Source: a virus (lineage: Duplodnaviria; Caudoviricetes). Taken from it: a stretch of 64,000 bases of DNA. This document shows, in pieces, positions 1-64,000 of this stretch (positions are counted from its first letter, which is position 1; the number at the start of each line of letters is the position of its first letter). The stretch covers positions 32,001-96,000 of the IMG/VR virus record IMGVR_UViG_3300014205_000003; one strand, written 5' to 3'. The notes beneath the pieces are model-generated. The model did not search any database. It saw only the letters and a program-made list of their open reading frames with translations, and was not told the DNA's origin. Position numbers and translations under genes: made by a program.

Positions 1-1
1 G

Positions 2-295
2 AACATTCCTGTAGGAGCTTCGATCAATCTTATTAGGAACGATCCTATTCTCTTTCAGAGTTCTAGGAACAAGGTAAGTTCTTTGCTTACTAGCAGTGCG
101 TCTGGCACACATACAAGCAGTTTCAACTTGACTAATGCTGCTGTGAATGCTGGAGTGGACTTCGGAGCGGCTTATTTGTTTGGACAGGGTGTTGGAAAGA
201 TCTTGGCTATTCCTCAGCCAGTTGTGAATCGTGTAAGTATGGCTGGAGGACTTGCCGCTGCTGTAATCGGATCTGGAGTGCTTAAACAGCTATGA
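2..295 (+). CDS. Partial (5'-truncated) hypothetical protein with Gly-rich hydrophobic helices
   Basis: Frame is open from the window start; segments GVDFGAAYLFGQGVG and AGGLAAAVIGSG; stop overlaps next ATG (ATGA). Confidence 0.7.
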   Translation, partial: NIPVGASINLIRNDPILFQSSRNKVSSLLTSSASGTHTSSFNLTNAAVNAGVDFGAAYLFGQGVGKILAIPQPVVNRVSMAGGLAAAVIGSGVLKQL

Positions 296-840
296 GTATT
301 TTAGACGAATCTGTTAGGTCTAATATTCAGAACATCAAGAAGTTGTTGGCTGCTATAGAGCGCGAGACACCTTCGATGTCACATCTTGCTGCAGATAGAT
401 CGAGAGCTACTGGTTATAATCCTAGAGAGGTACTCAAGAAGATCTTTCCAGATTACGAAACTACATTAAGTAAGAACTCTAAGGATGTTTCCAATATGCC
501 CACTAAACAAGCTTCTAAAGCTTACTTCAACGGATACATGTTTAAGAACGCTGGTTGGGGCGAAGCTCTTGGCGGCATCTTGGACAAGGCCACTGGAAGT
601 GCCTTAGCTCTTGGACAGAACACAGCTCTATTGGCTCCTGCGGCTGCTGGCTTGCTTGGTGGAGCGGCTGTAAGTAAGTTGACTTCTCCTTCTGGTGAGG
701 CAACTGTTGCTCAGAAGGCTTTGATTGCAGCTGAGTTGGAAGAAGCTGTTGCAGAGATGAAGCGTCAGCGTAAAATTGAAACCATTAAAGAGGTCATGCG
801 AGATGGACAAGGATACAAAGGTAGAAGTCTCCACATCTAA
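292..840 (+). CDS. Hypothetical putative virion protein (internal AYFNGYMFKNA motif, glycine-zipper helix)
   Basis: ORF track; translational coupling; motif shared with neighbouring genes. Confidence 0.75.
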   Translation: MSILDESVRSNIQNIKKLLAAIERETPSMSHLAADRSRATGYNPREVLKKIFPDYETTLSKNSKDVSNMPTKQASKAYFNGYMFKNAGWGEALGGILDKATGSALALGQNTALLAPAAAGLLGGAAVSKLTSPSGEATVAQKALIAAELEEAVAEMKRQRKIETIKEVMRDGQGYKGRSLHI

Positions 841-1147
841 GGAACCTAAAGAACCTTCGTGGCAAGGATTGCCTTTCAGAGGACAGATTCCTCACATTAA
901 GAAGGACGATCCTGAGCACATGCTTCCAGTAAAAGACTGGGACATCTTTGTTGAGATCTTCGACATAACTAATGCTGAACAGAAGGCTAAGTACATTGAG
1001 GTCTGCAACAAAGCTGTTAAAGGACAAGCTCAGTGTTTTATTGAGAAGTACTTGGATGTGAAGGACACGGTTAAGATCTATCTGAAGTGGGGAGAACCCT
1101 ACTACAGGAATCGTACTAAGACAGAGAAGTCGAGGATGCTATCCTGA
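803..1147 (+). CDS. Hypothetical protein
   Basis: ORF 776..1147 with likely ATG at 803; stop overlaps next start. Confidence 0.65.
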   Translation: MDKDTKVEVSTSKEPKEPSWQGLPFRGQIPHIKKDDPEHMLPVKDWDIFVEIFDITNAEQKAKYIEVCNKAVKGQAQCFIEKYLDVKDTVKIYLKWGEPYYRNRTKTEKSRMLS

Positions 1148-2019
1148 TGTCTAAAGACTCAAAGACACGCAATGAACAACTTGCTGTAGCTGCACGACAC
1201 GCTGCAGGTATCGGAGCAGGTTGGTTTACTCTTACTCTCCTTGCTCGTCAGCTGATGGATGCTGCGGGTAAGGCAGAGTCAGACGACTACAACAAAACCC
1301 TCAAGAGCCTTGTCAATGCTCGTCGTCCTACCTTCTCTCCTGACTTGAAACTCAACGATCAAGCCAAAGAAGATGCTATGGCGAACTTAGGCTCTACTGA
1401 AGAGACGTCTAAGGACATCAGTGCTCTGTTGAGCAAACGTGCTTCCGATGACAATGAGAAGGACTCTGGGATTGGTCGTAAGATTATGGACAAGTTCATC
1501 AATCCAGTTCCAGTAGGTCCTGGACCAGTTACTCCCGGAAGTGTTGCAGGAGCCTTTGGTAATACTGGAATACATCCTTTGCACATTGCCTTGACACTTG
1601 CCGCAGGTATTGCTGGTACAGCAGGTGGAATGGCACTCAGCAAGAAGCTGTCAAACAAGTCTAAAGAACGTGAACTGGACGAACGGATTCGCGTCAGTAA
1701 GCAAGAGATGGATCAATTGATTGCTGAAGAGTATCGTCGTACTCGCGGATTGGACAAGACTGCTAAGGACAATGACACGTTTCTTGAGAAGGGTTTGAGT
1801 GGAGCTACAAAGCTCTATCTGCTGTATGCGGCTGGAGTAGCCGCTTTGAGCTATGGCATCAGCAAGAAATATCTTGACGAGAACGATCCTAACAGGGCTC
1901 GCTTGAGTGCCTTGAAAGACTTAGCTAAGGATCGTGCTCGCATGAGTGGTGCTCCGCAGATCATGGTAGATCCTACAGATCCTACTTATAGTAAGCTTTC
2001 ACAACCAGCACAGGGATAA
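1147..2019 (+). CDS. Hypothetical protein with three Gly/Ala-rich hydrophobic segments
   Basis: ORF track; AAGIGAGWFTLTLL, ALTLAAGIAGTAGG, LYLLYAAGVAALSYG; KRA and KTA motifs. Confidence 0.8.
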   Translation: MSKDSKTRNEQLAVAARHAAGIGAGWFTLTLLARQLMDAAGKAESDDYNKTLKSLVNARRPTFSPDLKLNDQAKEDAMANLGSTEETSKDISALLSKRASDDNEKDSGIGRKIMDKFINPVPVGPGPVTPGSVAGAFGNTGIHPLHIALTLAAGIAGTAGGMALSKKLSNKSKERELDERIRVSKQEMDQLIAEEYRRTRGLDKTAKDNDTFLEKGLSGATKLYLLYAAGVAALSYGISKKYLDENDPNRARLSALKDLAKDRARMSGAPQIMVDPTDPTYSKLSQPAQG

Positions 2020-2024
2020 TTAAC

Positions 2025-2339
2025 ATGTCTAACGTAAAATTGCAGGCCTTTTACACAGGATATATGGAGAAACGTGCAGAGTTTCCTCCAGAAGCAAATG
2101 ACATTACTGGTGGGAAGATTAACCAGCTCCCAGAAGTGAAGAAAGCTACTTTAGAAGTTGTTAAGCCTGTTGCGGCGAAAGCACCCGCAACCTTTGTTGA
2201 TCCTGCTCCTAAGATGTCAGCAAATGCTCAACAGGTAGCTAACGAGACTATGCAGGATGCTGAGCGTATCAAAAAGAAACAAGCAACAGTTCCTGCACAG
2301 ACAGTAAAACGTGTGTCTTCGACTCCTAAGGACAAGTAA
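2025..2339 (+). CDS. Hypothetical protein with N-terminal AFxxGYxxKxA motif
   Basis: MSNVKLQAFYTGYMEKRA. Confidence 0.8.
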   Translation: MSNVKLQAFYTGYMEKRAEFPPEANDITGGKINQLPEVKKATLEVVKPVAAKAPATFVDPAPKMSANAQQVANETMQDAERIKKKQATVPAQTVKRVSSTPKDK

Positions 2340-2340
2340 C

Positions 2341-2898
2341 ATGGCTACCTTGGCAATTCAAGCATTCTTCGAAGGTTACATGACCAAGCAAGCTTCTCCA
2401 CTTGAGGGAGATGCTCCTACAGCTGGGACTGGCGGTGCTGGTCCTTCTCAGGAAGCTACTGGAGCTCTTGGAAGTGCTGTCGGCCAACCTGCAGGTGCTC
2501 AGCCTACGGCAGATGCTCAGCAAGGCCCTTCGAATGTTGCTCCTGATGCTTCTGCTGGAGCGGCTCCTGAGCAGGCTTCTGTGGGTGTTCAAGAGGCCCC
2601 TGCAGCCTTCAACAGTCCTATGCAGAAAGAGATGGCAGAGCGCGAGAAGAATAAGAAGAAGAATGCGGAAGCTGTTGCCAAGACTACTGAGAAAGTCCGT
2701 GGTGACATTCAGAAGCATGAGCAGAAGGCTCAAGAAGCTGTTCAGGAAGTTAAGGTTTCTCAGGTTAAAGGTAATTCTGAGATTCAGAAGGCTAACGCTG
2801 TTGCTCAAGTGTCCGCTCAGCAAGACAACCAGCTTGCAAAACAGCTTCAGCAGATGATGCCGAGAGCTATGCAACAGCAACCTCAGCAAGTCGCGTAA
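2341..2898 (+). CDS. Low-complexity A/Q/P-rich protein with N-terminal motif
   Basis: ATG at 2341: MATLAIQAFFEGYMTKQA. Confidence 0.8.
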   Translation: MATLAIQAFFEGYMTKQASPLEGDAPTAGTGGAGPSQEATGALGSAVGQPAGAQPTADAQQGPSNVAPDASAGAAPEQASVGVQEAPAAFNSPMQKEMAEREKNKKKNAEAVAKTTEKVRGDIQKHEQKAQEAVQEVKVSQVKGNSEIQKANAVAQVSAQQDNQLAKQLQQMMPRAMQQQPQQVA

Positions 2899-2913
2899 TA
2901 AGGAACACATAAG

Positions 2914-3144
2914 ATGAATATCCAACTACAAGCCTTTTATGCCGGATACATGAATAAGGATGCCAACTCAACTACAGAGAGTCCTACTGTGGATACTCCT
3001 GTAGCCAAGGTTGATCCTGTAGATCCTTCTGCAGAAAAGGGAATGGCAATCTCTACTAATTCTACTCCTACAGGGTTTGGTAAGGTGTTGAAGCAGAACA
3101 AGTCGATTTCTGTTCCTGAGAACAAGACTTCTGGAAACACCTAA
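2914..3144 (+). CDS. Small protein with N-terminal motif
   Basis: MNIQLQAFYAGYMNKDA; AAGGA RBS. Confidence 0.8.
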   Translation: MNIQLQAFYAGYMNKDANSTTESPTVDTPVAKVDPVDPSAEKGMAISTNSTPTGFGKVLKQNKSISVPENKTSGNT

Positions 3145-3353
3145 TGGATAAGCTGGCAGCATTCTTTGCAGGATACATGCACAAGTGTGCGGCTCTTCCA
3201 GCTGTGTTGCCGCCTTCTCCAATAACTGCTGATCCTGCGACAACCTACAAGACTCCTAGGACTAAGGGAACTCCTCAGCCAGGACAAGTTGTACAGAACA
3301 GTCCACTTCCTACGACTCCTTCAAATGTTATTCAGGAAGGTCCTTCGAAATGA
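3144..3353 (+). CDS. Small Pro-rich protein with N-terminal motif
   Basis: MDKLAAFFAGYMHKCA; coupled start/stop. Confidence 0.75.
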   Translation: MDKLAAFFAGYMHKCAALPAVLPPSPITADPATTYKTPRTKGTPQPGQVVQNSPLPTTPSNVIQEGPSK

Positions 3354-4327
3354 CAAAGCTTCAGACTCTTATTTATCTTCAAGGCTACCTGAGCAAGGAA
3401 GCTTTCGACTTCAATCCTTTTGGCGATCGCAAGGGGCGTGCACAAGATGCTAAGGCAAATGCTCGTACTGCTAAGATCAATGCAGCTGAAGCTAAGTCGA
3501 ATCGTCAGAGCTACTTGACTGCTAATGATCTAGGGCTTCAAGATGCTTTAGCTAATCGTGCAACAAATAAAGGTGTGTATGGTCAGATGACTGCAGCGGC
3601 AAATGCTAAAGCTGCTCAGACGCCTGCACCGACTCCTGCTGCTTCTCCAGAGCCTATGCAAGATCCTGCGATTACTCGAGCACAGCAAGTAGCTGCCGCT
3701 AAGAAGATGTCTCCCTATATGCGCGGAAGCACAATGCCTCGGGCTCAACAGCTTAATCAAGCTGCTCCAACTGTTGCACAAGCAACTCCTACAGCTACTC
3801 CTAAGACTGTTGTTGATCCTAATCCGATGAATACAGGAAATGTAGGCGAGAAGCAACGCACAGCACTTTTACAAGAAGAACAACCAAACATGAATCGGTT
3901 AGCTATTCAAACAAAAGCACCTGCAATGCCTCAGTATCCTAGGAAAAATGTTGTTCCTACCTCGCCTAGACCTACGAGAGCTCAAGCGGCGGCACTGAAG
4001 GGTGAGGTAGCTAGTATTAAAGCAGCGCAGACAGCCCAAACACAACAACCTGCAGCAACTCCTTCGTTTAGACCTGTTGCAGCTGTTCCCCAAGGACGTG
4101 CGGCGTATACAGCAAGTAACAAAGATGATATGGGTCAAATTAGAGCAGGTACTGCTACAATGAATCCCGAATGGCTAAAAAGACCGTCTGGGGATTTTTC
4201 AAATAGTCAAAAGCGTCGAGATCTGATTAGAAATCAGCTGGTTGCTTTGCAAAGAGGGAAACGGACTCCAGATATTAACCAAGTTGCAAAAAATACGGGT
4301 GTTAACCTGCTTCTTCCGGCACTATAA
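3350..4327 (+). CDS. A/Q/P/T-rich protein with variant N-terminal motif
   Basis: MTKLQTLIYLQGYLSKEA; coupled start/stop. Confidence 0.8.
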   Translation: MTKLQTLIYLQGYLSKEAFDFNPFGDRKGRAQDAKANARTAKINAAEAKSNRQSYLTANDLGLQDALANRATNKGVYGQMTAAANAKAAQTPAPTPAASPEPMQDPAITRAQQVAAAKKMSPYMRGSTMPRAQQLNQAAPTVAQATPTATPKTVVDPNPMNTGNVGEKQRTALLQEEQPNMNRLAIQTKAPAMPQYPRKNVVPTSPRPTRAQAAALKGEVASIKAAQTAQTQQPAATPSFRPVAAVPQGRAAYTASNKDDMGQIRAGTATMNPEWLKRPSGDFSNSQKRRDLIRNQLVALQRGKRTPDINQVAKNTGVNLLLPAL

Positions 4328-5271
4328 TGACATCTCTCTCACATCTCCTAGAGAAAGACGCAGCTCCTGTTGCGGGTCGAGGTCCATTGAAGACCGTCCT
4401 GCGACAAGCTGTTGATCATCCAGACAATCACGCTGTCTCTGAAGACCAGTTGATTGACCTGCATGACTATCCACGCCATCGCCAAGACATCTTCGACAAA
4501 ACCCTCAAAGGTGTCGAAGCCGCCTTCCCAAAAGCCAATACTAAACATACGTTGACAGTAACTGATCTGCACTACGATGGTCCTGATCACTACTCCAAAG
4601 AAGACTACAAGAACGCGATTCTTGAACGACGTTCGATGACTCGCAAGCTTGTAGGAAAGTACGTCCTTACAGACAACGCAACAGGTAAAGTGATTTCGAC
4701 TAGTGGTCGTAAAACCATAATGAACGTTCCTTACTTGACAGATCAAGGGACGTTTTTGCGTAACGGCACAGAATCTGTGATACCTAGGCAGCTTAGGCTT
4801 CAACCAGGAGTCTATACGCATATGACTTCTGATGGATATCCAGAAGCACAGTTCAACGTAAAGCCCGGAACGGGAAGTGGCTTTCGTACTTATCTAGATC
4901 CTGAGACGTCTGTCTTCTATATGACTACACGCGGACGCAAAATTCCCCTTTATCCCCTGATGCAAGCCCTAGGAGTCGATGACAGATCTTTGCAGGCTAC
5001 TTGGGGAGATGAGATCTTCAAGGCCAATCAGGAGATGCGTACGAGTTCTCATGCTGCTCGCTGGCTGAACGAAATGAATACTAAGCTTGCTCCGAAGGTT
5101 GTAGATGTTCCTGAAGTGGAAGAACAGGATGTGAATCCTGGCGACGAAGAACTGCCTACTTCCAATTATCAGGAGACACCTGACGATGAACTCACAGATC
5201 TTACAGTTGGAGAAGCTGATCGATTACCTTCTACCGTTTCTGGAGATCAAGGAATCCTCGAACAACCCTAA
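4327..5271 (+). CDS. rpoB: DNA-directed RNA polymerase beta subunit, N-terminal piece
   Basis: [30 protein letters not shown] matches RpoB [43 protein letters not shown]; acidic C-terminal tail. Confidence 0.9.
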   Translation: [314 protein letters not shown]

Positions 5272-5587
5272 AGCTGTTGGAGACAACGGCAAGGCTCGAG
5301 GAATCCTTCAGATACATCAGATCTTTGTTGACGACGTCAATCGAATATATGAAAGCAACTTCACTTGGGATGACTGCTGGAGCAAGAGTCTCTCCGAGCA
5401 AATAGTTAAGCTGTATCTTGTCCATTATGGTCAACGCTATATGGACAAGGAGAAGCAAGACTTAACGATCGACGTACTCGCTAGACTACATCAGGGTGGA
5501 CCAGATGGATATAAGCACACTTCTACAGTTCCTTACTGGCACGCAGTCAATCAAATCATTCGACATTCAGAAATAACGAACATGTAA
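5186..5587 (+). CDS. Lysozyme-like (destabilase/lytic transglycosylase-like) protein
   Basis: KESSNNPKAVGDNGKARGILQIH and ARLHQGGP..GY...YW, typical lysozyme-fold motifs. Confidence 0.7.
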   Translation: MNSQILQLEKLIDYLLPFLEIKESSNNPKAVGDNGKARGILQIHQIFVDDVNRIYESNFTWDDCWSKSLSEQIVKLYLVHYGQRYMDKEKQDLTIDVLARLHQGGPDGYKHTSTVPYWHAVNQIIRHSEITNM

Positions 5588-5608
5588 AAGTGCACATCTG
5601 TGCGTTTT
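5586..5608. repeat. Dispersed palindrome YGCACA-NN-TGTGCR
   Basis: aaaagtgcacatctgtgcgtttt; one of 9 copies found. Confidence 0.85.
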
Positions 5609-5799
5609 CTGGAGGATGCGTGTCACAGCTCTGGCAGAAAGCTCAAGTATACGAAGCACATGCTCATGGTGACGCAGAGATCGCAAGAATTATAGTGATT
5701 AATCGACAGTACGGTTTAGAGACGTTCAGTTGGGAAGTTTTGTTGAAGAGATATCAAGAGAGTCTTGTCACCTTGTTGCAGGGGCAGTGTAAGAACTAA
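5590..5799 (+). pseudogene. Possible remnant of a glycosyltransferase C-terminus
   Basis: RQYGLETFSWEVLLKRYQE resembles a GT4 C-terminal helix; no convincing start. Confidence 0.25.
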
Positions 5800-7055
5800 T
5801 GAGCATTTGTACGAATCTCTTGCAGGATGTAAATGCAGGATATCAAGTTGCAAGAAATATGGATAGACTGTATCCTTGTGTAGATCCTATTCAGCGTCTA
5901 CAGGAAATGCATCCTGTCATTGTAGACTACGGAAGTAACTTTGGGGCTTTCTCTCTTACACTCGCTCAGATGTTTCCTAACGCTACAGTCTTCTCTATTG
6001 AGAGTGGGGAGATGCAGTATAATCCTGATCCGAGGTTTATAACCTCTAAGGGAGTAAGCTATCAAACGCAGAAAAAGGCTGAAAGAGGTTTAACCAACTT
6101 AGAGATCGGCCAGACTCACCTTACTTGTGACTTCTTCGAGCGTATGCGCAGATCCAACTGTCATGTAAGTGTTCATTTGATGATGAGCTTCATTCACTGG
6201 TTGGATGTGAAGAACTACACCGACTTCAGAAACCTGATTGAGAATCTCGTCCTTACATCTAGGGTTGTAATCTTGGAGTTGCCCTGTAAGAATGTGGATC
6301 AGTACAATCGAGCTGTAATCGACAACTGGTATGAAGGCGTAGAGACACCTGCGGAACTTCTCAAGAAGGTAAACAGAGATACAAAGCTAAACTTCAAGTT
6401 GATTCAAGTACGTCTGGCTGCGGCCTGCAGTCGTCCAATCTTTGTACTAGAAAACACACAAGCAGTTGTCTGCGGACGTTCTCCAGAAGGCTTGAAGTAT
6501 ATACTCACAGAGCAGGACAAGAAAGAGCCTTTAAACGAGTTGAGAAGACTGCCTTGGACAAAGACAAGTGTCAGTACAGTTGCTACAGATATACTAGAAG
6601 CCTCGTTCAATGGTAAGCCGGTTATCTGTAAGACGTTTAGAGATGTGCTGACTTGGCCCGATGGTGGACCTGTGGAGGAATCTACTGCAGTACGTCTGGA
6701 TGTACTTAGACATTTGAAAGGTGTTGCAGGTGTTCCTGAGTATCTTGCCTATGACTCTTACACAAAGCGGTTGTATACGAGTCATTGTGGTTGCAGGTTA
6801 ACTAAAGCGAATCTGCCTGCTGACTGGAAAGTACAACTTACAGATTTGTACAGTAGTTTGTGGAATTGTGGGGTTCTGATAAACGACTTCAAGTTAGAGA
6901 ATCTAACGGTTAGGGATAAAAGATTGTCCTTGGTAGACTTTGGGGCTGACGCTTTGATAGGGATACATTGCAGGACATCTACATATTTGCAGTATCGAGA
7001 GAGTGAAACTGCGGAGAATAGTATTGGGTGTTTGATTCGAGTCTTGTCCTTGTAG
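5799..7055 (+). CDS. SAM-dependent methyltransferase fused to a kinase-like domain (WbdD-like architecture)
   Basis: IVDYGSNFGAFS SAM motif I; VICK, NDFKLENL and LVDFG kinase motifs. Confidence 0.7.
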   Translation: MSICTNLLQDVNAGYQVARNMDRLYPCVDPIQRLQEMHPVIVDYGSNFGAFSLTLAQMFPNATVFSIESGEMQYNPDPRFITSKGVSYQTQKKAERGLTNLEIGQTHLTCDFFERMRRSNCHVSVHLMMSFIHWLDVKNYTDFRNLIENLVLTSRVVILELPCKNVDQYNRAVIDNWYEGVETPAELLKKVNRDTKLNFKLIQVRLAAACSRPIFVLENTQAVVCGRSPEGLKYILTEQDKKEPLNELRRLPWTKTSVSTVATDILEASFNGKPVICKTFRDVLTWPDGGPVEESTAVRLDVLRHLKGVAGVPEYLAYDSYTKRLYTSHCGCRLTKANLPADWKVQLTDLYSSLWNCGVLINDFKLENLTVRDKRLSLVDFGADALIGIHCRTSTYLQYRESETAENSIGCLIRVLSL

Positions 7056-7075
7056 TAGATGCGGTAAATTAGTAG

Positions 7076-7096
7076 AAGTGCACAGATGTGCGTTTT
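7076..7096. repeat. Dispersed palindrome copy
   Basis: aagtgcacagatgtgcgtttt. Confidence 0.85.
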
Positions 7097-7117
7097 CTCC
7101 TTTGAAAGGATATACAG

Positions 7118-7375
7118 ATGAGTCAACTTCAATTGCAGGCTTTCTACTGTGGCTATATGGACAAGAAGGCGGCTGATCCTGCTAATCAGCAAGTGCTGGC
7201 AACCAAGCTGCAAGAGGAACAGACGAAACCTAAAGCAGGTATGTGGGGCCAGTTGCCGAGTGTTGTTGGACAGAAAATCAAAGATATAACCCTAGGCAAA
7301 CAGACTACTCCTAGTCTTAATCAGCAGATTGCTCCAGTTAAGAACACTCAGAAAGACTTGATGTCGTCCCTGTAA
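7118..7375 (+). CDS. Small protein with N-terminal motif
   Basis: MSQLQLQAFYCGYMDKKA; AAAGGA RBS. Confidence 0.8.
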   Translation: MSQLQLQAFYCGYMDKKAADPANQQVLATKLQEEQTKPKAGMWGQLPSVVGQKIKDITLGKQTTPSLNQQIAPVKNTQKDLMSSL

Positions 7376-7382
7376 CCTTAAT

Positions 7383-7455
7383 GCACTACTGGTGTTCAAT
7401 GGTAGCACATGACCCTTCCAAGGTTATGGAATCAGTTCGAATCTGATGTAGTGCT
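7383..7455 (+). tRNA. tRNA-Gly (TCC)
   Basis: Acceptor stem gcactac/gtagtgc, D-arm gtgttcaatggtagcac, anticodon arm tgacc-cttccaa-ggtta, T-loop ttcgaat; U discriminator; CCA not directly adjacent. Confidence 0.9.
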
Positions 7456-7519
7456 CTCCACTTAACTCTTATGTCAAAAGAAGATACAAGTCACAAAGCA
7501 GATCAGACGGAGGTGTCGG

Positions 7520-7804
7520 ATGATTCCGAGCCCCCTCTCAACTCTAGTTCTCTATGGACTGTATTTACTTGTTGGTGCGAGCGAGTGGTCGCTCTGTGTC
7601 GTTCGTACAAGGGCAATAGCCTTGAATCATGTGCGGACAGCGGTTGTTATTGTCTTTATCGAAAACGCGCTTTCGCTTTGGGTACTCTCGAACTTTGTAA
7701 GAAGTAATGACTTTGGTCTAGCGTTTGCTTATTGCTTAGGTGGTTCAATCGGGGCGTATACAGTTTGTAAGAGTTCTGCGGGGAATAAGACAAATGACAA
7801 ATAA
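7520..7804 (+). CDS. Small membrane protein, DUF2179/DUF5698-like
   Basis: Three hydrophobic helices; VVRT, FIEN and AYCLGGSIGAY pattern. Confidence 0.6.
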   Translation: MIPSPLSTLVLYGLYLLVGASEWSLCVVRTRAIALNHVRTAVVIVFIENALSLWVLSNFVRSNDFGLAFAYCLGGSIGAYTVCKSSAGNKTNDK

Positions 7805-8366
7805 TCAACTGAACGCTTTCTTCACTGGCTACTTGCAGAAGTCTGATACAGACACTATGCAGAAGACTGCCAACAGTGTAGATATGCCTATTGGAGAGTT
7901 CTCCAAGATTCAACCTTGGGATCTGTACAAGCGCTTAGGCATTGCAGACAATACTGGACACGCTCCTCGAATAGAAGCTATCATTGCCAGTCGCAGAGAA
8001 CAAGGACAGCGGCTCAATGGAGATACCGCTAAGGCCTTTGAGTGTACTAAGCTCGCCAATGACTCTACAGATGCACGCAAGTATAGAGACTTCGTCGACA
8101 ACGACGGCAAGTACAACAAGTCAAAAGACACTGATGTAGATAACGAAAAAGCAGAGCTTGCTGCTGGACGTAAGGTAGAGAAGGAACATACGAGTAATCC
8201 TGAGATTGCTACTCGCATAGCGAAGGATCATCTCGTTGAATCCAAGGAAAGTCCTCTAGGATACTACAAGGGCTTGAGCATGCTGGAACGATTCATGGAC
8301 AAGCTCAAGCAGAAAGCACGTCCAACAGAAGCCATCAAAGAGTTCGATGAGGTTACTAAGAAATGA
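7794..8366 (+). CDS. Protein with N-terminal motif and DUF5661-like domain
   Basis: MTNNQLNAFFTGYLQKS; ELAAGRKVEKEHT..IAKDHL.E...YY.GL. Confidence 0.7.
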   Translation: MTNNQLNAFFTGYLQKSDTDTMQKTANSVDMPIGEFSKIQPWDLYKRLGIADNTGHAPRIEAIIASRREQGQRLNGDTAKAFECTKLANDSTDARKYRDFVDNDGKYNKSKDTDVDNEKAELAAGRKVEKEHTSNPEIATRIAKDHLVESKESPLGYYKGLSMLERFMDKLKQKARPTEAIKEFDEVTKK

Positions 8367-8944
8367 CTAGAGCTCAGCAGACAGCTTTCATGCATGGTTA
8401 TCTGGAGAAGTCTGGGAGCATTGTACAGAACGGTATTCGTTTCTTTAGTCGTGCAGGATTAGGTACATCTACACTTAAACCTAGTCAGTTTGAGTTCATA
8501 GAAAGATCCAAAAGCTGGAATCCTGTTAATAGGATGTTTCTAAAGGCTCTTAAAATGGCGGGTGGAGAAAAAGCTTTAGCAAAAATACGTGATGCATCTA
8601 TGCTTGAGGATATACAACCCGGAACAGGTCTTGCAGGAGTCGCGGCGACAGGCGGAAAAGTTGTTGCGTTGGCAGATGCAAAAGCTTTCACGCCAATGCA
8701 ACGACGATCTGTTATAGCACACGAGGCATTTCACGCCAACAATCCGCAGATAGGTAAATATGAGTTACTAGCTCGTCTGTATGGAGGGTATAAATCCCAG
8801 AAGAGTAGCAGTCTGTTCTCCAGACTGAAAGCAAGTGCAGACGAAGGGAGAGATTATATATCTTCCTTCAAGAATCCAGAGTTTGCAAAGCATTATCCTA
8901 AATCTCCTTTTCAGAACGAGACGGTTAGACGTCTTTTTGTGTAA
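8363..8944 (+). CDS. Protein with N-terminal motif and HExxH zinc-metalloprotease-like motif
   Basis: MTRAQQTAFMHGYLEKSG; VIAHEAFHA followed by E. Confidence 0.65.
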   Translation: MTRAQQTAFMHGYLEKSGSIVQNGIRFFSRAGLGTSTLKPSQFEFIERSKSWNPVNRMFLKALKMAGGEKALAKIRDASMLEDIQPGTGLAGVAATGGKVVALADAKAFTPMQRRSVIAHEAFHANNPQIGKYELLARLYGGYKSQKSSSLFSRLKASADEGRDYISSFKNPEFAKHYPKSPFQNETVRRLFV

Positions 8945-8970
8945 CACTAGAGACCTTATAGGACACCCTT

Positions 8971-11900
8971 ATGCCCGATGATCTCAAAACACCCATCGTT
9001 GAACCAACTCCTAACTACATCAAGTCCTACTTCGAGAAAATGGAGCTCGATCCTGAATCTGTCCAGTCAACACTCGGTCGTCCGCATACTCATGCGACAG
9101 CCGATGCGATCCTCGACGCCACCTCCAAAGTCCTCAAGCTCTCCCGCCGAGAAGTAGATCCAGACGACAGAGACTCTCTGGAGTTTCAAACTGTCCACGA
9201 TGCTTCCGACTTCCTTCCAGACAAAGTACGTATGGACCAAGGTGGAATATTGCGGAAAGCTCTGTGGAAGCTTACAAACAAGAACGGAGACTTCTCTAAG
9301 GTTCCTGCAGGACTCTTGGACAAACACAATGACAACCTGTTCAACGTCAGTGGTTTAAGCCAAGGCATTGAAGAAACGTCAAATTTCGAGATGTATGATC
9401 AGAACACTCGAGTTCATCGAATGGGTGAAGGCGCTCTTCCTAGCATTGATGCCATTCCTTTGGAAGCACGTGCAGTCTCTCCAAGTTACTTAGGTTTAAT
9501 AGATTGCGTCCGCACCCCCGAAAGTTTGAAGGTAGGTGTTGACCTCAAATTTGCGCGTAATGTGAAGAAGGGTCCTAACAACCTCGTCTATACCAAGATG
9601 CTGGATAAAGATGGGAAAGAGGTTTGGGTATCTTCTAGAGATTTACCTCGGTCGATCGTTATGTTTCCAGACTCTGGAGATAAAAACGATAAGTTCGTGC
9701 CTGCTATTGTTAGAGGACGTACTTTGGAGTATGTGGATAGGAAAACTGTAAATTACACGCTTCCTTCTGGAGATGACATGTTCTCAGAGGGCGGTAATCT
9801 TACTCCTAGTGTGTCTGGTGTAAAAGGTATGCGCTTGTTGCTTGCAGGCAAATATCCTGCGGCAGCACTGTCTATTACAGGACGTGAAGCTCCACTAGTA
9901 CAGACAATGTCTTCTGATGGAACTCCTACGTCCGATCGTATAGGAAAACACTTGGGGCCTTCCTATTCGTCTATTGAGGGTACTGTTACTAAGGTTACTC
10001 CTACAGAGATCTGGATCAAAGATGCTAAGGGTAAGATTGAAAAGAAAGATCTGTACAATGATCATCCGTACATGCGTAAATCCTATCTGCACAACACTCC
10101 TGAAGTAGAAGTCGGGCAGATGGTTAAAGCTGGAGACATTCTAGCTTCCAGCAACTTTACAGACTCTAAGGGTAATGCGGCCTTAGGTGCAAACGTACGT
10201 ATGGCTTACATGCCGCACGATGGTTTGACCTTTGAGGATTCCTCAATCATATCAGAGTCTTTGGCTAAGCGCATGACTTCGTTACATATGTACAACGAAG
10301 ATATTGACACAGATGACGCTACTCGCTTGGATAAGAAGACCTTCATGCAGATGTTCCCTGGAAAGTACTCTAAGGAACAACTGGCTAAGCTGGATGCCAA
10401 AGGCATGGTATTGCCGGGAGTAGTCCTCAATAGTGGCGATCCTATGTTCTTAGGAATTAAGGAAACTCCTCCGGGTCCTGGTAATATGGGACGTGGCTCT
10501 GTTCGACAGGTTGTCAAGAACTGGGAATACGACACTCCCGGAACTGTTGCGTACGCAGCTAAGACTAAGGGAGGCTTTACTGCCTTTGTAAAGACTCAGG
10601 AACCTTTTCAAGAGGGTGGAAAGATTGCTACTCCATATGGAAGCAAGTCAGTAGTTGCTAGAATCTATCCCGACGATCAGATGCCTAGGGACAATCAAGG
10701 ACGTCCTGTAGAGTGGATCATGAGTCCTTTTGGCGTTCAAAGCAGAACGAATCCAGCACTTATTCCTGCAGGAGCTTTAGGTAAGATTGCTGCCAAGACA
10801 GGTATTCCTTACAACCTTAGAGGCTTCAATCCCGGCGAGGTTAAGAAATTTGCAGACGAAGAGCTTGCTAAACATAACATGACCGATAAAGAAGACGTGT
10901 ACGATCCTGTGCGCAAAGTAACAATTCCAGGCATCTATGTTGGAAACGTTTACGCCTACAAGATGCAGCAAACTGCTGAGAATAAAGGACATGCACGTTC
11001 TGTAGGTACGTATAGTGCTGAGGATGTGCCCCTTAAGGGTGGTTCTAGCGGAAGTAAGCATGTGGGCGACATGGAGTGGTTTGGTTTACTTTCTCACAAT
11101 GCAATTGCGAATATCTATGATATGAAGCAAGTTAAAGGTCGTCGCAATGATGACTACTGGCGTCAGGTTAAGCTTGGACAGACTCCTAGTGTTCCCGGAA
11201 CTCCTGTAGTCTATTCCAAGTTCAAAGACTTGCTCAAAGCTGCTGGTGTAAATCTGTCGGAAGGTAAGGACACCACGTCTATCTTTGGTATGACTAACGC
11301 ACAAGCGGAGAAGTTGACAGGTAATCGAGAACTTGACTCTGCTTCTACCTTCAACGCGAATACCTTCAAGCCAATTCCTGGAGGTCTCTTCGATTCTGAT
11401 AAGACAGGTTCGTTGGGGGATGGTAGAGGCTGGAGCTACTACAGTCTTCCAGAACCTTTGCCCAATCCTGTAATGGAAGAGCCTATTCGAGCTTTGCTTG
11501 GAGTTACTAAGAAAGACTTCGACAAAGTGATCTCTGGAGAACTTCCTCTCAACGGTAAGTATGGTGGACAGGCTATTACAGAATACCTGAAGCGTGTCAA
11601 TCTGGATGATGTGATGAACACAGCTTCAGAGACCATTCGCAGTGGCAGTAAGTCTAAGCGAGATGCCGCTGTTAAGGTTTATGGCTACGCCAGTGCCATG
11701 AAGAAGCAGGGTGTACGCCCTGAAGAGTTCATGATGACTCGTGTACCTGTCCTGCCTCCTGCTTGGCGTCCTATTACTGCTAGTGGAGCTCGTACGATGG
11801 TTGCTGATCAGAACTATACGTATCGAGCATTGTTCGACAGTATTCAGGACTACAAGGATTCCATGAGTCTTCCTGAGGATCTTCGACAGACAGCTCGACA

Positions 11901-12663
11901 GAACATGTACAACAGCTACAGAAGTCTCGTAGGCACTACTGATCCTACACAGGAGAAGCTGGTACAGAAGAACGTTGGCGGTTTGCTGGACAGTCTGCTT
12001 GGCAAATCCTCGCCAAAACTGGGATTCTTTCAAAGGCGTGTAATTGGTTCTAACATTGACATGGGTGGTTTAGGGGTTGTTACCTTGAACTCCTCTCTCA
12101 AATTGAACGAAATAGGTTTACCAGAAGCGACTGTCTGGGACTTGTACAGTCCTTTCATTGTTCGTAAGCTTGTTCAGCAGGGTATGCCAGCTATGCAGGC
12201 AGCTGAAGCAATCAAGAGTAAGACAGAACAAGCAGGTAAAGCTCTACAGGGTATTATGAAAGAGCGACCTGTACTGATGAATCGTGCGCCTACCAACCAC
12301 AAGTACAGCATTATGGCTGTGTGGCCTAGAATGACTAAGGGACATTCTGTACAGGTTAATCCTACCCTTATGGGTCCCTACACAATGGACCTGGACGGCG
12401 ACGTTGCAAGTTATTCTGTTCCAGTGAGTAATAACGCTGTCAAGGAAGCAATTGCGCGTATGCTTCCTGAGAAGAATCTGCTGTCTGTTTCAAATGACAA
12501 GCCGATGTATGTTCCGAGTCAGGAGTTTGCTATGGGTGGCTGGACGATGTCCAAGGAGCCTAACAGGGACAAGCCTGTACGTTTCAACACTTGGCAGGAT
12601 GCTGTGAAGGCTTACAAGACTGGGCAGATTAAGGTAGATACTCCTGTAATTGTAGGACGTTGA
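8971..12663 (+). CDS. rpoB-rpoC: RNA polymerase fusion: beta (middle and C-terminus) joined to beta' N-terminal part carrying the catalytic DxDGD
   Basis: beta motifs RTPES, AYMPHDGLTFEDS, GGKIATPYGSK, SPFGVQSRTN, HARSVG, VGDME; then beta' motifs TFKPIPGGLF, VPVLPPAWRP, PVLMNRAPT, YTMDLDGD, PSQEFAMG. Confidence 0.95.
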   Translation: MPDDLKTPIVEPTPNYIKSYFEKMELDPESVQSTLGRPHTHATADAILDATSKVLKLSRREVDPDDRDSLEFQTVHDASDFLPDKVRMDQGGILRKALWKLTNKNGDFSKVPAGLLDKHNDNLFNVSGLSQGIEETSNFEMYDQNTRVHRMGEGALPSIDAIPLEARAVSPSYLGLIDCVRTPESLKVGVDLKFARNVKKGPNNLVYTKMLDKDGKEVWVSSRDLPRSIVMFPDSGDKNDKFVPAIVRGRTLEYVDRKTVNYTLPSGDDMFSEGGNLTPSVSGVKGMRLLLAGKYPAAALSITGREAPLVQTMSSDGTPTSDRIGKHLGPSYSSIEGTVTKVTPTEIWIKDAKGKIEKKDLYNDHPYMRKSYLHNTPEVEVGQMVKAGDILASSNFTDSKGNAALGANVRMAYMPHDGLTFEDSSIISESLAKRMTSLHMYNEDIDTDDATRLDKKTFMQMFPGKYSKEQLAKLDAKGMVLPGVVLNSGDPMFLGIKETPPGPGNMGRGSVRQVVKNWEYDTPGTVAYAAKTKGGFTAFVKTQEPFQEGGKIATPYGSKSVVARIYPDDQMPRDNQGRPVEWIMSPFGVQSRTNPALIPAGALGKIAAKTGIPYNLRGFNPGEVKKFADEELAKHNMTDKEDVYDPVRKVTIPGIYVGNVYAYKMQQTAENKGHARSVGTYSAEDVPLKGGSSGSKHVGDMEWFGLLSHNAIANIYDMKQVKGRRNDDYWRQVKLGQTPSVPGTPVVYSKFKDLLKAAGVNLSEGKDTTSIFGMTNAQAEKLTGNRELDSASTFNANTFKPIPGGLFDSDKTGSLGDGRGWSYYSLPEPLPNPVMEEPIRALLGVTKKDFDKVISGELPLNGKYGGQAITEYLKRVNLDDVMNTASETIRSGSKSKRDAAVKVYGYASAMKKQGVRPEEFMMTRVPVLPPAWRPITASGARTMVADQNYTYRALFDSIQDYKDSMSLPEDLRQTARQNMYNSYRSLVGTTDPTQEKLVQKNVGGLLDSLLGKSSPKLGFFQRRVIGSNIDMGGLGVVTLNSSLKLNEIGLPEATVWDLYSPFIVRKLVQQGMPAMQAAEAIKSKTEQAGKALQGIMKERPVLMNRAPTNHKYSIMAVWPRMTKGHSVQVNPTLMGPYTMDLDGDVASYSVPVSNNAVKEAIARMLPEKNLLSVSNDKPMYVPSQEFAMGGWTMSKEPNRDKPVRFNTWQDAVKAYKTGQIKVDTPVIVGR

Positions 12664-12684
12664 TAATCTCTTATGAGGTTGTCG

Positions 12685-12789
12685 ATGACTTCATTTGATA
12701 TTCCTAGATCTGTTCAGCATGATACGTATTCCTGTGGAGCTCATGCTGTAAGAAGTCTGTTGTGGTACTTCAAGCGTCCTGTTCATTAG
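12685..12789 (+). pseudogene. C39-like peptidase, N-terminal fragment interrupted by the TnpB element
   Basis: Hand translation MTSFDIPRSVQHDTYSCGAHAVRSLLWYFKRPVH*, with the Q-x5-CG catalytic motif. Confidence 0.65.
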
Positions 12790-12821
12790 TTGTCGAAATA
12801 GTTAATAAGCTGTAAGAAGCA

Positions 12822-12850
12822 TTGACAACTTTGACTTGGTGGTCTATATT
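12822..12850 (+). promoter_or_regulatory. Sigma70-type promoter of tnpB (probably leaderless transcript)
   Basis: TTGACA (12822-27), 17 nt, TATATT (12845-50); ATG at 12857. Confidence 0.75.
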
Positions 12851-12856
12851 AAGATT

Positions 12857-13900
12857 ATGATCAGAACCGTAAATATAGACCTAAATCATCTGACGCAACA
12901 TAAGCGGTCTAGCATTGCTGCGTTACTTACTGCATATAGAAGTGCTGTAAACTTCTACTGCAAAAGCCTATGGAACACTCCAGGGAAACTAGATGCAGTT
13001 ACAGAGAAACGTCTTGTAAACTCTCGTCTGACTGCCCGATATCGTTGCACTGCTCTCAAGACAGCTCTCGCAATTGTTATTACAACCCGCAGAGCTCTGA
13101 AGGTAACTAAGAAGTACGGATCAATTCCAGTTCTTACAGGTATGGTTTCTCTGGATCAGAAGTTCGTTACAGTTGAAAAAGGTAAGCAAAGCTTCGACTA
13201 CGTACTCAAACTCTCCTCGCTGTCTTCTGGAAACCGGATCACAATTCCTTTCAACTCTCACAAGAGACTTCAGTATTGGCTATCGAAGCCAGGAGCGGTC
13301 CTGAAACAAGCTTGTCAGATCTCTGAAGACAGGATGAAACTCTATGTAGAGTTTCCAGACGAAGCTCCTCGCACAACAGGACGTGTCCTAGGTGTAGACG
13401 TCGGAATAAACAAACTGCTGACTACTTCGGACAATGTCTTCTTAGGAACAACTTGGAAAGCTCTGTCTCTGAAGATCAGACGCTGCAAAGTTGGAAGTGC
13501 TGGAAGACAACGAGCATACAGAGAACGTGATCAGTTTATTAATCGTACTGTCAATCTTCTTCCTTGGTCAGAACTTCGAGCAATCGGAATTGAAGACCTC
13601 AAAGGTATGAAGACAGGTAAAAGTAAGAATCGAGGAAAAGCATTTCGTAAAGCACTGGCACCATGGCTGTACCGTCGACTGCTCAACCGCATAGAGGTTA
13701 AAGCAGAGGAGAACCGTGTTCGTCCTCTGCGTGTACCTGCGGCCAATAGTTCACGGGAATGTCCACGTTGTGGAATGGTGTCGAAGCTGAATCGCACAGG
13801 AGAGAACTTTGTTTGTATTCGTTGCGGCCACGCTGCGGATGCCGACTACGTCGGAGCAAGCAATGTTCTCGCTCGTACTATGCAGATCCTAGGGAGCTAG
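12857..13900 (+). CDS. tnpB: TnpB/Cas12f-like RNA-guided endonuclease (copy 1)
   Basis: RuvC residues in GVDVG, IEDL and DADY; CxxC...CxxC Zn finger; 3' hairpin ctagggagctagagtcccctag. Confidence 0.9.
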   Translation: MIRTVNIDLNHLTQHKRSSIAALLTAYRSAVNFYCKSLWNTPGKLDAVTEKRLVNSRLTARYRCTALKTALAIVITTRRALKVTKKYGSIPVLTGMVSLDQKFVTVEKGKQSFDYVLKLSSLSSGNRITIPFNSHKRLQYWLSKPGAVLKQACQISEDRMKLYVEFPDEAPRTTGRVLGVDVGINKLLTTSDNVFLGTTWKALSLKIRRCKVGSAGRQRAYRERDQFINRTVNLLPWSELRAIGIEDLKGMKTGKSKNRGKAFRKALAPWLYRRLLNRIEVKAEENRVRPLRVPAANSSRECPRCGMVSKLNRTGENFVCIRCGHAADADYVGASNVLARTMQILGS

Positions 13901-13949
13901 AGTCCCCTAGTGCCAAAAGCTGGAATTGTTAGCGCAAGTTAACTATTAC

Positions 13950-14227
13950 GGTAACTCTCTCCCAAGCCCTCTGAATGTCTAGACTACTCCTAAGAACAAT
14001 TCCTGTATGCTTCAAACCACTTGCTGTAAGTGCTCTAAGCAGACACACCCACCTTATCCTTCTTCCGTCGTGCAACATAGCTTCTTCATAGCCCTCCAAT
14101 ATGGTAATAGGACGCTAAATTAGTCTATGTTGTTGATTCAAGCAATGGCAGGGATACAGAGTTCAGTCACTTAGAGTGGTTTCGGTACGAATACGATCAC
14201 ATACGAGTGTTTGCGATAAAGAATTAA
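13950..14227. pseudogene. Remainder of the C39 peptidase: middle part inverted (- strand), C-terminus on + strand
   Basis: Minus strand 14104->13950 reads PYWRAMKKLCCTTEEG then (frameshift) LLRALTASGLKH; plus strand reads DAKLVYVVDSSNG...IKN*. Confidence 0.55.
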
Positions 14228-14229
14228 CT

Positions 14230-15156
14230 ATGACCGAAGCAGACCTTCAAAAACTTGCGGCAATCTCTTGGGGAAAACTTCTGCACGAAGGTTCAGAAGG
14301 GCAGAATGCTTCTAGAGATGCTATCGCAAAACTCTTGCAGATCATGCGCAAGCATACGCCTACAACTTTTCTTCCTCACAAATATCGCTTGCCTAATCTG
14401 TTTAACAAAGCTCCTGACTTCTTCTTTCCTGGTTGGTCAGAGCGAAAAGTTCTAGAGCATCCTGTAACGCAGAAAGTCCTTCAAGCGACTGTAGGTAAAG
14501 TTCCAGGTATGTCCTTGCCTATCTCTAATCTGCCAAACAGGCTTGAGCAGGTTTCTGGACTACTGTCAGATGCCGCTAAGCAGTATACGGCTCCTCTCAG
14601 TAGAGGTGTTAACAAAGCTGTATCTCTTCTTCCTCGTAAGACTCAAAAGATTACACCTCTCAAGGTGGACGATTTGAAGATTACCGACGATGTATCGAAG
14701 CTGGACAAGACAGGTTCAGACGCTTGCAGTCTGTTGCTTCAGAAGCTCGCAGAGAAAAACGATGAGTGGACTGCAGGCGATGTAGCTCTAACAGGCGCGG
14801 CTGGAAGTCTAGCCGCTCCTATCTATGCAGGGTCTGAATATGCTACAATGAAGCACTTGGCCAAGAAGCAACCTGTTGCTCAGGGTTTGATGAATCCTAA
14901 CAAGTGGGCACATGTAATTGCTAAGTTGATCAAAGCCCAGAAAGATGTTGAAGTTTCTGACAAGACACGTGCAACGTATATAAAACAGTGGAACAATGCG
15001 GCTAAGAGTACTTGGAGAAATGGTAGAGACGTTATGCTTACTGCAGAAGGTGTAAATCCTAAGCTGGTTAAAGGCGGTAAGTACAGTTTGATGATTCTTC
15101 CTGCAGTACTTACTGCTTTAGCCATTCAGAGTAAGCATAATGACAAGTTAAGTTAA
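14230..15156 (+). CDS. Hypothetical putative virion protein (KxA motifs, hydrophobic segments)
   Basis: ATG at 14230: MTEADLQKLAA; C-terminal hydrophobic helix. Confidence 0.75.
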   Translation: MTEADLQKLAAISWGKLLHEGSEGQNASRDAIAKLLQIMRKHTPTTFLPHKYRLPNLFNKAPDFFFPGWSERKVLEHPVTQKVLQATVGKVPGMSLPISNLPNRLEQVSGLLSDAAKQYTAPLSRGVNKAVSLLPRKTQKITPLKVDDLKITDDVSKLDKTGSDACSLLLQKLAEKNDEWTAGDVALTGAAGSLAAPIYAGSEYATMKHLAKKQPVAQGLMNPNKWAHVIAKLIKAQKDVEVSDKTRATYIKQWNNAAKSTWRNGRDVMLTAEGVNPKLVKGGKYSLMILPAVLTALAIQSKHNDKLS

Positions 15157-15179
15157 TAAGTAGAACAAAGGAAACGCAC

Positions 15180-15857
15180 ATGTCAGTTCACACGCAACGT
15201 CTTATCCAGCTTCTGCAAAAAGAAGGCTTCGTTCCTCCGACTCCTCCCCCGCAGGGTATGCCTCCTGGCGCTCCTCCTGCTGATCCGAATGCTGGAATGC
15301 CTCCCCAAGGTGATCCTGCTGCCGCTGGTGCACCTGTTGATCCCGCGACAGGTATGCCAATGGACCCTGCAATGGCTCAGCAGATGCCAGCAGATCCTGC
15401 CGCAATGCCTCCTCCGGGTGATCCTGCAGCTATGGGTGGTGCACCTGTTGATCCTGCTACAGGTATGCCGATGGACCCTAACGCTATGCCTGCTGATCCC
15501 AATGCTCAGCCGCCAGTTCCTACTCTTGCAGAGATTCCTGTGGATCAGTTCATGGCGATGATGCAGGACATGATGACTGCTGGTAAAGCTCCTGAGGGTC
15601 CTGCGGATGACGGCAAGAAAGAATCTGTTGCCGATCTGAGCAAGCGCATGGAGAATCTTGAAGGTATGCTGAGTCAGCTCCTGCAGGCTTCGGGTATGAT
15701 GCCTCCTGAGCAGGGCGCGGCTCCTATGGCTCCTCCGATGCCTCCTCCTGACGCTACGCAGAAGACTGCCGCTCTTGCTGAGTTGAAGAACAAGAACGCT
15801 GTCAAGAACGCAACTCTGGCAGGCAAGCTTCGTAAACTCGGTGGCGTGGTTCGCTAA
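15180..15857 (+). CDS. Pro/Met/Ala-rich low-complexity protein
   Basis: GAPVDPATGMPMDP repeated twice; AAAGGA RBS; QKTAA. Confidence 0.8.
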   Translation: MSVHTQRLIQLLQKEGFVPPTPPPQGMPPGAPPADPNAGMPPQGDPAAAGAPVDPATGMPMDPAMAQQMPADPAAMPPPGDPAAMGGAPVDPATGMPMDPNAMPADPNAQPPVPTLAEIPVDQFMAMMQDMMTAGKAPEGPADDGKKESVADLSKRMENLEGMLSQLLQASGMMPPEQGAAPMAPPMPPPDATQKTAALAELKNKNAVKNATLAGKLRKLGGVVR

Positions 15858-15879
15858 AAAGTGCACATCTGTGCGTTTT
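15857..15879. repeat. Dispersed palindrome copy
   Basis: Identical to the 5586 copy, including the downstream ctggag. Confidence 0.85.
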
Positions 15880-15892
15880 CTGGAGATTGTAG

Positions 15893-16570
15893 ATGCCTGA
15901 TCAAGATCATCAGAGTCGTGTTGAGCGCATGAAAAACTCTTTGAAGAGTCTGGCTACTCAAGCTGGAAACACTCTCAAAGAACATCCAGAATACGTTACA
16001 GCGCCTGCTGGAGCTCTTGCCGGGGGTTACTTAGCTAACAAGGCTACAGGTAATCCTTTGATGACTGCTGGAAGTGCCGCTGGTGGTGCAGGACTGGCTT
16101 ATGCTCTAACAGACGTCTTGAAACATCAGACTCCTGGAGTACTTGCTAAAGACTTGAAGCCTGAGAGTACTTCTAATGCTGTCGAGGACTTTGCAGAGTC
16201 TCCAATAATGACGACTGTTGGAACAGCGGCATCTGCTCTACCTTCTGCGGCTCTTACAGGAGCTCAACTTACAGGTCTGTCTGCTATTCCTGGATATGGT
16301 CTCTATCGGCTTAAAGAACTTCTCAGACGTAAGGGTGTTTTTGACAAAGTAGTAGATGAAACAGGTAAAGCAAAGAAACCCACAGGTGTTTTAGGTGGGA
16401 TTAAAGGCTTCGTTACAGGCAATGAACACATTTGGAACCCTATTCAGGCTAGTGGGATAAACCCTATTGCTCAGAAAGCTCACAGAGTTGTTAAAGCTTC
16501 TGCAATTCCTGAAGGCGTTAAGAAGGTCTTGCGTGCGGTCATAGGTTCTGGTATCATTAAGGCTAAATAA
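15893..16570 (+). CDS. Glycine-zipper-containing hypothetical protein
   Basis: APAGALAGGYLA and AGSAAGGAGLAYAL; GGAG RBS. Confidence 0.75.
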   Translation: MPDQDHQSRVERMKNSLKSLATQAGNTLKEHPEYVTAPAGALAGGYLANKATGNPLMTAGSAAGGAGLAYALTDVLKHQTPGVLAKDLKPESTSNAVEDFAESPIMTTVGTAASALPSAALTGAQLTGLSAIPGYGLYRLKELLRRKGVFDKVVDETGKAKKPTGVLGGIKGFVTGNEHIWNPIQASGINPIAQKAHRVVKASAIPEGVKKVLRAVIGSGIIKAK

Positions 16571-16572
16571 GC

Positions 16573-18405
16573 ATGCCTGCTCAAACAGTAGGTCAGTACC
16601 TAATTCAGAATATCCTTCCAGCAGACGTCTACGACGGCTCTCCGCTGGACAAAAAGGGTATTGCTAAAGTCTTCTCCCAGTTGGCTGAAAAGTATCCAGA
16701 CAAGTACGTAGATATTCTGGATGACTACAACCAAGCTGCTGGAGACGCTGTAGCACGTTATGGTGGCGTTGCTTCTATTGGTCTCTCAGACTTAGACATT
16801 CCAGAACCTGTTAAGATTCATCGTGATGCTCTCCGTCTGAAAGTCAAAGCTATTCAGCAGAGTCCTACGCTTACAGGTAAACAGAAGAATGACGCTGTAG
16901 TCAAGTTGATGCTCTCAGAAGCAGACAACATTCGCAAGATGACTACAGAAGAGTCCATGAAAAATGGCTCACACTTCGGTCTTTCAGCTTCCAAAGGCTT
17001 CAGAGGAAATCCGTTGCAGACTACGCAGATGATTTATGGAGATCTTCTCGTAGCCGACCATAAAGATCGGCCAATCCCTGTTGCAGGTCTGCATGGTTAT
17101 GGCGAAGGTGTAACCCCTGCTGAGTACTTCGCAGGCTCGTATGGTGCTCGTAAAGGACAGGTCTCAGTACAGATTGCTACTGCTAAGTCTGGATTCTTAG
17201 GTAAAGAAATATCCTACGCAGCCCAACGTCAAGTAATTACCGGAGACGACTGCGGAGCTAAGAATGTAGGCATAACAGTCAATGGAGATAATCCTGAGAT
17301 CATAGGAAGTGTTCTAGCCAAGACTACAAAAGGTATCCCCGCAGGAACAGTTATTACCAAGAACAATCTTCCAGACCTTGAAGGTACTAAAGTTCGTATC
17401 CGTTCTCTCAGTACTTGTCAGATGCCTAACGGAGTTTGTAAGATGTGCGCAGGCAAGAGAGAACAGGGAAAGTTCCCCGACACAGGGTCTTACGTTGGAA
17501 TCACGTCTGCCAGAAGTTTGTCAGAACCCTTTACGCAATCGGCACTTAGTTACAAGCATACTGGAGGAGTTGCAAAGGGTAAAATTGATCGTGGTCTTCA
17601 AGGCTTTGCAGAGGTTGAGCAGTTCTTCAATGCTCCTGAGAACTTCAAAGGTGTTGCTCTGCAGTCTACCAAGGATGGGATTGTTCAGAACATCATCAAA
17701 GCTCCTCAAGGGGGCTCGTACGTATTCATTGACGGTCAGAAGCACTACGCTGATCCTGACATGACATTGACAGTTAAGAAAGGTGATTCTGTAGAAGCTG
17801 GAGATGTTCTTTCCGATGGAACTCCTCATCCAGGCCTTGTAGCTCACTATAAGGGATTGGGAGCTGGACGCGCTTATTTCATTGATAAGCTTGGCCAGAT
17901 CTTAGAGAAGAATGGTATTCCTGGGCACATGAGACACGTCGATTCTATGGCTAAAGCCTTCTACGACAGAGTACGTATAACTAATCCAGAAGGCTTCATG
18001 GGATACAACCCTGACGACGTTGTTCCCTATACAGAGATCCAAAAGGATTATAGCCCACGGAAAGGTACTATCTCTGTTGCTCCTAAACAAGCTGTCAATC
18101 AATACTTAGAACGTCCTGTTCTGCACTACACCATTGGAACACGTGTTACTCCCAATGTGATCAAAGAGATGAACGAAGAAGGTGTTCCTGCAATTGAAGT
18201 CCATAAAGACCTTCCAGACTTCGAACCTGAAGTCTCAAGGATTATGGATATCCAAGCATCTGATCCAGATTGGCAGACACAGCTTGCGGGCTTCAATCTA
18301 AGGAAGAGTTTGCTGAAGTCTGTTACACACGGCTCCACAAGTACTACAGCTGGTACTTCCTATGTTCCCAAGTTAGTCAATAGTACGGTTCTGCAAAATG
18401 CTTAA
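16573..18405 (+). CDS. rpoC: RNA polymerase beta' C-terminal piece (RpoC2-like)
   Basis: Bridge helix EYFAGSYGARKG..TAKSGFL, DDCG, RSLSTC..VCKMCAG Zn site, trigger loop SLSEPFTQSALSYKHTGG. Confidence 0.95.
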   Translation: MPAQTVGQYLIQNILPADVYDGSPLDKKGIAKVFSQLAEKYPDKYVDILDDYNQAAGDAVARYGGVASIGLSDLDIPEPVKIHRDALRLKVKAIQQSPTLTGKQKNDAVVKLMLSEADNIRKMTTEESMKNGSHFGLSASKGFRGNPLQTTQMIYGDLLVADHKDRPIPVAGLHGYGEGVTPAEYFAGSYGARKGQVSVQIATAKSGFLGKEISYAAQRQVITGDDCGAKNVGITVNGDNPEIIGSVLAKTTKGIPAGTVITKNNLPDLEGTKVRIRSLSTCQMPNGVCKMCAGKREQGKFPDTGSYVGITSARSLSEPFTQSALSYKHTGGVAKGKIDRGLQGFAEVEQFFNAPENFKGVALQSTKDGIVQNIIKAPQGGSYVFIDGQKHYADPDMTLTVKKGDSVEAGDVLSDGTPHPGLVAHYKGLGAGRAYFIDKLGQILEKNGIPGHMRHVDSMAKAFYDRVRITNPEGFMGYNPDDVVPYTEIQKDYSPRKGTISVAPKQAVNQYLERPVLHYTIGTRVTPNVIKEMNEEGVPAIEVHKDLPDFEPEVSRIMDIQASDPDWQTQLAGFNLRKSLLKSVTHGSTSTTAGTSYVPKLVNSTVLQNA

Positions 18406-19460
18406 CCACTTTTCACGGAAGGGGGACTATAAGCTCCCCTCTGTCGAATATTAATGGCCGCATTGAAGTCTGCGTCCATCGTCATTCCACACGCGGTACA
18501 ACAGAACGACTCTCCCTTACGGGAAAGTTTGTCTACCGCTCCGCACAAGCTGCATGTCTGCGAAGTATAGGCAGGAGGTACTTTCGTATACTTAATGCCT
18601 AATTCTTCGCTGACCATCTGAAGCCGACTCAAAACTTTTGAGTAGCTCCAGCGTTGCAGCTTGTTCATGAACTGTTTGCGAATCTTACCTTTAGACCCCT
18701 TCTTCACATCCTTCAAATCTTCTACTACAAGCTCTCGAACGTTCTGCAAGTCGAGAAGATTAACAGACTGATTGATCTTCTGATCACGTTCTGTAAGAGC
18801 TCGCTTGAAAGCTTTAGATCCTTGCTTCTTCCTAGCAATTTTCTTATACACATCTTCCATACCTACGTCGTAGATTTGCTGATCTGACGAAGCAAGAAGC
18901 TTCTTGTACCCGCAATCAAGACCTAAGGAAGATCCTATAGAAGAGCTAGGAGTAGTCTTCTCGAAGAAGACATCGAGGAACCACTTTCCGTTTACGTTTC
19001 TTAAACAGGAGCCTTTCAGTAGTTTCCAGCCATTCTGACTGAACTTGAGAAAGTGTTTATGTTTACGTGAAGGGATCTTAAGGATGAGCTTGTTCCCAAG
19101 ACAGTATATTTTTATCCAGAAGTCGAAGGAGTTAGTTTCGGCGTAAAAGGTGCAGATATTTTCACTTAAATCAAACGTCTTCTGTTTGATCACCGGCTTG
19201 GAAGCTTTCTTGCCTTTGTTCTTTCGCGTCCTTGTTCTGTTAAGCACGCCAAAAGCCTGAATAAAGAGACAGTGACAAATTCTATGAGAGAGCCATGTTT
19301 GAACAGGTTGTAGCTTGTCAAATTTTCTTGCTGACGGATATTGCCAAAAGTGATCTACGTAGACGTTGAGAACACGTAGAGCTTCATCACTGAACGTATT
19401 AAGCTTCTGGAGCTTTCCAGCATTAGCAAAATTCAATGACATTTGAACTCGACGAATCAC
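18402..19460 (-). CDS. tnpB: TnpB/Cas12f-like endonuclease (copy 2)
   Basis: GLDCG, VEDL, DADFNAA; CSLC/CTAC Zn finger. Confidence 0.9.
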   Translation of the reverse strand: MIRRVQMSLNFANAGKLQKLNTFSDEALRVLNVYVDHFWQYPSARKFDKLQPVQTWLSHRICHCLFIQAFGVLNRTRTRKNKGKKASKPVIKQKTFDLSENICTFYAETNSFDFWIKIYCLGNKLILKIPSRKHKHFLKFSQNGWKLLKGSCLRNVNGKWFLDVFFEKTTPSSSIGSSLGLDCGYKKLLASSDQQIYDVGMEDVYKKIARKKQGSKAFKRALTERDQKINQSVNLLDLQNVRELVVEDLKDVKKGSKGKIRKQFMNKLQRWSYSKVLSRLQMVSEELGIKYTKVPPAYTSQTCSLCGAVDKLSRKGESFCCTACGMTMDADFNAAINIRQRGAYSPPSVKSG

Positions 19461-19624
19461 TTAGAGACTTCTCCTATAAGAGCTTCGACAGCCTTTAAAG
19501 AAACCTTACGGCGTTTTGACGGGGTGACGTAACCTTTAAGATGTCCAGAGTCAAACCAGTTACGAACTGTATCAGGATGAACTCCTAGCATCTTAGCTGC
19601 TTTGACGATTGATATGAATTCCAT
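19457..19624 (-). CDS. MerR/excisionase-type HTH protein (55 aa) coupled to tnpB
   Basis: Hand translation MEFISIVKAAKMLGVHPDTVRNWFDSGHLKGYVTPSKRRKVSLKAVEALIGEVSK; GTGA overlap with tnpB start. Confidence 0.8.
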   Translation of the reverse strand: MEFISIVKAAKMLGVHPDTVRNWFDSGHLKGYVTPSKRRKVSLKAVEALIGEVSK

Positions 19625-19804
19625 GTTTCTTGTTCTTTCTGTTCTAATTCTAATATAGCACCGCTTTTAAATAAACTGTTCATCTGTGCGTTTTTATTCA
19701 TAAGGTAAATGTTTTGTATTTTTGTTCGTATATTATCTCTAATGACTTTCCTCAGTATATTAGTTGTGTGGCACCTGTTGTAATCTAGTAAAGGAAAACT
19801 CACG

Positions 19805-21967
19805 ATGGCTGACATGACTTTCGAGGCAAAATTTGCTCAGCTCGCTGGGAACCAGTTGTCTGACAAACTGCCGTCGATGCTTCCCTACTTCGTCGGCTTC
19901 CAACTCCTCGACAAAGCAGATGACGAGACGCGTGCCGTAGGCATAAACGTCTTTGTTGTCAACGGCTTGTGGATCTATAATCCTGTCTTCTTCCTCAAGG
20001 GAGACATCAAAGGTCTTCAGGACTTGCTCTTTGTCAAGCAGAAGAACATGTTTGTTCCTGCTATGGATAACTGGATTAGTGCTCTGAAAGATCAGGGACT
20101 TGATTCGCTTACTCCGGGCAAAGCTAAGAAGAACACTGGTCGTGGTGGTTCTAAGAACCCTAAAGAGAAGTCCTTCGCTGCTCATCAGATTCCCTTTGAT
20201 GAAATGCTCTTCTCGTCCAGCTCTTCTCAGGACGGCATGGGCAAGACGGGTTCTGCTGCTAATGATATGGTCACTGAAGAAGACTTCAAGATGATGACCA
20301 AGCTTGCTTCCACTACGTGGGAACTCGGCTTGGATACTCAGTTGTCTGCCATGCCTAAGTACGCTCAGGACATGTTCTTCAACACTCTTACAGCTAATGC
20401 AGATTTTGCTAATGCTGTTCTCAAGTTCTACAGCCCTGACAGCATCAACGGTATGGCTTCTATGATGAAGACTGCTGCGACTGTTGTCAAGAATGAAAGT
20501 ACTTCTCCTGCGGAGGACAAGCTTCTGGTCGTTGACAGTATGTCGCATCCAGATGCCAAGAAGCTTTCTACTGCTGAGAAGAAACTGCTTACTCAGAATG
20601 GAGTCTTTGTACGAGACAATCGCAGCAATCATTCTCTGCTCTTCAAGACTGAAGTCAAGCAGAGCGCGCTGGAGAATCCTACAGCTTCAGGTGTCTACGA
20701 TGTCCTTCAGGCTGATGGAAGCATGAAGCCCTATATCGTGTTTGTAGGCGTTCATGGTCTGCAAGCTGGTAATCGCCCGTGTTGCAAGACTACAGATGGT
20801 AACTCTGGACGCGAAGTAGCACTGATCCCTCTGTCTGACACTACAACGTTTACTACAGAGAATGCGTCTAAGCTCTTTGTACGTCCTGTGAATGACAAAG
20901 AATCCTACAAGAAGGTTACTGGTCGAGTTGGTCGTGTTGCTACTAAGCGCGCTTGGAACACCAACACAGATGGAAGCTATGGCGAGATCTTGATGGTTCA
21001 GCCGTCTACTCAGTCTGTCTATGTGTTTGGTCGCACCGGAAATACTGAACTCCGATTCCACGACACTGAGACTGCTAACAGTGTTGGACGCTCTGATGAC
21101 TCTGGTTGTCTTGAGCCGCAGTTTACTGGTGAAGTCGGTAAGCTCTATGTTCAAGGCGGCGTAGTGGTTATTCCGAAAGACGTCAAGATCTTTACTCAGA
21201 TGAAATATTCTGACAAGCCAAACTTTGGAGATATGAATACGATCAATCGTATGGTCTTCAAAGAAGCTGAGATGCATCCTTTGCAGGTGATCGTCCGTGC
21301 TTCTGGTGTGACTATTCGCAGCGAGAAGATCAACCAGACGATGGACAAGACTGCAGCGATTCGTCACTTGGTTGAGAAGGAAGGCATTACAGGTCAGCAA
21401 GCTTTCATGTCTATCCATCATGACGTTGCTGGTAAGCCGGATGGAAGCGTCAAGTACTTTATCAAGTATGCCTTCGACTACGATGTCAATAACAACCAAG
21501 ACATCAAGCAGAACATCAATCGCAATGAAGAGACTGGTCCTGTTGAGACTATCTCTATGCAAGCTGCTCGTCCAGTAATGCCTGCAGATGCGGTACAGCA
21601 GGCCGTCAAGGCGTCTGAGAATGGGAACCGACAGGTATTCGACGTCACAGTGTTGAACAACCTTGTGCAGTCTGCAGACGTGTCCGAGCTCCGTAAGAGC
21701 TTCATCGTAGATATGATGAAGGGCATGGATAAAACTGGACGTCTTCTTTTTATCTATTACTGGCACAATGATCAGTTCTCAGAGCGCTTCGGCAAGGAAG
21801 ACTTGGCCTCTCTGGAGGATAAGATTCGTCAAGTGTTCCGCAATACTGGCGATCTCATTCTGTACCTCAAGGAGAAGATGCCCCTTGAGACTGGAACTCA
21901 GGAACACATCTTGGGTAATCTGTCCGAGGACATTGGCAGTGCTGAAGAGACTGACAGCAAGAGCTAA
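19805..21967 (+). CDS. Large hypothetical protein, probably virion-associated
   Basis: 720-aa ORF; AAAGGA RBS; multiple KxA motifs. Confidence 0.85.
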   Translation: MADMTFEAKFAQLAGNQLSDKLPSMLPYFVGFQLLDKADDETRAVGINVFVVNGLWIYNPVFFLKGDIKGLQDLLFVKQKNMFVPAMDNWISALKDQGLDSLTPGKAKKNTGRGGSKNPKEKSFAAHQIPFDEMLFSSSSSQDGMGKTGSAANDMVTEEDFKMMTKLASTTWELGLDTQLSAMPKYAQDMFFNTLTANADFANAVLKFYSPDSINGMASMMKTAATVVKNESTSPAEDKLLVVDSMSHPDAKKLSTAEKKLLTQNGVFVRDNRSNHSLLFKTEVKQSALENPTASGVYDVLQADGSMKPYIVFVGVHGLQAGNRPCCKTTDGNSGREVALIPLSDTTTFTTENASKLFVRPVNDKESYKKVTGRVGRVATKRAWNTNTDGSYGEILMVQPSTQSVYVFGRTGNTELRFHDTETANSVGRSDDSGCLEPQFTGEVGKLYVQGGVVVIPKDVKIFTQMKYSDKPNFGDMNTINRMVFKEAEMHPLQVIVRASGVTIRSEKINQTMDKTAAIRHLVEKEGITGQQAFMSIHHDVAGKPDGSVKYFIKYAFDYDVNNNQDIKQNINRNEETGPVETISMQAARPVMPADAVQQAVKASENGNRQVFDVTVLNNLVQSADVSELRKSFIVDMMKGMDKTGRLLFIYYWHNDQFSERFGKEDLASLEDKIRQVFRNTGDLILYLKEKMPLETGTQEHILGNLSEDIGSAEETDSKS

Positions 21968-22024
21968 CTGTCAGACAAACTGAAAAACAACGATCTTGTA
22001 TACTGTTATACAAGGGAGTAATTA

Positions 22025-23095
22025 ATGATTCGTAGAGTGCAAATGTCTTTAGAGTCGTCCAATAGAAGCAAACTACAGAAACTGGATACTGTGGAGGTAG
22101 AGGCTTTACGTGTTTTAAACCTTTCGATTGATTACTTATGGCAATATCCGTCTACAAGAAAATTTGATAAACCCCCCGCATTTCAGACGTGGCTCTCTTA
22201 CCGTTTTTGTCAATGTCTTTTTATTCAAGCCTTTAATGTTCTTAAAAAACTGCGAGCACGAAAAAATAAGGCTAAAAAAGTATCAAAACCAATCATCAAG
22301 AATAAAACGTTTGATGTGACTAAAAACATCTGTACGTTTTACAGAGCAGAAAACTCGTTTGATTTTTGGATAAAAGTTTACTGTCTGGGAAATAAAATCA
22401 ATCTCAATATCCCATCAAGAAAACATAAGCAGTTTCTTAAGTATAGTCAGAGTGGCTGGAAACTCTTAAACAGTTCCAGTCTGCGTAAAATAAATGGTAA
22501 ATGGTTCCTAGATGTCTTCTTTGAGAAAGCCCCACCTGCACCCGCTACAGGGACTTCCATAGGTCTTGATTGTGGGTATAAGAAACTCCTAGCGTCTTCA
22601 GATCAGAAAACATACGATGTAGGTATGGAGGTCGTTTATAAAAAGATAGTCAGAAAGAAGCAAGGGTCTAAGGCTTTTAAGAGAGCTCTTATAGAACGTA
22701 ATCAGAAGATCAACCAATCTGTTAAGCTACTAGACTTGAAGAACATTCAAGAACTCGTAGTGGAAGATCTCAAAGACGTTAAGAAGAGTTCTAAAGGAAA
22801 GATCCGTAAACAGTTTATGAACAAGCTGCAACGCTGGAGCTATCCAAAAGTTTTGGACAAACTTCAGATGGTCAGCGAGGAAGTTGGAGTCAAACTCCTT
22901 AAGGTGAGTCCAGCTTACACCTCGCAGACATGCAGCTTGTGCGGAGCGGTAGACAAACTGTCCCGTAAGGGAGAGTCATTCTGTTGTACCGCGTGTGGAA
23001 TGAAGATGGACGCAGACTTTAATGCGGCCAAAAACATTCTGATGAGGGGAGTTTATAGTCCCCCTTCCGTGACAAACCAATTAGAGATTATCTAA
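22025..23095 (+). CDS. tnpB: TnpB/Cas12f-like endonuclease (copy 3, close paralog of copy 2)
   Basis: GLDCG, VEDL, DADFNAA; C-terminal half nearly identical to 18402..19460. Confidence 0.9.
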   Translation: MIRRVQMSLESSNRSKLQKLDTVEVEALRVLNLSIDYLWQYPSTRKFDKPPAFQTWLSYRFCQCLFIQAFNVLKKLRARKNKAKKVSKPIIKNKTFDVTKNICTFYRAENSFDFWIKVYCLGNKINLNIPSRKHKQFLKYSQSGWKLLNSSSLRKINGKWFLDVFFEKAPPAPATGTSIGLDCGYKKLLASSDQKTYDVGMEVVYKKIVRKKQGSKAFKRALIERNQKINQSVKLLDLKNIQELVVEDLKDVKKSSKGKIRKQFMNKLQRWSYPKVLDKLQMVSEEVGVKLLKVSPAYTSQTCSLCGAVDKLSRKGESFCCTACGMKMDADFNAAKNILMRGVYSPPSVTNQLEII

Positions 23096-23970
23096 TGCGT
23101 AACTATTTACCTTCAAACAGCTCTGATGACTTTCACGAGCTCGTCTCAGCTCCTCTCAATCAGCGTCCACCAGCTTGGAGGCTGATTGTCGCTATGGACT
23201 TCCTTGCAGATCTCTCTAAGAATCTGCATCCTCTCTCCGTCGACGAGTATCTCATGCAAGCTGCTAGATACTACAGAGAAACCAAACTCTGCTCTCTAGA
23301 TCCCTCAAGGAGATTCAAAGCTGTTCCAGAAATCAAATGGGCCTTCAAGACTTATGGTCAATCTGGAGCAATGGGAATCCGCTGGACTACAGAAGCCCTA
23401 ATGATTGGCGGAATGGACGACGACAACATTGCTAAACTTACAGGAACCTCTGAAGATATCGTAAAGGCCTACAGGAAGATCTTCTTCGATGTCGATGGTT
23501 TCTTAAGCTCTAAAGATCTGGTCTATGCTTGTGTAATCCCTCAGAGCTTTGGCAACGCTAACTCGTATAACATTTGGGACTTCACCTGGAAGACTATTGC
23601 TCTTGAGTGTGGTGCAGAAGAGTTCTTAAAGATTCGTAGAGCAGACGTAAACATCTCTAAGGATCAAGTAAAGTTACTCAAGCATCAGCAGATGGTCAAA
23701 TCTCTTATATCATCTGGACACTTGCTTTCGGATAACAGATTAGCTTTTACTCAGGAAGCTCAAGGACTTATCGGAGTTGCGCAGAACTACTGGAAGCTCT
23801 CTCAAGCAGACACTCAGGAAATTCCTAAGCACGACGCAGCAGATGCGTTCTTCAATCGCGTAGTTCCGTACATTCAGGTAACTCTGCAGAATGCTGAACT
23901 CTTGACAGAAGCTAATTCCAATGGCAGATATCGAGAGATGGTTCCTGTACAACAACTTCTCAATGCTTGA
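23095..23970 (+). CDS. Hypothetical protein (possible HTH)
   Basis: ORF track; DDNIAKLTGTSEDIVKAY is HTH-like. Confidence 0.7.
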   Translation: MRNYLPSNSSDDFHELVSAPLNQRPPAWRLIVAMDFLADLSKNLHPLSVDEYLMQAARYYRETKLCSLDPSRRFKAVPEIKWAFKTYGQSGAMGIRWTTEALMIGGMDDDNIAKLTGTSEDIVKAYRKIFFDVDGFLSSKDLVYACVIPQSFGNANSYNIWDFTWKTIALECGAEEFLKIRRADVNISKDQVKLLKHQQMVKSLISSGHLLSDNRLAFTQEAQGLIGVAQNYWKLSQADTQEIPKHDAADAFFNRVVPYIQVTLQNAELLTEANSNGRYREMVPVQQLLNA

Positions 23971-23977
23971 GGATCAG

Positions 23978-24298
23978 ATGAAAACTGTAAATGATTATCT
24001 AATAGACTGTCATGAGAAGAAGTTGGTAGATGTTGTAACTGTTTTGAAGGCGCAAAGTATTGCGTCTGTCCTAGAACGTAAGGGGTTAGATCCCGATGTT
24101 ACTGTAGGTGCTAACCAGTCTATTATGCTTGCTCTAGATAATGGAAACAAGCACTTAGAGTTTGAGTGTCTACCAGATGGTACGATTGAGTACTTCTTTC
24201 TATACAGAGATACAAACAAGATGTTAGACGGTGATATTGAGTTCTTAACGCAAGAACCTCTCTTTCATCTTTTGACTTTATTTTCTCAGCAGACATAG
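23978..24298 (+). CDS. Hypothetical protein
   Basis: ATG at 23978 after GAGGA. Confidence 0.6.
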   Translation: MKTVNDYLIDCHEKKLVDVVTVLKAQSIASVLERKGLDPDVTVGANQSIMLALDNGNKHLEFECLPDGTIEYFFLYRDTNKMLDGDIEFLTQEPLFHLLTLFSQQT

Positions 24299-24351
24299 AC
24301 TTATATATTAGATACTGACAGCTCGTAGTCTTCGAACTAAGGAAATATCTC

Positions 24352-25929
24352 ATGGGTCGCCTCAGCTCTAAAGAAGAACAGCGCTTGGTAGATGCAGTCG
24401 CTCGCTCCATCGAACAAGTGAACTCTGGCAGTTCACCCAACGATGCTATTGAGAAAGTTGCTCGAGAAGAGAAGTACAATCCTAACTTCATTCGACAGAT
24501 GGTTGCTGCTTTCAACAAGTCTGCTTCCATCGCTAAGTTTACCAAGGAAGCTTCTCCAGAGAAACGTAAAGATACCTTCGAACTCGCAGATGCTCAGATC
24601 ATATGCCGCAGAATCTTTCCACCGATTGAAAAGACCGCTGAAGAAGTTAAGTGTGAAACACCTAGCTTTGAGATCAAAGCTTCCACAATGGAAAAAGCTG
24701 CGACGGCCTTGGAAGACTACAGCGCATATAAAGGTCTGTCCTATGCCAATATGATTTCTCGTATTGACAAGTGTCGCTCAGCACACAATCTTCTCTCTAC
24801 TAGCTTGAAGAACAAAGAAGCTGCCGCAATGGTAGACTTTGAAGAGACTGTAGATAAACTGGTTAAACACTCTCTCACTCTCGCTCCTGTAGAGTTTCAG
24901 AAGTTTGCGAGATTGACTGTCAATGGCTTTCCGATGACAGGTGAGAAGATGCTCAAACTCATCTCTATCAAGAGTGGACGAGCTCTTCCAAGTGATCTTC
25001 AGAAGACTGCTTCTGCTGCTGTTTTCCCTGCTAAAGAACCCTATTTCAGCTTGGCAAGTGCACATCTGTGCGCGGAATCGCTGGTTCGTGCACATAGGGA
25101 ACGTGACAGCTTTTCCAAGTACGCTGAAGGTTTTGTGAGCAATGCTCTGGATTCTCTTGGTTCAACTATTTCAGATGCGGCTGGCTTGTTCTCCAGTAAG
25201 GATGACAAGAAGGAAGTTGCTAAAGCTAAGACGCCTGAACTGGATCTCGATCCGCAGTTCTTCAATGCTCTGAAGGAAGTCGATTCTAGGAAAGCCTTTG
25301 CAGACTTGGCGTTGTATGATCCAGACTTGAAGCAACACGACATTCCTACACTGATTGGAGCATTCAACAGCGCTGTGCAGAGTGTTCCTGAAGCGGCTAC
25401 AAATCCTCCTGCCTTGAAGACCTTGATGCTTCAGCGAATCAACACAGGCAACCTGCAGGACACTTTCCAGATCGGACAGGAACAAGCACTTGGGAAGAAC
25501 CTGCAGTCGTCTGCTACGTCTGCCAAAGCGGCTCTTGATATGCTCAAAGAGAAGCTCAAGGCTAAGACAGAAGGTGCTCAGGACTGGTGGGAGAAAGAGA
25601 AGAAGCCTGCGGCGGCTCCCTCTGAAGGACTTCTCTCTAAGTTGCTTGCTGGTGGCAAAGGTGAGAAGAAGGAAGAGAAGGCTAAGCCTGCTGTAGAAGA
25701 TACTAAGCGCATTGAGCGTCTGATCAAGTCTGAGATGACTGCTACAAATGGTAAGCCCTTGAATATGTATAATGTCATTCAGGGCATGCAGAACAACGCT
25801 GGTGTTACTACAACTCCTCAGCAGATCGACAAGCTTGTTGAAAAAGCAATCAAGGGCGAGGCCTTTGAGGGCGATGAGCAAAAGATCTATGATGCCTTCC
25901 AAGCGGCTAAGAGTATAACTAATCCATGA
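24352..25929 (+). CDS. Hypothetical head-associated protein
   Basis: Many KxA motifs; directly upstream of the prohead protease. Confidence 0.8.
   Translation: MGRLSSKEEQRLVDAVARSIEQVNSGSSPNDAIEKVAREEKYNPNFIRQMVAAFNKSASIAKFTKEASPEKRKDTFELADAQIICRRIFPPIEKTAEEVKCETPSFEIKASTMEKAATALEDYSAYKGLSYANMISRIDKCRSAHNLLSTSLKNKEAAAMVDFEETVDKLVKHSLTLAPVEFQKFARLTVNGFPMTGEKMLKLISIKSGRALPSDLQKTASAAVFPAKEPYFSLASAHLCAESLVRAHRERDSFSKYAEGFVSNALDSLGSTISDAAGLFSSKDDKKEVAKAKTPELDLDPQFFNALKEVDSRKAFADLALYDPDLKQHDIPTLIGAFNSAVQSVPEAATNPPALKTLMLQRINTGNLQDTFQIGQEQALGKNLQSSATSAKAALDMLKEKLKAKTEGAQDWWEKEKKPAAAPSEGLLSKLLAGGKGEKKEEKAKPAVEDTKRIERLIKSEMTATNGKPLNMYNVIQGMQNNAGVTTTPQQIDKLVEKAIKGEAFEGDEQKIYDAFQAAKSITNP
25056..25072. 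repeat. Dispersed palindrome copy (inside CDS)
   Basis: aagtgcacatctgtgcg. Confidence 0.8.
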
Positions 25930-27398
25930 TCAACAAGTCTGTTACAGCTGCATTCTGGGACAGAGATCTAGAAGCTTCACATCTCATCGATGTAAGCTCT
26001 AAAGGTCTTGAGAAGTCTCAATTGGATAAGTACGCTGCTTCCAGCATCTTCAAGAATGCTGAGATTCATCCTGAAGACGGCTATGCATTCGTACACGTTA
26101 TTACCAATGCCAGTATGGATCACTATGGTCCAAACAGTAATAACGATGGCTTCAACGAAGCGGCTTGTGAATGGGAATTTCCCTGTAAGTGCGGACACCA
26201 GAAGACTGCGATGCTTGGTGGAGGTCTTAAGGAATATCACTCCACCTATATGCAGTACGGCGGTGCCTACAGGAATCACAAGAACTCTAAGAAGACTGAT
26301 CCTTCTACAGGCAAACCCTTTGAGAAGCTTGGAAGTATTGCCGCAGAAGCTTACAATGAAGACATGCACCGTGGCGAACTCATTCTCAAACTTCCTGTCA
26401 ATAAGTGGGGAGATGTTCTTGAGAAAGTAGCTAACAGTGAACCTGTCTGCTGGAGCATGGGTACGGCGGTTCCAACTGACTGCTGCTCAAGGTGTTGCAA
26501 CCGGGCTAAGAAGCGTAGTGACTACTGCGAGCACCTTAGATACGACATGGGTAAGATTGCAGAAGACGGTTCTCGTACCTTTGCTATCAACGATGTAACC
26601 TTCTATCACGACATCTCTGAAGTAGGGATGAATCCTGCTATGAAGGTTGCCTACACGCTTGAGAAGGTTGCAGCCTTTGGAATGATTCCTCAGAAGGACG
26701 AAATCGTACGTGAAGGCTTGTGGCTTCCTCTTGATCTGGTTAAGAAGCTTTCGTCTGAGCGCGAACGTTCTAGGATTGAAGTTCTGCAGAAGCTTGCAGC
26801 TAAGGAGAAAGAAACTCCTACAGAGTCTGATAAGAATCTTAGTGAAGCCTTTGAACACTCTGATGAAGAGCAGACAGATATTGCAGATAAGCTTAAGGGT
26901 GTTCCGCTTGATCAAGTTATCTCTCAAAGCAAGCAACATAAAGTTTTGTTGCCTCCTAAGAGTTTTAGCATTATAGTAATTCGTAGCGGCAAGCCTGCTG
27001 ACGACCAGACTCCTAACTGGTTAGAAGGGGTTCCTGAGAAGCTCAAGAGCATCTTTGGGGATATCCTTCAAGATCCCAACGATACTGAGGAAGTAGCCAG
27101 CGATGGTCACTACTCTCCTTCGTGTCACTTCCCAGATGTTAAGACTTCTCACAAGGTTAAAGATCTTGTACAGGATTTGTCCGTTGACCCTGAACCTGTT
27201 AAACAGAGAGCCATTAAAGCTTCTGTCAAAGGTAAAGAGAAGATGGATAAAAAGGCGTCAAGCTTGTCAGAAGTCGAGGATCAGATGGCTAGAGTGATGG
27301 CAAAGGAATACGCAAAGTATCAACTTGCATTCCTGTCAGACATCAGGACTCCATCAGATTGCTTGTCAATGGTAATAGCGCAAAACAGAGCTGGTTAA
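25926..27398 (+). CDS. Prohead (capsid maturation) protease with Zn-ribbon insertion
   Basis: YRNH (His), WSMG (Ser), CxxC..YCEH, HDISEV..PA: HK97/herpes-type protease pattern; position before scaffold and capsid genes. Confidence 0.8.
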   Translation: MINKSVTAAFWDRDLEASHLIDVSSKGLEKSQLDKYAASSIFKNAEIHPEDGYAFVHVITNASMDHYGPNSNNDGFNEAACEWEFPCKCGHQKTAMLGGGLKEYHSTYMQYGGAYRNHKNSKKTDPSTGKPFEKLGSIAAEAYNEDMHRGELILKLPVNKWGDVLEKVANSEPVCWSMGTAVPTDCCSRCCNRAKKRSDYCEHLRYDMGKIAEDGSRTFAINDVTFYHDISEVGMNPAMKVAYTLEKVAAFGMIPQKDEIVREGLWLPLDLVKKLSSERERSRIEVLQKLAAKEKETPTESDKNLSEAFEHSDEEQTDIADKLKGVPLDQVISQSKQHKVLLPPKSFSIIVIRSGKPADDQTPNWLEGVPEKLKSIFGDILQDPNDTEEVASDGHYSPSCHFPDVKTSHKVKDLVQDLSVDPEPVKQRAIKASVKGKEKMDKKASSLSEVEDQMARVMAKEYAKYQLAFLSDIRTPSDCLSMVIAQNRAG

Positions 27399-27413
27399 AA
27401 AAGGTTTCATATC

Positions 27414-28520
27414 ATGGCGAAAACTACTCAGAACGTGCAGGATGCTTTCGATCTCGTGACTTCCATCTACAAAGAAGTCGAAGCTGCGAACTTTCCGAAA
27501 ACTGCAGAAGTGGGCAAAGACATCTCAGCTGGCACGGACAAAGTAAACGACGAAGAGAAGAAAGCTACTCCAGAGTCCCAGAGCGGTGCTGCGAGTGCTG
27601 CGGAAAATGCTAAGGATCAGCCTGGCAAAATGCCTGTGGCTAAAGGTGAGAGCGCGAAGAACACTGGCGCAACTGCTGTGAAGAATACTGAGCTTACTCC
27701 TATCGCTACTGCAGAAAAGCCTGCTGTTGCGAAGAAGGAGGTTGCTGCAATGTCAGATTCTGAGACTAAGACTGCTATGGCGCAGAAACAGGCTCAGGCT
27801 GAACGTCTCATGGACAACATCGTTGGTATCCTGAAGAGTGCTGAAGCTCCTGTGGAAGCCGCTGTTGATCCTCTGCAGAAGGAAGCGATGGACAAAGGTG
27901 CGGAGTATGCGTACTTCTACTACCTTGGTCGCAAGACTCGTCAGGAACACGCGATGGAGCTGAAAGAAGCTAACATTCGCGCTGACCTGCTGGACAAAGT
28001 TGGTGGCATTGATGGTCTGTTGGACAAAGCTGCTGAAGCTGATCCCGGCAGTGTGCTTCCCCCGGAGCTCGCTGGTGCGGCTGGTGCGATGCCTATGGAA
28101 GGTGCTATGCCTGCGGAAGCTGGTATGGAAGCTCCTGCTGAGGGTGGTGGCGACGACGAAGCCGCGCTTGAGCAGATCGCTCAGGTTCTCTCCGAGTCTG
28201 GTGTGAGTGCTGAAGAGCTTGAACAGATGATTCAGCAGATCAGTGCGCTGAAGGCTCAGGGTATGGACGACGAGCAGATCATGCAGGCGCTCTCTGAGTT
28301 GGCTGACGAAGCTGGTGGCGGCGCTGGTGCTCCTGGCGAAGGCGCTCCTGAGACTCCTGCGATGGAAGCTGCTGAAGATCCTGCTGTTGAAGCCGCTGAG
28401 ACTCCTGCTCAGGAAGCCTCTGAGCATCCTGAGAAGACTGCCAGCATCCAGAAGACTGCTGAACAGGTTCGTGCTGGCATCGACATTGCCAAAGCGTTCC
28501 TCCGTAACGGTGGCAAGTAA
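27414..28520 (+). CDS. Putative scaffolding protein
   Basis: Acidic, Ala/Glu-rich, helical; many KTA/KEA sites; between protease and capsid genes. Confidence 0.65.
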   Translation: MAKTTQNVQDAFDLVTSIYKEVEAANFPKTAEVGKDISAGTDKVNDEEKKATPESQSGAASAAENAKDQPGKMPVAKGESAKNTGATAVKNTELTPIATAEKPAVAKKEVAAMSDSETKTAMAQKQAQAERLMDNIVGILKSAEAPVEAAVDPLQKEAMDKGAEYAYFYYLGRKTRQEHAMELKEANIRADLLDKVGGIDGLLDKAAEADPGSVLPPELAGAAGAMPMEGAMPAEAGMEAPAEGGGDDEAALEQIAQVLSESGVSAEELEQMIQQISALKAQGMDDEQIMQALSELADEAGGGAGAPGEGAPETPAMEAAEDPAVEAAETPAQEASEHPEKTASIQKTAEQVRAGIDIAKAFLRNGGK

Positions 28521-28551
28521 GCTAGTACCTTGAAAGAATGAGGTACACACT

Positions 28552-28977
28552 ATGAACATTCCAGAAGCTCTCAAAGTTAAGTTGGTAGAACTACTCGAGC
28601 TCAATGACTCGATCAGGGCTGACTACGAGCAGAAAGTGGCTGAACTTGAAGGTAAACTTCAAGAACAGCTGACTAAGACTGCTAGTACAGCTGCCGTGAC
28701 AGTCCCTCAAGAGCTTGTGGAGAAGACAGCAGAAGCACTTACGTATGTAGGTGTGTTCACTAAGAAAGACAAAGCAGAAGTGATTAGTCGTCTAACGTCT
28801 GATCCTACCTTTGCTTTTACTTGCTTGGAGAAACTTGCTGCAATTGAAAAAGACCGTAAGGACACAGTTGTACCGCTGGGCAGAGTGGTGAAGAGCCGCC
28901 CTGCTGCTGGTGATTACAAGTGTGAAAGCGACCGAGTTTGGGACGAAGGCATCAAAGAACTTCGTCAGTACGTTTAA
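28552..28977 (+). CDS. Head morphogenesis protein (scaffold-like)
   Basis: Coiled-coil character; KTA motifs; position. Confidence 0.6.
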   Translation: MNIPEALKVKLVELLELNDSIRADYEQKVAELEGKLQEQLTKTASTAAVTVPQELVEKTAEALTYVGVFTKKDKAEVISRLTSDPTFAFTCLEKLAAIEKDRKDTVVPLGRVVKSRPAAGDYKCESDRVWDEGIKELRQYV

Positions 28978-29003
28978 CAGTTAAGATAGAAAGGGTTTAG
29001 CAA

Positions 29004-29534
29004 ATGGCTACTCCTGCTCAGAGCTACGATCATATCGTCCGCATCTCCAGCGGACCGATCGAGCCGCACACCCTTCAGTACGGTGCGGCTTACAAAGCGG
29101 CGGAAACTTTCGTCGCTGGTGCTTGTGTTTCGATGCATACCGATGGTACCCTTCAGGCTGGTTGCAGCGACACTGCGATGCCGATGTGGGCTATCAACGG
29201 CGTTGCGGACCTCGATGTTCAGGCTGAAGGCATTGCCTATGCTGGTGGTGCTGGCATTAGTGGTGGCAGCGTGAACGCGTATGTTGCTACTGGTGGTTAC
29301 GAGTTGTTTACCACTGAGTACGACAGCGCTACTGGGAATACCTATACTCCCAACTTCCTGCTCACTCCCGCGACTGCTACTGCGGATGTTGGCAAAGTGA
29401 CCTTGGCTGATCAGAATGCGTATTCTGCTCACATGGTCTGCGGCGTGGTCAGCCGTGGTGTCGTGGCCGAAAAGTTCAGCAAGAACGTCCTGTTCTTCTG
29501 GCCGGTGTATCTCCCCGCTTACAATGGTGCCTAA
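29004..29534 (+). CDS. Putative head decoration/cement protein
   Basis: Small beta-rich G/A/T protein directly upstream of the capsid gene; strong codon bias. Confidence 0.6.
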   Translation: MATPAQSYDHIVRISSGPIEPHTLQYGAAYKAAETFVAGACVSMHTDGTLQAGCSDTAMPMWAINGVADLDVQAEGIAYAGGAGISGGSVNAYVATGGYELFTTEYDSATGNTYTPNFLLTPATATADVGKVTLADQNAYSAHMVCGVVSRGVVAEKFSKNVLFFWPVYLPAYNGA

Positions 29535-29552
29535 TAAAGGAGGATGACTCAT

Positions 29553-30518
29553 ATGTACGATCCTACTGTCAAAGCTAAGAATGCCACCCTCCTGGACTCC
29601 CTCACGTCTACTGACGGGAATCTTCAGAAGGAAGCCGCTGGGAAACTCACCGACTACTTGATCGTCAAAGCTCGTGAAGATGGTATCTTCCGTAAGGTCC
29701 TTCCTCCGACTCCGGTCACGTGGGACGATATGGTTCCCCAGGTTGATAGCCTTAAGCCGGTTATCATCCGTGAAATGCAGCCCGAATCCAATGGCGCGTA
29801 CAGCTTGCCGTTTGGTGGTGTGCCCTATGACACCTTCTTCGGTGCCCCGCGCTATCGGATTACCTTCGATCGCGTCAAGAGCCGTCGAATGACTGCTGAC
29901 GTGATGAACCTCCGTGGCTATACGATGGACATCCGTCAGGTGTTCAACGACCTCCTGCTCAAGGACATCCTTGCTGAGGAAGATCGTAAGTTCATCGTGC
30001 AGTGCAATGCACTCGTTGGTGCGAAAAACTCGACTGCTACTGCGCGTTATACCGCCGTGGCTGCGAAGGGTTACATCGACCTCGGTGGTCCGATTAGCCG
30101 TTCGACCCTCGAGCTGTTCCGCGAAGCTCTTCCGAGCACCAATCGGCACTTGAATCCGGCCCTGGCACTCGTCAACAACGTGACCATCAATCAGGTGATC
30201 ACGCTTGACCGTGCTGCGATCGGTGGTGACATGGCTCAGGATATCCTGCAGGAAGGTTTCTCCAAGAACCGTCTCGTGGGTATGGACTGGATCTCCACTA
30301 TCAAGACCGATCTCGTTCCGAACAACGTCGCGTTCCAGTTCACCACGCCGGAAGCCCTCGGTGACTTCTGCGTGTTGGAAGATGTGACTGTGAGCACGAA
30401 ATCAGAGAATTATTTCTTTGAGATGTTCGCGTATGAAACTATCGGCGGCAGCATTGCGAACGTAGGCGCTTTGGCCAAAGCCTACTTCGGAGGCAGTACT
30501 GCCGGTGCTTGGGTGTAA
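29553..30518 (+). CDS. Major capsid protein (probably HK97 fold)
   Basis: AGGAGG RBS, strong codon bias, REDGIFRKVLPP, order protease-scaffold-decoration-capsid-terminator; N-terminal LQKEAA possible cleavage site. Confidence 0.8.
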   Translation: MYDPTVKAKNATLLDSLTSTDGNLQKEAAGKLTDYLIVKAREDGIFRKVLPPTPVTWDDMVPQVDSLKPVIIREMQPESNGAYSLPFGGVPYDTFFGAPRYRITFDRVKSRRMTADVMNLRGYTMDIRQVFNDLLLKDILAEEDRKFIVQCNALVGAKNSTATARYTAVAAKGYIDLGGPISRSTLELFREALPSTNRHLNPALALVNNVTINQVITLDRAAIGGDMAQDILQEGFSKNRLVGMDWISTIKTDLVPNNVAFQFTTPEALGDFCVLEDVTVSTKSENYFFEMFAYETIGGSIANVGALAKAYFGGSTAGAWV

Positions 30519-30557
30519 GCTGTATCTTACGTAGCTAGAAATAGTTACGGTACTTAG

Positions 30558-30590
30558 AGCCCTCGGAGAAATCCGGGGGCTTTTCATTTT
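30558..30590 (+). terminator. Rho-independent terminator
   Basis: agccctcgga-gaaa-tccgggggct followed by tttcatttt. Confidence 0.85.
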
Positions 30591-30600
30591 ACATGTTTTC

Positions 30601-30690
30601 AAACCACTTATACGAAATGTTTGCGTATGAAACTAAAACCGCTTCTTCGAAATGTTTGCGTACCTATAAAATAAATTCCACGAACCGCTT
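30601..30690 (+). repeat. Mini-array: RAACCRCTT x3 with two cgaaatgtttgcgta units resembling the capsid gene
   Basis: Repeats at 30601, 30636, 30682; 15-bp unit at 30613 and 30648. Confidence 0.8.
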
Positions 30691-30716
30691 GACGATGGGG
30701 TGCTTTATGATAAATT
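30689..30716 (+). promoter_or_regulatory. Putative sigma70 promoter of the HNH gene
   Basis: TTGACG, 16 nt, TAAATT with extended -10 TG. Confidence 0.45.
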
Positions 30717-30761
30717 ATTCTTAGGTAGAAATTCATCTATCTAAACAAAGGATACTAGAAA

Positions 30762-31808
30762 ATGCGTCCTCTCGAAACCAGAACCTGTGCATGTGGCAAG
30801 ACCTTCCAGATCAAACCGTACAGCAAGCAGCAGTGTTGCAGCTCTGTCTGTGGCGCTAACTTCCGTAAAGGGAAGACAGGCTTTAAGGATATGACAGGCC
30901 TTAAGGTCAACCTGCTTACAGCTACGCGTCAGGCTACGGATGATGACAAGAAGCATCTCCCTGTGATTGCTCAGCAAAAGATTCACTGGGTGTGCACTTG
31001 TGATTGTGGAAAGACGGGGGTTATTGTTGCAGGTGGTGATTTGCGTTCAGGTGCTGTTAAGAGCTGTGGTTGTGCACGTACTAAACGTCACCCTGAAGAC
31101 TATGTCTGCGAAGTCTGTGGAAAGACTTTTTCAGCTATTCCGTATCCTGGACGTCCTCATCGCGCTTGCTCCAATGAGTGCAAGATCCAGCTGGTGGGCG
31201 GTTTCCACAAGCGGAAAGACTATGTAGGGAAGCGATTTGGTCGTCTTACTGTACAGAGTGTTGACGAGACTTTGTCTGCGGCTCTTGATGGACGTAAGCA
31301 CTGCGTGTTGCATCTTAATTGTAAGTGTGACTGTGGTAAAGAGCTTGTTGTGAAAGCAAATGCTCTGAACAATGGTCAGAAGAGCTGTGGATGCTATCGA
31401 AAAGAACTTACTGCAGAGGATAATCGCATCTCTAGTGCTACAACTCTCTATAAGGTGTATGCGAAGAATGCCGCGAATCGTATGCTTCCCTTCGACCTAT
31501 CTCTTTCAGAGTTCATGCATATCGCTGGCCAAAAATGCCACTACTGCGGAGCTTTACCGAACACTCAAGGAAGCTACTGTGATCGTGTACAGGATCGTTC
31601 AAAAGCTTTTCCTGCTACTGGTGTGGACAGAAAGGACGCGAAGCTAGGTTACAGCTTAGAAAATTGCGTCAGCGCATGCTCATCCTGCAACCTTTCGAAG
31701 CAGTCTATGACCTATGATGATTACAGACAGCACCTGCTTAAATCTGCTGCACACATCATTAGTCAAGCAACTGTAGAAGTTATGCCTTCTGCAGAGCTTG
31801 CTGTTTAA
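30762..31808 (+). CDS. Free-standing HNH-type (His-Me finger) homing endonuclease with repeated Zn-binding DNA-binding domains
   Basis: CxCDCG...KSCGC modules x2; CHYCG...GVDRKD..GYSLENCV.AC..CN..K. Confidence 0.85.
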   Translation: MRPLETRTCACGKTFQIKPYSKQQCCSSVCGANFRKGKTGFKDMTGLKVNLLTATRQATDDDKKHLPVIAQQKIHWVCTCDCGKTGVIVAGGDLRSGAVKSCGCARTKRHPEDYVCEVCGKTFSAIPYPGRPHRACSNECKIQLVGGFHKRKDYVGKRFGRLTVQSVDETLSAALDGRKHCVLHLNCKCDCGKELVVKANALNNGQKSCGCYRKELTAEDNRISSATTLYKVYAKNAANRMLPFDLSLSEFMHIAGQKCHYCGALPNTQGSYCDRVQDRSKAFPATGVDRKDAKLGYSLENCVSACSSCNLSKQSMTYDDYRQHLLKSAAHIISQATVEVMPSAELAV

Positions 31809-31827
31809 GTTACACACGTTTTCTTCT

Positions 31828-31862
31828 AGGAGCCGCTTCTCAGGATATGGGGAGCGGCTCTT
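31828..31862 (+). terminator. Intergenic hairpin (terminator or processing site)
   Basis: aggagccgcttctca / tggggagcggctctt, 15-bp stem; weak U tract. Confidence 0.5.
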
Positions 31863-31928
31863 ATGCTTATCCGCTATATTAGGTAGTGTCGCAGTGACAT
31901 TTAAACTGCAAAACAAAGGAATCTAAAC

Positions 31929-32738
31929 ATGGTATTCAAGACAGCGATTAAGAACAATCTGGGCTATGAACGTCGATTGATGTGGTTGAAGGGTGGATTG
32001 ACGATTGATCCCTTTGGCTTTCAGTTGATGGAAGGTTGTTGGCCTGACAAGTGTAATGACTCGGAACGTAGAGGTTTCTTGAACGAATTGGAAGGTGGTT
32101 CGATTACTGTCACGTATGTGACCGACATGGCGACCATTCATCCAGACAAGCTTCAGGAGTTTCTTGAGACTAGTGGTAAGAATCCTAATCCGCCTGTTGA
32201 GGCTCCCGTGGCTCCTGTTGCTCCTGTCGCTGTTGCAGAGGAGTCTAAGGAAGTGATTCAGGCTCCTGCTCCTGTGAAAGAGAAGGTAGACGTTAAGAGT
32301 GATCCGATTCCTCAGGCGATTCGCAAGTTGCAGGAGGATGCTCGCAAGTTGTTTGCAGAGGCCAACAAGAATCCTGACACGAAGGCTTTCAAGTTTGGGG
32401 AAGCTGATGTGGATGCTCCTCGCGGCAAGGAAGTGGATTTGACTTCTAAGTTGGCTCACGAAGGAAGTATGGAGCAGTTCATGTCGCAGCGTAAGGGGTT
32501 TACTCCTGATGATGTGACAGCTGTTGCTGAGTTGCCTGAGCAGACTCCTGCGTTCAAGGAGATGGAGTTCAAGCCTACGGTTGACAAGACTCCGATGTTC
32601 AGCGAGACGTCAGCGCCTGCAAATCAGCCTGCAGAGACTCCTGCGAAGCTGGCAGAGGCTAACCCTGTTGTTGAGGCTCAGACGATTGTTGCAGCGGCTT
32701 CTAAGCAGTCTCAGCGTGGTCGTAAGAAAGGTGGATGA
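31929..32738 (+). CDS. Hypothetical protein
   Basis: ORF track; AAAGGA RBS; P/A/E-rich C-terminus. Confidence 0.8.
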   Translation: MVFKTAIKNNLGYERRLMWLKGGLTIDPFGFQLMEGCWPDKCNDSERRGFLNELEGGSITVTYVTDMATIHPDKLQEFLETSGKNPNPPVEAPVAPVAPVAVAEESKEVIQAPAPVKEKVDVKSDPIPQAIRKLQEDARKLFAEANKNPDTKAFKFGEADVDAPRGKEVDLTSKLAHEGSMEQFMSQRKGFTPDDVTAVAELPEQTPAFKEMEFKPTVDKTPMFSETSAPANQPAETPAKLAEANPVVEAQTIVAAASKQSQRGRKKGG

Positions 32739-33058
32739 ACATGAGTGAGCGCGTACTACTTTCGAGTGCAGCTTCTTTGAAGGGTGCGATTGAGGTTACT
32801 GCTTCTTCAGTTTTGAGTTTAGCTGAGGACGGCAAGAGGAATTTCTTGTACTTGTCGAACAACAGTTCGAATCCTGACGAGATTGTTTGGCTGGGCTTTG
32901 GAGTGCCTGCAGTGGTTGGAGAGGGTGTTCCTCTTTGTCCTGGGGGTGTTCCTGTAGTGATGTCTGGATCGACTGGCATCTATACTGGCGACATCTACAT
33001 GATTGCCAGTGAGGGTACTCCTTCTGTTTCTTGGCAGGTTCTCTGGTCGAACTGTTAA
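32735..33058 (+). CDS. Small beta-rich structural protein
   Basis: RNFLYLSNNS..VWLGFG..GVPLCPG; lies in structural operon. Confidence 0.55.
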   Translation: MNMSERVLLSSAASLKGAIEVTASSVLSLAEDGKRNFLYLSNNSSNPDEIVWLGFGVPAVVGEGVPLCPGGVPVVMSGSTGIYTGDIYMIASEGTPSVSWQVLWSNC

Positions 33059-33072
33059 CGAGGGTAAGCTAG

Positions 33073-33900
33073 ATGCCGCTTCCACTCACCTTGATGGATA
33101 CTGATGGATTGTCTCCAGCAGGTTATCCAGTGCTTCAGCTTCAGCAGGCTACAGAGCAGAACGTTGCTGTGTACTTGAAGGAGGCTGACGGGACTGAATA
33201 TGTCGCGGCATCTGGCAACGTTGTAACTCTTACGACTTCTGAGACTCTTGCTGGATATCCTGTAGACATGTTAATCACATGTACGTGGACAACTCCTTCT
33301 ACAGGACTTATAAATGTTCCAGTACCTCACGACGAAGAGCAGACTCCTGGAATCTGGATTGGCGAGTTTACAGTCTACGAAGACAGTACTCAGGCAAAGG
33401 CTTTACGCAGGTTTAGGTGTTATGTCGAGATTCAGCCATCGTTGGCTAAGCTTGGACAGGCTCAGGTAAATGCTCCTCTGTCTATTGCAGAGATTCGAAT
33501 GGCTATGCGGGACAGATGTGCGGAAGATAACTTCTTGCTTGACAGTATGGAATTCTCTGACTCGGAGATAGCTTTCTGCATACGTCGTCCAGTAGATTGG
33601 TGGAATGAGACTGCTCAACGGCTTCGGATTGCTACATATACGTATACGACGTTTCCTTACAGGTATCATTGGTTGGATGCTACTGTAGGGGAACTGTTGA
33701 AGATTGGCAGTTACAACTTGAACAGGAATCGGATCACTTTGAATGCTGGTGGGATCAACACAGACGACAAAGAGCGCGGGAAGCTCTATCTGGAGTTGTC
33801 GGACAAGTTGATTAAGGAGTACCACAGTTGGGGTACTGCTCAGATGAAGGGTTTGAATCTTCAGGGTTGGGGTGGCTTTGTACGCAACGGGTGGTTCTAA
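33073..33900 (+). CDS. Putative neck/head-tail adaptor protein
   Basis: EIRMAMRD...FSDSEI pattern; position after capsid gene. Confidence 0.55.
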   Translation: MPLPLTLMDTDGLSPAGYPVLQLQQATEQNVAVYLKEADGTEYVAASGNVVTLTTSETLAGYPVDMLITCTWTTPSTGLINVPVPHDEEQTPGIWIGEFTVYEDSTQAKALRRFRCYVEIQPSLAKLGQAQVNAPLSIAEIRMAMRDRCAEDNFLLDSMEFSDSEIAFCIRRPVDWWNETAQRLRIATYTYTTFPYRYHWLDATVGELLKIGSYNLNRNRITLNAGGINTDDKERGKLYLELSDKLIKEYHSWGTAQMKGLNLQGWGGFVRNGWF

Positions 33901-34226
33901 TGTCTAAAGTATCTCTACAGGCTTTCTTCTCTGGGTATATGTCAAAGAGTGCAGCCTTCTTCACTTCTGACGGAAAGCCGTATAAGCCGTATCCAGATCT
34001 GTATCCTAAACTTCCTGATCCTACAGCAAAAGAGAAAGAACTGGCGGCGTGGTGGAATCAAGATGATAAGAAGATAAAACAACCAGAGAGCACAAGTAAA
34101 GCTCTTGAGGAGTTTGGTAAAAGTTGGAAGAAAGCAGAACCTCCCAAAGGTCTTACAGGTTGGCCAGATGTGAGCAAACTTAAAAAGATACTCAATGTGG
34201 TTTTACGTATCGGTAAGGCTAAGTAG
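33900..34226 (+). CDS. Small protein with N-terminal AFxxGYxxKxA motif
   Basis: ATG at 33900: MSKVSLQAFFSGYMSKSA. Confidence 0.75.
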   Translation: MSKVSLQAFFSGYMSKSAAFFTSDGKPYKPYPDLYPKLPDPTAKEKELAAWWNQDDKKIKQPESTSKALEEFGKSWKKAEPPKGLTGWPDVSKLKKILNVVLRIGKAK

Positions 34227-34242
34227 GTTTAAAAATAACTAG

Positions 34243-35136
34243 ATGTCCACTTACCTCTTCAGTTATGTGAAGGCTCTTGTAAGTCCTGTAGACTATTCCA
34301 CTACAGTTGAGTGGAAGCTTGTCAAGGGCTACAAGCCTGTCTCAGCTACTTTGAATTTCTACGTAGAGGTAGCTCGAGCTGGTGGAGACTTTACACGACT
34401 CAATCCTTCTGCTCCTGTTGTGAATGATTTCCACTACACCGACAGTATTAGATATCAGTACAACATTCAGAACGACATCGTATATCGTGTAGTGATGGAA
34501 GACAACGGAACTTCGTATGCTTCTATCCCTGTACAGATTGGTGGACCTCTTTCCAGTCAAGAGCGAAACTTGGTAAGGGAGATCAGTCGTAGGAAGTATG
34601 TACAGCTGGTAAAACGCACAGGTGTGCGCGGATACTTACTTAGAGCTAGGGATTGGGGAACAGACTGTCCTAACAACGATCCAGACTCTGAGACACCTTT
34701 TACAGGTGAGTGTCCTCTCTGCTACGGTGGAGGGATTCTTGGTGGTTTCTTTCCAGCGATTGAGTATTGGCTTGAGCCTGCTGAGAAAGCTGGAATAGAG
34801 CGTAAGACAGATGGAACTACTGGAACAGAGATGACTCATATCTCTAAGTGGCGGTGTATTAACTATCCTGCAGTGTTTCCAGATGATTTGTGGGTTGATG
34901 CGCAGACAGGCGACAGATACACAGTTGCTCCTGAGTACATTCCAGAAGTGTACATCAGGAGTTATCCTATAATGGGTATCATTGCTATGACTAAGCTTCC
35001 TCCTACGTCATATCTGTACAATGTTCCAGTAGGTTCTGGAGCCGCTACAGGGACGGATGGCTGGACGAGTGGACTAGCGACGATTGCTGCGCGTGGACAA
35101 GAACAGCTTACAGAACCTAGAGAAGTACTCTTTTAA
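34243..35136 (+). CDS. Putative head-completion/neck protein with Zn-finger
   Basis: C...CPLCYGGGILGGF motif; position. Confidence 0.55.
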   Translation: MSTYLFSYVKALVSPVDYSTTVEWKLVKGYKPVSATLNFYVEVARAGGDFTRLNPSAPVVNDFHYTDSIRYQYNIQNDIVYRVVMEDNGTSYASIPVQIGGPLSSQERNLVREISRRKYVQLVKRTGVRGYLLRARDWGTDCPNNDPDSETPFTGECPLCYGGGILGGFFPAIEYWLEPAEKAGIERKTDGTTGTEMTHISKWRCINYPAVFPDDLWVDAQTGDRYTVAPEYIPEVYIRSYPIMGIIAMTKLPPTSYLYNVPVGSGAATGTDGWTSGLATIAARGQEQLTEPREVLF

Positions 35137-35156
35137 ACGCACAGATGTGCACTTTT
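35135..35156. repeat. Dispersed palindrome copy (reverse orientation)
   Basis: aaacgcacagatgtgcactttt. Confidence 0.85.
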
Positions 35157-35168
35157 CAGGAACAGACG

Positions 35169-35978
35169 ATGCAAGACAAACTGGCAGCTCTGCTTGGTGG
35201 AATGTTGAACGAGTATGTCTCAGGAGCTTCTGACTTGGCTGCTGGACAGGCAGGGGCGCCTGCTACAGGCTCTACAACTGCCAATGGGGACATTGTACCG
35301 TCTACCAACGAAGTCATGCTCCAGAGGCGATTGGCTGACGTTATGAAGCCTGTCTATCAGATGGCTGGACAAGCTAAGGAACATGAAGCTCGTCGTATCC
35401 GTGAAACGATGTTTGGAATCAAACCAGATGCTCCTACAGCTAATCCTATTGCTAAAGGCGTCTCAGAGTTCTTAGCTACTCGCTTGTACAACAGAGATCT
35501 TCAGCCGTACATCAAGGCTATGGAAGAGGAAGCTAAGAACAATGTACGAAACTCTTCTGCAGGTGAGGCTGGATATGGCGATCAGTGGAAGTCTACGATT
35601 ACCAGTTTCATTGCTCATCCAGATGCTGAAGTGAATCAGTATGGCAATCTGCTTAACATTATGAGTAAGACTCAAGACATGCAGACTAAGCAGAAAGCTC
35701 AGATAGGTTTGAACGCTTTGAAGAAGCGTTGGGTAAAGACAAATCAGGGAGATAAGCTGGCTTTGCTTCATCAGTTGGAAGCTCTGAAGAGCACTAAGGG
35801 GAAATCTGCTGACTTAGGTCAGGTGCAGAAGAAAGCTATTCGTTCGATGAAGACGTACTTGGACAGTTTGAAGTTCAATGTGGGACAGGACAACAAGGTT
35901 CGAGGATATAAGACATATCCTGTGAACAATGCGCAGATGGACGCGGCTAATCAGGAAGCGCAGGCTGTAAAGATCTAA
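35169..35978 (+). CDS. Hypothetical protein
   Basis: ATG at 35169 after AGGA: MQDKLAA. Confidence 0.7.
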   Translation: MQDKLAALLGGMLNEYVSGASDLAAGQAGAPATGSTTANGDIVPSTNEVMLQRRLADVMKPVYQMAGQAKEHEARRIRETMFGIKPDAPTANPIAKGVSEFLATRLYNRDLQPYIKAMEEEAKNNVRNSSAGEAGYGDQWKSTITSFIAHPDAEVNQYGNLLNIMSKTQDMQTKQKAQIGLNALKKRWVKTNQGDKLALLHQLEALKSTKGKSADLGQVQKKAIRSMKTYLDSLKFNVGQDNKVRGYKTYPVNNAQMDAANQEAQAVKI

Positions 35979-36602
35979 ATGACTACATACGTTGAACCAA
36001 CTTGGGGACTTCCGTCTGATCAATTTGTCAGACAGCAGAGCATCTTCTCGCAGAAGCCTATGGACATGCAAGCTCTTTCCGGCTTGCTTATTCGCTACAT
36101 GCAGATGTGCTTTATGGCTCCTACGAGTATTGTGAATCCTGACTTGCAGACGCTGTTGTGGAATTCGGATACGCAGTTGTCGAAGATCTTTATTGGAAGT
36201 GGTGCGGCGATAAATACTGCGAATGCGGGACAGAAGCCTGGAATCTATATTAGTAGAGATGAAGTTAAGACATTGGACATCAACATTCCTCCGAATGTGG
36301 TACAAGTATCTGTAGGACATTCGCCAACAGATCCAATGATCTTCAACGATACTTTTGTAGGCGCTCATACAATACGAGCTGAGAGTGGTAACTGTTACGA
36401 AGCTGAAGCGATAGGTCAGGAGATGTTCTTGAAGTTGTTGATCTTCCACAGTGTTATACAGGATGACGCACAACTTCGAATGTTGACACTTAGCAATTTG
36501 ACAAAGGTTCAGAAAGCTGAGAACGGAAACTTTGTGACAGGTATTGTAATGAGTTGGGCCGCAGATTTCAATTATTCACTTCCAACGATGGAAACTTGGT
36601 GA
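35979..36602 (+). CDS. Putative tail terminator/completion protein
   Basis: KPGIYISR motif; size and position before tube-like genes. Confidence 0.45.
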   Translation: MTTYVEPTWGLPSDQFVRQQSIFSQKPMDMQALSGLLIRYMQMCFMAPTSIVNPDLQTLLWNSDTQLSKIFIGSGAAINTANAGQKPGIYISRDEVKTLDINIPPNVVQVSVGHSPTDPMIFNDTFVGAHTIRAESGNCYEAEAIGQEMFLKLLIFHSVIQDDAQLRMLTLSNLTKVQKAENGNFVTGIVMSWAADFNYSLPTMETW

Positions 36603-36613
36603 GGTAAAAGAAC

Positions 36614-37066
36614 ATGGCTATTTCGACCTACGCAGCAAGTCCTTACTTCTTCACGATGTCTATCAGTGTTCCTGGGGAGACTGGTGGAGACAACATCATC
36701 GAAGGTATTGCAGATCTTACTCTGGACTGGACTAAGCCAATCCGTAAGTACAAGAACTTGGACGACAACTTCGTTCAGCTTGTCTATGGCAAGGCTGAGG
36801 GTCGAATGGTTCTTAGGGGCTTTGCTACCAGTTCGGAGATTGCGAATGTGTTCGCTACTACAGACACTTACTACACTGGTGGTGTGATGCCGAGTGCTTG
36901 GACTGCTCCTGTAGAGATTGCCATTATAGCTAAGTCGAGTCTTGCAGATGCTGGACAGACGGCTTCGTATACTGGTTACAACACTGGTGGCGGGTTTACG
37001 TTCCGACAGGTTGAGGAACGCATCTGGGTTTTGGATGGTATCAAGATCTTCGAGATATTCGAATAA
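36614..37066 (+). CDS. Tail tube-like protein 1
   Basis: ~150 aa beta-rich; position. Confidence 0.45.
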   Translation: MAISTYAASPYFFTMSISVPGETGGDNIIEGIADLTLDWTKPIRKYKNLDDNFVQLVYGKAEGRMVLRGFATSSEIANVFATTDTYYTGGVMPSAWTAPVEIAIIAKSSLADAGQTASYTGYNTGGGFTFRQVEERIWVLDGIKIFEIFE

Positions 37067-37083
37067 CTTAAGGAACACATAAG

Positions 37084-37494
37084 ATGCGCGCATTAAATCT
37101 TCAGAACGCCAACGCTACTTTTACGATTGCTTCTGTTAGTAAGGACTTGGTGTCTAATGTCTCTTATCAGACATCTACACGTCCTGTTGAGTTGGACTTG
37201 CCAGAGGGATCGAGCTTCTTGTGGCCATTGCGTGAAGGTCAGCTTACTTTTGAGCATCAGCTTGCTCCTGGGGTTGCTCCTACCTCACAGCCTGCTACGC
37301 TGACGAAGACTACGATTGTGGTTACTGCTCGTCAGAAAGAGACAGGAGCGTCTGGTACGATGACTTTGACTACTTCCAGTGCGTACTTGACAGCGATCAA
37401 CATTACTACAACGCGTATCCAAGGGTTGGCTATGCCAGTGTTGACGGAACGTCTGACGTATACACTCTTGGTGGACGACGATGGCGCTACCTAA
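37084..37494 (+). CDS. Tail tube-like protein 2
   Basis: Thr-rich beta pattern similar to neighbours. Confidence 0.45.
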   Translation: MRALNLQNANATFTIASVSKDLVSNVSYQTSTRPVELDLPEGSSFLWPLREGQLTFEHQLAPGVAPTSQPATLTKTTIVVTARQKETGASGTMTLTTSSAYLTAINITTTRIQGLAMPVLTERLTYTLLVDDDGAT

Positions 37495-37910
37495 TGCATC
37501 TTCAGACAAACTGGCACAATGTTCCTGCGACACTGTATCGAGGCAACATCAGCTTCGCTACACCAGTTGATCCGTCTGTAGATACTTACCTTCAGAGAGT
37601 TCCTGTATATCTCAGGAATGTCTCTATTTCCTACAACACCATTGAGATCTATCAGTACGGGAATCCGCAAGATTGGATTACTCGTATTCCTAAAGGTGGA
37701 ACCATATCCTGTTCAGGCATTATGGTTCCTACAGATTCTTCTCTCAAGTGGATAACTGCTAAGTTCTGGGAACGAGTAGTTATAGGAAACTTCGGAGGCT
37801 TCGAGGCCTGTAGAATCCTCAATCAGACCTTGACAGCTGAGCCGATTGCTGGAGGTTTGTCTGTACTTCATGGATCTTACACATTCTCTTTTGAGAGGAG
37901 AATTCCATGA
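37494..37910 (+). CDS. Tail tube-like protein 3
   Basis: NVSISY..GGTI..YTFSF pattern shared with neighbours. Confidence 0.45.
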   Translation: MHLQTNWHNVPATLYRGNISFATPVDPSVDTYLQRVPVYLRNVSISYNTIEIYQYGNPQDWITRIPKGGTISCSGIMVPTDSSLKWITAKFWERVVIGNFGGFEACRILNQTLTAEPIAGGLSVLHGSYTFSFERRIP

Positions 37911-38407
37911 GAGTAGCAAATTTCATTCGTCCTCGACACAGCAACAGCGCTACTGCAGATTACGCCTCGTACTGCAAGATTCCTGAGCTTGATCCTGCGA
38001 TGATGATTCAGAGCATTGCCATCTCTTGGGACAATGCTCAAAACTTCAACTCTGGTTTGTACGGAGCTGTTGCGATGGATCGCAAAGGAACTGTACAAAT
38101 AGGTTTCCTCTACACGTCTACACCAGCGGCTACAGGGACATTCTTTGAAGAGCCTTACATTGCTACGATGACTATCTCTGCAGGATTCTACAGCGGAGGA
38201 ACGTTAGAGAATCATTCGATGCCTCTGTATGGTTGTCAGCAGCGTGCTATATCTATACAGACTGTTGATCATGGTAATGGAGCCTTTACATTAGAAGGGC
38301 AAGTTACTTATTCTTTTGCTTGTGCAGATGACGACAACAACGGAGTAAGTCTTGGTGGTTATGCAAACACTGCACCTAATCGTCCTTGGTATCATGCACG
38401 CAGTTAG
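37907..38407 (+). CDS. Tail tube-like protein 4
   Basis: SIAISW..KGTV..VTYSF pattern. Confidence 0.45.
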   Translation: MRVANFIRPRHSNSATADYASYCKIPELDPAMMIQSIAISWDNAQNFNSGLYGAVAMDRKGTVQIGFLYTSTPAATGTFFEEPYIATMTISAGFYSGGTLENHSMPLYGCQQRAISIQTVDHGNGAFTLEGQVTYSFACADDDNNGVSLGGYANTAPNRPWYHARS

Positions 38408-38428
38408 TAAACAAGAAGGAATCTGAAA

Positions 38429-38842
38429 ATGAGTGAAGTATCTGCAGAAGACGTTCAAGAGTATATGCGTTGTCTCTTGGGTCGACGTCCGTTCATCAAG
38501 ACTTATCCGATATGTGGTAAAGAGCTCTGCAGCTTGCAGACTATGACTACAAAGAGTCGGATGCGGTTGAACAAGTTCATGGCTTGGTGTGAGACTCAGA
38601 AGGACATTGCAGCAGATACTTCTGACAGAGCAAACTTAGTTTTTCGTACAGATAGGGCTTGCGAGTTGGAGAAGCTTAGTGACGAAGACATCTTGAAGGC
38701 CTTGCATACGACATATGATGATTGGGTGTATGAGAGTTATGTAGCACACATCAGGTGTTTGCAGGAGTTCATACAGCTCATTGAGACTTTGAGAGAGAAA
38801 GTCTTGGAAGTGGATTTTTGGAAGGGCGCTGGGCAGGGCTAA
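38429..38842 (+). CDS. Tail assembly chaperone (gpG-like)
   Basis: Ends just after slippery GGATTTT; upstream of tape-measure-like gene. Confidence 0.6.
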   Translation: MSEVSAEDVQEYMRCLLGRRPFIKTYPICGKELCSLQTMTTKSRMRLNKFMAWCETQKDIAADTSDRANLVFRTDRACELEKLSDEDILKALHTTYDDWVYESYVAHIRCLQEFIQLIETLREKVLEVDFWKGAGQG

Positions 38843-39132
38843 CCCTCGACGCCTTTCTGGACAAAGCCTTAGACTTCTCCTACATAACTCGAGACGATCC
38901 TGAGAGCTTGTTGCAGGAAGAGTTAGCACACAAGTGGTTGTTTAGGAAGCGTCAGTTAGTTTCTCGTACGATGCAGACGCTTTATGGTATTCATATACAG
39001 GCTGTAAGTGACAGTCTGAAGATAGAGACAGAGGCGTCCGAGACGTTCAAGTTGATGTTTCCGTGGCAAGTTGAGAAACCTTGGTCACCTGAAGACTTGG
39101 CAGATGTAATGCAGTTCTTCAAGAAGAGTTAG
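38818..39132 (+). CDS. Tail assembly chaperone -1 frameshift extension (gpT-like)
   Basis: Overlapping -1 frame without its own ATG start/RBS at the overlap. Confidence 0.6.
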   Translation: MEGRWAGLTLDAFLDKALDFSYITRDDPESLLQEELAHKWLFRKRQLVSRTMQTLYGIHIQAVSDSLKIETEASETFKLMFPWQVEKPWSPEDLADVMQFFKKS

Positions 39133-39134
39133 AC

Positions 39135-40808
39135 ATGGCAGACGAAGAGAAGAAACAACCAGTAGCTGAGAAGGTTTTTCCTCCTGTTGTGGAGAAGTCT
39201 ATAGCAGATACTCCAGTCGCTGAGAGAGCTCCTGAGAAGTCTGTTGAGAACGTTCCTGAGAGAGCTCCTGAGAGAGCTCCTGAGCCTAAGAACTCTCAAA
39301 AAGAGATAGACGACAATAACAAGAACGCTCAGGGCTTTGCTAAGTTACCTGAGAAAGGTACTCCAAACGCTTTTGAGGTTAAAGTAAAAAGCCCAGCAGA
39401 GCGTGCAACAGGTTTTGCTAAGTTACCAGATACAGGAACTCCAAACACGTTTGGTAGACGTAAAGAAGCTCCTGCAATGACTGTAGAGAAGGCGTCTGAA
39501 GAACGCAGAGTAGCTGCAAAGAAGATTACTGAGACTAAGGATGCTGGTGGCACTAATGAGCGTGGAATGGCTTATTTGGATGCTCGACAAGCTGCTGTTA
39601 CTGCACGAGAAGAAGTAAAAGCAAGTCCTACAAAAGAGAACAAAGAGAAGCTGAAAACAGCTTATGAAGGCTTTACTGAATCTCGTAAAGCCGCAATGCA
39701 AGATCCGTCGACTAAGGATGCCGTACAGACCTTTGAGAAAGCAGCTTCTCAGGAAGAGAGAGTAGTATCTGCACAGCGATCGAAGGAGCAGAAAGCTTTT
39801 GCTACTTCTGAGAAGGCTCGTACAGAACGTATAAGTACTAAGGAAGGTGCTGTAGCAGAGGTTAAGAGTCTTGGCAAACAAGGTCAGCAACTTGAGAACA
39901 ATGTTGCTCGTGCCTCAAACACCTTAGAGACTACCCGAGAGTCTGCAAGACAGGACAAGCTTTCTCCTAAGGCCAAAGAGTACGTTCAAGCTGAAGACAC
40001 TATTAGAAATGAAAAATCTTCAGATAAAGAGAAGCAGAGCGCTGTAGCCGCTAAGACTAAACTAGAAGAAGACTTTAAGCAGGCGAAACCCAAGGATAAA
40101 GATCCAGGACTTCAAAAACTGGCAACAGATAAAGCCAATGTAGAGAAAGCATCTGCTGCTCAAGCGCAAACAATGCCTCGTCTTGCTCAAGAGCGTCAAG
40201 AAGCCCTTCGAGCTGTAGAAAGTGCACCTACAGCAGAAGCTAAAAAGAAGCAAGAGGTTGCCTCAGCTGAGAAAACTAAACAAGCGTCTGCAGCAACCGC
40301 TGAAGCAGATGCTCGCAAAGAAGATCCCACAAGAGGGAAAACTCTTAAGCTGAATAATGGCTTGCAGTACTACTCAGACAAGTCGTCAGATACTGCGGAT
40401 AAACCCCAAACTCGTACAGTAGTTCGCAACGGAATGCAGATGCAAGAGCCTGTTCAGCAGGCTGAGAAGGGTTCTGGAAAACGCACAGATGTGCGCGGAA
40501 GTGACTCTCAGGCCTCTGCAACAACCACTGAAACCGATAAGAGTAAAGAGACTCCTAAAACTCGTACTGTAGTTCGTAATGGCATGCAGATGCAGGAAGA
40601 GGTTAAAGCTTCTCCTAAGGACAAGACACCTGAAGCATCTCCTGAACAACAAGAAGCTATGAAGTCTCTCACTAAAGGTGCTAGAGAAGCTATAGGAGAC
40701 AGAGCAGCTTCTAAGACATCTGGTGGAAGTTCTACAGATGACATGAAGCAGATGTTGACAGAGATGAAGTTGAAGGTGGATGTGCTCTACTCAGAGATTG
40801 TGAGATAA
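39135..40808 (+). CDS. Tape-measure-like charged helical protein
   Basis: Follows the chaperone pair; A/K/E-rich; internal repeats GFAKLPxxGTPN x2 and TRTVVRNGMQMQE x2. Confidence 0.5.
   Translation: MADEEKKQPVAEKVFPPVVEKSIADTPVAERAPEKSVENVPERAPERAPEPKNSQKEIDDNNKNAQGFAKLPEKGTPNAFEVKVKSPAERATGFAKLPDTGTPNTFGRRKEAPAMTVEKASEERRVAAKKITETKDAGGTNERGMAYLDARQAAVTAREEVKASPTKENKEKLKTAYEGFTESRKAAMQDPSTKDAVQTFEKAASQEERVVSAQRSKEQKAFATSEKARTERISTKEGAVAEVKSLGKQGQQLENNVARASNTLETTRESARQDKLSPKAKEYVQAEDTIRNEKSSDKEKQSAVAAKTKLEEDFKQAKPKDKDPGLQKLATDKANVEKASAAQAQTMPRLAQERQEALRAVESAPTAEAKKKQEVASAEKTKQASAATAEADARKEDPTRGKTLKLNNGLQYYSDKSSDTADKPQTRTVVRNGMQMQEPVQQAEKGSGKRTDVRGSDSQASATTTETDKSKETPKTRTVVRNGMQMQEEVKASPKDKTPEASPEQQEAMKSLTKGAREAIGDRAASKTSGGSSTDDMKQMLTEMKLKVDVLYSEIVR
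40478..40496. repeat. Dispersed palindrome copy (inside CDS)
   Basis: aaaacgcacagatgtgcgc. Confidence 0.8.
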
Positions 40809-41386
40809 TGGCTATAGACTTTGCAGTAACAGGACGTGGTGTAAGAGCTCTTGATACATCTCAAGTGCCTGTGTGGTCGCTTAGTGATGTTGAACCTATT
40901 GTAGAAGAGTACTCTTGGAAGATCGTTCATACAGAGGAAACTCCTGCAGAACTTACTCCAGCAGGAACAGGAATTGTTATTCCTCTGCACTATTGGTTTC
41001 ACTACGTATTCACACAGAGAGTAGTTAAGCGCTTCAACATGGGTGATTCCGATGTGTTGAGCAGTGGACAGATGACTGCTAATCCTTTACTTCCCCCTTC
41101 ATCTTTTCCTATTACTCAAAGCTACTTTCGTCCTGACATCTCTCAACTAGCTGTCTTTCCTCTTCCGACAAACATTCCTGAAACAGACTTTGTCCACAAG
41201 AGCAGAACGTGGTTGTTGGACAAGATGGCGATTACATTTGACAAGGACAGGAAGCTGTATGAATTGAGAGCTGAGTTGACAGCTCGTACAGTTCAGAAAG
41301 AGAAATTGATTTGGGCTAACAAGTTTACGCTGACGAGTTGGTCAGCTCTTCCTATATATCCAGCGGCTGGAACAGGATATCCATAA
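40808..41386 (+). CDS. Putative tail tip/baseplate protein
   Basis: Position; coupled start. Confidence 0.5.
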   Translation: MAIDFAVTGRGVRALDTSQVPVWSLSDVEPIVEEYSWKIVHTEETPAELTPAGTGIVIPLHYWFHYVFTQRVVKRFNMGDSDVLSSGQMTANPLLPPSSFPITQSYFRPDISQLAVFPLPTNIPETDFVHKSRTWLLDKMAITFDKDRKLYELRAELTARTVQKEKLIWANKFTLTSWSALPIYPAAGTGYP

Positions 41387-41387
41387 G

Positions 41388-41900
41388 ATGCCAAGTGCTT
41401 TTGAAAACCCTCGTGAGATCTACAGTACTAATGCCAACTACCTGGAGAACTGGGATTTGGTAGAGTTCACTGTGCAGGAGAAGAAGGATGTAAAGACGTC
41501 AATTGTCTCAGATGCTACATACATCTACTACATTCAGGTTCCGCGCTTGCAGTATCAGTTCTCTCAGACGGTTAAGCTTACGTTTACAGATCGTCAGTCG
41601 TATGCAGCCGCTCAGAGAGAACCTCCTACGAGTGTTTCAGCAATGACTGACTATGCTAGGGGTTTGTCTCTGGTGAATCTTCCAAACGCTATAGCGCCTG
41701 TCACAGGGGCCTTCTACTCAGGGACCAAGATAAACGACTGGTTGGCTACTGGACATACCTTCCGCATGCTTACAGACGGCATATTCGAGGTTCAGGTACA
41801 TATGGAAGCATACTCAGATTTCATTTGGGACAGGACGAATGCTTGTCGTACGCAGATGTTGAAGGCCACGAATGTTACAGCAACTTCTCCAGAGGTCTAA
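41388..41900 (+). CDS. Putative tail tip/baseplate protein
   Basis: Position; beta-rich composition. Confidence 0.5.
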   Translation: MPSAFENPREIYSTNANYLENWDLVEFTVQEKKDVKTSIVSDATYIYYIQVPRLQYQFSQTVKLTFTDRQSYAAAQREPPTSVSAMTDYARGLSLVNLPNAIAPVTGAFYSGTKINDWLATGHTFRMLTDGIFEVQVHMEAYSDFIWDRTNACRTQMLKATNVTATSPEV

Positions 41901-41903
41901 CTT

Positions 41904-42356
41904 GTGGCTTCTCGATACATCCGCAACTTTGACTTGGACGACTTGGAAAGAGAGATGAAGGTTCTCTCTGGAAGTAGAGAGCTTACTTTCATCGATACGC
42001 TTACAGGAGTAAGAGCAGAAATTGCTCAAGATCTTAGAGTTCAGACTGTGAATCTCTACGGTGTTCCTGCTAGTACTGTGAGTGCTGGAGTAGATTACAC
42101 AGGATACATAGCAATTGATCAGGCTTCCTCAGAGTCGCAAATTGCAACTTCATATACTGTGCAGTACACAGGGACAAGATATGCGATTGAGATCTTTGCA
42201 GATGGCAGGTGGACTTCAGGAACGGGAAGTGCTTACTTAGATGCGATGCCTGTACATATTGGTGAAGTAGTTCCTACAGGTACTTGGGTAGTGGCGATGG
42301 CTTCGTACATAAGTGAGTATGAGGCTTATACAGGTTACACAGGGAATTGGCCATAA
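41904..42356 (+). CDS. Putative tail protein
   Basis: ORF track; position. Confidence 0.5.
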   Translation: MASRYIRNFDLDDLEREMKVLSGSRELTFIDTLTGVRAEIAQDLRVQTVNLYGVPASTVSAGVDYTGYIAIDQASSESQIATSYTVQYTGTRYAIEIFADGRWTSGTGSAYLDAMPVHIGEVVPTGTWVVAMASYISEYEAYTGYTGNWP

Positions 42357-42703
42357 TGAGTAATCTTGTTAGAAGAGAAGAGTTAGATGCCACTAGACAG
42401 AAGCTTACTGTCTTAGAGGGAAACGGGATAAAGGTTGATCAGACTCTAGATGGTCAGAAGGTAAGTGTTAACAATGACTTGAGAGCTGTAGCGTCTGCGT
42501 CTGGACCGATAGTAGTTACAGGATTGGTAGCATATGGGGGAGGTTTTTACAGGGCTACTGTTTCACCAGAGTTCCCACCGTCAGCTGCAGATTCAGTGCT
42601 TGTAGAACTGGTCCACATTCATCTTAATGACTCTATATCTAGCACAACCCGCTTATCCGTAATCCCACAGAATCCTTGGATGTACGCAGGACCTTTTCCA
42701 TGA
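42356..42703 (+). CDS. Putative tail protein
   Basis: ATG at 42356 coupled to upstream stop. Confidence 0.5.
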   Translation: MSNLVRREELDATRQKLTVLEGNGIKVDQTLDGQKVSVNNDLRAVASASGPIVVTGLVAYGGGFYRATVSPEFPPSAADSVLVELVHIHLNDSISSTTRLSVIPQNPWMYAGPFP

Positions 42704-43662
42704 GTGTTGCTTACACACAGTATGCTGGTTATGATATGATGGGTTTGGCAACGAATGCCTACCAGTCTGTTCCATCTATTTTTTCCGGTGCTATTTCTGA
42801 TATGGCAGCTCATCCTCAGATCTGGTATGAGGATTCTACTCAGTGGATGACGTATACAACCATCAATGTGTATTACACAACACACACGTTTTGCAGGCCT
42901 GTTGTATTAGCTTTTCAAGCGGTGACTAATTCTGTAGCGACACCTATTCAGCGCTTCTATAGTGCTGCATATAGTCCTGGGTATACCCGAATCTATCAAA
43001 CGCTTGTAATGGGTGCTCTTGTTCCTACATACATTTGGTTTTCTGGAAGTGTTGTGTTGTCCAGATGGATAGGGGGAGGACTTACTGCGGATGATGTTTG
43101 GTGGAGTGCTACAGGAACTTTTCCAAACTGGACTTTTACGCCTCAGGGTGTAAACACTACTGTGGGACACCCGTATAACTTTAACGTAGTGATGAGTAGA
43201 GCCCCCTTCATAGGGTGGTCGAAGTCAGGATCTTTAACAGGATTTTATACAGGAACAAGTATTCCTGCAGGGCTTCCCCCTGCAATGTTTGTAGGAGCTA
43301 GACGTCTTTCTACAGCTTCTCCGTTTGCGATAAGTCTGACAGAGACTGTATATAAGGCAAAAGGTCTATCCACTTTCACAGGAACATCTACAACACCTGC
43401 TTTGACTTGGACAATGACTACAGCGGGGACGGTGGTAGGTACGTATACTACAGGAGGCGCTGCATACGGAACATATGTTTGTTCTTTAACGATGACTAGT
43501 GTCTATCCTCCTGCCGATTTGAGTGGTGTGTATACAAGAAATAATGCGTTGCCTTACGACGCAGGGTCTCCAGCATCTATCACACTAACTTGTACGTGTC
43601 TCAATCAAACAACTGCTAGAACCACTTCCACATATGTAACACAAGCTCCAATACTTCTCTAA
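42700..43662 (+). CDS. Thr/Tyr-rich tail/receptor-binding-type protein
   Basis: ATG at 42700 (ATGA overlap); composition. Confidence 0.55.
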   Translation: MSVAYTQYAGYDMMGLATNAYQSVPSIFSGAISDMAAHPQIWYEDSTQWMTYTTINVYYTTHTFCRPVVLAFQAVTNSVATPIQRFYSAAYSPGYTRIYQTLVMGALVPTYIWFSGSVVLSRWIGGGLTADDVWWSATGTFPNWTFTPQGVNTTVGHPYNFNVVMSRAPFIGWSKSGSLTGFYTGTSIPAGLPPAMFVGARRLSTASPFAISLTETVYKAKGLSTFTGTSTTPALTWTMTTAGTVVGTYTTGGAAYGTYVCSLTMTSVYPPADLSGVYTRNNALPYDAGSPASITLTCTCLNQTTARTTSTYVTQAPILL

Positions 43663-43664
43663 CT

Positions 43665-45509
43665 ATGTCAGCAGTTATCTTTACAAATTGGAATGCTGGA
43701 ACGGACGAGAAAGATGTTCCGTTTACGTTAGATTGGACAAGTTCTGCAACGATTCGAAGTGCTCCTAGAAAGTGTTTATACGTAGAAGCACTTCGACAAG
43801 CAGTTCTTGAGAAATTGTCTGTTGTAGATGATGTGTCTCAAACAGGCTCACTCGGAACGATACTAAAGGGGATTAGTCCTTATCAAGGCTACAATCTTGA
43901 CTATTTTGATAAGTCCAACTATCCTCAGTTTTACGCCCCCGTTATTAAAGAGAGCTTCTTTGGGAGATTCTTAGATGCCAGTACTGCTGTGGTTGATCCT
44001 TTAAACAGATATCCTTTATCAGGAGTTGTTAATCAGCTTTACTACTCATTAGCAGGTTTGCTTACGGTTTTTGTAAACACAACAATTGCTAATGGGGAAT
44101 ATCACAACTATTCAAATTTTGGAACAGCTGCTTGGAGTCCGTCAGACGCTGGGAAGATTCCTATGTGGACGCAAGCATTGATGACTGATCATTTAGTGAA
44201 GAACCACGCTGTTATTCCGATGACTTACAACAGGTCAAACTTTTCCGTGATTTACGTAGCGTCAGCACTGTCAGGGTATACATACGAATCCTTTGAGTTT
44301 GCCGAGGCCATTTGGGAGATTCGTCAAACCTTAGATCACCTTACAGCTATTAGGAGATTAAACGATGTACTCGCTATAAATGGAACAGCGTCTTTTCCAT
44401 CTGTTCCTATGTTCTCTTATAGCAAAACAAGACTTTTGCAGAATACCACGTCTCGAGGGGGAAACTCTTCCAAAACTGTAGAGATCGAAGGAACTGGTCC
44501 TGCATTCACCTTAAATGCCGCACCGGCTGATCAGGTGGCGTCCGCACGATCTAAACTAGACACAGAGTGGTCTAATGGTTATCCTATAAACACTTGGTCA
44601 GACTCTGCACAGGCTGGAAATGTTGAAGCGTCGGGACTTATCTATGAAAACCTTTCTACAGGAACACAAGAGCGATACCCTACAGCTACTTATCCTGCAG
44701 ATGCCTTCATTGAGAAGTACGAAGGGACTTCTGCGCTTACTCCTGCAGACTACGGCAATGTGGGAACGCTGGTTACCAACGTCACAGCAGACAAGACCAA
44801 ACACACCTATGCGATCTACAACAAGAAGTTCAACTGCACCTACGACATATATGAGCGCTTCCTCAACAATCCTACTTGGGGAAGTACTCAGACAAGTGTA
44901 GACTACAAACTCTTTTGGGTCTACTACAAGGACTCAATGTTTGGAGCTCCTAACTATAACAATTACTACTATCTGCAGTGGCGATACATGCCTGCAGGAC
45001 AAATCTATCAAGGAATTGCGATAGCTTATTTCGGAGCAGCAACTTCTCACATCATTACAGGTAGCACACCTGTAGGCGCTTTCTTAGTAGACTCTGGGGG
45101 TTTTGTAGTAACTAACGTTCCTATGCCAGGGGATGGATACTGCATAACACAAATAGATAGTTGGTCACAAGCGCTTGACGTTACCCCAGCAACTCTCAAC
45201 TACTTTGGAATCTCCTTCAGCGCTGTTTTCTACAATTCGCTCTACAAGATAGCTACAGGCTCTTATACTACACCTGCAACGCCTTTGGGGCTTACTTCAG
45301 GTGTAGACTCTGAAACAACACCCACATATCCTGCAAAGCCTACATACAATGGTTGTAGATATGTGGCAACGTCTAAGATTGATCATACAGGAACATACGC
45401 ATATACGGTTGTGATGTCAGACTTTCATCCAGGATATCGAATATCTGTATCCAACAATCCTGTAGCTGTACTTAAGTTCAACGTAGTTGGTGGATTCACC
45501 TTTCAGTAA
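43665..45509 (+). CDS. Large tail/baseplate structural protein
   Basis: 614 aa, T/Y/N/S-rich; position. Confidence 0.6.
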   Translation: MSAVIFTNWNAGTDEKDVPFTLDWTSSATIRSAPRKCLYVEALRQAVLEKLSVVDDVSQTGSLGTILKGISPYQGYNLDYFDKSNYPQFYAPVIKESFFGRFLDASTAVVDPLNRYPLSGVVNQLYYSLAGLLTVFVNTTIANGEYHNYSNFGTAAWSPSDAGKIPMWTQALMTDHLVKNHAVIPMTYNRSNFSVIYVASALSGYTYESFEFAEAIWEIRQTLDHLTAIRRLNDVLAINGTASFPSVPMFSYSKTRLLQNTTSRGGNSSKTVEIEGTGPAFTLNAAPADQVASARSKLDTEWSNGYPINTWSDSAQAGNVEASGLIYENLSTGTQERYPTATYPADAFIEKYEGTSALTPADYGNVGTLVTNVTADKTKHTYAIYNKKFNCTYDIYERFLNNPTWGSTQTSVDYKLFWVYYKDSMFGAPNYNNYYYLQWRYMPAGQIYQGIAIAYFGAATSHIITGSTPVGAFLVDSGGFVVTNVPMPGDGYCITQIDSWSQALDVTPATLNYFGISFSAVFYNSLYKIATGSYTTPATPLGLTSGVDSETTPTYPAKPTYNGCRYVATSKIDHTGTYAYTVVMSDFHPGYRISVSNNPVAVLKFNVVGGFTFQ

Positions 45510-45528
45510 GCAAGGTTAAATTAGTTTC

Positions 45529-46050
45529 ATGACAGATCGTCGCAAGCTCTATGTGTATTGGAATGTTACGCAGGGTCTGTTGGTGAATTCTGCTAACGCA
45601 GCTATTCCTAACAGTCTCTATCCTCGTATGTACTTGGGAGAATATCCGTGTGTCTTCCTCAGCGTTGGAACAGGAGCTAAAGGAACTGCCTTCACTCCTT
45701 ATACAGGATGGGCCTCTGACACTATCTTTACAGCTACTGTAGATACTGATTACAATCATACAGATTCTCCTCTCATTCGCTGTGCTTGGGCTACAGACTT
45801 CAATCAAAGTGGTGATTGGGACGGAACTGCTCCAGACAATGCTTCTGTCGTAGCTGGAAGATTGTCCATTAGAGTAAATGCTAACACAGCCGCTCTAGAC
45901 GCTGAACTTGGACTTAATGCTTCTGTTGCTGCAACCTTTGAACTGATTGGATATAAGACTCTGACGATTAGAGGAAATCCTACAAGTGTTCCGATAAGTG
46001 TTATCCAGTTTCCAGTCTTCTGTTTGAACACGCAAGAGTACACGCCTTAA
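45529..46050 (+). CDS. Baseplate-upper (BppU-like) protein, paralog of the fibre N-terminus
   Basis: Shares [26 protein letters not shown] etc. with the 46060 N-terminus. Confidence 0.65.
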   Translation: MTDRRKLYVYWNVTQGLLVNSANAAIPNSLYPRMYLGEYPCVFLSVGTGAKGTAFTPYTGWASDTIFTATVDTDYNHTDSPLIRCAWATDFNQSGDWDGTAPDNASVVAGRLSIRVNANTAALDAELGLNASVAATFELIGYKTLTIRGNPTSVPISVIQFPVFCLNTQEYTP

Positions 46051-46059
46051 GGTCTACAC

Positions 46060-48804
46060 ATGACACCAAGAAAAATACTGGACGTCTATTTTTCCATTAC
46101 GCAACAGAGTCTTGTCAACTCTTCCAATGTGGCTATTCCTAATACGCAGTGGCCTCAGATATTCCTTGGAGAATATCCATGCATTACGCTACATGTGGGT
46201 ACAGGAGCTGCTGGAGCAGTCTTTACCCCGTATACAGGTTGGGCCAGCGACATGACCTTTACCTGTACTGTGGATACAGACTTCGATCATGCAGATGATC
46301 CTCTAATCAAATCCTTCTGGGCTACAGACTTCAATCAAAGCGGAGATTGGGATGGAACTCCTCCTAACAATGCTTCAGTGACTGCAGGACGCCTATCCAT
46401 AAGAATTGACGCAAACACTTTGGCAATGATTGCAGCTTTGGGTACGTCAGCATCGCTGAGCGCAACATTTGAACTCAAGGGATACAAAGAACTTGTCATC
46501 GACGCTGTTCCTACAATCGTCCCTGTAGACATCATTCAGTTTCCCGTATACTGTTTAAACGTAATGGATTATAGCGGGGCGAGTGGGGCAACTGGACCAA
46601 CTCCTACAGACAACTACTACACCAAGACTGAAGAAGATGCCTTCCACACTGCTCGAATGCACTGGGCAAGTCAATGGTTGATCTCTACAGATTATGTAGC
46701 TCAGTATGTAGTGACGAATGACAACTATACATATGTCTGTAAAGCTGTTCATACGAGTGCTGCCACAGACGAACCCGGTACGGGAGTCAACTGGACAGAC
46801 TATTGGACAGCTTGGAATACTCAAGGACCTACAGGACCCCAAGGAACTACTGGAGCATCTGGTATCACTGGAGCAACAGGACCTGCAGGATTTACAGGAG
46901 CTGCGGCAACAGGTGCTACAGGTCCTCAAGGAATAACCGGACCTGCTGGTGAAACAGGCGCAGGTATCACAGGCGCTACAGGGCCTACAGGCATTACTGG
47001 AGCAACTGGACCTATTGGTGAGACAGGTGCGGGTACTACGGGAGCAACTGGTCCTACAGGTGTTGAAGGCGCTACAGGCCCTGAAGGAAACACCGGAGCA
47101 GGTTTAACAGGGGCTACAGGTCCAGAAGGATTAACAGGTACTACAGGCGCTACAGGACCTACAGGCATTACTGGAGCTACAGGGCCTAAAGGGGATACTG
47201 GAGATCCTGGGGGTGTTACCGGAGCTACAGGGCCTGCAGGAACAATAGGTATCGATGGTGAAACGGGTGCTACTGGTCCAAAGGGTGACGCAGGAGATCC
47301 TGGAGGTGCTACTGGAGCAACAGGGCCTATTGGAGCGTCTGGAGCAAATGGTACAATTGGTGTCGACGGGATTACTGGTGCAACAGGGCCTACAGGATTT
47401 ACAGGAGCATCTTTCACAGGAGCAACGGGTCCTACTGGAGTAGGTACAGCGGGTTCAACTGGCGCTACGGGACCTATTGGAGCGTCTGGAGCAGGCGCGG
47501 CTCTTACTAAAGAAGCTGTCGATGCTTTGTTGCACACGGCTACAGCACACGCATACGCTGGTTCTAGTGTAGTGGTTGGTGCCACATCTGACTACCCAAC
47601 AGATGCTAACGATATCCTCCTATACCACTTCGACGGAGACGTGACCAACGCGCTCGATAACTACGATGGCACGGCATACAACACTCCGACCTACACCGAT
47701 GTTACCGGCTGGGGGAATTCACTGACGCTGAATCCAACGGCGCTTAGTCAGTATGTGCGTATCACGACACCACCATCGCTCGGCAATGGTGATTGGGCCG
47801 TGTCGATCCGTTTTAAGGCGGTGTCTTTTGCGGGTAATCCGCAGATCCTAAATTACCGCAGTGACTTTGCCGGTATGGCACAGGTTGGTATTGACCTGTG
47901 GGAAGATGGCAATATTAACGTGTGGGGATATTTCCCAACCCATAAATATATACGACCAGGTGCAGGCACAATAACAACAGGCGTGCAGTATACACTACTC
48001 GTGCAGCGCGTCGGTAATACCATGTCTGCATATCTGAATGGATCGGAAATAGGCGCAGCAGTTACGACGATGGGAGATGCTTATGCGACCGCTGGTGATA
48101 CATGCGTAGGCTGTGGTGGGGCTGGTGGTTCTCCTAACTACTTTTTCAACGGCCAAATTGATGAGTTGAAGGTCCGCATCGGAGCTACTCAAGTCACCAC
48201 AGTCCCGACTTCACCGTATGGTGTCACAACCATTGGCGAGCATACATGGACCGCCGCAGGCCGTGCCCTTCTGGCAGCATCTACAGCCATAGAGCAACTA
48301 GCTGCTCTCAGTTTAGGCTCTGGCTTCACAGGAGCCTTCTTACAGTCTCTTGGGCCTAATTTAGGCACTCAGTGGGTAACAGGACCTACAGGTCCCCAAA
48401 GTGTTATTGCTAGTGGAACAGCCGCAGTACTGACAAACACATCAAAACTTCTTGATTTTGGAACTACTGATCCGTCTATGACTCTTACAAATACTGGAAC
48501 GTATAGACTTAGTTGTATCCTGCAAGTAGAATACAATGCTGCAACTGTTGTGGCAGAAACAGCGGCTTTTAAACTTCGAAGAACAAACAATACCGCAGCA
48601 GATTTAAGCAATACAACATGGACGATTGATCTACCTGTTGCTACAACCTTAACTAATACTTATGGTATTATTACAATCTCTCCAATTTTTTATTCAGCAA
48701 CGGCGGGCGATGTACTTGAAGTCTGGGGGGTTGTTAGTGCAACACTGGGAGCAGGTACAATTGACGTAAGTCGGTGTCAATTCTTAGCAGAACGTATGAT
48801 GTGA
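46060..48804 (+). CDS. Collagen-like tail fibre (BppU-like anchor, CBM5/12-like module, Gly-X-Thr collagen, LamG/ConA domain)
   Basis: (GAT-GPT)n run; [13 protein letters not shown]...W; LLYHFDG...[10 protein letters not shown]. Confidence 0.85.
46823..47496 (+). repeat. Collagen Gly-X-Y coding repeats
   Basis: 9-nt periodicity ggN-NNN-acN. Confidence 0.9.
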
Positions 48805-48840
48805 TATCTATACCAGTACAAGACAAATTCAGATAAGCTT

Positions 48841-48871
48841 TTGCAAGTAGTCAATCACTGCTCTATATTAG
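48841..48871 (+). promoter_or_regulatory. Putative promoter of the glycosyltransferase cluster
   Basis: TTGCAA, 17 nt, TATATT(AG). Confidence 0.55.
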
Positions 48872-48906
48872 CTCTGTCCCTAAACTGAAACTCTTTGAGG
48901 TGAAAC

Positions 48907-49731
48907 ATGCCAACTGTCCCCGACGTCTCTGCAATGGTTCGTACGTACTACAACGCCCCTACCCTAGCTGCCTGCCTAGAATCTCTTACCAAACACAAAG
49001 AGATTACAGACATTGCAGTTACTACCAACGAACCTCCAGACGGTCCTGCACACTCCCTCGTCCCTGAAATGATGAAGGTCTATCCTCAGATTACCTTTCA
49101 TCACTATCCACACAACCTTACTCCCTTCGACGCCGCTAAGACTATTCCTCTGGACGATCCCACAGGCTGGTGGAACTACGCTAACTTCGCTCACCGCAAA
49201 TGCAAGAACGACCAAGTCCTCAAGGTAGATGGAGATCAAGTCTTAATCTTTGAAGGAGCACGCAAGCTATTTGAGACCTCAAGGACTCAAGAGTTCCTAG
49301 GATTGACCTGCTGGGAACTTACGTCTCCTAAAAGCAGGACTAAAGAGTTCACTGGAGAAGAACCGCGATACTGGAACAAGAACTTAGGCGTCAAGTTCTA
49401 CAGATTCCCAGGTCAAGGATTCGAGTACATCTGGAATCCTCATTGGGGAACTGATAAGTTTACAGGCTGGGGACCATGTATTCGTAGACTCGGAGCAGAC
49501 ATTCCAGTGTTCCTTCACTACGGCTGGCTGACGTCTACAGACCCTGTACGTCCTGCCAGAAACCTCGAACAGGTTCCCTACACAGGTACTCATTCAAATC
49601 TCGTTGACCTCGAAAAAGCCTTTGAAAAGTGCACACCTGTGCGCGAAGAACCCACTGTTCAAGCTCAACCAGTCACTGAAGAACGTCTTGCAGAACTTGT
49701 AAGCATCCTGAAGGAGGTGATGAAGCAGTGA
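48907..49731 (+). CDS. Glycosyltransferase family 2-like
   Basis: VSAMVRTYYNAPTLAACLESL; DxD motif in KVDGD. Confidence 0.75.
   Translation: MPTVPDVSAMVRTYYNAPTLAACLESLTKHKEITDIAVTTNEPPDGPAHSLVPEMMKVYPQITFHHYPHNLTPFDAAKTIPLDDPTGWWNYANFAHRKCKNDQVLKVDGDQVLIFEGARKLFETSRTQEFLGLTCWELTSPKSRTKEFTGEEPRYWNKNLGVKFYRFPGQGFEYIWNPHWGTDKFTGWGPCIRRLGADIPVFLHYGWLTSTDPVRPARNLEQVPYTGTHSNLVDLEKAFEKCTPVREEPTVQAQPVTEERLAELVSILKEVMKQ
49625..49644. repeat. Dispersed palindrome copy (inside CDS)
   Basis: aaaagtgcacacctgtgcgc. Confidence 0.8.
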
Positions 49732-50321
49732 AGAAACACATCATCACACCCTTCTCCAGACCTCACTTGCTTTCTCAACTCGTATCTATGTTAGATCCTC
49801 TGGATGTGCAGTGGCACCTTGTTGCACATGACTGTGCCTTCAAAGTAGAAAATAACTGGATACATGTTCTTCCTACAGACGTTCCTCCTGATGTCTTTGA
49901 CGTCTGCTACTACAAGATGAACGAAGGCTTGCAACGTGCTGATATTGCTTACGACGATTGGTTCTCCTTCATGTGTGACGACGATGCTCTTCCTCTCGAC
50001 TTCTACGACAAGCTGGATCTTGAGCATGTGCCAGATGCTATTGATGTTGTTGTGAGCTCTTCTCACTATTACTTCCACGGAAAACATATTGCTCTGATAG
50101 CAAAACCCTATAACTGTGTCACTGGCAAGATATCCATCCCTCAATTGTTCTTTCGAGGACGCTTAAAACCTTTTATCTACTACAGAGAAGATCATCATTT
50201 TGCAGACGGCTTGATGGCTGAATCTGTAGTAAAGCGATTTAACCTTGAATATCGTCCTGAAGCTTATGTTGAGTGGAACAAGTTGAATCCTAACTTTTGG
50301 AAACCTGGAGAAGTGAAATGA
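49728..50321 (+). CDS. Glycosyltransferase GT-A-like
   Basis: IITPFSRP; FMCDDD; ADG. Confidence 0.7.
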   Translation: MKKHIITPFSRPHLLSQLVSMLDPLDVQWHLVAHDCAFKVENNWIHVLPTDVPPDVFDVCYYKMNEGLQRADIAYDDWFSFMCDDDALPLDFYDKLDLEHVPDAIDVVVSSSHYYFHGKHIALIAKPYNCVTGKISIPQLFFRGRLKPFIYYREDHHFADGLMAESVVKRFNLEYRPEAYVEWNKLNPNFWKPGEVK

Positions 50322-51529
50322 AACACTATCGGTTTTTCGTTCTAGGGCTTGCTCACGTTCCTACTCACAAAGACGTGTCTGCATGTGCGTATACTCAGAA
50401 GATCGTAAAGCTCTGTACCATGCTCAAGACTTCTGGACACGAAGTCATCTTCCTCGGTACAGAAGGCTCTGATGTAGCTTGTGATGAATTCGTTCAAGTA
50501 CTCTCCAAGAACACTATGCGTATGTGCTACGGAGATCACAACGAAGACAAGACGAAGTTCTTCAAGCACGATCCCTCTGACTTGGCCTATACAACCTTTA
50601 TGAAGAATGCTATCCGAGAAATCAACACTAGAAAGAAGGATACAGACTTCTTGCTGAATCCTATGGGGAATTACTATTGGAAAGTTCAGCAAGGCGTAAA
50701 CCTCCGACGCACTGTAGAATCTGGCATTGGTTATTCTGGTGTCTGTGCCGGAACTTACAAAGTGTGGGAAAGCTATGCCTGGATGCATCACATTTGGGGA
50801 ATGATGAAAGTTGAGAATGGTCTCTTCCAAGACTGTGTCATTCCTAACTATTGGGATACGAGTGATTTTACCTTAGGTACACACGACGGAGGATATGCGC
50901 TGTATATGGGACGACTCATATATCGTAAAGGCATCAACCTCGCTGTACAGCTCACTAAGGAACTCAACATTCCTCTGCTCATTGTTGGTCAAGGCTCTTT
51001 GCAGAATCCTCAAGAGGGTTTGAACATTACAGACAGTCATGTCAAGCACTTAGGGACTGTTGGACATGTTGAGAGAAATCTGCTTATGGGTAAAGCTATG
51101 GTTACGCTTTGTCCTACTCTCTACGTTGGTCCCTTTGAAGGAGTTAACTGCGAAGCTCAATTCACAGGATGTCCTGTGGTTACTACAAACTTCGGAGCCT
51201 TTACAGAGACTGTAGAACATGGCAAGACAGGCTACAGGTGTCAGTCCTTTGAAGAGTTCTGCTGGGCAACTAAGAACGCCTCTAAGCTCGATTCTACCTA
51301 TATCAGGAACCGTGCAATCGGTATGTGGAGTCTTGATACTGTTAGACAGAAATACGATCATTTCTTCCAGCATGTCGATCAGATGTGTGGATCTGAAGGA
51401 TGGTATGCGAAGAATCCTGATCGGGTAGAGATGAATTGGCTTACACCTCCAAGTTTTTCAAGCACTGCCCCCGATAAGGATCAATATGAAGATCGTGAAC
51501 ACTTGACTACAGATTTCAAACATGTCTGA
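50318..51529 (+). CDS. Glycosyltransferase family 4
   Basis: MGRLIYRKG; GPFEGVNCEAQFTGCPVVTTNFGAFTETVEHGKTGY. Confidence 0.85.
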   Translation: MKHYRFFVLGLAHVPTHKDVSACAYTQKIVKLCTMLKTSGHEVIFLGTEGSDVACDEFVQVLSKNTMRMCYGDHNEDKTKFFKHDPSDLAYTTFMKNAIREINTRKKDTDFLLNPMGNYYWKVQQGVNLRRTVESGIGYSGVCAGTYKVWESYAWMHHIWGMMKVENGLFQDCVIPNYWDTSDFTLGTHDGGYALYMGRLIYRKGINLAVQLTKELNIPLLIVGQGSLQNPQEGLNITDSHVKHLGTVGHVERNLLMGKAMVTLCPTLYVGPFEGVNCEAQFTGCPVVTTNFGAFTETVEHGKTGYRCQSFEEFCWATKNASKLDSTYIRNRAIGMWSLDTVRQKYDHFFQHVDQMCGSEGWYAKNPDRVEMNWLTPPSFSSTAPDKDQYEDREHLTTDFKHV

Positions 51530-51555
51530 TATACGATAAGGATTACATTAGTTGT

Positions 51556-51942
51556 ATGGCAACGCCTGTTTATATCAATCTGCAGTACAAGACCTCCTTT
51601 ACAGCGGGTCTCTGGCGCTTGAAGGTCTGGGTAGCTTCTACTGAGTGGTGTCCTCAATGGATATTCCTCATGAGAGCCCTTCCAGAACTTCCAGCTACTG
51701 AACACGACGACAAAGCCTTCATACGCGTCTGTAGTTATTCAGACCTTATGAACTATCCGGCTCTCGAGACAGATGAACATCGCTGTCACTACCGAATCGC
51801 TTCTCTAGACCTCACATTCTCTTCCTTGACAGACTTGGAAGAACTCCTGACAGGCCTCGAGACAGATATCGGACATTTAGCAGATGACATCTACAACGTC
51901 TCTACTGCAACAGCTGTAAACACATCTACGGTGATCGCATGA
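51556..51942 (+). CDS. Hypothetical protein
   Basis: ORF track; coupled to next gene. Confidence 0.7.
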   Translation: MATPVYINLQYKTSFTAGLWRLKVWVASTEWCPQWIFLMRALPELPATEHDDKAFIRVCSYSDLMNYPALETDEHRCHYRIASLDLTFSSLTDLEELLTGLETDIGHLADDIYNVSTATAVNTSTVIA

Positions 51943-52349
51943 GTACGACTATTGCTCAAGCACTGAAAGATGGTGGAACAGACTTCTCCAAGATGATTAC
52001 CCTTATCATCTCGGCAAGTTCTCCTGATACAGAAACTGGATACTTCCTCCTAGGCAAAGCTTCTACAGGAGTATCCTCTTACGCAGATGTAGAACTTATC
52101 GCTATATGCTCTCCTGAAGACATCAATACTTATGGAACTACTCCAGTGCCTACAGGATACTACAGAAGTCCTAGCGGCATGTGGGTCTTTCCAGATTCGA
52201 CTAAGATGACAGAGTCTGTGAATAGTATCACTGCAGACGTTGCCGCTGCTGTTAGCGCATATAGGAAGTCTGTCAGTCCTTCTGGAGTATATACAGCAGC
52301 GACGACAGGAACATTGAGTTCAATGCCAGCTTTCTCGGATGACCTATGA
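51939..52349 (+). CDS. Hypothetical protein (possibly related to the upstream gene)
   Basis: ICSPEDINTY..YYRS versus VCSYSDLMNY..HYRI upstream. Confidence 0.65.
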   Translation: MSTTIAQALKDGGTDFSKMITLIISASSPDTETGYFLLGKASTGVSSYADVELIAICSPEDINTYGTTPVPTGYYRSPSGMWVFPDSTKMTESVNSITADVAAAVSAYRKSVSPSGVYTAATTGTLSSMPAFSDDL

Positions 52350-52510
52350 GACTACGACGATACTTAGACCGCAAGAAGATTACCAACGCTGAGGCTGCAG
52401 CTGTTCCGAGATATCTGCTGGAATGGCTTCGAGCTCACAACAGACCTCTGTATATTGAACTGAAGCAACTGGAAGATACCTCTCCAGCTACTAATGGTAA
52501 AACAGCATGA
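52346..52510 (+). CDS. Small hypothetical protein (54 aa)
   Basis: Hand translation MRLRRYLDRKK...; ATGA overlaps at both ends. Confidence 0.55.
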   Translation: MRLRRYLDRKKITNAEAAAVPRYLLEWLRAHNRPLYIELKQLEDTSPATNGKTA

Positions 52511-53223
52511 GTCTAGATCAAGCAAAGCTATATGATCAGTGGAAAGCCTCCCAAGACCCTAAAGTCCTGGCTGACTTGATGCAGACTCTCAAGCCCACTG
52601 TCGCGAATGCTGTCAAAACTTATGCCAACGGCAACGAAAGCCTGAACACCCGCGCATATATCTTGGCACGTGAAGCACTTGACTCTTACGATCCTTCGAA
52701 AAAGGCATCCCTGTCAACACACGTTTTTTCACGTCTTCAGAGGCTCTACAGGATCTCCAGTGAAAGATTCTCCGCCGTGCATGTACCCGAGAACGTTAGA
52801 ACGGACAGTCTTTCTGTGCAACGCTTCGTGAACCGCTTTAGTGATGAACACGGAATTGAACCTAGTGATTTACAGATTGCGGATGCTCTGAAGATGTCCC
52901 CCAAGCGTGTAATGAAGGCTACTACTCGCGGTCGCGAGACAATGGAGAGCAAGGCTACGTCTGATAAAGGGGACACCTTCGGGCAGAGCTCAGGCTTAAG
53001 TGAGGAAGAGGTGTGGAGGGACTACGTCTACGCTTCAGAAACGCCCGAGAATCAGAAGGTTATGGAGTATACCATGGGCTATGGTAATGCTAAAGTGATC
53101 CCCAAGGGTGTCGCCGCAGCTAAAATGGGAATCAGCGCCCCTGCCTACTCGCAACGCATAAACACTGTGACTAAGAAATTGAATAAGCTGTACGATCTCC
53201 CAACAGACGGTCCACAAATCTGA
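52507..53223 (+). CDS. Phage sigma70-family sigma factor (FliA/SigF-like)
   Basis: Region 2 ALDSYDPSKKASLSTH, region 3 EPSDLQIADALKMS, region 4 HTH AAKMGISAPAYSQR. Confidence 0.8.
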   Translation: MSLDQAKLYDQWKASQDPKVLADLMQTLKPTVANAVKTYANGNESLNTRAYILAREALDSYDPSKKASLSTHVFSRLQRLYRISSERFSAVHVPENVRTDSLSVQRFVNRFSDEHGIEPSDLQIADALKMSPKRVMKATTRGRETMESKATSDKGDTFGQSSGLSEEEVWRDYVYASETPENQKVMEYTMGYGNAKVIPKGVAAAKMGISAPAYSQRINTVTKKLNKLYDLPTDGPQI

Positions 53224-53235
53224 AAATACTAACCA

Positions 53236-53709
53236 ATGACCTTCGCAGGACTCATTAAGGGTTCGCCCCTTCAAATCGCCCATAAACAGACCTTCCCTGT
53301 CTACGACAGCAAACCTAAATCCGTTCTAGGTTGCACAGAAGACGGCGAGAATCTCTGCGAAGGCCTCTACAGCCCTGTTAGTCTCGTCTGGAGATGGGTT
53401 AAGCGCGTCTACGTCATCCATACACCCAGAGCCACTATAAAGGCCTCCCCAGGCGTTTCTCTGCGTCTAGGACCATTTGATACTCGAGTGAATACTGGCA
53501 ACTACTCTCTGGCAACTGTAGAAGAGTTTTCTGACAAGAACGTAGAGATTACAGAACTTAGAGTATTAGCGCCAATGTTCGTACTCTTGTTTGAAGAAGA
53601 AAATGTCTGGGTTACTGTAAGAGGTATTCGAGTCCTGATGCCAAGTGTTGAAAACTTCAAAAAGGAATCTGAAAATGAGCAAACTCGGAAAATTGAAGAC
53701 GCGATTTAA
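53236..53709 (+). CDS. Hypothetical protein
   Basis: ORF track. Confidence 0.6.
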   Translation: MTFAGLIKGSPLQIAHKQTFPVYDSKPKSVLGCTEDGENLCEGLYSPVSLVWRWVKRVYVIHTPRATIKASPGVSLRLGPFDTRVNTGNYSLATVEEFSDKNVEITELRVLAPMFVLLFEEENVWVTVRGIRVLMPSVENFKKESENEQTRKIEDAI

Positions 53710-54217
53710 CGTGCGTAATGTGTGTGGCTACAAGTACTCGAAAATTTCGCGTGTATATGCGAAGCTCGGTCGTGTGTGGGTAGAAGGGCATGACGGAAAA
53801 GAACGCAGTCTAGACCCGCGTGAAGCAGCTATCATCGCACTGCAGTTGAACTCTGCGCTACCAGACGAAAAATCCTCAAAAACTGTAGTGCTCAGGCTGA
53901 TAGACGATATCATCAAAGCTGCGCGAGACGCACAGGTACAGAGGGAAAGTCCTCCTGACAAAGACACAAAAATTTTGACAGACACTCTGCTTACCAACGA
54001 GATGAAGAACTCGATGGAGTTGGACCCCAAAGTTTTCGCAATGATTAAGTTCTACCAGACGCAGTTTGCTATGTTGGACTTTGCAGAAGTGAAGTCAGTT
54101 GTTTGCAATGACAAGTGGTCTGACGATCTGAAGAAGGACTTCCTGCGCCTTGCGAATAAGGATCGCTTGGACACTTTTATCAAAACGCAGGGTAGGATGC
54201 TTACAAAGCCAATTTAA
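53675..54217 (+). CDS. Hypothetical protein
   Basis: ATG at 53675 after AAGGA. Confidence 0.7.
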   Translation: MSKLGKLKTRFNVRNVCGYKYSKISRVYAKLGRVWVEGHDGKERSLDPREAAIIALQLNSALPDEKSSKTVVLRLIDDIIKAARDAQVQRESPPDKDTKILTDTLLTNEMKNSMELDPKVFAMIKFYQTQFAMLDFAEVKSVVCNDKWSDDLKKDFLRLANKDRLDTFIKTQGRMLTKPI

Positions 54218-55196
54218 GGATAGGGACTTCTACAGAGACCTCAGGCTTCCATAAGTCTGGGGTCTTTTCTTGTTTAACGAAGAAGGAGCAGAATTCTTTG
54301 AACTGTTCTGGAGTTGCATTCTTGCGCCCATACATAGAATGGAACAGTGCGTGAACGGGTGCCGCGACGGTGATTACGTTGGTAGGAACAAAACGTAAAT
54401 CTGCATGATCACACCAGGATAGTAAGTGATGCGCGTTTAAGGGGCAATAAGTCCCTTTTCTCCGTTTAACTCCTGTAACTTGACAGGTGTAAGCATCTCT
54501 AAAAAACGTAGAACGTATAAAGGGGTGCAACTCGGGATATAACATCGCTCTCTTTTTACTGCGCTGTCTCTCTTCTGTTGTAAGGTCGTGTTTGAACCAG
54601 TGATGATCTTTTCCAGAATGGTAACAAGAACAACCACAGCTTTTCTTTTCCCCTGTGGTTAGGGAGTGTCCGTTTACCTCAACAGTTTTTCCACAGTCGC
54701 ATACAGCTATCCAGCAATAACTCGGCTTAGTGGGTTTGTGTATGTGTTGCGTGATAAGAAGTTTACCAAATCTCTGTCCTAGCAGATTGTTAACTTTGTT
54801 ACAGTGTCGATTACAGCTTTTTGGTCTTTTCTTACTCCTGTTACAGAGGAGTTCATTTTGTAATTTCTGGACAGTCTTGCCACAATCGCACAGACACTCC
54901 CACAAATGTCCTTTTTCGTCGTGTGAAAGCCAGCGAAGAACCAACAACTTTCCATACTTCTTTCCAACCAAATCAGGCTTCCGTGAACAAGCCGCAGTAC
55001 AGGCTTGTTTTCTTTGTTTGGGGTTAGGGGCTATTAATGCGCGTTCTACAACCGTTGCAAACTGTCCGCAGTCACATTTACAGAGCCAGTAACGTTTTGC
55101 TGGATTACCACTCTCGTGTCCGTGGGCTTTGGCTACTACTGTTAAGTGATTAACAACATGTCCCACAAGATCAAGTCTAAGCGCTGTCATTCCCAT
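54201..55196 (-). CDS. HNH homing endonuclease with three CxCDCG modules
   Basis: DL.G.K.GKL.V...W.C.CDCG x3; RDAYTCQ..LNAHH..N...H..FH. Confidence 0.85.
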   Translation of the reverse strand: MGMTALRLDLVGHVVNHLTVVAKAHGHESGNPAKRYWLCKCDCGQFATVVERALIAPNPKQRKQACTAACSRKPDLVGKKYGKLLVLRWLSHDEKGHLWECLCDCGKTVQKLQNELLCNRSKKRPKSCNRHCNKVNNLLGQRFGKLLITQHIHKPTKPSYCWIAVCDCGKTVEVNGHSLTTGEKKSCGCSCYHSGKDHHWFKHDLTTEERQRSKKRAMLYPELHPFIRSTFFRDAYTCQVTGVKRRKGTYCPLNAHHLLSWCDHADLRFVPTNVITVAAPVHALFHSMYGRKNATPEQFKEFCSFFVKQEKTPDLWKPEVSVEVPILKLAL

Positions 55197-55201
55197 TTGA
55201 A

Positions 55202-55456
55202 TTATCCTTGTTCTGCTTTCTTATGGTAAATCAGTTGATAGCCGTCAGAGGTAAGGAATTTACCTTCTATGACTAAACGGCCTTCATGGACGTCGGAATG
55301 ACAATTACTACAGATGGCAATTTCGTTGTATCTGTGGTTAGCGTCCCATACGTCTCTACCGCGTATGTGGTGAATTTCCAGAGGCATGTAGAGGCCACAT
55401 CCGCTGCAGGGATGCAGTCCTGAACGTGCTCTAGCTTTGAGGGCTTGTTTGCTCAT
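55202..55456 (-). CDS. Small HNH endonuclease
   Basis: CSGC..LEIHH..N...CSNCHSDVH. Confidence 0.8.
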   Translation of the reverse strand: MSKQALKARARSGLHPCSGCGLYMPLEIHHIRGRDVWDANHRYNEIAICSNCHSDVHEGRLVIEGKFLTSDGYQLIYHKKAEQG

Positions 55457-55492
55457 CTACAGCGATTTACAATAAGTAGCGTAAGAGTAATG

Positions 55493-56170
55493 TCAAGTAG
55501 TTGGAGAAGATTTGAGTTGAGTGAGAACTTTATCTAGGAACGTGTTGTCGGGGTTCTTCAGTGGCAGGGACCTCAGCTCTGTGAAGAGGCTAAGCATATG
55601 TTCTTTTACAGCTCCGTTCAAATTGTCTTTGAGCGTTGCTTGATTTTGATAGTAAAATGCGTAGTCACTTTCGTTTTGACTAAGGGCCATGAAATTACTA
55701 TCCAGCAATCCTTCTTTGTATTCACAGAAACTGAGAAGATTTGGGGGGCTATAGATTCCCTCAGAGTCTAAAACCACGCCAACTGCCCTAGCGATGTCGT
55801 GCGAGAAATTTTCCTCAGAGTCATCTTTTCCAACTATGAGATTGGCCTCGGTGATCCCCCACATAATGTCATACGAATTGGGAATTGTGAGGCTACTAGC
55901 GACTGCCACTCCACGACTAAGAGTACTGCAGGTCAGGAAGAAGTGTTCTACGCTGACCTTAAACAGATTCGTAGTCAGTAGAGATATGGCGCAATTTAGA
56001 CGATCTTCATTATAGCCTGGGAGCTTGATGTCGAAATCGCGCTCAATCTCCATACGCAGAGTCACCACATCCCAATCCAAACACTCTGTACCGAAGTGAT
56101 CCAGAGTGGTTGCGAGTAGGCTCAGAGCATATGAATTTCTGCCGAGAAAAATCTGCTTAGCGTCTGCCAT
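55493..56170 (-). CDS. Hypothetical protein
   Basis: ORF track; in operon with terminase. Confidence 0.75.
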   Translation of the reverse strand: MADAKQIFLGRNSYALSLLATTLDHFGTECLDWDVVTLRMEIERDFDIKLPGYNEDRLNCAISLLTTNLFKVSVEHFFLTCSTLSRGVAVASSLTIPNSYDIMWGITEANLIVGKDDSEENFSHDIARAVGVVLDSEGIYSPPNLLSFCEYKEGLLDSNFMALSQNESDYAFYYQNQATLKDNLNGAVKEHMLSLFTELRSLPLKNPDNTFLDKVLTQLKSSPTT

Positions 56171-56175
56171 AGGAG

Positions 56176-57225
56176 TTATGCCACCAGTTTGGGGAATGCG
56201 CGAACAAGAATGCTGGCGTGTTCTGCAGTAATCTTCTTGAGGTCGTCTGACGTAGTCAGGTCAAGAGCAAGCGCGTCTTTGCAAAACTCGCCAATAGCCT
56301 TAGCCTGCTTCTGAATCTCCGAAGTCTTCACCAGAGTACCGTTAGGAAGCAGGATGTACTGACTCTTCATAGCCTGAGCCTGCTTATTGACTACGCCCCC
56401 GAAAACATCCTCGCAAGCAGGCATTTGACGAGTATAGCAGTGATTAGCACTGCAGAGTCCCACGAAGCGCGTCAAGTCATCCACGAGAGCTGCAGTCTTA
56501 TCCAAGAAAGCTTCATCAACAATGTCACCGCTGGCAGTCTTCTCAAGCTCTTCAAAGCCATTCTTGAGAGTCTGTACAGCTTCAATGTGACCAGCCTTAT
56601 GCAGATAAGACATCCTGTCCTTGACGACCTGCTTAACAGTACTCAACGCGGCTTTCTGCATACCCGCAGTACGTTGGAGCGCTACAATCTGTTCGTCCGC
56701 TACTTTGCTCAGGAACTCCTTAGGAGCCTGCAGCAGTTGTTTAGCGACATCTCGACGTGTATCCCAAGGGTACTTCTCCTTATGAGCGAGCAGATCTGAA
56801 GCGACCTTCTCGAAGTCCTCAAAAGTGCACACCTGTGCGCGAGCTTCCTCCATGTCCTTGTGAGTATACGTAATAGTCATTACAGGAGCCGCAGCTTCCT
56901 TCACCAACTGTTCCGGCGAATAGGTAAAGGAATCGCCAATCTGCCAGAAGTCAATTGCTGTCAGCAAGCGCTGGCTGATCTCGTTGCGAAGACCTCGAGG
57001 ATACTCAGCAGCCTGTTTGGTGAAGTATGTAGTAGAGAGCCAAGTGTCTGCAGGAGTGGGAACAGGGAACTGACGCTTGTCAGGATCTGCAAAGCTCTCG
57101 GAAGGCAGTGTCTTCAAGTCCTCTGGCGACACAAGCTCAGCTTCTTTGACGAAGTCAGGCATGTGAATAAGACTGCCGATCTTGAAGAGGTGGCCACGAG
57201 AAGTGTCTTGAGTGTGATCCTGCAT
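56176..57225 (-). CDS. Hypothetical protein rich in KxA motifs
   Basis: KEA, KQA, KVA and KTA repeatedly; AAGGA RBS. Confidence 0.8.
   Translation of the reverse strand: MQDHTQDTSRGHLFKIGSLIHMPDFVKEAELVSPEDLKTLPSESFADPDKRQFPVPTPADTWLSTTYFTKQAAEYPRGLRNEISQRLLTAIDFWQIGDSFTYSPEQLVKEAAAPVMTITYTHKDMEEARAQVCTFEDFEKVASDLLAHKEKYPWDTRRDVAKQLLQAPKEFLSKVADEQIVALQRTAGMQKAALSTVKQVVKDRMSYLHKAGHIEAVQTLKNGFEELEKTASGDIVDEAFLDKTAALVDDLTRFVGLCSANHCYTRQMPACEDVFGGVVNKQAQAMKSQYILLPNGTLVKTSEIQKQAKAIGEFCKDALALDLTTSDDLKKITAEHASILVRAFPKLVA
56821..56840. repeat. Dispersed palindrome copy (inside CDS)
   Basis: aaaagtgcacacctgtgcgc, identical to the 49625 copy. Confidence 0.8.
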
Positions 57226-57290
57226 AAGTCTTATTCCTTTGTAAGTACGGAAAATCTCCGCTTGCTTAGGAATAATATACAGCTTACAGC

Positions 57291-59078
57291 TTATCGAGGC
57301 TTCCAGTCAGGGCGCTTCGGCTCAACCTCTTCGTCATCCTCATGACTAGTTGCACCACTCAATTGAGGGTAGCTTTTCCTCAAATACCATATTGCAGAAC
57401 AAGCGAAGTTCACCGCGTGTACGAAGTCATCACTGCGACCTGCTTTACGATGAAAAAGAAGGATGTCAGAGCCTCGTGGGCTTTCTGATCTTTCCTCACC
57501 AATATTAAGAAAATCAGCTAATAAAGTCCAGCATTTATCCTGTCTGGGGAACTTAACTTTACCAGCTTTAATTGCTGCAAACAAGACTCTTAGAGAGCGA
57601 GCTTTGTCTATCAGATAGCATTTACGACTTCCATCATTCTGCCTATTCGTACGGATGATCTTGTGTCTGGGAGCCCAGTCGTAGGAGAAGGGTACAACAG
57701 TGGCAGGATTCTGTCCTTGTTCAATCATCAAGGCTTCGCGGATATTACCGGCACCGCCGTAGTCATGCGCAAACATATCTGGGTGCAACTGCGCATTTAA
57801 CCAACTAAGCTTACGAGATTCATCGTTAGCGTTCTGACTAGTAGGCATACGCTCCATATAGGAGATTTCGATTACATCGCTTCCATAGATCTGATTCGCA
57901 CAGACATATGTAGTTGTCGATGTGGCATCGTTACCACCACCAGACCAGTCTACGCCTGTAATGATGATACCAGACTGTTTCTGCTTCTCTAGGGAGCGCT
58001 TAAGTGTGTTATCATCTTTCTCTGATGTAGAGCAGGCGTTTGCGAGTTCCGAATGACTAATAGGCATTGAACTGTTATCCGAGGATTCTCCTAGAATCTC
58101 ATTCTCAAACTTGCTCTTTTCATAGGTGTTCATCTTGTGAAGAAGCTGTTGCCACTTAACAGGAGAGCTCAGATGCAGAGGGTGGGTGACCTGAGAGATG
58201 TGGATAGACTTGAATGTGTTGATGTACTGTGGTTGTTCATGCAGAAAGTAACCATCTTCTGTGTAAATAGGCTTCCCACACTTAGCACAGATAATACCTT
58301 CTTTACCGATCATTCTCATTAGATCGTATCTCAGTGCTGCTATGTTCTCGTGTTTACAACTACCTGAACGACAAGGAATTGTCCACTCGCCTTGGCTTGA
58401 TCGCTCATACAAAAGCTGAATGAAATTGTCTAAAGTCTTCGGAGTGCCGCTGTACATATAGAAACCGTACTGTTTACTGGCACTCATCGTCTCCCCAATC
58501 ACAGGCACAAAACTGTCAGTGAGATCTTGCACTTCGTCAAAAATCACCTGGCTCACGGCTGAAATACCCCTAATCCTATTACAGGAGGTAAAGGCATAGG
58601 AGAAGATTTCTTCAGATCGGTTCTTCCATTTATGATAGAGGGCACCATGTCTGCAGGAGGACGAATCAAAGCAGCCTTTGAATGGGCTCGAATCCACGAA
58701 GCTGCTTGAATAATCATCGTTGAGTCGTTTAGATTGAGCAAACAGAGGAGTAACTACTAGGGTTTTGAAGTCGGGTATCAAGATACTTTGCAGTTTGGAT
58801 GTAGCCATTAGGGAGGCAGACTTACCTACCTGTCGTGCAGACTTCAGCAAGAATTCCCTTGGGCGTCCGAGAAGCTGGAAGAGGGGGGCTAGTTGGTAGT
58901 GTTCTTTTAGTCCGAAAGGCTTGCCTTGGAAGCTCAAGAGGAAGAGAAGAGGTAACAGATTCGGAAGGCCGTTAGCTATAATTGAGTCGGAGAGCCTAGT
59001 CAGACTTGAGGCTAACTCCTCAGAGCTGTAGACTTTGTTTTGTAGATCGTCTATATCAGTTTGCAATGCTGTATTCAT
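57291..59078 (-). CDS. terL: Terminase large subunit (gpA-like, Zn-ribbon linker)
   Basis: Walker A KSARQVGKS, Walker B VIFDEVQD, SGTP coupling motif, nuclease GVDW and DDFVHA. Confidence 0.88.
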   Translation of the reverse strand: MNTALQTDIDDLQNKVYSSEELASSLTRLSDSIIANGLPNLLPLLFLLSFQGKPFGLKEHYQLAPLFQLLGRPREFLLKSARQVGKSASLMATSKLQSILIPDFKTLVVTPLFAQSKRLNDDYSSSFVDSSPFKGCFDSSSCRHGALYHKWKNRSEEIFSYAFTSCNRIRGISAVSQVIFDEVQDLTDSFVPVIGETMSASKQYGFYMYSGTPKTLDNFIQLLYERSSQGEWTIPCRSGSCKHENIAALRYDLMRMIGKEGIICAKCGKPIYTEDGYFLHEQPQYINTFKSIHISQVTHPLHLSSPVKWQQLLHKMNTYEKSKFENEILGESSDNSSMPISHSELANACSTSEKDDNTLKRSLEKQKQSGIIITGVDWSGGGNDATSTTTYVCANQIYGSDVIEISYMERMPTSQNANDESRKLSWLNAQLHPDMFAHDYGGAGNIREALMIEQGQNPATVVPFSYDWAPRHKIIRTNRQNDGSRKCYLIDKARSLRVLFAAIKAGKVKFPRQDKCWTLLADFLNIGEERSESPRGSDILLFHRKAGRSDDFVHAVNFACSAIWYLRKSYPQLSGATSHEDDEEVEPKRPDWKPR

Positions 59079-59128
59079 GGGTCATAGTTAAGATAGCCTC
59101 AATTTGAAAGTATACGTAGGAGATTACC

Positions 59129-59716
59129 ATGACTCGTTGCAGCAATTGTAATGAAGAGAAAGACGATAGTTGTTTTGGGCATGATGGTTCGAAGAAAAAT
59201 AAACTAAGATCCAGATGCAAAGACTGTATGAATTTACAAGCATTAGAGTACCGTACAAAGAACCCAGAGAAATATAGAGAAAGGTCTATGGATTATCGTA
59301 AAGCAGATCCTGTCAAACACTACAAAGGTGTTAGGAAAGCTCTTTTAAAGAGACGTGAGAACCCTGTAGAGGCAGAGCTGTTGCGAGCAAGGGACAGGGC
59401 TCGAAATAGAGCAAATCCTAATGTTAAGAGAAACAGCAGGATGAAACGTACATATGGCATCACTCTTTTAGATTTTGAAGAACTGAAGAAACAGCAAAAA
59501 CAGATGTGCGCCGTTTGTGGTAAACCGTTCTTAAAAACGACACCTCATATTGATCACGATCACAAAACAGGTGTGGTTAGAGGATTGCTATGCTCGCATT
59601 GTAATATTGGGATAGGCAATCTTATGGATAATCCAAGAATCCTTGAAAATGCGATTACATATCTGAAAATTCCGCGCTTAGCTATAGGTGAAATTACGTG
59701 TAATTACGCCTTTTAG
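59129..59716 (+). CDS. Endonuclease VII-like homing endonuclease
   Basis: YGIT...Q..CAVC..HIDHDH.TG.VRGLLCSHCN.GIG. Confidence 0.9.
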   Translation: MTRCSNCNEEKDDSCFGHDGSKKNKLRSRCKDCMNLQALEYRTKNPEKYRERSMDYRKADPVKHYKGVRKALLKRRENPVEAELLRARDRARNRANPNVKRNSRMKRTYGITLLDFEELKKQQKQMCAVCGKPFLKTTPHIDHDHKTGVVRGLLCSHCNIGIGNLMDNPRILENAITYLKIPRLAIGEITCNYAF

Positions 59717-59800
59717 GCCTCTTTTCAGCATAGCTATAAAGCCTTAAGTTTCAAGCACTTAGTTGGCATACTTAATTGTAAGCCTACAACCGTCCGTTTT

Positions 59801-59837
59801 GGACCCTATCGCCATACACAGGCAATAGGGTCTTTTT
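59801..59837 (+). terminator. Hairpin with U-tract (terminator or tiny RNA)
   Basis: gaccctat...atagggtc followed by ttttt. Confidence 0.7.
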
Positions 59838-60002
59838 GTGTGTATTTGGGGGCTGTTCTGCCTTTCTCAAAACAGGTCAAAAAGTGGCCTAAAAAGGGCT
59901 GTTTTAGCCTGCTTCCAGAGCCCTCCAAAACCTCTCTTTTGGACCCTTAAAAGGGAGGTTAAAAGTGGGCATCTTTACCTGTAAGACTTATATCTAGTTT
60001 TG

Positions 60003-60190
60003 GACCCTGTGGTAGAGCCGTGGGCTTCCATCTGTACCATGCGCAGGAAGCATCTGACCCAGCATTCTTAGCGGCTGACGAGACTCTGAAAATGAGTTGA
60101 AACATGTCTATGTAGACATGTACCGCGGAGTGACCCTAAGCTGGGGAATAACTGGTCACCAGTGGTACGGCTTTACTACAGGGTCTTTTT
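60003..60190 (+). ncRNA. Stem-closed ~185-nt structured RNA containing a hammerhead ribozyme
   Basis: 19-bp terminal stem 60003-21 / 60167-85 with two G-U pairs, then U-tract. Confidence 0.75.
60071..60126 (+). ncRNA. Hammerhead ribozyme (type I topology)
   Basis: gcgg-CUGACGA-gacuc/gaguu-GAAA-caugucu/agacaug-UA-ccgc; predicted cleavage after GUA (A60122). Confidence 0.85.
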
Positions 60191-60497
60191 CTCAGTTATT
60201 CGGAGTATTTGCAGAAAGTAGAAGAGGCACCCCATAGAGTTGGGCCTCCTGCAGAGCTCCATTTATTTGGGCTGCTGAACATGCTCCGGGTCGTATAGAC
60301 TCTTCCAGACTCCCAAGCAGGGTTTGGTTAGCATCAGTAAGCAGCCCTTCTTTCAAACGGCGGGGGTAATGGAAGTCATCTGAACAATGACTGCTTTGCA
60401 GAGGACACTCTGCTAGAACGCCTAGCAAGCTCACTGGAGAGCTAGTCATAAGGAGTTGCGAACCTTCCCCTTGCCACCATTCAAACAGAGGAGACTC

Positions 60498-60788
60498 ATG
60501 AAGACCTTGGAAGAGATCCTGCAACCACTGCAGGAGCAGCAAGATGCGATGATGAAAGAACTTGGAGACTTTCTTTCTCCGCATATGGAGAAGGCTGTTT
60601 TGCAAGAACCGTGTGCTTCTCAGTGGCAGATACGAATTAAGTACGACGCGAATGTCTTTGACCGAGTGCTTCACATTTGGAACAAAGTGTTCGTGAAGTA
60701 CTGTGATGATCGAGGGTGGGTAAAAACCTCCCTCATAGTTGCTGAGAGTGCAACTCTTATGTTTTCGTTTTCTAAGAAGGAGAGTTAA
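60498..60788 (+). CDS. Hypothetical early-type protein
   Basis: ATG at 60498 after GAGGAG. Confidence 0.7.
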   Translation: MKTLEEILQPLQEQQDAMMKELGDFLSPHMEKAVLQEPCASQWQIRIKYDANVFDRVLHIWNKVFVKYCDDRGWVKTSLIVAESATLMFSFSKKES

Positions 60789-60790
60789 AA

Positions 60791-60943
60791 ATGGCAACCG
60801 AAGTGAAAATCGTGAAACAGTCCCCCCGCCCCCGCGAAATCACCGGCCATATGCTGTGGAAAAAGAATCAGCCAATCCGGCAACTGATTCGGACTTCCCG
60901 CGACATGGTGGTTCTCACGGGTAAAGAGCTCGACACCCGCTAA
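60791..60943 (+). CDS. Small basic protein (50 aa)
   Basis: AAGGAG RBS; MATEVKIVKQSPRPREITGHMLW... Confidence 0.6.
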   Translation: MATEVKIVKQSPRPREITGHMLWKKNQPIRQLIRTSRDMVVLTGKELDTR

Positions 60944-61172
60944 CAGGTCTTTGGTGTCTGAAGCTCTGCTTGAAGCACCACTCCCAAGAACATTGATACG
61001 TAGGTATCTCTTGGGGGTGGTGTTTCAAAGTGTTGTGTGCGCCCACTATCAAGTGTGTTGGAAGCTATACAGCTTGCCGATGCTTGAAGTGCGGCGTACA
61101 CATCTTCTATTCCTTTTATCCCCAGTACATCCTAGTTTTCTTTTTAGCTACAACTGACCAAAGGAGAGCTGT

Positions 61173-61403
61173 ATGAAGCTTTTCAAAAAGGATCGTTTTA
61201 GATGGGTTTCCGATTACGGGTATGGAGACAAGTCTTGGTTGATTAGAGATTTGACTGCAGAAGAAGCTCTTCGCGTATTCAACAAAGAAACGGGGAACGA
61301 GTATTCAGAGCTGCATGAAGGCATGTTTGAAACAGATAGAACCTACTACTTGGAGTTTGACGACCCTGAGGATGTAGAAGATTGGGATGTTCAAGACAGT
61401 TGA
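61173..61403 (+). CDS. Hypothetical protein
   Basis: AAGGAG RBS. Confidence 0.7.
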   Translation: MKLFKKDRFRWVSDYGYGDKSWLIRDLTAEEALRVFNKETGNEYSELHEGMFETDRTYYLEFDDPEDVEDWDVQDS

Positions 61404-61417
61404 ACAAAGGAGATTCT

Positions 61418-61582
61418 ATGAAAGCTTTTTGTCAATGGTTAAAACGCCTATGGCAGACTTATCACTTCTGTGGGATGCATGCAGATCCATTAGGACAGTA
61501 CGATTTAGGTAAACATACAGGAAGACGTTTCTGGCGTCTGTACAGATGTAGAGTTTGTCAAAAAGAATGGTACGGAGCTTAG
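61418..61582 (+). CDS. Small hypothetical protein
   Basis: AAGGAG RBS, ATG at 61418; CxxC. Confidence 0.55.
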   Translation: MKAFCQWLKRLWQTYHFCGMHADPLGQYDLGKHTGRRFWRLYRCRVCQKEWYGA

Positions 61583-61755
61583 TATGCCTACGCCTTTAAG
61601 TATTGTGTCGTGGCAGTGGACAGGTAAGTGGCTTCTTACAGACAGAGGATTTCGACGAGAGTACGAGATAACCTATTCAGACGGTTCAGTAGAAAGGAAA
61701 GCTCTATGATGAGTAAAGGCTTGCTAAAAGCTCTACGCAAACTTCGCAGATTGGA

Positions 61756-62046
61756 GTGGGAGAAAAGGGTGTGTGTGAGTATGCTATTGGCGCAGGTCTG
61801 AAAGATCGTATGGAGCGTGTAGCCTTTCGTATGTCTCGTGAGCTGTCTAAGCAGATCGAGCGTCAACAGTTAGAATGCTTGCATCAAGAAGCAATTGTGA
61901 ATGGATGGACAATCTCACCTAGTGATCTCAGCGAAGATATAATCGTTCAAGGTCCGGGACATTGCCGTATCTTTCGTACTTTTCGCAATGCTGTGTTGTA
62001 CACAGAGCGTATGATTAAAGAAGCTAACAAGAGGACTTCACCATGA
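61756..62046 (+). CDS. Hypothetical protein (start uncertain)
   Basis: ORF track; ATGA coupling to next gene. Confidence 0.5.
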   Translation: MGEKGVCEYAIGAGLKDRMERVAFRMSRELSKQIERQQLECLHQEAIVNGWTISPSDLSEDIIVQGPGHCRIFRTFRNAVLYTERMIKEANKRTSP

Positions 62047-62291
62047 AGATCAAAATTACTGCGAAGTGTCCTGACTGTGTTGGAGATGCCGTTGATCGTG
62101 CTGTAGAAGATTGGGAAGCGTCCAAGGAATATGATAAAGAGGATCTGTCGAGCTCTGAAATGATGAGTGATGATCGCAGAGACTTTCGAGACAAGATTGA
62201 AGCGGCTGTCTACAAGTGGGTTGAGTATGGTGAGTACATCACAATTGAAGTTGATACAGAAACTGGAGAAGCAAGGGTGTGTCCTAAATGA
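62043..62291 (+). CDS. Hypothetical protein
   Basis: Coupled ORF. Confidence 0.7.
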   Translation: MKIKITAKCPDCVGDAVDRAVEDWEASKEYDKEDLSSSEMMSDDRRDFRDKIEAAVYKWVEYGEYITIEVDTETGEARVCPK

Positions 62292-62587
62292 GTATTCCTG
62301 TAAGCGTTTGTTTACTTGTCAAAGCAGTTAAAGATCCAGACGCGTTTAATGAGTATGTCAGGATAATGAAGTATAACTTGGAGAATTACGGACATTGGAC
62401 CACACTGCCTTGCAGCTGTTCTCCTCCGTGTACGGACGGTGTGTCTCCAAAAGAATGGGAACATCTATGTAGACGATACGCAGAGGCGATGGAAGGTGTT
62501 AAGACCTATGATGGTGATAAGGGGAAGAGGGGTTTTTCTGGTAGCGACAAGTTGATCTGGGACCAAATAAACAAGGAGTACGTCTAA
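62288..62587 (+). CDS. Hypothetical protein
   Basis: Coupled ORF. Confidence 0.65.
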   Translation: MSIPVSVCLLVKAVKDPDAFNEYVRIMKYNLENYGHWTTLPCSCSPPCTDGVSPKEWEHLCRRYAEAMEGVKTYDGDKGKRGFSGSDKLIWDQINKEYV

Positions 62588-62850
62588 TGACTGACTTAGA
62601 GCGAATATCTGAAGATTTAGGGAAGATCCTAAAAACACTTCTTGGGCAAGCGCACAGTCCTTTACAGACGGGCAGAGAGAATAGTGATTCCCTTACAATT
62701 ACCAAAGATGGGATCTTGGATGTTGCTATCAAACTGCAGAGGCTTCAAGACTACGTAGACGGTTTGGTTAAGTACACGATTTGGCTAAAAGACATGAAGG
62801 GTGAAGCTCCTGCAGAACAAACAGTGGATACAGGGAAAGGAAAGGTCTAG
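62587..62850 (+). CDS. Hypothetical protein
   Basis: AAGGAG RBS; coupled. Confidence 0.65.
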   Translation: MTDLERISEDLGKILKTLLGQAHSPLQTGRENSDSLTITKDGILDVAIKLQRLQDYVDGLVKYTIWLKDMKGEAPAEQTVDTGKGKV

Positions 62851-63026
62851 TGGATTATCGCAAAGTTACTGTTGAGGTAAAGATCAAGTTGTTGATTCAT
62901 GCAGACGATGACTTTCCGATTGAAAACGTCATGGACGACATGGAATACGATTTTCGGTCCTGTTCTGACAAAGCTGACATCATGGAAACTGAAATCCTCG
63001 ACTACACTGTTACTGACTCTCGCTAA
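62850..63026 (+). CDS. Small acidic protein (58 aa)
   Basis: GTG start; hand translation MDYRKVTVEVKIKLLIHAD...DSR. Confidence 0.6.
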   Translation: MDYRKVTVEVKIKLLIHADDDFPIENVMDDMEYDFRSCSDKADIMETEILDYTVTDSR

Positions 63027-63080
63027 TACAACTCAACAATCTATTCATTTACTCAAGTGGTTTTGCTAATGTAAAATGAT

Positions 63081-63449
63081 GTGCTCTACCCAATTAGTGG
63101 GCAACTGCTACACAGGCAGTTGAATGGTTCTGTTATGTCTACGTCAAGTGTCTTGTTGAGTGGCAGCTGTAAGGTTATGCGTCTTGTACTTGGAGGTACT
63201 GCAGTAATCTTAGCTGCTCTGTCATTAGGCTTCATAAGTCCTGGAGTGCTTGTTCTCCTATGTTTCCTATTTTTCTTCTTCAGTGGGTTGATAGGAAAGG
63301 TGTGTGGGAACGACTTTGAGAGTCTGATGATGTGTTTTGGTAAAGTGTGTGTCTGCAGCGTAGCCGCTGTGTTGATGCACATGGCAGGGATTCCGTTCTT
63401 CCTGCTCTTCGTGTTCACAATATTCTTCTTGTGGGCAATTCATCAATAA
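63081..63449 (+). CDS. Putative membrane protein (start uncertain)
   Basis: Several hydrophobic segments. Confidence 0.5.
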   Translation: MLYPISGQLLHRQLNGSVMSTSSVLLSGSCKVMRLVLGGTAVILAALSLGFISPGVLVLLCFLFFFFSGLIGKVCGNDFESLMMCFGKVCVCSVAAVLMHMAGIPFFLLFVFTIFFLWAIHQ

Positions 63450-63465
63450 ACAAAGGAAACAAACT

Positions 63466-63858
63466 ATGTGTACTGCCAAAACGACTAATTGCAGTGGTTC
63501 GTTGAGTTTTGAGGACCTCCCTGTGGAAGAGGGATGGGAATTGGATTGTCTGCGAGTTCCTAAGGTGGGTGAGTATGTATATTCCAGAGCGAGTGGTTAT
63601 AGGAAGATAACAGAAGCGACAGATTCTTTTCACATTGTCATAAAGCGAAAGGTTTGGGAGCCTGCGTACGGCCAGCAGTACTACTTAGTGAACACGTCTT
63701 CTGGTACAGCTATATCCGACCGATTCGACAACGCTACTTGCGACAATGACAGGATTGCTATTGGAAACTGCTTCAGGACAGAAGAACAAGCTAAGGAAGC
63801 AGCTAAGCGCTTCAAACAGATGTTGGCTGACTATCAGAAGGAGCTTACGCATGACTAA
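63466..63858 (+). CDS. Hypothetical phage protein
   Basis: AAGGA RBS; GNCFRTEEQAKEA motif. Confidence 0.7.
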   Translation: MCTAKTTNCSGSLSFEDLPVEEGWELDCLRVPKVGEYVYSRASGYRKITEATDSFHIVIKRKVWEPAYGQQYYLVNTSSGTAISDRFDNATCDNDRIAIGNCFRTEEQAKEAAKRFKQMLADYQKELTHD

Positions 63859-64000
63859 GGACTTTACCATCAAATGCTCACTGTTTATTCCTGAGGGCTA
63901 CGAAGCTGTTGAGATCAGGAGAGCAACGGACAAAGATCTCTGGATTCCTGTTTCTACAAGCAAAGAGTTAGTTCGACACGATGCGGACACAGTTTCACCT
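63851..64000 (+). CDS. Partial hypothetical protein
   Basis: AAGGAG RBS; frame open to window end. Confidence 0.55.
   Translation, partial: MTKDFTIKCSLFIPEGYEAVEIRRATDKDLWIPVSTSKELVRHDADTVSP

Follow-up and report, generated by a model that had tools for sequence, protein, structure and literature searches.

Comparative sequence evidence for a hammerhead ribozyme nested in a conserved phage small RNA

Hammerhead ribozymes were found by the thousand in bacteria and phages in 2011, and the usual guess is that they cut polycistronic mRNAs. The locus described here raises the question of what such a ribozyme does when it lies inside a larger, closed RNA structure. The locus was found in a 64,000-nucleotide stretch of a Caudoviricetes genome (IMG/VR record IMGVR_UViG_3300014205_000003, positions 32,001 to 96,000), referred to throughout as the window. 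The element occupies positions 60003-60190 on the + strand, within a non-coding stretch of 780 nt that has endonuclease VII on one side and a run of small + strand ORFs on the other. Folding of these 188 nt gave z values of -6.4 (+ strand) and -4.5 (- strand). The only tRNA called in the window by ARAGORN was a tRNA-Gly (7383-7456). The original prediction, made from sequence alone, had listed a hammerhead core with its stems, a GAAA, a GUA triplet, a terminal helix, and a side hairpin, and each of these elements was found where it had been placed. The parts of the hammerhead are as follows.

60071-60126 (+): complete type I hammerhead, supported by the core pattern, a covariance model, and stem I covariation
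60071-74/60123-26 (+): stem I, GCGG/CCGC, read from the sequence and covarying in homologs
60075-81 (+): core CUGACGA, read from the sequence
60082-86/60094-98 (+): stem II, GACUC/GAGUU, with a G.U closing pair and loop UGAAAAU at 60087-93
60099-101 (+): GAA (GAAA at 60099-102)
60102-09/60114-21 (+): stem III, A15.1-U16.1 plus 7 bp
60122 (+): A17, last base of the GUA triplet
60122..60123 (+): predicted cleavage site, placed by the usual rule for hammerhead cores

The sequence passes the conserved-core test for a type I hammerhead, with CUGACGA, GAA, the A60102-U60121 pair, and A60122 as H17 (not G). All three helices around the core, with stem I open and stems II and III capped by loops, are present in the minimum free energy (MFE) fold, and their pair probabilities are each roughly 0.7 or higher. 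Homologs show covariation in stem I (AU 25, GC 20; GC 28, CG 22), and stems II and III differ in sequence between the window and a homolog in another phage (L238, described below) with their pairing kept. The Watson-Crick pair G10.1-C11.1 next to the core is lacking; it is a G.U in the window. This wobble is rare, being carried by 4/105 phage hammerheads of the subfamily and five metagenome cases, and one of its carriers (L248) is closely related to a G-C form. At 10.1-11.1 only mispairs were excluded by Perreault et al. 2011 (PMC3088659); a wobble counts as a pair and so falls outside that exclusion. The base 5' of stem I is A in 109/118 relatives and U in the window, a change that may weaken a tertiary contact and slow cleavage.

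In a descriptor search of the 188-kb genome, this hammerhead was the sole match. Across 150 random genomes of the same dinucleotide make-up, there were 0.09 loose matches per genome and none as strong. The pattern CTGANGAG-N4-TGARAWT-N4-YGAAAC, run on phage contigs, returned 140 matches, 133 of which form full type I hammerheads; covariation was seen in all three stems on 81 of these. A covariance model (R1) was built from the 81 phage hammerheads with the window sequence left out. R1 matched the window at 60070-60127 over its full model length (42.1 bits, E 3.5e-12), and on the whole genome this was its only strong match. A caveat is that the pattern that fetched the 81 members had itself been designed on stem II and the loop of the window hammerhead.

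The original prediction had proposed a check against Rfam hammerhead models with Infernal, and this gave no match at the gathering level. A gathering scan of the window reported no hammerhead, RF00163 had no match across the whole genome, and in an E-value scan of 59700-60500 Hammerhead_3 (RF00008) reached 17.2 bits against a gathering threshold of 48.5, in the wrong permutation. This failure says little, because canonical members fall short too: 12 loci with canonical subfamily members, including five copies in one contig (L158), yield no hammerhead at Rfam gathering, and an Escherichia coli member scores 24.7 bits against a threshold of 34. A large subfamily of phage type I hammerheads is missed by Rfam's hammerhead models.

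These data bear on the simplest alternative, in which a structured spacer or terminator merely carries hammerhead-like letters and does not cut. In its favor are the lack of an Rfam gathering match, the G.U at 10.1-11.1, and the U that replaces the conserved A 5' of stem I. Against it stand the absence of any motif as strong in the random genomes, the R1 score against a family model built without the window, and homologs whose stems differ but which retain a hammerhead in the same position, some with U3-A8 covariation. Chance resemblance is all but excluded by this evidence. We regard it as very likely that the hammerhead is real, with the reservation that self-cleavage is inferred from the sequence and no RNA data are available.

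The closest known relatives are the type I hammerheads of phages and prophages (Perreault et al. 2011, PMC3088659; RF00163, clan CL00010), which share the core CUGANGA...GAAA...UH, three stems with stem I open, and an intergenic phage setting. The 5-bp stem II and loop UGARAWU are common to the window and more than 100 phage hammerheads, and both the window and the rest of its subfamily fall below Rfam gathering scores. The hammerhead described here differs in having G10.1.U11.1 in place of G-C, in that the 3' strand of its stem I is a conserved motif of the host RNA, and in its placement: phage hammerheads of the subfamily mostly lie between cistrons (median gap to the upstream stop codon, 0 nt), whereas this one is built into a larger conserved RNA, as an insert in one of its loops or linkers. 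Two other searches touched on this subfamily. An initial hammerhead pattern mostly matched one conserved protein-coding sequence, which we take to be that of a MazG-like protein (a guess), and found one real hammerhead (L105), whose flanks are unrelated to the window and not unusually structured. A metagenome scan for hammerheads with the G.U pair and UGAAAAU found five real ones, none with a relative of the outer domain; the remaining matches looked by eye like eukaryotic LSU rRNA, or like chance.

The RNA surrounding the hammerhead is made up of the following features, preceded by a promoter-like unit.

59966..59994 (+): promoter-like unit TGGGCA-17 nt-TATATC, shortly before the RNA, read from the sequence
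60003..60017 (+): closing helix Pt, 5' strand, pairing with 60171-60185
60018..60023 (+): 5' motif CCGUGG (family consensus NCGUGG), from alignments and hexamer counts
60024..60051 (+): hairpin H1, GCUUCC (60024-29)/GGAAGC (60046-51), with a 16-nt loop
60032..60040 (+): PK1 5' arm CUGUACCAU, within the H1 loop, pairing with 60162-60170
60052..60057 (+): junction AUCUGA (family consensus AUCUGG), from the alignment
60058..60063 (+): helix Pa, 5' strand CCCAGC, pairing with 60140-60145
60123..60129 (+): internal motif CCGC-GGA (family consensus NCGY-GGA), the first four bases being the hammerhead stem I 3' strand
60130..60135 (+): helix Pb, 5' strand GUGACC, pairing with 60154-60159
60140..60145 (+): helix Pa, 3' strand GCUGGG
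60146..60153 (+): GAAUAACU, the segment separating Pa from Pb, without variation among the members collected
60154..60159 (+): helix Pb, 3' strand GGUCAC
60162..60170 (+): PK1 3' arm GUGGUACGG, 9 bp with the H1 loop
60171..60185 (+): closing helix Pt, 3' strand
60186..60190 (+): UUUUU, a U-run immediately following Pt, a possible intrinsic terminator (function inferred)

The core of this RNA (60018-60170) consists of H1, the crossing helices Pa and Pb, and a pseudoknot (PK1) between the H1 loop and the 3' tail. Since Pa (60058-63/60140-45) crosses Pb (60130-35/60154-59), the fold is a pseudoknot. The original prediction had read these pairings differently. It treated gugacc/ggucac as a competitor of the stem I extension, and this claim failed, as the pairing is the conserved helix Pb. 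The stem I extension cccag/cuggg proved to be the conserved Pa, which crosses Pb, and the extension cuuag/cuaag is not conserved in homologs. A 19-bp terminal helix with G.U pairs held in part: extension of Pt to 60021/60167 does give 19 bp (60003-21/60167-85, two G.U pairs), but the innermost 2 to 4 pairs are not conserved and compete with PK1, in which the tail (60162-70) pairs with the H1 loop. An MFE hairpin, CUGG-UCA-CCAG, is likewise unconserved in homologs.

Evidence for this fold came from homologs. A blastn search with 59700-60500 against 50,697 phage records gave no match, and the terminase gene used alone as a query found no relatives in IMG/VR. Terminase relatives of the phage have 52% identity or less, and these closest relatives have no such element near the terminase gene; in one at 49% (L002), the intergenic region differs. 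No convincing hammerhead lay near the gene in 80 loci fetched by a terminase profile. In an unrelated GC-rich phage (L238), nhmmer identified a homolog of the whole domain (E 6e-10). The match spans positions 15-169 of the 188-nt element and is independent of the block patterns, which then yielded 17 and >120 loci. The resulting covariance model (R2) gave 81 matches in 100 sources and recovered all 16 loci from bacterial genomes or MAGs. These 16 had been found with a looser pattern; a strict 3'-block pattern gave no matches in bacterial genomes. The R2 score of the window, 111.9 bits, holds by construction, because the window is among the R2 seeds.

In an alignment of 74 distinct sequences, 98.2% of cells were paired and 16/22 pairs showed compensatory changes; none of 500 shuffles equaled this pairing, and slid controls gave 33-43%. 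H1 was paired in 98.4% of cells with compensatory changes at 6/6 pairs (74 distinct sequences), and Pa in 96.8% with compensatory changes at 5/6 pairs. Pb was absent from the structure of the covariance model and from the fetch pattern; it is fully paired in 65/67 sequences, and its three central pairs covary; in the alignment of 74 sequences, 99.5% of its cells were paired. The arm sequences of PK1 vary from member to member; across 67 members, the longest helix between loop and tail has a median length of 8 bp, compared with 5 bp when tails are permuted among members. Conservation of GAAUAACU is not shown independently, because both fetch patterns demanded most of it (AAUAACU). The covariation check that had been proposed at the outset was therefore positive, for hammerhead stem I and for the surrounding helices.

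The family core is about 100 nt, with about 35 near-invariant unpaired or junction bases. The window meets the requirements for membership, with the order H1, Pa5', linker, Pb5', Pa3', Pb3' and Pa crossing Pb, and its motifs CCGUGG, AUCUGA, CCGC-GGAGU, and GGAAUAACU correspond to the family's NCGUGG, AUCUGG, NCGY-GGAGU, and GGAAUAACU. Members occur in more than 100 IMG/VR phage contigs, in one cultured cyanophage, and in genomes or MAGs whose labels span at least 8 bacterial phyla. Phages of Proteobacteria, Actinobacteria, Firmicutes, Bacteroidetes, Cyanobacteria, Chloroflexi, Planctomycetes, and Patescibacteria carry the family, and 427 of 5,426 complete E. coli genomes have a member in prophages. 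A closing helix of at least 10 bp is present in 31/67 members, with unrelated sequences. Members are found in tRNA arrays, in Q-to-holin leaders, or as stand-alone units that bring their own terminators; for about one in four, tRNA genes are no more than 150 nt away, and some begin directly at a tRNA 3' end. No constant neighboring protein family was found among 105 flanking ORFs.

Rfam 15 has no match to the family, and we found no description of it in full-text literature searches centered on hammerheads. The earlier suggestion of an undescribed phage ncRNA class is supported by the homologs, the compensatory changes, and the lack of an Rfam 15 match. Absence from Rfam 15 makes this conserved host RNA a candidate new class of functional RNA, and in our judgement the window element likely belongs to a widespread, apparently undescribed family of phage small RNAs. 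Several known types (HDV-like, twister, pistol, glmS, 6S, Y RNA, a CRISPR-repeat mimic, and a ToxI-like repeat) were considered and set aside, either by strand order or because Rfam gave no match. A separate observation concerns an RNA downstream in L138, L141, and L207 (UCGUAGCC...GGGUGAGCA), which we judged by eye to be a different family, with no R2 comparison behind that judgement.

The family places the hammerhead in a new light. A hammerhead core lies at one fixed site in 55/81 R2 matches, and three further members show the known U3-A8 core covariation. The site is the sole variable linker, between Pa and the conserved NCGY-GGAGU. In 16 nested members without a hammerhead (for example L296:2231-2330), a linker of 9 to 14 nt takes its place, which means that the fold can do without a break there. 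A circularly permuted form of the gene (hammerhead, 3' half, hairpin, 5' half) opens the RNA at the same site, and all six permuted members have a hammerhead. The E. coli Q-to-holin leader, represented for instance by NZ_CP042899.1 (1499784-1500094), has this arrangement of the family (R2 scores of 53.9 and 26 bits). Permuted genes place the hammerhead outside the domain, with its 5' strand unconnected to that domain. This comparison shows how the RNA folds, that the hammerhead is inserted at a fixed site, and that its catalytic core is conserved.

One reading of a ribozyme embedded in a conserved domain is a natural allosteric ribozyme, in which the double pseudoknot acts as a sensor that gates NCGY for stem I and so regulates cleavage. 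The junction bases are strongly conserved over many host phyla, as in an aptamer; stem I grows from the Pa/Pb junction, with a conserved domain motif as its 3' strand; and regulated hammerheads were raised as a possibility by Perreault et al. 2011 (PMC3088659). Against this, the domain works without a hammerhead, because the 16 nested members lacking one have only the short linker, and in the permuted form the 5' strand of the hammerhead is detached from the domain. The tRNA arrays and late leaders are not a riboswitch-like context, and no alternative pairing that would sequester NCGY was found. We consider allosteric control very unlikely; the regulated switch that the original prediction had entertained has no support, given the many members without a hammerhead and the position of the permuted hammerhead outside the domain.

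A second rival is a purely local role, in which the hammerhead, 19-bp helix, and U-run serve to process and terminate the leader of early genes and the RNA has no function itself. The element would insulate these genes from the endonuclease VII transcript or give the downstream mRNA a protected, base-paired 5'-OH end. The position between endonuclease VII and the small + strand ORFs in a 780-nt non-coding stretch fits this, as do the UUUUU end and a short paralogous hairpin and U-run. That paralogous unit, 350 nt upstream, shares the AGGGUC-UUUUU end (59827-59837) with the element and is preceded by a paralogous copy, about 70 nt long (59742-59811), of the promoter-like unit, as seen in a local alignment of both units. 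The mostly intercistronic position of subfamily hammerheads and their zero median gap also favor it, and mRNA processing has been proposed as a hammerhead function by Perreault et al. 2011 (PMC3088659). The signals themselves are equivocal. A sigma-70 scan did not flag the promoter-like unit, and its label is thus an inference. A 15- to 19-bp stem followed by UUUUU is seen, but the "loop" is a folded domain of 145 nt, and a terminator scan limited to loops of 3 to 8 nt made no call at Pt plus UUUUU. Arguing against a local role, the domain is conserved in unrelated phages in differing settings (tRNA arrays, Q-to-holin leaders, and stand-alone units), a U-run directly after the closing helix is absent in most members, and the roughly 35 conserved unpaired or junction bases are needless for a terminator. 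This explanation, too, is very unlikely.

The reading that we prefer, and hold to be likely, is that the hammerhead is nested in a conserved, pseudoknotted phage small RNA that it cuts into pieces that stay paired; both cleavage and expression are inferred. The RNA would be transcribed from the promoter-like unit to the U-run, and the hammerhead would cut after A60122. The predicted products are a 5' piece of 120 nt, whose last base, A60122, would carry a 2',3'-cyclic phosphate, and a 3' piece of 68 nt, whose first base, C60123, would have a 5'-OH (CCGCGGAGU...). Pa, PK1, and the closing helix would bridge the two, giving a nicked, two-piece RNA whose persistence is an inference. The two halves are predicted to associate with an energy of about -28 kcal/mol. 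The earlier proposal that the halves remain paired as a nicked RNA is consistent with this energy, with the bridging helices, and with the circular permutation, and it too remains inferred. Our best guess at a role is a stable phage RNA of the tRNA-operon type, in which the selected feature would be the chain break or free 5'-OH at NCGYGGAGU; its target, speculatively, would be a component common to very different bacteria.

A bolder reading goes further, and we offer its parts tentatively, each falling well short of even odds in our view. The hammerhead may serve to make a precise internal break, or a free 5'-OH at NCGYGGAGU, and not to separate genes; this is a possibility that we would not yet back. 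It is also conceivable, with no greater confidence, that the family is a universal phage RNA of two interlocked, pseudo-symmetric pseudoknots whose nicked form is the active effector. Equally provisional is the idea that the nested ribozyme and the permuted gene are two routes to the same broken fold. If the bolder reading is true, the family is a new class of phage effector RNA, with a target that bacteria of many phyla share, for example in RNA repair or end sensing, the tRNA machinery, or the ribosome.

A third rival retains the family and demotes the break: the domain itself would be an unrecognised catalytic or tRNA-processing-related RNA, and the hammerhead would merely release it or set its ends. 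The strong conservation of junction bases over at least 8 host phyla and the cyanophage is in keeping with this, as are the roughly one quarter of members close to tRNA genes (150 nt or less), the lack of a constant neighboring protein family, and the two NCGUGG copies, whose first bases are identical in 54/55 members. Against it, no known ribozyme or riboswitch model matches, and sequence cannot by itself imply activity. The order Pa5'-linker-Pb5'-Pa3'-Pb3' is incompatible with HDV-like, twister, pistol, and glmS topologies. We consider this rival very unlikely, only slightly less remote than allosteric control or a purely local role.

Comparison with other split or phage-borne RNAs supports no simple identification of the preferred two-piece RNA. 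Permuted two-piece tmRNA and permuted or split tRNA genes are natural comparison systems. Like the family, they have two permutation-related topologies and a presence in phage or tRNA-rich regions, and their mature form consists of two paired pieces, as is inferred for the family. Unlike them, the family has no T-arm, acceptor, or tag-coding features, and its break is predicted to come from a ribozyme within the RNA, whereas theirs is the work of cellular RNases. ARAGORN and Rfam found no tmRNA at family sites, and the criterion of a tRNA-like domain or tag frame was not met. GOLLD, ROOL, and the species 1 and 2 RNAs of the T4 tRNA cluster are phage-borne, structured, and often located within or next to tRNA arrays. 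They resemble the family as conserved phage RNAs of unknown function; the family differs in its much smaller core (about 100 nt), its two interlocked pseudoknots with a facultative hammerhead, and the absence of any Rfam model match.

With this family, a phage hammerhead would gain a concrete job, being tied to a specific substrate. Its role is testable, given that its position is fixed and the permutation opens the RNA at the same position. Deletion, core mutants, end-specific RNA-seq, and pull-downs are routine here, because the family is present in E. coli lambdoid prophages between Q and holin. Finally, in the window itself, the region immediately downstream of the element (60191-60497) has only a modest fold signal (z = -1.94).

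The window covers positions 32001-96000 of a complete IMG/VR phage genome of 188,069 bp that carries direct terminal repeats. The element, a 188-nt predicted RNA (60003-60190, plus strand), lies within a 780-nt stretch that contains no credible genes. Its flanks are as follows.

57291-59078, minus strand: large terminase gene, upstream of the element
59129-59716, plus strand: endonuclease VII gene, upstream of the element
from 60498, plus strand: run of small ORFs, downstream of the element

A 201-codon ORF on the minus strand (60192-60797) is probably not a gene; its coding potential was -0.06, compared with +0.08 to +0.11 in four of the five neighbouring genes tested. The noncoding sequence 3' of the element (60191-60497) folded modestly better than shuffles (z = -1.94), and no promoter-like site was found in it.

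A type I hammerhead (60071-60126) is nested inside the element.

60071-60074/60123-60126, plus strand: stem I, GCGG/CCGC (standard hammerhead numbering)
60075-60081, plus strand: core C3-A9, CUGACGA (from sequence)
Between the core and G12, plus strand: stem II, GACUC/GAGUU, loop UGAAAAU (from sequence)
60099-60101, plus strand: G12 A13 A14 (from sequence)
60102-60109/60114-60121, plus strand: stem III (from sequence)
60122, plus strand: A17, predicted cut after A60122 (hammerhead numbering)

All of the hammerhead and structural features listed in the original prediction were present, each in its place. The element folded at -81.3 kcal/mol (z = -6.4), with the correct hammerhead included in the minimum free energy (MFE) structure; the minus strand folded more poorly (-68.1). 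When a type I hammerhead descriptor was run over the whole 188,069-bp genome, this hammerhead was the sole match, and 150 random genomes of matched dinucleotide makeup gave 0.09 loose descriptor matches per genome, none with equally long stems. The Rfam hammerhead models, proposed at the outset as a check, did not call the element. At gathering score they also missed canonical members of the subfamily described below, including five copies in one locus; thus, their silence is not evidence against a hammerhead. A covariance model of 81 subfamily hammerheads, from which the window was excluded, matched 60070-60127 over its full length at 42.1 bits (E about 1e-12) and found nothing near that score in the rest of the genome.

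The subfamily was collected from IMG/VR with a search pattern derived from stem II of the window and one similar hammerhead (locus L105). This gave 140 matches, 133 of them complete type I hammerheads (105 distinct). Among the 81 with a stem III region of no more than 28 nt, covariation was observed in all three stems; stem II, which was not selected for, was 99.5% paired, with four of five pairs covarying. Members have a 5-bp stem I, a 5-bp stem II and the loop UGARAUU (loci L158, L140, L201 and about 100 others in IMG/VR). The usual order is stop codon, hammerhead and ribosome-binding site, with median gaps of 0 nt to the stop codon and 37 nt to the ribosome-binding site, the layout reported in Perreault et al. 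2011 (PMC3088659). The window hammerhead, unlike most members, lies deep in noncoding DNA. It has a G.U pair at 10.1-11.1, seen also in 4 of 105 relatives and five metagenome hammerheads, and its base immediately 5' to stem I is U, compared with A in 109 of 118 relatives (92%). These three differences leave the catalytic core untouched; it is conceivable that they slow cleavage, which is itself inferred. The helix formed between the 5' and 3' flanks was 21 bp in the window, by far the longest among 114 subfamily members (median, 9; maximum, 14).

Synteny yielded no homologs of the element, because the nearest terminase is only 52% identical and the element is absent there. When the DNA of the collected loci was searched with the element by nhmmer, locus L238, from an unrelated GC-rich phage, aligned over positions 15 to 169 of the 188 nt (E = 6e-10). 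The alignment contained the conserved blocks CCGUGGGCUUCC, GGAAGCAUCUG, GGAGUNACCC and GGGAAUAACUGGUNACC and showed compensatory changes in two mutually crossing helices. Patterns of these blocks retrieved 17 IMG/VR loci at first and, in a second scan, upwards of 120. The helices of this larger RNA are placed in the window as follows.

60024-60029/60046-60051, plus strand: hairpin H1 (comparative pairing)
60058-60063/60140-60145, plus strand: helix Pa (comparative pairing)
60130-60135/60154-60159, plus strand: helix Pb (comparative pairing)
60032-60040/60162-60170, plus strand: PK1, H1 loop with the tail 3' of Pb (loop-tail pairing)

A covariance model of the family (R2), built from 13 seeds with base pairs specified in H1, Pa and stem I of the hammerhead only, yielded 81 matches from 100 sources, at E values as low as 1e-37. 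Across 74 distinct sequences, 98.2% of cells were paired and compensatory changes occurred in 16 of 22 pairs; none of 500 shuffles reached these values, and slid controls gave 33 to 43%. Pb, absent from both the R2 structure and the fetch pattern, had all of its pairs formed in 65 of 67 sequences; four, four and five pair types occurred at the three central positions. The gugacc/ggucac pairing, originally read as competing with the stem I extension, is therefore not a competitor; it is native helix Pb. Since Pa and Pb cross, they form a pseudoknot. In PK1, whose sequences are unrelated between members, the median was 8 contiguous pairs, compared with 5 when tails were swapped among members. 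A closing helix of at least 10 bp, again of unrelated sequence, abuts the 5' motif in 31 of 67 members; in the window it comprises 15 to 19 bp followed by UUUUU. The terminal helix of the original prediction is present, with inner pairs that compete with PK1. Neither the proposed stem I extension cuuag/cuaag nor the MFE hairpin CUGG-UCA-CCAG was conserved in homologs.

In the family alignment (A5), the first base of the 5' motif NCGUGG was the same as that of NCGYGGAGU, the first base after the predicted cut, in 54 of 55 distinct members (window positions 60018 and 60123): C/C in 29, G/G in 22, U/U in 2 and A/A in 1. This rule, one of identity and not complementarity, was also kept in members without a hammerhead.

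The hammerhead behaves as a module. In 55 of the 81 R2 matches, the linker that joins the 5' strand of Pa to the conserved NCGY-GGAGU holds a hammerhead core; in 15 the linker was just 9 to 14 nt. Three members (L389:6096-6246, L320:13044-13188 and L314:3055-3202) had UUGAYAA in place of CUGANGA, the U3-A8 covariation of the C3-G8 core pair reported by Perreault et al. (PMC3088659). Among the remaining matches, one has an inserted base and a few have a small hairpin alone. The conserved NCGY is the 3' strand of stem I, and the predicted cut therefore always falls immediately before NCGY-GGAGU. Circular permutation was found in locus L283 and five other loci, in the order hammerhead, 3' half, a hairpin replacing the closing helix, and 5' half. 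The permuted RNA has its ends at precisely the point of the cut predicted for the nested hammerhead. All six permuted members carry a hammerhead, and all hammerhead-less members are nested.

One permuted member lies in the 600-nt Q-holin gap of an E. coli lambdoid prophage (NZ_CP042899.1, 1499755-1500352), after a tR'-like terminator. Among complete E. coli genomes (5,426), 427 matched at least part of a 311-nt query at high identity; the query holds this member together with flanking leader, and only 14 genomes contain 80% or more of it. None of the listed matches was annotated, and 121 of 454 matching places were on plasmid records. An unannotated member was also found within the tRNA array of the cultured cyanophage Microcystis phage Mwe-JY26 (PP438418.1, about 99016-99116). 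Sixteen genomes or metagenome-assembled genomes carried the RNA, all confirmed by R2, with labels including Lysobacter, Acinetobacter, Pseudomonas, Cellvibrionaceae, Alphaproteobacteria, Mycobacterium, Thermomicrobiales, Bacteroidetes, Enterenecus, Phycisphaerales and Patescibacteria. For about a quarter of family members, a tRNA gene is no more than 150 nt away, and some span a tRNA 3' end to the next tRNA; others have their own terminators or lie beside terminase, Q or holin genes. No protein family was constant among the neighbours, and Rfam 15 found nothing but tRNAs in the family loci. The very wide host range and near-invariant junction bases suggest either that the RNA has an activity of its own or that its target is shared by all bacteria.

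Phage hammerheads are already known, and that of the window is a further member of the class; what is new is that it is embedded in a conserved double-pseudoknot RNA that can be permuted, which opens the function of phage hammerheads to testing. Neither Rfam 15 nor the hammerhead-centred full-text literature searched yielded a description of the family, of its pseudoknots, of the fixed site of insertion or of the permutation, which supports the suggestion of an undescribed phage noncoding RNA class.

Comparison shows how the RNA folds, that the hammerhead site is fixed and that the ribozyme core is under purifying selection; the rest of the mechanism is inferred. Transcription may begin at the promoter-like TGGGCA-17-TATATC and stop at the U-run, and the hammerhead would cleave the RNA 3' of A60122. 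As originally proposed, the resulting two pieces are predicted to remain associated; this is consistent with an RNAcofold energy of about -28 kcal/mol for the two halves, pseudoknots not counted. An upstream region of ~70 nt is present twice (59742-59837 and 59945-60012), both copies ending in GUUUUGGACCCU. The first precedes a short hairpin, GACCCUAUCGCC...GGCAAUAGGGUC-UUUUU, and the second precedes the hammerhead RNA, with the outermost stem bases and U-run as in the first; the ends GGACCCU...AGGGUC-UUUUU are common to both units. Judged from sequence alone, the hammerhead RNA might occupy the loop of a duplicated promoter-plus-terminator unit. A sigma-70 scan flagged neither copy.

The equivalent divergent region beside a 49%-identical terminase (L002:4284-4830, minus strand) has no hammerhead; it contains several copies of GCCUAAAAGGGUCAUUUUGGGGGUAU and good sigma-70-like promoters, and a weaker echo of this motif occurs in the window at 59885-59910 (GGCCUAAAAAGGGCUGUUUUAGCC). 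In L183:2600-3010 (minus strand) and L145, tRNA genes begin a few bases downstream of hammerheads of the same subfamily, and the predicted cut would leave a 6- to 7-nt 5' leader on the tRNA. A conserved RNA of another kind, UCGUAGCC...GGGUGAGCA, lies downstream of short-stem type I hammerheads in other phages (L138:2990-3160, L141:555-665 and L207 around 363) and appears to represent a second hammerhead-associated structured RNA.
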